DNA of 64,000 nt. Origin: Eledone cirrhosa. Taxonomy: Eukaryota. The notes beneath the pieces are model-generated. The model was not told where the DNA came from and ran no database searches. It saw nothing but the letters and a program-made list of their open reading frames with translations. The stretch is from assembly GCA_964016885.1 (NCBI GenBank), contig OZ024751.1, positions 31,000,001 to 31,064,000 of the forward strand, in the 5' to 3' direction. A program made the position numbers and the translations under genes. Shown piece after piece: positions 1 through 64,000 of this stretch (positions within the stretch are counted from its first letter, which is position 1; every line of letters begins with the position of its first letter).

Positions 1-1095
1 CATGTGAAGATGTGTACCTTACTAGTAAAGTTTAGACATGTGAAGATGTGTACCTTACTAGTAAAGTTTAGACATGTGAAAATGTGTACCTTACTAGTAA
101 AGTTTAGTCATGTGAAGATGTGTACCTTACTAGTAAAGTTTAGTCATGTGAAGATGTGTACCTTACTAGTAAAGTTTAGTCATGTGAAGATGTGTACCTT
201 ACTAGTAAAGTTTAGACATGTGAAGATGTGTACCTTACTGGTGCAGTTTAGAAATGTGAAGATGTGTACCTTACTAGTAAAGTTTAGACATGTGAAGATG
301 TGTACCTTACTAGTAAAGTTTAGACATGTGAAGATGTGTACCTTACTGGTGCAGTTTAGTCATGTGAAGATGTGTACCTTACTAGTAAAGTTTAGTCATG
401 TGAAGATGTGTACCTTACTGGTGCAGTTTAGTCATGTGAAGATGTGTACCTTACTGGTGCAGTTTAGTCATGTGAAGATGTGTACCTTACTGGTGCAGTT
501 TAGATATGTGAAGATGTGTACCTTACTGGTGCAGTTTAGATATGTGAAGATGTGTACCTTACTGGTGCAGTTTAGACATGTGAAGATGTGTACCTTACTA
601 GTAAAGTTTAGTCATGTGAAGATGTGTACCTTACTGGTGCAGTTTAGATATGTGAAGATGTGTACCTTACTGGTGCAGTTTAGATATGTGAAGATGTGTA
701 CCTTACTGGTGCAGTTTAGACATGTGAAGATGTGTACCTTACTAGTAAAGTTTAGTCATGTGAAGATGTGTACCTTACTGGTGCAGTTTAGATATGTGAA
801 GATGTGTACCTTACTGGTGCAGTTTAGATATGTGAAGATGTGTACCTTACTGGTGCAGTTTAGACATGTGAAGATGTGTACCTTACTGGTGCAGTTTAGT
901 CATGTGAAGATGTGTACCTTACTAGTAAAGTTTAGTCATGTGAAGATGTGTACCTTACTGGTGCAGTTTAGATATGTGAAGATGTGTACCTTACTGGTGC
1001 AGTTTAGATATGTGAAGATGTGTACCTTACTGGTGCAGTTTAGAAATGTGAAGATGTGTACCTTACTGGTGCAGTTTAGATATGTGAAGGTGTGT
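1..1095. repeat. 36-bp minisatellite (~30 copies, open at window start)
   Basis: Unit CATGTGAAGATGTGTACCTTACT(AGTAA|GGTGC)AGTTTAG(A/T); lies upstream of the first visible PWWP exon, so probably intronic. Confidence 0.97.
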
Positions 1096-1226
1096 ACATT
1101 ATCAACACTAAAGAGATTGTCATACCAGCATTAACAAAACAATCAACATGACAATAATGATGACAACAAAGAAACACAGACACACATACAGCTTCCATTT
1201 TAATATAGTTACCATTTCTTGATGTA

Positions 1227-1435
1227 CCGTATATACTGGAATACAAGCTGAGGAATATGTAACCAAAAATTTCATGGTAAAAGGGGCATCGGCTTATATT
1301 TGGGGTCAATATTTTGATGATTTTTCACTAATTTTAAATTCTATATAAATAAGGTTTGGATTTTTGCCCATTTCTCAGGCATAAAATGGTGGAGTCATAT
1401 TATGTTTGTATCAGCTTATATTCGAGTATATACGG
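1227..1435. mobile_element. Tc1/mariner-superfamily (pogo/Tc2-like) MITE
   Basis: TIR CCGTATATACTGGAATACAAGCTGA / TCAGCTTATATTCGAGTATATACGG with TA on both sides. Confidence 0.75.
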
Positions 1436-1489
1436 TATATAGAAATCTATTCCATTATGTGATGTGTGAACTATTTTTCATTTAAATAG

Positions 1490-4400
1490 GTTGTTGCCCA
1501 GGAAGATTGTAAGATTGTTGACCATGGGAAAAAAAGTCCCATAGCTTACATCACATTTCCCTGTGAAGATGCTTAGTAAGTATTTTATTTTATTACTTTA
1601 AATATTTGTTAACTTTACAAGAAAATAACTTCTACATCTCTGCTATTTTCTTAATAGAATGCCTTGCTTGATTGAATTCTCAATTTTATGAATGATTCTG
1701 CCATTTATATCACTCACTGACAAACCATATGCTATTGTAAATAACAATGTCCGTTCAATTATACATTATTTAATGATTAGGACAAAATACTAGCATTTGT
1801 TTTGGCTCTCTGTGTTCTGAGTTCAAATCCTGGTGAGGCCAACTTTGCCTTTCATCTTTTCAGGGTCGATAAAATAAAGTACCAGTCCAGGATGGTGGCT
1901 TGTTGGAGTTCTTAGTGTGTCAGATGGAATGCCTTGTAGTATTTGTTCTGGTCCTTTACATTCTCTGGCATACTTGGGTGGTAAACAGAATCTATTACCC
2001 AGTTTAACACCACCACCTGGTCTTTTGGTGGTAAATTTACTTTATTGCCCAGTTTAACACCACCACCTGGTCTTTTGGTGGTAAATTTACTTTATTGCCC
2101 AGTTTAACACCACCATCTGGTCTTTTGGGTACCTTTAGCAAAGTCCACTCTGTTACAAACATTCAACCCAGGTCTCTAGTTGGAAGATACCTTCCTCCCA
2201 CCTGATCTGATAAAAAAAAGTACCAGTCAAGTACTGGGGTCAATTCTCTTTCCCTCTCTCTTTCTTCTTCTCTGAAAGAAATCAGCTCTGTTCAGACCTG
2301 GAGAGGGAATGGGCTCCACCAGGTTTACAATACCCAAGACACGCTGTAAGTCTCTACAGTGCCCCCTACGACTCCATCAGGAGATACGGCTCTATATGTG
2401 TAAAAGTTATGGTTTGGTTTTATTTCCAGTGATATTATTCGCTCGGAAGCTAACATCATGCCATTTAATACAGAACACAAGAAGAACTACATAAAAAAAG
2501 GTAAGACAAGGCCTTGCTTTACAATCCTATAATGTCTGACATTTTGTTGGCTCTGCATTATAACAATTATTGTTTGATTTTAGTGTTGATCAACATTGCA
2601 CCCAGTACACTCTGTAAAGTGGTTGGTAGTAGGAAAAGCATCTAGCTGTAGAAAATCCGCCAAACAAAGGGTTGGGAAGACTTTTCAGTTGTGCTATGAT
2701 AAAATTCACTCGCCACGGGATCTTTATGTCGGACCCCCAGTCTACCTGGAGGTCAGTCGCTCTGTTTGAGTACTGACTGGTTTGTGACGACATGTCCAAT
2801 CCTCCTTGCTAGTGATGACATATCCAGCCTTTGTTAGTATTGACCAGTCTGTGACATGTCCAATACTTATTATTGACCAGTCAGTGACATTTCAAACTCT
2901 TGTTAGTTTTGACCAGTCTGTGACATGGCCAACTCTTATTAGTATTGACCAGTCTCTGATGACATGTCCAGCCCTTGTTAGTATTGACCAGTCTGTGATG
3001 ACATGTCCAACTCTTGTTAGTATTGACCAGTCTGTGATGACATGTCCAACTCTTGTTAGTATTGACCAGTCTCTGATGACATGTTCAATCCTTGCTAGCA
3101 GTGAAAAGTGATGAAGCAAGCTACCAACAATAGAGTATTGATATTTCCAGGGAACTTATCTTTCCCGAAAGCTATGAGAAACCAGAGTCCAGCATCAGGT
3201 ATATAAATCCTTATGATTATGAAATAAGATTTAATGAGAAGTCATATCTTATCTCCTCAGTCTTATGACACGTTTACTACTTCACTGTTATATGACAACT
3301 GTTTTAGGTTATTTTCTTTTTAATCTAGGAGGATTTGTGCTGAGATCTTCACTCTAACACAACCCTTCATAATTTGTGCTATTAGAACTTCCCCCACCTC
3401 CATGGTGCCTCTATATAGCTAGGTTAAAGTCACCTAGGCTGTTCTGTAAATCACCAACACAACTGAAAAGTCCTCGTCCCTTCACAAGAGAAATTGTTAC
3501 AACAAATTATTCCTTGATTTTACTATGCTTCTCCTGTTTACAAGGATAAAGTATACAACTATGTTATGTTGTGGTCCTTTCTGACTGTTAAAAGGACCTA
3601 ACAAATACAGTACCAGTAATACGTGACACACCACTCACTCATCGTTTGATGCCAACTATTATTATCAACAAGGTTATTTCCTTATCTCATGTCTACTCTA
3701 AAACCTCCTATTAACATGGTTAATAAAAGAAAAATAGTTTGTTTTTTCAATATTTATATTGTTTATAATTTTTTTAATCTATTATGAAATTCTTTGTATT
3801 GTCATCATTCATCTTTTCCAGGTGAAAATCTACCGAATGATTTGAGTGAAAGATTCATAATGGCTCTAAAATGTGCTCAAAAAGCTGCTAAGGAGAACTT
3901 TGATACTACAAAGAAAAGTTCCCCAGTTAAGAATCCAAGTGACTCTATATTTAATAGTTCCTTCAACAGTAATTCTTCTATTGTTGCTCGCAGTTCACAG
4001 AACCAAGCAGATGTACATCATGAGAATCTAGTCGCTTCATCTGTAGCCAGCAGCACTATTACTAGTTACACAAACGAGAGCAGTGACCACATGAAGTATA
4101 CTTGTAGCCAGTGTAACTTTTCTACCTGTCGGCTAAATTTGATGTTGATTCACTATAAGCCGGAAGAAAATGTCCTCCGCTGTCCTAGTCTGCCTGATTC
4201 TATTGTGAATAACGCCGACAACCGCAAGCGCCGAATGCTGGAAAATGATGCTTATCTGAGGAGTCAACACTACAAGGCTCCTCGTCGCATGAACACCCCA
4301 GAAGTGGCCAGCCGTGTTCCTTGCTATGCCCGCAAACCATCGTCACCTCCTCCCCAGAAGGCTTTACCTGCCACGCCTCACGACAGAGGAAGTTGTTATA

Positions 4401-7400
4401 TGTTCCATGATGAACCCATTCGACAGCCAGCACACAAACCCAGCTTTTCATACCGGTCACTTCAGAAAAAAAAAGACAACTCCAGTGCGGGGGGAGACAG
4501 CGATACCTCAAAACGCAGTATTAGTTCTTTTACACAACCAAAGACATACACAAAACTGAAGTCATCAAAAGAGCAAAGAAATGGTGTGCTGTCTGTTGGC
4601 ACTGTTGACAAAAGAAAAGAGCTTCAGGCAAAGCCAAATAATGATAATATTTCTCTATCGGAAGATACTTTAGAGAAGTCTAACAGTAAAACTTACTCAA
4701 GTAGTGAAAGAAAATCTAATGGGGGAAAAGATGAGATGGAAGAGGAATCACCAAGGAAGAAAGTTCCTGCTTCTGAAAAGTAATGTTGGAATTGGACATT
4801 TTTCAGTCTTTCTCTTTTATTGATTATTTTCCATTTATCTATCAAAATAACTATCTGTCTATATATCTAGCCATCTATCTGTCTGTCTATTTACCTAGCT
4901 ATCCATTTGTCTGTATATCTATCGAACCATCTATCTATCTATTTATCTGTCTATCTATCTATCTCTATTTATCTGTCTGTTTGTCAATCTATCTATCTTT
5001 CTGTCTATTTATCTATCTATTTATCTCTGTTTATCTATCTGTCTGTCAGTCTATCCATCTCTATCTATCTAGCAGCCTATCTATCCCTACGTATTTATCT
5101 GTCTCTCTCTCTTGATCTATCCATCTCTGACTATCTTTATACATCCTATTTACCTATCTATTTCCATCTGGTGTATTTTAACAATGTAACATAGAATTCA
5201 TGAAATATGAAATGTTTACCAAGTCTTTATTGAGTATGTGTAATAGGTTTGACATTATCGAAGTAATCCTTGTTCGAACTGGCTGTAACTGGCCACTCAT
5301 ACCAACGTTAAGGTATTGTTCTCAAAATAAGTAACATCAAAATCTCATAGATTCGATATTATGTGTGATAATTATGTAAGGTAAAGCCTTTACCATGAAA
5401 ATATAATAGTAAATATAGAGTAATGTAATTGTTATGTGAGATAATTATGTAAGGTAAAGCCTTTACCATGAAAATATAATAGTAAATATAGAGTAATGTA
5501 ATTGTTATGTGAGATAATTATGTAAGGTAAAGCCTTTACCATGAAAATATAATAGTAAATATAGAGTAATGTAATTGTTATGTGAGATAATTATGTAAGG
5601 TAAAGCCTTTACCATGAAAATATAATAGTAAATATAGAGTAATGTAATTGTTATGCGAGATAATTATGTAAGGTAAAGCCTTTACCATGAAAATATAATA
5701 GTAAATATAGAGTAATGTAATTGTTAAAGGGTTAAATGATGTTCAAAGACACTGCTACCTTTATTATCACTAGATGAGAACAACATCGTCTTCTTCCACT
5801 CTCACACACACACACACTCTAAATCATGACGTTCGTTTACTCTATCTATGTACATCTCTTTGGCACTCCCCCTACCTCTATATATAGAAGAGGGCAAAGT
5901 CATAACTTTCTCTCTATCTCCCTCTTTCTGTCACCTCAAAAACACAGCGTTCCCTTTTCTCTCTCTATCTATGTGCATACCTCTCACTTAGCACTCCCCC
6001 TCTCTATATAAAGTGAGTGTGACGGACAGACAGCATTCTTATTATAATATAGACTAGCTGGACCCGTGAAAAAATTCATGGATAATTTTTTAAAATTTAA
6101 ATATTGTCCAATGAATATTTATCAGTTAATCAAAGTTGTTTGATTTGCAGTATTTTGGTGAATAAACAATTATATTTTCCTTTATTTTATGTATAATAAT
6201 GTAAGTTTATTTAAAATTAATTTCATAAAAGTGCACATAAAAAACATCCTTTAAAGCACTTCCCTATATACAATGTTTCTAGTAAAGGTGATTCCTCTTC
6301 TGTGGCCATGGGTGGATTGGTTTTGGGGTATCACTTTAACTCTCCCACTGTCCATCACCCTTGCTCAAACACTGCTCTTCAATTATGGCATTTTTTCACT
6401 GTTCAACTCTGTTTCTCATATTCTCTAGATACATTACTATGTAATTACTGAAAGCGTGACACACACGGTTGGGCGTACGGTACGTAGGTATAAGTGTATT
6501 AATATATAGATTATTATTATTGGTGGTTTGGCAGTATAGGTAGAGCGTCAGACACCATGATTTGCAGCATAGAGTTATGGCTCTTTATGTTCAACCCCTA
6601 AGGTTAGCTTTGCCCTTCATCCTTATAAATAAAGCACTTGGGTAATTGCTGGCCTTGTGCCAAAAGTAGAAACATTATTATTATAAGTAGTAGTAGTAGT
6701 AGTAGTATTACTGGATTTGGCAGAACTGTTTGAATGTTGGACAAAAAGGCTTTGTGGTATTTATTTGTTTTGGTTTTTTACATTCTGAGTTGAAACCCAA
6801 CCTAAGTCAACTTTGCCCTTCGTCCTTCTGGGGTTGATGAAATAGAAGTGAGTTGCGATGTCACTGGTTGTCAAGCTGTATTGGTCATTACCTTTCCCTT
6901 GAACAACATCGGTGGCGTGGATAGAGGAGGCTGGTATGTATGGGTTACTGCTGGTCTTCCACAAACAACTTTGCCCAGACTTGTGCCTGAGGGGAGGCTG
7001 GTATGTATGGGTTACTGCTGGTCTTCCACAAACAACTTTGCCCAGACTTGTGCCTGAGAGGGGAACTTTCTAGGTTCAAATCCCAGGTCATTCATAACCG
7101 AAGGGGGTCTTTACCCTATATATATCCCTTACCTTCTCTCATGCCCCTTCCCTCTCTCATATGTCACTTTTTCAATCCACCATTACCACAGGTCAAACAC
7201 AGATTCCAACCAAGAGAACAAGTCTGGTTCTTCTGATGAGAGTTCCTTTGGTACTGATGATGAAGCCACTGACTCAATCCCTTCCACAAAATCTGGTAAA
7301 TATCACACATCCACATTTTATTCTTTATCCTTAACCCTTTAACATTTAAACTGGCCATATCTGGCCAGAACTCTCTTATCTCTTTCTTTTCAAACCAATC

Positions 7401-8686
7401 GTAGCCAGCCACTCATACTGATGTTAAGATGTAGTTCTCAAAATAAATAATATCAAAATCTAGTAGATTCAATATTATGTAAGATATTTATGTGAGGTAA
7501 AGCCTTTACTGTGATAAAATAATAGTAAATATAGAGTAATGTGAATGCTAAAGGGTTAAATTTAATAACTTATTAATTGATGTCTTAGTTATTTTATCTT
7601 TAGGACATCCTGAAGATTATCTCTGATGAAAATATATTTTTATCACATTATTAAATCAACCATTTATTTCATGTTTCACATCCATTAAAGATATATTTCA
7701 GTCACATTATTAAAATCAACTATTTATTTATTCTTTACATCTGTTAAAAATATATTTTTAGCACATTAGTGGCAATTCCACTCTGTAAAGCGGTCGTGTA
7801 TGTGTCACAACAAAAAGCATCCTGTCCACACTGTAAAGTTGTCATGTAGTTGTCACGACAAAAAGTACCCAGTCAACACTGAAGTGGTCATGTATGTGTC
7901 ATAACAAAAAGCACCCAGTCCACATTGTAAGGTGATTGTGTAAGTGTCATGACAAAAAGCCCCCAGTCCACACTGTAAGGTGATCATGTAAGTGTCATGA
8001 CAAAAAGCACCCAGTCCACACTGTAAGTATCATGACAAAAAGCACCCAGTTCTCACTGTAAGGTGATCGTGTAAGTGTCATGACAAAAAGCACCCAGTCT
8101 GCACTGTAAATGTGATTGGCGTCCAGAGCATACAGTCATAGAAACCAAGCCAAAATCAGTTCTGTATTATGAGCAAGACATGGCCATCTGACCTGGCTTG
8201 TCTCACAATAGGACAATTCGTCTAACCCATGCTAGCATAAAAAAATGGACATTAAATGGTGATGATGATATTAAATTGACCATTTAGTTCATGTTTCATA
8301 TCTGTTAAAAATATATTTCATTCACATTATTAAAATCAATTTTTCTTGTCTTGCTTCAGATTTGCCTGTTGTGGAAAATGATGTAGTCTGGGTTAAATTC
8401 AACAAGTATCCATTCTGGCCTGCCTTGGTAGGTATTCTGTCTTCTCTGTTGTAATTTAGGGTGGCAAATTGGCTGAGTCAGTGGAACGTTGGATAGAATG
8501 TTTTGTGTTCTCTAAAAATGCAATTCATATTCCAGTTTTTAGAATAGATACTCCGTATCCCTGTGTATGAATAAGGCAACATTATTCATATATTTGTATA
8601 TACCAATCGCAACATTGACTCAAGGAATTAATTGGTAATTTTCTTCAATGTTGTGTCTTCAGAGATAGAAATGATAAAATAAGCAA

Positions 8687-8718
<32 letters not shown>

Positions 8719-10567
8719 ATTCTTTTTAAATATAAAATCTTGCTGCAATATATGACTATATTTCTAATAAAGTCTTAATTTCTTGTTTAGATAACTAAAG
8801 TCTATAAAAAAAAACACCACATCTACCGACTTGGCATTCGCTTTTTTGGTGAAATTCTCTCAAAGGAGTCATTGGAGTAAGTATAGTCCCTATCAAATAT
8901 ATTCACCATGATCAGAAATAGTAATGATGTCTTGTAATATATTTCTTTGTATTCTGAGTTACTTAAGAAAGGAATTTAGTTCTTGCTCTTCTGGTGACAT
9001 TTGTTTGATTGTTCAGATTGTGATCCATTAAATACAAGACAGGATTGTTAGTAGAAAGCTATAGTGATGAGGTTAGCCCTTGCTCCCTAACTATGGCCTC
9101 TAGTTGTAGGGTTACTGTCCATATGTTCAAAGAATATAATTCTTGCTCCTGTCATAGTTTGTTCTGCTACGAAAAAAAAATGGAACATGATTTTCCATCC
9201 TCACTTCATATTTTGAGTGTTAAATAAATATGGCATTAAGCTGTAAACACATTTTTCTCTAACAATAAAGTAGTAGAACTCTAAATTTTGTAGAACATAC
9301 ACCACCCAAGTGTATCTTAATTAAATATATAAATCAGTGTTTAAAAGAAAAATATTTTCTGTTATATTCTACCAGTTTAAAAGTTAATTTACCAAGGTAA
9401 AACTGGAGCTCTCAAAAAACTGATGAATTATTTACAATTTGAAAATTAAATTCAGATAATAACTTATGTTATAAGACAAATAGGGCCTGTTTTATTTTCT
9501 GCTTTCAGAGAAAAATTTCACCCATAATTTAGTGTTCAGTAGAACCTAACTTCAGTTCACAAACACCTTGCATCACGAACAATCTTTCCAAACATAAAAC
9601 GTCTTGTTTGCTGAACTGTGTCTCGAGTAACTAACACACAAGCCAGCAACAACAGCAGTTGGCAGCAAGCTTAGAGTATTGGTGGGAAAGCATCACTTGC
9701 TGTGCAGTTAGTTACTATGGGGATATATATCTATCTGTCTTTCACACTCAGTCTCTCTCTCAACATTTTGTATAGAAAAAATAGTTTCGGTTTACGAACA
9801 TTTTGGATGACAAACGGCCTTCAGGAACAAATTATAATAAGTTTGTGAACCGAGGTTCCACTGTATATCACGCTAATAGTTGAAATGTTTTTGAGGATAT
9901 TGTTTTTCACTGGCAAAGGACTGCCATGAGTGGAGGGATGTGCTGGAAAAGCAGGTATAATATGATGATTACTTAGTATTTTACCTTTTGTTGTTTTCTC
10001 TCTCTTAGGTTTGGCATCCGTTACAACACGGAATCTGTTGTTCCATATAATGATCTACGTAAAGAAGAATTTCTTGTAAGTATACCTTGCCTTTTTTTTC
10101 CACAATTCTTCATTATCACTGTTTAAACATCTGATTTCCATGTTTGCATGGGTTAGACAGGTTGTTACGTGCTGAGGTCTAACTGGTCAGCTGACTAGGT
10201 CCTGCTTGTACACTCCCTTTTGGCTTGGTTACTACAGTTGGATGTCCGTCCTAATGCCAACCACTTTACAGAGTGTACTGCAGGCATGGTTTCTACAGCT
10301 GGATGTCTTTCCTGGTGCCAACCTCTCTACAGAGTGTACTGGGAGCATTTCATCATGGCACCAACAGTATCACCTTATTGGTTTTGGTCATTGGATTGTG
10401 GCCAAGCTGGGGTATTGCCTTCATGGGTTTAGTCAATACTTCTTTTTTAAAGTCTGGAATATATATATATTTATTGTCAATCTCTGTTTGTTGGACTGCT
10501 AAGTTACAGGACATAATCAAACAACACTGGTTGTTAAGCTGTGTAGATGTACAGGCATACACGTGTG

Positions 10568-10630
<63 letters not shown>

Positions 10631-12529
10631 CTTATGGGCTTCCACACAGTTTGCATCTACTAAATGTAACACAAAGGCATTAGTCAACTAAAGTACCACA
10701 CAATGGGACAACTAGTAAGGGAACAAAAGAATAATTACTGGGGTCAATGTAATCAATTAAATCGCTTCAAGACAGTGCCCCAGCATGGCCACACTGACTG
10801 AAACCAGTGAAGAAATAAAAAAAAAAACCCTATATTTATTTTTATTGTTTATTTGTTTCAGAAAAAGGGAGAAGAAAGTGAGTTTAAAGAAAAATTTATG
10901 ATGGCTGTAAAAAGAGTAAACGAGTTTTTGAAGAAAGGTGATTGTGAAATAACCAGTGACAACACAGATCAATATATTTACAAATCCAGTTGTAGTTCGC
11001 CTGACCCTTCTCAATATGATAAAACAGATGCAGAAAACAGTTTGACGTCTGAGCCATCATGGTACCCAGTGGACAATGTGAATATTGTTGAAGATAGACA
11101 AACTGTTGAAATGGTTTCTAGGTCAGTATTTTACAGAGCATATATTGTTGTTGCTGTTTGGGTCGTTCAGGGATAGAAAGGATTAAGAGCTGGTGATCTA
11201 CACAATAAAAGCACCCAGTACATACTGTAAAGTGGTTGGTGTAGAAAGCTTGCCAAACTGGGTTAGCAGGATCCTTCAGTTTGTGTCAAAAGACTCAACA
11301 ACTTCTCTGCACTTGATAATAACTATACATAATCAGGGTACATACCTCGTTGGCCTGTCTGGGACATCAATGGCCCAACTTCAGTACTGACTTGGTCTAT
11401 GTAGATCCACCCAACCCTTGCAAGGAAAGCAGACGTTAACTGATGATATATATCAATTCCAGAGTCAGGCGCGATCAATACCTTAAGCTGATCGATCACA
11501 AAACCCATTTTAAAAGGTTTTTGTTTTGTTAAAATCTTCCTGCATAATTTGACATAAAAACCTTTTGTTAAGTTACGTTAGAAATACTATTTTAATAATG
11601 AAATAATTGATCATTTTAGTAAATCCTGGCAAATTCTTCATTAATTAACTTAGATATGATGTATGTCATTAGAAATTCAGTAACGAAAGGGTTAATATGA
11701 TAATACTAGGAATAACAGCAGGAAACGGAGGTAGTAAGAACTCTCTCTGATGTCTTATAATACCTGATGTGTCTATTTTATAATTTTCTGTTTGTCTCTA
11801 AGTGTTCTTGTGGATACCGCTGAAGATGTATGCCAAACTGTCTTAGAGCTGGATAATTCAGAACCATCCAAAGTAAGTTTTTTTTCTTTGCTCATCTCAC
11901 ATAATAGAATTTTTATTTTTTTTTTTATTTTTATTTTAGTTTTGAAATAAAATAATCAGACAAAGATTTATTTTGGCATGCAGTACTATAATAATTGTTT
12001 CTACTTTTGACACAAGGCCAGCAATTATCCCAGTGCATTACTGGTGCTTTATTTTATCGACCCCCGTAAGGATGAAAAGCAAGTTAACCTGGGTGGAATT
12101 TGAACTAAGACCGTAAAGAGCCGTGACTCTACACTGCATAGCATGGCGTCCGACTCTCTACCGATACTGCCAATCCTCTATACAGTGCTATATAATGTAC
12201 CAGGAGAATGGCCCGGCGTTGCTCGGGATTTGCTCTAGGGTTCTTATATATTTGATATATATTTATCCTTCTCGAGCCTCGTGAAGTAATGTTTATATTT
12301 TGTTATTGTGTATGCAAAAATATCTGTACACGAATATATAAATAACAGTACAGAGAAGTATGAAATACCTCGGCCTCGGGTTAGTGTCTACATTTTGTCC
12401 TTATAAAAAAAGTTTGCCGTACATTACCAGGGTTTTTTTCCGTTTGAAGAAAATCAATACTTTATCGCGAAATAAATACCTTTTGTTTATATGTGTATGC
12501 AAAAATATCTGTACACGAATATATAATTA

Positions 12530-12576
<47 letters not shown>

Positions 12577-28767: not shown

Positions 28768-31700
28768 TTAAGTTGACACAGGCTGTCTCTTGTTAATTTC
28801 TGTTGGGGACCCTAGTTGATTTTCTTTATATAGCTGGTGACCTGTTTTGGTGTTTCCTTCAAACTTAAACAAGCCCTTGTTAGTTTCCATTAAGAGAATT
28901 GGACACATAGGTATTTCTTTGGGTGTGTATTCATTTCTGTACATTGTGCTACTATCTAAAGGAGCTGCTTCTGTCCTTTCATTCTTTGGTTTGAAGCTTT
29001 TTGTCTGTGGCATTGGATGCTCAATATAGTTTGCTTTGTGAGTCGAAATTCCTTTGAATGGCACATTGGATGGGGTATAGGAACTCTTTCTGGTAATTCT
29101 GACTGGACTAACATCAAATCGTTTGAAGTCTAAAGAGTAGCTGGTTTTACTATCAATGCTTCCTGACTGCCTGTGGCCTGTAGCTGGTCGAAAGGGAGTT
29201 GTTCGCTGGATTGGAAACTCCTTGTAAGTAAGTTTGTGTATAGTGTCATGTTCCATCTTTCCAGGAGGTTTCACATACTCACTCGGCTGGTGAAAACTAC
29301 GTTTCTCTGTTGGCCATTCACGAAAGTCATTTTTGAATGTTGTCATTCCTGGGAATGGCTCTTGTGAACACATCGGAACAATATTTGGTTTATAGCTGTG
29401 TGTGCGTGGAGCTGATTGACCTTGGAAGTCTTGTCTGAATGTAGTTAAACCATCTATAGGTACAGTTGGAAGGTTATATGTCTGTTTTTCCTTCAAAACC
29501 TTCGGTGGGAGTGAATACTCAACATAATCTTCTCTGTAGCCAGTTTTGTCTTCCAGTGGCATTTCTGATAAATTATTCACACTTTCTGGTTTCATACTCT
29601 TTCTTGGTGGTTCATAATTGTATTTAAAATCTCGAGTGAATGTTGACTGAGTAGTCAATTTCTCTGTTGGTGGAGTCCAACTTGACACTGGGGCATACGT
29701 TCTGGATGTGGAATGATCCCACTTCTTGTAATCAGCTAAAAAAAAAATATCAAAATATGTCCATATTATTACCTTTTTTTAACATTGTCAAAATTTGTTT
29801 ACATACAAACACTCTATGTTTTTGTCCTGTACTATCAAAATGATGTAAACCCTTTGTGGTTAATAAAGAAATAATTTTTATTATTAATAATAATAATAAA
29901 GAATGAATTATTATTATTGTTACTAGTAAAAACTCATTACTTTGCTGCCAAAATACACACAAACAACCAGAAAAATAACTATGCATTATCTATATATATA
30001 AAACTGAGGATGTCTGTCTGTGAGTTTGAATCCCTAAAACTCGAGAACCACCCAACCGACTGTTTTCAAACTTTACACATGTAATACTTATGTTTCAGGG
30101 TGTGTTCTGAGCAAAACAAATTTCAAATTTTCAATTCCCTAGGGACCGCATTAGGCGATTTAGCGATCTCTCTCTCTATAATTCTTAGTCTTTCTTTTTT
30201 TAGATAGATACATACATATAACGTCGCGCCCTTATAATATCTGTCTGTATGTCTGCATTACGTCCTTCCCTGAGGATGTCTGTGTGTGTGTGTGTGTGTG
30301 TGTGAGTTTGAATCCCTAAAACTCGAGAAGTACCCAACCGACTTTTTTCAAACTTTACATGTGTATTACTTATGTTTCAGAGAGTGTTATGCACATAAAA
30401 AATTCAACTTTTTGATCCCTTAGGTGAAAAACTGCGTTTTTTTCAGCTTTTTAGAGTTGTTTTGAGGCGTTACGTCAGACCGATTTCCTTTAAATCCTAA
30501 CTATGTATTAGTCAGTCTCTTCTTCATACTGTGAGCAAAGAAAATCCAACTTTTTATGTCTAGGGCCTGCATTAGGTGAAAAACCTCATTTTTTCAGCTT
30601 TTTAGGGCTTTTTTGAGGCGTTACGTCTAGCCGATTTTCACGAAATTTCAAGGCATATTATGCACATAAAAAATTCATTAAAGATTATCCAGCCATCAGA
30701 GTATTCGGTTTATTTTCTTTACATATTGTCCAGGCATGCAGTTTTTCCACGATTAGGTCTGTTGGCGGCCCGCGTTCCAAAATAGCTTATCCCGTGCAAT
30801 GCCGGGTACCACTGCTAGTATATATATATATATCACTGTGAAGACAGTGTGTGAAAGATAGATAGTTTAAAGTGTAATTCAACAATATGGTGACATAATA
30901 ATAACAAATTGACATATTTCAATATCTCTCTTTCTTTCACATTCTCTCTCAACAACATTTGTCATCACAGTCCATCATTATCATTCTGACGTCATAAACG
31001 ATCCTCTTCTCTTTCATACACACACTCTCTCTCTCTTAACAACAGACAACAACAACTTTTCACTCCTTCTCTTTTCCCCCTCCTACATATATGCTGTGAC
31101 AGACAGACAGATGGCGAAACAGCTTCTCTTTTATAATATAGATTATTATTATTTTTAATATCAATTATCATCGTCAGCATCATAGTCATTTAACGTCTGC
31201 ATTTTATCACACCACCAACACCAAGAAATATGTTATGACCTTGGCATAGCTGACAAGTCTTCTTGGCCCTTTGTTTGGTAGATTTTCTATGGCTGGATGT
31301 CCTTCCTATCACCAACCACTTTACAGTGTGTACTGTGTGTTTTAACATGGTACCAACACTAAGGAAGTTCTCATATCCTTGCCATAGCTGAAGAGTCTTC
31401 CTGGCCCTTTTTTTGGCAGGTTTTCTACAGTTGGATGCCCTTCCTATCGCCAATCACTTTACAGAAGTGTATTGGCTGATTGTTGTTATTATTGATTTTA
31501 ATGTTTAGTAATAAAGAAATAATTATTAAAAATTAAGAAAGAAATATTTGTAATGCTTAGTTTAGGCTTTACCTCACATGATAATATCAAATCTATGAGA
31601 TTTTGGTGTTATTTATTTTGAGAACAATACCTTAACATAAGTATGAGCAGCTGGTTTGAACAGAAAGAGGTGAGAGAATTCTGACCAGATACAGCTGGTT

Positions 31701-32769
31701 TCAATGCTAAAGGGTTAAATATGGTGACACTAACAACTTCTTACCTCTGTATGTTGGTTCACCAACAAATTTTCCCAGATTAACAGAAAGTGTATTATGT
31801 CGTATAGGTTGAGCTGGAGCAGACTGTCTCCCTGAACAGAAAGAAAAATACATCTATGTTGAAGAAGGTGTAGTTGAGAGACATGTTTAAATACTGAGGG
31901 GTGTCACAGCTAAGACAACAGATCACACACTGGCATAGAAACCAAGGGTTCAATGGTTTGTGTATGCATAAACCATATCGAGATACAATATATATATATA
32001 TATATATATATAAGTAGCAAACGAGCCAGTCATTGCCGGCACACCATTCACCACTGTAAATAAAGACCCTCCCCTCCCTCATTCCTCAACATTGTGGTTT
32101 TCAAATGGCCCCAGACCATGCTTTAGGGGAGAGCAAGATTTAAACTATATGTTGACATGCTCCGGGAGCTAAACAACCTATGTATCAAATTTGAACGAAA
32201 TCGGATGGAAACTGTGGAAATGTATAGACTGCATACACAGACAGATGTTTAGCTCTGATTTATCTGAATTATTGAGCCCTCTGCCGCTCATATCGAATTT
32301 TGTTTATCGTGAACTCGTGCGCCGATTTTTCGATACTCGATTATTCTACTATATATATATATATATATATATATTAAAATATAAGTATTAATAAAATAGA
32401 TGTTCATTTGATCAATTACATTTTATTATACATATTTCGGATGTACAACAGTACGTCCTCATCAGACAAAATATAATGATACATGACATACCCTGAGATG
32501 TTAAATGGTTAATCACTACCTTGATTAAATCTTAACCATTTAACATCTCAGGGTATGTCATGTATCATTATATTTTGTCTGATGAGGACGTACTGTTGTA
32601 CATCCGAAATATGTATAATAAAATGTAATTGATCAAATGAACATCTATTTTATTAATATTTATATTTTAATATTAATAACTCCTGAAAATTATTTTCCAT
32701 TGAGTGCTTCCAATCTACTGTAAAACTCATTGTTTGACATAATCATCGAATATTGTTTAACAACTTAAT

Positions 32770-32806
<37 letters not shown>

Positions 32807-32993
32807 AGCAGGGACAAGGTATAAATATAACTTCATTATGTTTATTCACACAAAATGCACATTTCACGATCAATCAAAATTCGGGTCCGGCTACTTTGAG
32901 CGTCAAAGTAGCCGGACCCGAATTTTAGCATTGAGTGGTCAAACTGGTGAACCATCAGTAACTAAACATTACACACTAATACACTATATATAT

Positions 32994-33043
<50 letters not shown>

Positions 33044-34594
33044 ATGTATATATTATATATATATGTGTATGTATATATTATATATATATGTGTATGTATA
33101 TCATCATCATCATCATCATCATCATCAGGTTTAGCGTCCGTGTTCCACGCTTGCATGGGTTTGGACGGGGGTTTTCCCACTTGAGGCAAGAGTGGTTGTC
33201 TTGCTCGCATAGGACTGTCTGGCGGGTTTTCTACAGTTGGATGCCCTTCCTAACACCAACCACATTTACAGTGTGGGGCTGGGAGGTTTTTACCGTATAT
33301 ATTATATATATATTTTACCGTATATATTATATATATATGTGTATGTATATATTATATATATATGTGTATGTATATATTATATATATATGTGTATGTATAT
33401 ATTATATGATATATATGTATATATTATATGATATATATGTATGTATATATTATATGATATATATGTATGTATGTATGTATATATTATAGTATATATATAT
33501 GTATGTATGTATATATTATAGTATATATGTATGTATATATTATAGTATGTATGTATGTATGTATATATTATAGTATATATGTATGTATGTATATATTATA
33601 TGATATATATATGTATGTATGTATATATTATATGATATATATATATATACAGGGTGCGGACGATATTTGTTCGCAAGATTACTGTCTAGGAAAAAATAAC
33701 ACAGTAGTTTTATTTTTTAAGATATATTTATCAAACTTGGGTCAGTTTGTCTCCATGACTTGTTCTTTCGATCTCACTCGATAAACCCACCATTGGCTTT
33801 GATAACGGCTTCAAGGCGGCCTCGGAACCGGCTACAGGCCTTCGTTACTGTCCCCCGACTTAGGCCCCTAAGTCACTTGTGATCCTGGCCTTCAGATCGT
33901 TTTTCGTATTGCAGCTAGATCTGTTGGTGTCTCGTTCCACTGCGCCCCACACAAAGAAGTCGGGGTTGCAGTCAGGAGAGCTGGGAGGCCAGATGTCAGG
34001 TGAAGTGTGGTCGACAAAGTTCTGTGACAGCCAGATTTGGGTCGTTCGGCTGGTATGACAGGGCGCTGAGTCTTGCTGCCACACGTACGGCCTACCTGCA
34101 ACTACCTGGTCGATCCAGGGCTTTACTACCTCACTCAGAACGCGGATGTAGCCATCGGTGTTCAGCTTGAGGCCCTCAGGGAAGAAGTGAGGTGGCATGA
34201 CATAACCTTGACTGCTGACGACACCTAAGACCAATGTTGTCGCTGGAAACTTTGTCTGCATGACTCTGGGCACGTCTTTGGATGAGACAGCGAGCCACCT
34301 GTTGTTCTGGGAGTTGATCTTCGGGTCCTTATTTGTCCTCCTGGCGCAGATTCCAAGAAGAACTCTGTGTCTCTTCCACAAATTTTGAGGTTCAAAATTA
34401 TTCATAATCAATTATTCTGAAAATAAATAATGGAAATATAGTCACTGTTTTTATGAAGACAAGAGTGACAACGGAAGTAAAAAAAAATTTGCATAAAATT
34501 AGCAGTTGAAAATTGCGAACAAATATCGTCCTCACCCTGTATGTATGTATATATTATATGATATATATATATATATGTATGTATTTATTATATG

Positions 34595-34626
<32 letters not shown>

Positions 34627-37600
34627 CATCATTATCATCGTCGCTAGCATCATCTTCCACGCTAGTATTGGTTTAGACGGGAATTGTCCCACGTGAGGCA
34701 AGATTGGTAGTCTTGCTCGCATAGGACTGTCTGGCGGGTTTTCTACGGCTGGATGCCCTTCCTAACACCAACCACATTTACAGTGTGGACTGGGAGGTTT
34801 TTACCGTGTTATCTACGCGGCCACATTACAGCGTGGACTGTGTGTTTTTTTTCTTGTGACACCTACACGACCTCATTTATTTAGGACTGAATGTTGTGGC
34901 ACCAACATAACTTTACAGAGAAAGGGGTGGTGTAGATAGGGTGGGGGTAGGGGTAGTGGAATGGGGGTGTATTTTTTGTTAGAAGGTGCGTACTGACTGT
35001 ACGTTTCGCTTTGTACTTAGGCAAGGCGGGTCTTCTGTATTACTGTGTAGCGCCAAAGATCTCAGTCCAGTGACATTGTCTTGGAGAGGTGTAAGTGTGT
35101 AAGGTCAGAATTTATCAAATCGTCCCAAGTTTTTCTGGGCTGCCTACCCTTTCATTTTTAGGGAGAAACCTTTAGCTCTCTGCACTTTTTCCCTCCCGTT
35201 CTGACTCTAGCTACTGTATTTTCAGAGCACCCTCCACCACTGCTGATTTTGTCACCCAGGTAACGGAAGGTGTTCACTATTTCTATAGAACCATCTGGGC
35301 AATGGAAGGAGCTAGTATCCTGTGGGCACTTGCTACTACTTATTGCACCTGAGCACCGGCCACATATAAAATCTATGTTCTTAGTTAGTTTACCTGTGAT
35401 CCCACTACATATTTTATGTACTCATACTTTGCATTTGGGACATAAAATGGAGTTTCTGCCTACACACTGAGCATGGCCATTTCCCAGAGGGGACCAGTGC
35501 CCTATTTTCCTTCCTACATACTAGAACTTTAGTCTTAGACAAGTTAATTTTAAAACCTTTTGATTCTAGGCCATGCTTCCAAGTTTGCAATTTCTTCTCT
35601 AGTTCAGCCATTGATTCAGCTATGAGCGTTAGATCATCTGCATATAGGAGTTCCCATGGGCAGCCGGTCTTGAACTCCTCTGTTATAGCCTGAAGGGCAA
35701 TAATAAATAGGAGGGGGATAAGGACAGAGCCCTGATGAACACCGACTTTTACGCTAAATTCTTCACTATATTCGTTGTTAATTCTAACCTTGCTGACTGT
35801 TTCTTTATACATAGCTTGTATAGCTTTCACGAGCCATTCATCAACACCTAGTTTTATAAGAGCCCACCAGATAATGAAGCGGGGAAGTCAACAAAAGCTA
35901 AATATAGGGGTTTACTTTTAACTATGTACTTCTCCTGTAGTTGTCGTACAAGGAAAAGAGCATCTGTGGTACTTTTACCTGACACAAACGCAAACTGCAT
36001 TTCATCTAGATCAATATGATATGAAGGCGCATGGCTTAGTAGTTAGAGCAGTAGGCTTGCAATCGAAAGGTTGTGTGTTCAATTCTCGGACGGGGTGATG
36101 TGTTGTTTCCTTGAGCAAGACACTTTATTTCACATTGCTCCAGTTTACTCAGCTGAAAATGAGTACCAACAATAGCTGGAGGTTTAACCCTGCGATGGAC
36201 TGGCGTCCTGTCCAGGGGAGAGTTTTGTACTCTCAGTCACTTCAGGCCATGAAACCGGGATAAGCACCGGCCAAATGAGCCTTCTGGCTTAAGACAGATT
36301 TTAGACTTATGGCCTGCCCGCCCAGCCAGTGGGATGGCGTCATCTTATGGCTAAAACAGCACATGCTGTGACCAGTGGCGCCGAAGGTACCCGACAGACT
36401 GGTCGGTCAAGGTGGTCAAGGTGATATTATATGATATTGGCAGTATCGGTAGAGGGTCGGACGCCATGCTTTGCAGCATAGAGTTACGGCCCTTTATGGT
36501 CTGAGTTCAAATCCCTCCGACGTTAATTTTGCCTTTCATCCTTACGGGGTTGATAAAATAAAGTACCAGTAATGTACTGGGTAATTGCTGGCCTTGTGCC
36601 AAAAGTAGAAACAATTATATTATATATATATATCAATATAATATATATATTTATGTATATATTATATAATTGTTTCTACTTTTGGCACAAGGCCAGCAAT
36701 TACCCAGTGCATTACTGGTACTTTATTTTATCAACCCCGTAAGGATGAAAGGCAAAATTAACGTCGGAGGGATTTGAACTCAGACCATAAAGGGCCGTAA
36801 CTCTATGCGTCAAAGCATGGTGTCCGACCCTCTACCGATACTGCCAATCCACCGTATATATTATATAATATATATATGTATGTATATATTATATATATCA
36901 TCATACATCTGCTTTTCCCTGCTTGCAAGGGTGGGACGGGTCTTATTAAGCACGGCATCTCTCCATAGGAAGATCAAAGAAAACACGTGAAAAAGCTCAT
37001 AAGAGAGACGATTAAGGTGCAGGATTGATAAGACATCACCTTAAGTAATTAAAATTTGATATTAATTAATATTCTCTACCTGTAAAATTTGACTTATAGC
37101 AAGTAACATTATCCATTGTTCCTGGTGGCTTTTTCCAAACCTCTGGAGGTCGAACCCATGGCTTTTCAAGCTGGTGTGGCTGATAATCTTCTCTACAGGA
37201 AATAATTAAAATGGTCAAAGGTAAAAATTGAAAATTTTAGTCCCACCTGTCCCATATTTTGACTCCTTCTATTCCAAATTTTAACGCTACTTGTCCCACA
37301 TTTTAACCCTACCTTATCACATTTTCACTCCATCTACCCCAATTTTAACCCCACTTGCACAAATTTTATTCCCAACTGACCTAAATTTTAACCATATCTA
37401 CCTACATTTATCCCCACCTGTCCCAAATTTTAACCCCATCTGCCCCACCATCATCATCAACAGCTGTTGCAGCATTAAATGTCCATTTTCCCCTGCTAGC
37501 AAGTAAGTGTTGAATAGGTCATACATTTTGTTTGGAAAGTTTTCTACAGTTGGATGTCCTTCCTATCACCAACCATTATATATTTCTAGAGAAGGCACAT

Positions 37601-39794
37601 GGCTTAATGGTTAGAGTGTTGGGCTCACAATCATGAAGTTGTGAGTTCAATTCCCAGACCAGGCAATGCCTTGTGTCCTTGAGGAAGACACTTTATTTCA
37701 CATTGCTCATGGAGCTCAGCTTTAGAAATGAGCTGTGAAGTCACATATAGTGTCTATAAAGTGTGTATATAGCTGCAATGTCACTAATGCCAAGCTACAT
37801 TGGCCTTTGTTTATAGTGTATATATACTGTATATACAGTGTGTATATATACTGTATATACAGTGTGTATATATACTGTATATACAGTGTGTATATATACT
37901 GTATATACAGTGTGTATATAGTCACGACGTCTCTTGTGCCAAGCTGTATCGGCCTGCTGGTCTTCCATAAAAACACATTGCCCAGGCTTGAGTTTTGGAT
38001 GGGAATTTCCAAGGGAAAAAAACAATGGACATTCATGAAGTGAGGGGGGGTATCTAGGTAATTCCTAATCTAATAAACTGTCTTTAAATTTCAACATTGA
38101 TGATGTATATATATATAAATGATATATAATGCATATATTTTATATAATGTATATATAACATTGATAATGAATATATAATATATATAATTGTTTCTACTTT
38201 GGGCACAAGGCCAGCAATTACCCAGTGCATTACTGGTACTTTATTTTATCAACCCCGTAAGGATGAAAGGCAAAGTCAACCTCGGCGGGATTTGAACTCA
38301 GACCATAAAGGGACGTAACTATGCTGGAAAGCATGGCGTCCGACCCTCTACTGATACTGCCAATTCACCATGGTATATAATGTATATACAACATTGATAA
38401 TGTATACATAATATATATAATGTATAACATTGATTATATATAAATATATAGTACATAATCATGATTCTTCAGTGATTACAACTCTAATTAGAGTTATTGT
38501 AATTATGAACCATAACATTTAAATCATGATACCTTTGTATAGTTTTCTTCTCCATTATCCCATCTGGCAGTGCAGTATGCTTTGGACGAAATGATTCAAT
38601 TTTACTAAGTTCATGTTCTTTATACTTGGCACCATATTCTGTTATTTGCTCTCTTTTTTCTCCTGGTTTTTTCATGAAATTGCTGTCCTGGTGTTTGCAA
38701 TAATGTCGCCTGCATGCAAAAACAAAACAAAAAAAGAATAGAAGTCATCGTGGGAACTTCTATCAGTCGCGTAGGTAGGGGCATCGAGCCCCCACCCTCG
38801 ATAAACACTTTTATGAGGGTGGTACTTTTGGGGCTGTTGTGTAAGCCTGGTACACAAACTAGTTAATATATATATATAAATAAATGTAACCTGAGTTTTT
38901 CAAATATTAATAATAATATTTGATTCGTTTGCAATTATGCAAACGGCCTCTTTAAGCCATGTCAGTAGAATGACACTGTCATTCTTGCTCTTGTGTTGGC
39001 ATATAAACAGAACAGCAGACACTGATGTTTCTGGGTGATTACCCTTCATCAGTACCATATACTGCTTACCTCCCAACTGTCAGAATGAGTGAAAATATAT
39101 ATTTTTTTTAAATATACAGTGACTGATCAGCCTGATTTGCATATTAGCAGACCCCCTGATCAACCAGATTTGCATATCAGTAGATAGGCCAGCCAGTTTC
39201 ATATATACAAGTGATTAATGGCCAACTTTGCCATATTCAAATAACTAAGAAATAGTTTTATCACTCTATATAACTGAATACAATAAATGTAATCTAAGTT
39301 TTTCGAATATTAATAATAATATTCGATTCATTTGCAATTATGCAAACAGCCTCTTTAAGCCATGTCAGTAGAATAACCCTGCCATTCTTGCTCTTGTGTT
39401 AGCACTCCAAGCCATGTCTTTCTACTGACATGGCCTAAAGAGGCTGTTTGCATATTTGCAAATGAATTGAATATTATTAATATACGAAAAATTCAGATTA
39501 CATTTATTGTATTCAGCCATGTAGAGCAATAAAACTATTTGATAGTTATATATATATATATATCATCATCACCGTTTCACACCCATTTTTCCAAGCTAGC
39601 ATGGGTTAGACGGGTTGTCCTGTTGTGGGCAATGCCAGGTCAGGTGACCAGAGAGAGAGAAGGGGAGAGAGGTGTATAATTAGCACTGCAGTTAGGATTA
39701 TACCTATCTCTATACCTACTCTGCATCTCGTCATGCATTGAGTACTTCCATGATTTGTGGTCTCTTTTGTCTCAGCACTGCATACTCCCCCCCC

Positions 39795-39830
<36 letters not shown>

Positions 39831-41425
39831 GTATGTATATATATGAACTAGCCATTGAAACAGCAGGAGCTCAAAAAAGACAGTTACTTTAGTCCATCCC
39901 TATTTATTTTATTATACGTATTTCGAAGATGTATGGCTTGTGTATAACATAAGTTAAAATATGTTCTCTTCAGATAAAATCCACAGAACATGGAGATATC
40001 ATTTGATATACAGGCAGCAGACAAGCTATTCAGTTCAGTGGCCGGCAATCATACGCCTAGAAAAAACCTCCACACAGAAGATATTGTATGAGTGAGGGAA
40101 ATATTACAGTTGGCGTTGACGTTTTTGAACTGGCTAGGGTATGAGGTTACCGGATTAGTCAAACAGACAGATTTCTTTATTTGCCACAAGAGCGCACAAG
40201 AAAAGGGGACAATACAAAGACATGCCGGGCATTTTACATACAGTCGTGTAAAAAATATAAAACAAACAATTATAACAATCGAAATCCCCAATAGGGGGGA
40301 AGCGTCACAAATGGGTTGTTTAATAACCCGTCGATAGAACAACCTTCAACTTTAGGAGCGTGTTGTGCAAGTGGTCCTTTCTTCCTTTTGCTCTCTTCTT
40401 TAACCTACAGGCTTATAAACAGAGAAGGCCCAATCACAAAAGAAAACAAGTATGGATTGTTAGTCTATTTATTTATCACTTATGTTAGATGAAATTAGAT
40501 ACTATATCGAAATTTTAGATATTTATTCAAAGATGCTGAAGTTATAATGTAACTATATATTAAAGAAAATTTAAATTACTAATTTCATAGTCAATTTATG
40601 TTTGTTTATATTTACAATTGTATTTTAGTAGATACTAGCAGAATGGCCCGGCGTTGCTAGGGATTTGCTCTAGGGTTCTTATATATTTGATATATATTTA
40701 TCCTTATCGAGCCTCGTGAAATAAATACGTTTGTTTATATTTTGTTATTGTGTATGCAAAAATATCTGTACACGAATATATCATTTTATATATGTATATA
40801 TATAATTATATATTCGTGTACAGATATTTTTGCATACACAATAACAAAATATAAATAGTTTTATTACATTTTGAAGAGTTTTTTTCGGAATGTTTTTTAA
40901 CTGCTGTTTCCTGTAAACAGACATTCGTCTCATTCTGACGTCACCAGCCATGTCTCTCCATGTGCGTTTATTTTCATAATTACGCATGAGGCGAATTAGC
41001 CTGCTTTTAAATTCCCTTTTTGGCAATTTCTAACAGTGATATAAGGGTTATCGTGTTTGAGCTCTACTGATGAACGACTCCAACCGTGACCATCCCCACT
41101 GAAAGTTTCGTGAAATAGTATTAAGACTATATAGAGCAATTTCTATACTTTCATTTATATATAAACATATATATAACAGATTAAAGTTTAAGCAAATAAT
41201 CACTGCTTTCACCCTTAACGGGATCTGAAACTAAAAAAAATCAATCTGTGGACGCAGAAGGAAATATTTCGAAAAACGTTACACACACTATATATATATA
41301 TATATATGTGAATATAGACATAGAATATTCGAAAATATTCTGTATGTTTATAATAAACATTTTGAAGACCTAATCGCTAATGTCTATATTCACATATATA
41401 TCGCTATTTCAGAGCATTTATTCCA

Positions 41426-41464
<39 letters not shown>

Positions 41465-44400
41465 ATATACATATATATATATACACACACACACACAGCT
41501 ACGTCATAATGTCGTAATGCAGACAACCAGGCATAGAGACAGATATTATAAAGGCGCAACGTTATATCTATGTATTTATCTAAAAAGAGAAAGACTAAGA
41601 GAAACAGAGAGAGATCGCCTAATGCGTTCTCTGGGGCATTGAAAATTTGAAATTTTGTTTGCTCAAAACACTCACAGGACCATAAGTATTACATGTGTAA
41701 AGTTTGAAAACAATCGGTTGGGTGGTTCTCGAGTTTTAGTAATTGGACAGACAGACAGACATTCTCTGTTTTAGATATATAGATTATGAGAAAATATTTA
41801 ACAATTGGCGCAACTATTTTTTTTGAATTGGCTAGGGAATCATATTACCGGAAATAATATCACATTACAAATATAATGTCTAAGCCGTGTATAAAAATAT
41901 AATAATGATAAAGGAAAGAAAAAAGAGGTGGGGGAGGGGCAATTCACCACCAAGTGCGACAATCGGCCGCACCTTACGCGAGGGGTTAACTACACACTTT
42001 GAGGCAAGCCAACATTACCACGAGTGATGGCGAGGCTAAGGTGTTGAAATAACAAGGCACCTTCACGGGCATCACCTGACATCTCAGTAAGGTGAGCCGC
42101 CAGTGATGACAAGAACTTCACTGTCAGCGGCCCAACTCCATGGCAAGATAAAAGACAATGTTGGCTTCCGCGGGATTTTAACTCAGAACCTAGAAACGCC
42201 TAAGTAAATACAGCAAATCATTTTGTCCGACGCTCTACTGATTCTGCCAATCCATCGCTGTTTTTCTAAATTAATTAATGGTTTCTGATTTAGGCACAAG
42301 GTCAGCAATTTGCAGGGAAGGGGAAAGTCGATTCCAGTGTGTTACTGGTACTTTATTTTATCGACCCCCTAATGATGGAAGGCAAAGCTAACTTCCGCGG
42401 GATTTGAACTCAGAACCTAAAGGAACCTATATGCCACAATGCATGTTGTCCGACGCTCTATCGATTACTGCCAATCCACCGCCTTTTTTTCTAAATTAAT
42501 TAATAAAATCATTTGTTCATTTGTCACTCAGGTTGGAAAGAAAACTCATTAAGTTCTTAATTAATCATTACTGACAACCACTTTAGTTAATAGTGTCAGC
42601 AGTCAACATCAAGCTTGATTTCCTTATATAAACAAACGTCAACGTTCTCTCTCTCACACATATATTCTCTATCTCCTTTCTCTTTCCTTTGTATCTCCGG
42701 TTCACTCTATAACCATTTCTTTATTAGCGGGATTGAAACAAACTTGTTTTTTTTTTATTTTAGGTTTTAGATATAAAAATATATGGCAGCATATTAGAAA
42801 TAAGACACGAAGAATAGAAAAAAAATGACTTTATATATCTTAGGCCCATGACGTTTATTCGTTTTTACCTCCTTAAATACACAAGAATTGGGTTAACATT
42901 GCATTGTAAGGGCGGGTTCAGTTCGAAGGGAGCTTGTCGCTGTGTTTTAAGAGGCATTCACAGCATAAATTCATTAAATTATCTTTGACTAGGAACAGAA
43001 ACCTGCTCAACTTGACAATCCTTAAATATTCTCGGAATAAAGGGTTTGTCACATTGACCCCCCAACTTTGAGAGCGATTGAGATAATAGGCAACTCATCA
43101 GAACTGAGTAAGACCCCAATGTTGGTTATAGGTAAAACATCAACCCAATCTCCAGAAAGTATAAATCTTTAAGTAGGGTCATTTGGTATCTGATAAGAGT
43201 AATTAATTAGACTCATATCAAGATAGAAATGATCCTCTTCTGTGTATCGAGCATCACTTGGTATCGATGCCTCCCAGATGGGCATCAATACAATAAGCGA
43301 TAGTTAAACTTGAGCGGGTGGTTGGTTCACTCCTTCTCGAGTCTTGACTTAAAAATGTTGACTGAGAGTGCGTCAACTGTTTTTTGTTTGAAGTTGTTCC
43401 AGTGGTTGATTGTACGCGCAGAAAATAAATGGCTCCTAGGACTTGGTTGGTGATGCACCAGGTGCTTCCACTGAGTCACAATCACCATAAAAATTTGAGT
43501 TGACACAAAGTTATTAGTCGGATTAATCAAAGAGGGAATGAAGAATAATTGAATTACGAAAAAGTAAAATATATACTGGGGGGGGGGGGGGGAATAAGTC
43601 GACCACCAGAAATGAAAAGGTGCAGTGACATCACATTGGTGGAAAGGATCAACCGAGGACCACTTTCATGGAGATTTCGAAGGGTCAGACTGTTTCCAAG
43701 GGCCTCAGCTAAAGTTGAGTATTATTTTGGGTTACGCAAGGAATTAGAGAGACAGCCAACAAAGAACACATAAGGTAAGCCATTTTGTGTTTTCTACCAC
43801 TTTTGCAATCTTAATTTCTTAGAGGGAAAGAAAGCTCCATCGCATCTTGTGGTATACGATTGAGGGTGCAGCTCTTCTCTTCACTTTTTCTTCTTCTTTT
43901 TTAGTACTGTATACACACACATATATATATATTATATATATATGTAACTAACCAAAAAATTGTCATCAATATACGAGCCTTTGACATAAGTTAAATTGTG
44001 TTATGTATAAATATATTGCATGTAATATTTACAAATTTACCCGTTTAATGTGTGTAGTAGGCTGTAGGGATTATTTTCTATTTCATTGACCAAGAATATG
44101 CCTGGTACCTTAGAGCAAAGAAAGGCAAAACCGACTGCGGCAAAATTTCAAGAGACCAAGAAGACGAAACATAATTCTAACAAAACACTTAGTGGGACAT
44201 TCTATCATTTCTGGCGCTCCGTCATCTGGATTGTGAACGATATTTAACAATAGATTTAAAAAAAAGTATTTGGTAATACAACGAATTAAATCTTTATTAA
44301 TTACCGATACTGTAGCATAACTAGAGTGCGTGCTAAGCAGGGCCGCCTTTCAATGTGTTGTGAGGGGCCGCCCTTTCAGTGTGCCGACCGGGAAAGCTCA

Positions 44401-45025
44401 TTTCAATGTCGACAGAGGAAGCCCCCTTCAGGGTGTCAACCGAGACAACCCTTCAGCCCCCCCCCCCCCCCACACACACACACCAGATACTTGAATATAT
44501 ATACAACATACTCAAAAGTGTTGCTTACCCCCTCATCACCACCACCTTACTACACAACAAACTATATTAGTAGAAGTTCCATCTATCATGCATTGTTTCC
44601 TGGCTGATGTTAATGTGTACATATCAATCTGTGAATATGTATTTATTGTTAGAATGTATGTGTGGAGAATTCCTGCGAGTGTGTTTGCTGGTTTTACCTC
44701 AACAATTATTAGGGAGGAAACTCTGGTAAATTGTATGTATTCTATTGAAATATGTGCCAAAAATGAAAACAAAAAAGAATACAAATATGCTATATTTAAA
44801 AAGCAAAGCCCCAAGCTTTATCTATTAAACATATATAAGATATATTATATATAATCAACTTCCACCTGTAACTACCTAAACACATTGAGCTTTATATAAA
44901 ACTATACACATAAATATATATAATAATTGTTTCTACTTTAAGCACAAGGCCGCCCCTACTGAAAAATAAATCTAAGTTGTGACTTACCCACACGTACATA
45001 TGTTACATATACACTTCAGCGTCAT
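28768..45025 (-). CDS. SAXO: Stabilizer of axonemal microtubules (SAXO1/SAXO2, FAM154 family), complete, 460 aa
   Basis: Exons 45025-44988 (MTLKCICNICTCG), 38709-38533 (RHYCKH...TIQR), 37192-37080, 31831-31745, 29735-28768 (TAA); all phases agree, 1383 nt. N-terminal CICxICxCGRHxCxH motif and repeated T-x-[YF]-x-x-D-[YF] Mn-type motifs (STFTRDF, TGYREDY, TTFRQDF, TTFKNDF, TSYSLDF) are typical of SAXO proteins. Candidate AATAAA on - strand at 28718-28713. The SAXO1 vs SAXO2 paralog cannot be assigned by eye. Confidence 0.92.
29989..30818 (+). mobile_element. Non-autonomous Helitron
   Basis: A|TCTATATATATAAAAC start; 3' hairpin CCCGTGCAATGCCGGG then CTAG|T; no TSD; internal duplication of the 5' block at ~30270. 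Confidence 0.85.
32415..32477 (-). ncRNA. Type I minimal hammerhead ribozyme motif (left arm of palindrome 2; sense to SAXO pre-mRNA)
   Basis: Reverse-complement copy of 32567-32629, in SAXO intron 3. Confidence 0.82.
32567..32629 (+). ncRNA. Type I minimal hammerhead ribozyme motif (right arm of palindrome 2)
   Basis: 12-bp stem I ATTATATTTTGT/ATAAAATGTAAT (2 G-U); CTGATGA 32579-85; stem II GGA-c-GTAC-tgtt-GTAC-a-TCC; GAAA 32606-09; stem III TATGTA; predicted cleavage after A32617. Confidence 0.85.
33650..34539 (-). mobile_element. Internally deleted Tc1/mariner (DD37D/maT-like) element
   Basis: 27-bp TIR CAGGGTGCGGACGATATTTGTTCGCAA, TA flanks; transposase remnants WQQDSAPCH...WPPSSPDCNP(L)DFFVWG. 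Confidence 0.9.
34626..36016 (-). mobile_element. RTE-clade LINE fragment including 3' UTR
   Basis: VGVHQGSVLIPLLF, CPWELLYADDL, GFKINLSKTKVL, GKWPCSVC; contiguous with a 3' UTR carrying the ~41-bp repeat motif and an (ATG)n-like tail. Confidence 0.88.
36025..36300 (+). mobile_element. tRNA-derived CORE-like SINE (family B)
   Basis: GGCGCATGGCTTAGTAGTTAGAGC...GTTCAATTC...CCTTGAGCAAGACACTTTATTTCACATTGCTCC; another copy at 37592-37740. Confidence 0.8.
36437..36849. mobile_element. Two family-A SINEs tail-to-tail (inverted pair)
   Basis: 36437-36620 (+) and 36665-36849 (-) are nearly identical reverse complements separated by ~45 nt of AT. Confidence 0.88.
37815..37920. repeat. 24-bp tandem repeat (~4 copies) inside a SINE
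   Basis: Unit GTGTATATATACTGTATATACAGT contains the palindrome ACTGTATATACAGT. Confidence 0.9.
38879..39549. repeat. Direct + inverted repeat block
   Basis: 38879-39002 is a direct repeat of ~39283-39403; 39242-39373 is inverted at 39420-39549. Confidence 0.8.
39012..39058 (-). ncRNA. Possible hammerhead ribozyme variant
   Basis: Minus strand ATGGTA-CTGATGA-a-GGGT-aatc-ACCC-a-GAAACA-tcag-TGTC-TGCTGT; GUC cleavage triplet, but A.A mismatch at the base of stem II and a wobble-rich stem I. Confidence 0.45.
39906..39980 (-). ncRNA. Type I minimal hammerhead ribozyme motif, solo, in SAXO intron 1 (sense)
   Basis: Minus strand: ATTTTAT-CTGAAGA-GAA...(internal hairpin AACATA/TATGTT)...TTC-GAAA-TACGTA-TA-ATAAAAT; perfect 7-bp stem I and palindromic stem III. 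Confidence 0.72.
40635..41783 (-). mobile_element. Non-autonomous Helitron
   Basis: Minus strand starts A|TCTATATATCTAAAACAGAGAATGTCTGTC and ends with hairpin CCCTAGCAACGCCGGG + CTAG|T; internal palindrome at ~40735-40857. A 5' fragment of the family lies at 51760-51905. Confidence 0.82.
43230..43445 (-). mobile_element. CR1/L2-like LINE 3' end fragment
   Basis: RSHLFSARTINHWNNFKQKTVDALSVNIFKSRLEKE* matches the F(F)S.R....WN.L....V.A.S...FK.RL C-terminal pattern; followed by a short hairpin. Confidence 0.65.
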
Positions 45026-45281
45026 GGTTCGGTCCAAACGTGATAGATCCCTCCAAAAAGTAAATAAGGTGAAAGGATTACGAAAATGGGCTTTGAGAAG
45101 AAGAGTTGTGTAAAAGTCTCTGGCTATCTCCCTGAAAAAAATTTCAGAATTAATTCATCTAAGCTGGAATGATAAACAGAAACACAACGCCGTTGTCAGG
45201 GCAGCGGTGTGATTATAACGGAAAACAAAAACATTAACAAAACAAGTTAACAAAACATAGTTTGGAACTTGTTATATTTTT

Positions 45282-45304
45282 GTAGCCTCTTAGCAACAGT
45301 TGCC
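45282..45304. promoter_or_regulatory. Candidate RFX X-box elements upstream of SAXO
   Basis: GTAGCC-tctt-AGCAAC followed by GTTGCC, ~260 bp upstream of the ATG of a ciliary gene; spacer is one nt longer than the canonical N0-3. Confidence 0.45.
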
Positions 45305-46263
45305 AGGAGCATTCACAGAACTTCCGGAATACATACAATACTTCCCTGCTGAAATTTGTACACAAAGTTGCAGCCACGACGCCCACAACGCCTATTAACA
45401 CCCACAACAACAATGAAACAAAAACAACGAAGAAGCTTCTTCTTATGTGGTCGATTGAACTGCTAGAAACAGCACCCAACCCCCTTCCCCCATCGTCGTT
45501 TTAAGACCAGAAATATATAATTGTTTCTACTATTGGCACAAGGCCAGCAAATACCCAGTGCATTACTGGTACTTTATTTTATCGACCCCGTAAGGATGAA
45601 AGGCAAAGTTAACCTCGGCGGGATTTGAACTCAGAAATATAATAATGTAATTAGGGCCAGATGAAGGCCAAACCAAACCCCCTATCACAGCCAACAACGG
45701 TGGTGCCCCCCCCCCCCTTCGATCCTTAATGTCTATATCATTTATTTATTCATTTAATCAATAAAGACGTCTGTGTAGAGCTAGTAAGACATGGCTGACG
45801 AGGGGAGGTATTTAGTACCCCCTTCCCATACAATGACATAAAAACGAGACGGAGACAGGCAGAGAGAGAGGGAGATTAAGAAATAAATGTTGAATGTAAA
45901 ATAATAGATTAAAATGTAATTTTCTTGCCGGCCATTCACAAGAACAGATTACAAAGCTATATTAAATAGAATCTATTTGTTTATATATTATGCACTAAAT
46001 AGCAGTAAAAAATATAAGTGACAGCCAGGAATTTTCAAGGCGAAATCGAGGTTTAAATTATTGTATGGCTCATATGGTGTATAGAATGGTAGGGACGTGA
46101 GGTGAGGTAAACACAGTAAACCACCCCACCCAGCCAGTGGGGTTGGTACTAATATTAAGGACAACTGTGGTGCAAATCTCAGAGAGGTCCATTCCTAAAA
46201 TATATAATGGTTTCTGTTTTAGGCACAAGGCTAACAATTTGAGAGGAAGGGAAAGTGTATTAA

Positions 46264-46594
46264 CCTTTTAGCATTTACATTGCTCTATATTTACTATTGT
46301 ATCTTCATGGTAAAGGCTTTACCACACATAACATTTACATTACTCTATATTTACTATTGTATCTTCATGGTAAAGGCTTTACCACACATAACATTTACAT
46401 TGCTCTATATTTACTATTGTATCTTCATGGTAAAGGCTTTACCTCATAATTATCTCATAACGAATCTATGAGATTTTGATATTTATTTTGAGAACAATAC
46501 CTTAATATCAGTATGAGTGGCCAGTTACAATCAGTTTGAACAGAAAAAGGTGGGATAATTCTGGCCAGATACTGCCTGTTTAAATGATAAAGGG
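46264..46594. mobile_element. piggyBac-like MITE with 60-bp x3 internal array, nested in a family-A SINE
   Basis: TTAA at 46260-63 and 46595-98; SINE halves at 46205-46259 and 46599-46672. Confidence 0.82.
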
Positions 46595-46942
46595 TTAAAC
46601 CAATTCCAGTATGTTACTGGTACTTTATTTTATCGACCCCCATAAGGATGAAAGGCAAAACTAACCTTGGCAGGTTATTTTACTATATAAAATGAATAAT
46701 AATTTTCTATGATCAATAAACATCTTTCAGCATTTTGGAAATATCCAGTTAGGTGGAGAAGGTTGTATGATAGCATCTGTCATATGATTTGGGTGAGTTT
46801 GGGAGGAGGTGTAGTAGAAATGAAGGCTTACTAATTTTTTTAGTGTAGATCAGAACAACAAGTGCCAAAAACTAAGTTTGTCAGCTTTTCAAACTGTAAC
46901 TTGAAATTATTTTATAATTTCGTCTCTAGGGTTTCATCATCC

Positions 46943-48578
46943 CCAACTTATTACTGTTTAACATCTAATTTCCTAGGGTCTTATCATACCAACTTATTAC
47001 TGTTTAACATCTAATTTCCTAGGGTCTTATCATACCAACTTATTACTGTTTAACATCTAATTTCCTAGGGTCTTATCATACCAACTTATTACTGTTTAAC
47101 ATCTAATTTCCCAGGATCTCATCCAACTTATTACTAATTAACTTCTAATTTCCTAGGGTCTTATCATACCAACTTATTACTATTTAACTTCTAATTTCCT
47201 AGGGTCTCATCCAACTTATTACTAATTAACTTCTAATTTCCTAGGGTCTTATCATACCAACTTATTACTAATTAACTTCTAATTTCCCAGGGTCTCATCC
47301 AACTTATTACTAATTAACTTCTAATTTCCTAGGGTCTTATCATACCAACTTATTACTGTTTAACTTCTAATTTCCCAGGGTCTCATCCAACTTATTACTA
47401 ATTAACTTCTAATTTCCTAGGGTCTTATCATACCAACTTATTACTAATTAACTTCTAATTTCCTAGGGTCTTATCATACCAACTTATTACTGTTTAACAT
47501 CTAATTTCCTAGGGTCTTATCATACCAACTTATTACTGTTTAACATCTAATTTCCTAGGGTCTTATCATACCAACTTATTACTGTTTAACATCTAATTTC
47601 CCAGGATCTCATCCAACTTATTACTAATTAACTTCTAATTTCCTAGGGTCTTATCATACCAACTTATTACTATTTAACTTCTAATTTCCTAGGGTCTCAT
47701 CCAACTTATTACTAATTAACTTCTAATTTCCTAGGGTCTTATCATACCAACTTATTACTAATTAACTTCTAATTTCCCAGGGTCTCATCCAACTTATTAC
47801 TAATTAACTTCTAATTTCCTAGGGTCTTATCATACCAACTTATTACTGTTTAACTTCTAATTTCCCAGGGTCTCATCCAACTTATTACTAATTAACTTCT
47901 AATTTCCTAGGGTCTTATCATACCAACTTATTACTAATTAACTTCTAATTTCCTAGGGTCTTATCATACCAACTTATTACTGTTTAACATCTAATTTCCT
48001 AGGGTCTTATCATACCAACTTATTACTGTTTAACATCTAATTTCCTAGGGTCTTATCATACCAACTTATTACTGTTTAACATCTAATTTCCCAGGATCTC
48101 ATCCAACTTATTACTAATTAACTTCTAATTTCCTAGGGTCTTATCATACCAACTTATTACTATTTAACTTCTAATTTCCTAGGGTCTCATCCAACTTATT
48201 ACTAATTAACTTCTAATTTCCTAGGGTCTTATCATACCAACTTATTACTAATTAACTTCTAATTTCCCAGGGTCTCATCCAACTTATTACTAATTAACTT
48301 CTAATTTCCTAGGGTCTTATCATACCAACTTATTACTGTTTAACTTCTAATTTCCCAGGGTCTCATCCAACTTATTACTAATTAACTTCTAATTTCCTAG
48401 GGTCTTATCATACCAACTTATTACTAATTAACTTCTAATTTCCTAGGGTCTTATCATACCAACTTATTACTAATTAACTTCTAATTTCCTAGGGTCTCAT
48501 CCAACTTATTACTATTTAACATCTGATTTCCTAGGGTCTCATCATACCCAACTTATTACAATTTAACATCTAATTTCC
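46943..48578. repeat. 46/42-bp satellite with 490-bp higher-order repeat
   Basis: Units CCAACTTATTACT(GT|AA)TTAAC(A/T)TCTAATTTCC...; diagnostic variant CCCAGGATCTC recurs at 47110, 47600, 48090. Confidence 0.95.
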
Positions 48579-49746
48579 ATGCTAGCATGGGTTAGGCAGT
48601 CTGTCATGTTATGAGGCTAGACAGGTTAAGTGACCACATCTTGTTCATTCAATCCAATTTTGGTTTGGTTTTCTATGGTTGGATGCCTTTCCTAATGCCA
48701 ACCACATTACAGCATGTACTGGGAGCTATTTGTCATGACACTGGCACAACCACCTTACAGAGTGGACTGGGTGCTTTTTGTCATAGAACCAGCATAACCA
48801 AATTACAGGGTGGACCAGGTGCTTTTTGTCATGGTACCAACACAACCATCTTACAGGGTGACTGGGTGTTTTTTGTCATAGCACCAGCATGACATCTTAC
48901 GGGAGACTGGGTGCTTTTTTTTTGTCCTAGCATCAGAACTACAATCATGGTATAGGGTGGACTGGATGCCTTTTATGTAGCAACAGCACAACCACCTTAC
49001 AAGGTGAACTGAGTGCTTTTTGTCACGACACCAACATGATGGTATTACAGGGTGAACTGAGTGCTTTTGGTCACGACACCAACATCATCATATTACAGGG
49101 TGGATTGGGTGCTTTTTGTCACGACACCAACATGATCGTATTACAGGGTGGATTGGGTGCTTTTTGTCACGACACTAACATGATCGTATTACAGGGTGGA
49201 CTGGGTGCTTTTTTTTTTGTCATAGCACTAGCACTACCACCTTACAGGGTGGATTGGGTGCTTGTTATTGTCCTGACAACAGACCGACCACCAATAGAGT
49301 GTCATTAATAGACTAATAACTGCCAACCCCTCTTCTCCCCCTCCTCTCTCTCTTATCTAGTTATCTAGTAACTGACTTTATTGACTCGGCTAGCTCATAA
49401 GTCAAGGATATATTGGATCAAGTATGAAATTTGTAGAAATTTGCTTTTTTTCTACAAATTTCCTACTTGATGACCCAATGTTTATGTATCATCATCATTG
49501 TTTAGTGTCTGTTTTTTCTGCTAGCAAAGGTTGGACATGTCACAGACCAGTCAGTACTCAAGGGAAGCCTTTCATTTCCAGGTGGGCCAGGAGCTTGACA
49601 TATGATCCCATGCTCTACTGAGTGCATTTTATCTTGGCACCAACACTAGCGGATTTGTCATGTTCTTAACAGAGTTGTAGAGTCCTCCTCATCCTTTTCT
49701 TCCTATAACCAAACATTTACAATGATTGTATATATTTTTGTATATA

Positions 49747-50636
49747 TGGGTGGGGACGATATTTGTTCGCAATTTTCAACTGCTAATTTTATGCAAAATT
49801 TTTTTTACTTCCGTTGTCACTCTTGTCTTCATAAAAACAGTGACTATATTTCCATTATTTATTTTCAGAATAATTGATTATGAATAATTTTGAACCTCCA
49901 AATTTGTGGAAGAGACACGGAGTTCTTCTTGGAATCCGTGCCGGGAGGACAAATAAGACCAGAAGATCAACTCCCAGAACAGCAGGTGGCTCGCTGTCTC
50001 ATCCAAAGACGTGCCCAGAGTCATGCAGACAAAGTTTCCAGCGACAACATTGGTCTTAGGTGTCGTCAGCAGTCAAGGTGATGTCATGCCACCTCACTTC
50101 TTCCCTGAGGGCCTCGAGCTGAACACCGATGGCTACATCCGCGTTCTGAGCGAGGTAGTAAAGCCCTGGATCGACCAGGTAGCTGCAGGTAGACCGTACG
50201 TGTGGCAGCAAGACTCAGCGCCCTGCCATACCAGCCAAAAGACCCAAGCCTGGCTGTCACAGAACTTTGTCGACCACACTTCAACTGACATCTGGCCTCC
50301 CAGCTCGCCTGACTGCAACCCCCTCGACTTCTTTGTGTGGGGCGCAGTGGAACGAGACACCAACAGATCTAGCTGCAATACGAAAGATGATCTGTAATAC
50401 GATCACAAGAGCCTTTAGGGGCCTAAGTTGGGGGACAGTGACGAAGGCCTGTAGCTGGTTCCGAGGCCGCCTTGAGGCCGTCATCAAAGCCAATGGCAGG
50501 TTTATCGAGTGAGATCGAAAGAACAAGTCATGGAGACAAACTGACCCAAGTTTGATAAATATATCTTAAAAAATAAAATTACTGTGTTATTTTTTCCTAG
50601 ACAGTAATCTTGCGAACAAATATCGTCCGCACCCTG
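49747..50636 (+). mobile_element. Internally deleted DD37D/maT-like mariner element, copy 2
   Basis: Same TIRs and same deletion junction as 33650-34539; 37 residues between the D of QQD and the D of NPLD. Confidence 0.9.
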
Positions 50637-50646
50637 TATATATACA

Positions 50647-50709
<63 letters not shown>

Positions 50710-51118
50710 CTTACCAAAGAAAGGGTTGGGAGAACCCTTTCATTATCTTTACAAAATGACAACCATTCTAGTTGTGGTGTCATGATAAAATGTACTTGGT
50801 AGAACGCGTGACCGTATGTAAGCGAGATGCGGACACAAAGCTCATTAAGGATGTCAGTAGCTCAGCTAGCAGGAAAAGCAAACGTTGATGATAATGATGA
50901 TGATATATTTATATATATATCATCATCATCATCATCATTGTTTAATGTCCATTTTCCATGCTTGCATGGGTTAGATGAGTTGTCCCTTTGTGAGACAAGT
51001 CAGATCAGGTGACCTTGCCTTGCTCATACATATGTGTGTGTGTGTGTGCGTGGGAATATCCATAGGTGTGAAAAAGGAAAACAGTGCTCAATTGGGAAGA
51101 GTGCAGAAATATTATATT

Positions 51119-51342
51119 ATTTATTTATGTTCATACATGAAACAAAAGCGCTACCGAAGGTTTTAAGGCCCAATATTGACCATAGTTCCAGAATACAAGA
51201 AGAGATCAATGTTGTATCTTTAGGCACTTCGTATAAATGCCTGAAGATAGGTCACAATTTTGATCCCTTTCAAGGTATGGTCAATATTGGGCCTTGAAAC
51301 CTTGGCTAGTGCTTTTGTTCCGTGTATGAACATAAATAAATA
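51119..51342. mobile_element. Palindromic element with degenerate hammerhead-like motifs
   Basis: Outer arms 51119-51186/51276-51342; inner ATCTTTAGGCA/TGCCTGAAGAT; + strand CTGAAGA...GGCCTTGAAACCTTGGCTA. Confidence 0.5.
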
Positions 51343-51414
51343 TTATATTATATATATATTCATTAGTTAAGCAAAACAAGACCACAAATTTCATATATAT
51401 ATATATATATATAT

Positions 51415-51759
51415 CATCATCATCATCATTTCATTTTACGTCCGCTTTTTCACTGCTTGCAAGGGTGGGACGGGAACTGATTCTGGCTCGATTTCAACAG
51501 CTGGATGTCCTTCCTAACAGCAACCTCATTTACAGTGGGTGCTGGGTGCTTTTTTGCCGTGGCACCTACACGTCCACTTTTACAGTGGAATGATAGGGAC
51601 CCCAGTCCCTATCATCTCATTTCTACAGCTGAGTAAACTGGAGCAATGTGAAATAAAGTGTCTTGCTCAAGGAAACAACACATCGCCTGGTCTGAGAATT
51701 GAACTCACAATCTTTCAATTGCAAGGCCAATGCTCTAACCACTAAGCCATGTGCCTCCA
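51415..51759 (-). mobile_element. Chimeric SINE (near-identical reverse complement of 24699-25047)
   Basis: Same tRNA head, CORE-like body, ATGATAGGGAC/GTCCCTATCAT hairpin and RTE-like tail. Confidence 0.85.
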
Positions 51760-52036
51760 TATATATATATAAAACAGAGAATGTCTGTCTGTGTGACTCC
51801 CGAAAACTCGAGAACCACCCAACCGATTTTTTCAAACTTTACACATATAATACTTATGGTGGTGTGAGTGTTTTGAGCAAAAAATATTTCAAATTTTCAA
51901 TGCCCTTTATGATTTGTAGTAATCATATTCTTTGTTCCTTTATTCACTGAAGTGAAGTAAATGTTATATTTAAACGAAACCATTTATTTTGTCGTGTTAT
52001 TCACCTCTAACAACACTTAATAACTTCGCTTCACTT

Positions 52037-52038
<2 letters not shown>

Positions 52039-52121
<83 letters not shown>

Positions 52122-52154
52122 ATATATGTGTGGGTGTGTGTGTATATATATGTG

Positions 52155-52187
<33 letters not shown>

Positions 52188-52244
52188 ATATATATGTGTG
52201 TGTGTATATATATGTGTGTGTGTGTATATATATGTGTGTGTGTG

Positions 52245-52277
<33 letters not shown>

Positions 52278-52588
52278 ATATATATATGTGTGTGTGTGTG
52301 TGTGTATATATATATGTGTGTGTGTATATATGTGTGTGTGTGTATATATATATGTGTGTGTGTGTGTATATATATATGTGTGTGTGTGTGTATATATATA
52401 TATGTGTGTGTGTGTGTATATATATATATGTGTGTGTGTGTATATATATATATATATGTGTGTGTGCATATATATATATATGTGTGTGTGTGTATATATA
52501 TATATGTGTGTGTATATATATGTGTGTGTGTGTGTATATATATATATGTGTGTGTATATATATGTGTGTGTGTGTGTATATATATATA

Positions 52589-52663
<75 letters not shown>

Positions 52664-52734
52664 ATATATATGTGTGTGTGTATATATATATATATATATG
52701 TGTGTGTGTATATATATATATATGTGTGTGTGTG

Positions 52735-52823
<89 letters not shown>

Positions 52824-52855
52824 GTGTGTGTATTTATTTATATATATATATATAT
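52039..52855. repeat. Compound (TA)n/(TG)n microsatellite
   Basis: ~800 bp of nearly uninterrupted purine-pyrimidine alternation. Confidence 0.97.

Positions 52856-64000: not shown

Follow-up and report, generated by a model that had tools for sequence, protein, structure and literature searches.

Antisense-first order of palindromic hammerhead ribozymes in Eledone cirrhosa as a probable by-product of head-to-head Penelope-like insertion

The palindrome that carries two opposed hammerhead motifs at positions 32371-32673 of the window (the whole 64,000-nt stretch of Eledone cirrhosa DNA analyzed here) is very probably a promoterless stub of a Penelope-like element, in which the order of antisense before sense would be a by-product of two reverse-transcription events and not an evolved lock. 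The earlier note had proposed a built-in lock, in which each ribozyme is transcribed after its own complement; head-to-head insertion yields this antisense-first order, and most copies of the family were found to be unlocked.

Results

An inverted-repeat scan of the window delimited the palindrome as two 142-bp arms (32371-32512 and 32532-32673) with one mismatch and a 19-nt spacer. The hammerhead core CTGATGA...GAAA lies on the plus strand at 32579-32609 in the right arm and on the minus strand at 32465-32435 in the left arm, and the previously described placement of the plus-strand ribozyme in the right arm and the minus-strand ribozyme in the left was confirmed for both palindromes of the window (cores at 32579/32465 and 19654/19513). 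The insertion extends beyond the palindrome, the right arm continuing for about 100 nt to about 32773, and as a whole (32371-32773) it consists of two Penelope-like 5' leaders head to head plus a tail, with no ORF in the stub itself. The left arm (32371-32512, minus strand) is the short-end copy and begins 16 nt downstream of the predicted start A, and its minus-strand sense is also the sense of the SAXO pre-mRNA. The right arm including the spacer (32513-32673, plus strand) retains the parent's predicted start A at 32515 with an initiator-like TCACT, and a TATA box is absent from it. The tail (32674-32773, plus strand), which belongs to one arm only, leads in full-length copies into the remaining 5' leader and then the ORF. 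The flanks are (TA)n target microsatellite, at 32350-32375 on the left, where the border blends into the arm end, and at 32774-32803 on the right, beyond the tail. Among the joints listed, none skipped the whole insertion as an empty-site allele would, and the only listed difference inside the arms in run X4, at position 32638, was common to the other three runs and was not A-to-G. A perfect 24-bp GC-rich hairpin with a 3-nt loop was also observed at 32876-32926, 100 nt to the right of the insertion and outside the Penelope stub.

The host is a SAXO1/2-like gene on the minus strand (28768-45025) with five coding exons (45025-44988, 38709-38533, 37192-37080, 31831-31745, and 29735-28768) bordered by GT-AG, encoding 460 amino acids with no internal stop. 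It was identified by Pfam PF05217 (E 3.8e-23), and its upstream exons were found by aligning a paralogue of this genome. In run X4, the kind of which is not on record, a single contig bridges 29735 to 31745 across predicted intron 4 and departs from the stretch at the exon 4 border. The palindrome at 32.4 kb lies within intron 3 (37079-31832, minus strand) and is the only one of the two in a SAXO intron. Intron 3 also contains an inverted repeat at 36436-36848 with 193-bp arms (five mismatches) and a TA-rich center, the arms of which are a SINE-like repeat recurring through the window; therefore, ribozyme-free long hairpins occur there too. Further inverted repeats with 60-bp arms were seen in intron 1 at 39314-39479 and 40734-40855. 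A SAXO paralogue elsewhere in the genome (L108, G000:C4:272500400-272502500) has a single uninterrupted 471-codon frame and is possibly a retrocopy of the spliced gene. Two related minus-strand fragments at 33860-34411 and 49957-50397, reading WQQDSAPCH and WPPSSPDCN, resemble what we take to be a Tc1/mariner transposase.

The second palindromic stub (19407-19849) belongs to another subfamily and is older, with 94% arm identity; its arms (approximately 19407-19578 and 19589-19760) differ by 10 mismatches and one gap in 172 columns, its right arm is tailed, and its cores lie at 19654 (plus strand) and 19513 (minus strand, CTGACGA). It sits 9 kb downstream of the SAXO stop codon (28768) and, therefore, outside any intron of the SAXO coding region. 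Two plus-strand pieces, 3788-4783 and 10811-11176, are likely exons of a plus-strand gene, an intron of which may hold the 19.5-kb palindrome; the first piece has no Pfam match.

The motif in the right arm of the 32.4-kb palindrome (32567-32629, plus strand) was recognized by motif and fold prediction as a type I hammerhead comprising a helix I of 12 bp, CUGAUGA at 32579-32585, a 7-bp helix II with a mismatch (32586-32605), GAAA at 32606-32609, and a 2-bp helix III with the self-complementary AUAUGUAU, and the predicted cut follows A32617 in the AUA triplet. The mirror motif (32415-32477, minus strand) has its predicted cut after A32427. The core and helices I to III thus occur in the order expected of a hammerhead in a pLTR. 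Helix II pairs vary between GC and AT over 11 divergent representatives, which were chosen for pairing, and the helix III loop segment is self-complementary in 62 of the 67 copies that match the pattern. No hammerhead family was returned at E≤10 by Rfam searches of 601 nt and 91 nt; the matches obtained were microRNA-like or due to chance. Further divergent type I hammerhead motifs, with a self-complementary or nearly self-complementary loop 3, were noted at L003:2737-2796, L025:596-640, L045:5375-5443, L070:9227-9299, and L072:5406-5473 and suggest several more PLE families in the genome.

Folding predictions were then consistent with the earlier expectation that read-through transcription traps the ribozyme in a hairpin. 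In the full palindrome, the hammerhead fold was predicted to be about 88 kcal/mol costlier than the hairpin, and the prediction has the hairpin already zipped (45 of 47 mirror pairs) by the time transcription reaches the core; read-through RNA is thus predicted to form a 142-bp hairpin and not to cleave. Even by itself, an arm is predicted to have almost no activity. Its helices I and II were predicted to form, with pair probabilities mostly 0.8-0.99, and the complete hammerhead fold including helix III had a predicted probability of about 2e-4. A lone arm would hardly cleave, because this hammerhead type likely needs a second copy for helix III; minimal hammerheads of this type are described as requiring a dimer, with no cleavage by the single minimal motif (PMC4209133, in the text available), and the requirement also appears in PMC6765202. 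Some monomer activity is nevertheless possible, because nearest-neighbor folding underrates hammerhead tertiary contacts and helix I is long.

The expectation that the trap operates from either side holds in that the antisense arm comes first on both strands, but this is automatic for any palindrome. A palindrome reads alike on both strands, and therefore each locus supplies only one bit of information, antisense-first or sense-first. In the 3.0-Gb genome, the 17-nt core had 9,798 exact matches (control, 0), and about a thousand similar palindromic insertions were found, with near-identical copies on many chromosomes. Antisense-first pairs numbered 229 at gaps of 69-99 nt, 593 at 100-130 nt, and 144 at 131-161 nt, so that 737 antisense-first pairs at gaps of 100-161 nt stand against 9 sense-first pairs at 100-200 nt. 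Four sense-first pairs were viewed: two join different subfamilies, one has arms abutting at (TA)n, and one is a true tail-to-tail copy; three of these four, therefore, look like separate insertions that meet at (TA)n. The prevalence of the antisense-first order is accounted for because head-to-head joining forces it. Dual hammerheads on opposite strands, 100-700 bp apart, have been noted in Schistosoma (PMC4209133).

Exact-core pairs at 69-161 nt comprise 1,932 of the 9,798 cores, approximately 20%, and the other 80% or so are without an exact close antisense partner. Because mutated partners are missed by an exact-core count, 10-kb loci, 79 in all, were examined for 91 cores among the first 100 of the list, the last eight being left out. 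No inverted copy was present within about 5 kb of 48 of the 91 sampled cores. A partial inverted copy accompanied 13, overlapping the ribozyme by a quarter or more in 8 of them, and a covering inverted copy was found within 300 nt for 14 (including two that were mis-binned by the script and moved by hand), 0.8-4.4 kb upstream for another 14, and 5.7 kb downstream for the remaining 2, which share one locus. Several unlocked copies keep a short inverted tail piece directly upstream. As judged from these sequences, the constant feature is the outward-facing ends, and coverage of the ribozyme depends on truncation. At one place (G000:C1:63697639-63697899), one antisense core precedes three sense cores with a spacing of 65 nt; this short direct tandem within an inverted stub could form an active dimer.

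The parent element was sought among copies with coding sequence. One of them (L035) is laid out as TATA, TCACT, hammerhead, tail, ATG, a frameshifted ORF, a 3' region, and the repeat again in direct orientation, and the right arm plus tail of the window corresponds to its 5' leader with an 89% match across 274 nt. RT motifs (GASDSAQ and GLYRDD) with downstream Y..G.T endonuclease-type motifs were found beside the repeat in L035, L037, and L042, and so the combination typical of EN+ PLEs, an ORF with RT plus a GIY-YIG at its C terminus linked to the repeat, is present as judged by motif; a Pfam search of three ORF pieces returned no RT or GIY-YIG family. The pLTR arrangement is direct in L035 and inverted in L031, L033, L036, and L039. 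The DKT motif, the CxCX5C linker, and the (TA)n targets of the Hydra clade were likewise found, with KSDKTN and CNCRNKTDC in L035 and short ends followed by (TA)6 or more in 36 of 45 cases. By eye, CCHH seemed to be absent from the frameshifted copies. The parent fits a Hydra-like Penelope element, the clade being called from motifs; the Neptune clade was considered and dropped in favor of Hydra on motifs. The two window copies are inverted and do not have the direct tandem hammerhead repeats that define a non-LTR retrozyme. In the full element, the hammerhead follows the initiator A by 64 nt, AT-rich points lie about 53 and 151 nt past the cut site, and the RT and GIY-YIG ORF comes after these two points. 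Two regions adjoin PLE copies, L038:1239-5093, presumably a Helitron-like helicase region, and L032:4552-9499, presumably an intact-looking non-LTR retrotransposon ORF that is open for 968 codons.

Stub anatomy was analyzed in 42 palindromes, namely 40 consecutive genomic ones (gap 100-130 nt, exact cores) and the two of the window, a choice that favors copies that are young and symmetric and caps the combined 5' reach of the two arms. Exactly one arm was tailed in 37 of the 42. Of the 3' ends, measured in 70 of the 84 arms, 34 fall at (TA)n 30-59 nt after the cut site and 32 at 140-159 nt. In the stubs, two leaders meet by their 5' ends within (TA)n, and each of the AT-rich points is the end of one of them. 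Copies with upstream body have a TATA box 30-33 nt before an initiator-like A, which precedes the core by 64 nt in 43 of 46 copies selected on the TATA-initiator motif, and the arrangement was also visible by eye in 42 of 45 copies chosen in another way; the initiator A is, from these motifs, the putative transcription start site. Arms ended within 2 nt downstream of this A in 30 of 84 cases, and a TATA box occurred in none of the 30 arms with an intact start. Genome-wide, pair counts drop (from 593 to 144) as the gap passes about twice 64 nt. The base before the start was G in 12, T in 5, and C in 4 of 21 cases, a hint of a cap-derived G that is confounded by the opposite arm and by indels. 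The copied RNA would have been uncut at the ribozyme, because each arm spans the predicted cut site.

In the route that we propose, an element protein would nick both strands of a (TA)n tract, each nick would prime a cDNA at one of two internal points of uncleaved element RNA, and both cDNAs would run toward the RNA 5' end and then join by microhomology. Since the target would anchor both 3' ends, the sense copy would always come second on either strand. The route has a precedent in vitro in PAc, for which both strands are cut and extended from two internal RT start sites, the RNA serving as principal template is uncleaved, and the ribozyme depended on protein (PMC11167929, in the text available). 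Head-to-head is also described as the commonest Penelope arrangement, together with a TATA/TCACT pLTR and a one-sided tail (PMC3846280).

It is unlikely that the inverted arm instead came from fold-back self-priming of a single cDNA or from an antisense template, a route in which the order would still be a by-product. Such a route would agree with the microhomology at the junctions, with the small palindromes at the center, and with the origin of both arms always from one subfamily, and Arkhipova et al. suggested that the head-to-head arrangement arises by self-priming on an antisense template (PMC3846280, in the text available). However, among the 37 one-tail palindromes, the 5' reach was greater for the short arm in 16 and for the tailed arm in 14, with 7 ties, as measured by an ungapped script that is noisy where arms carry indels. 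The longer reach of the short arm counts against fold-back because a folded-back copy cannot exceed its tailed cDNA template, and a copy of a short cDNA cannot gain a tail. Furthermore, at L025, the short-end arm has 1.3 kb of body, whereas the tailed arm is only a stub. The two arms are thus apparently truncated independently. A mixed template, consisting of two subfamily RNAs held by a hammerhead dimer, was also considered and was not supported; the 5 of 42 palindromes that were flagged proved to be mostly edge artifacts (4 viewed).

It might also be supposed that head-to-head insertion is self-disarming, the short product masking its ribozyme and being kept in introns, with about a thousand hairpin loci feeding editing and small-RNA silencing, which we consider distinctly doubtful. 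If it were true, silencing would target the element's own 5' leader, and unlocked sense copies would be purged from introns.

A plain selection filter acting on a mechanically produced geometry, the weakest form of the tolerance suggested in the earlier note, appears very improbable to us; under it, gene-sense hammerheads that are active and unlocked would cut pre-mRNAs and be lost from introns, leaving locked palindromes enriched there. In its favor, formation of the hairpin is predicted to do away with the ribozyme fold, SAXO intron 3 houses a young copy that is locked, and tandem retrozymes are reported as under-represented in Xenopus introns, where 42-44% nevertheless still reside (bioRxiv 10.64898/2026.07.22.740005, in the text available). 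However, a lone arm is not predicted to form helix III, single minimal hammerheads are described as inactive in vitro (PMC4209133), 48 of the 91 sampled cores are without an inverted copy, and the second locked copy, at 19.5 kb, lies outside SAXO. A third, divergent hammerhead core (CUGAAGA, AUA, loop AUACGUAU) was moreover observed in gene-sense orientation in SAXO intron 1 (39980-39906, minus strand), with no inverted partner in the window and with relatives at 74-78% in L070 and L095. This unlocked core is weak evidence against the filter, because it is old and predicted to fold poorly.

With its 142 bp, the hairpin could plausibly serve as a substrate of ADAR or Dicer, which counts in favor of a conditional switch, in which A-to-I editing, dsRNA processing, or central transcription would free the ribozyme to cut the SAXO pre-mRNA. 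When a quarter, half, or all of the 59 adenosines of the antisense arm were replaced by G or made unpairable, the predicted mean pairing of helices I and II stayed at or below 0.0005; thus, simulated editing did not free the ribozyme as had been suggested, and provided no input that turns the inactive fold active, as a regulatory switch would need. Likewise, the idea of transcripts starting near the center was weakened, because the stubs are without the parent's TATA box and, therefore, have no obvious central promoter. With helices I and II left unpaired in the editing model, no TATA box in the stub, a stub that is one of about a thousand interchangeable insertions, and a freed monomer still without a partner for helix III, a conditional switch is almost certainly not the explanation.

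Discussion

The reading of the palindrome as a lock matters little if it is, as we think very probable, an ordinary Penelope-like footprint. The thousands of young copies would constitute a natural data set that maps the RNA start and the two internal priming points within a few bases. They indicate that the copied RNA spanned an uncut ribozyme site, they favor two independently primed cDNAs over fold-back, and they would carry a model built in vitro on a Poseidon element over to a Hydra-like one. Combined with gene annotation, the copies could also show directly whether PLE hammerheads are costly inside introns. Among the openly available papers listed in literature searches, none was seen to propose an antisense lock for PLE hammerheads or to describe this family; the supplements of PMC8557442 may list related mollusc Hydra families.

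The sources are compared below as far as their available text goes. The motif shares a 1-2 bp helix III and a palindromic loop with the minimal type I hammerheads of PLEs and non-LTR retrozymes, which form dimers (Cervera and de la Pena 2014, PMC4209133). Retrozymes are direct tandems that can dimerize and circularize (PMC4209133), whereas an inverted stub, with one sense copy per strand, cannot.

The stubs resemble PAc, a Poseidon element of Anolis (Frangieh et al. 2024, PMC11167929), in the two internal RT starts that match genomic ends, in the use of both target strands, and in templates that are not cut by the ribozyme. The RT start points differ: those of PAc lie inside the ORF, whereas here they precede the ATG within the 5' leader, are separated by about 98 nt, and are TA-like.

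With the Hydra clade (Craig et al. 2021, PMC8557442), the family shares DKT, the CxCX5C linker, (TA)n insertion, the hammerhead, and, at the C terminus, a GIY-YIG-type domain that carries CxxC or CxH close to its end. L035 differs from it in having RWR instead of RWK and about 4.6 kb between repeats, in contrast to "generally <3 kb".

Finally, the insertions share with EN+ PLEs in general (Arkhipova et al. 2013, PMC3846280; Craig et al. 2021, PMC8557442) the head-to-head inverted 5'-truncated copy, the tail at one end, the TATA and TCACT initiator and hammerhead in the repeat, and the AT-rich targets. The tail is about 100 nt here, in contrast to 30-40 there, and the Eledone family is set apart by very many stubs that consist of two leaders only and by 5' ends that pile up at the predicted start.
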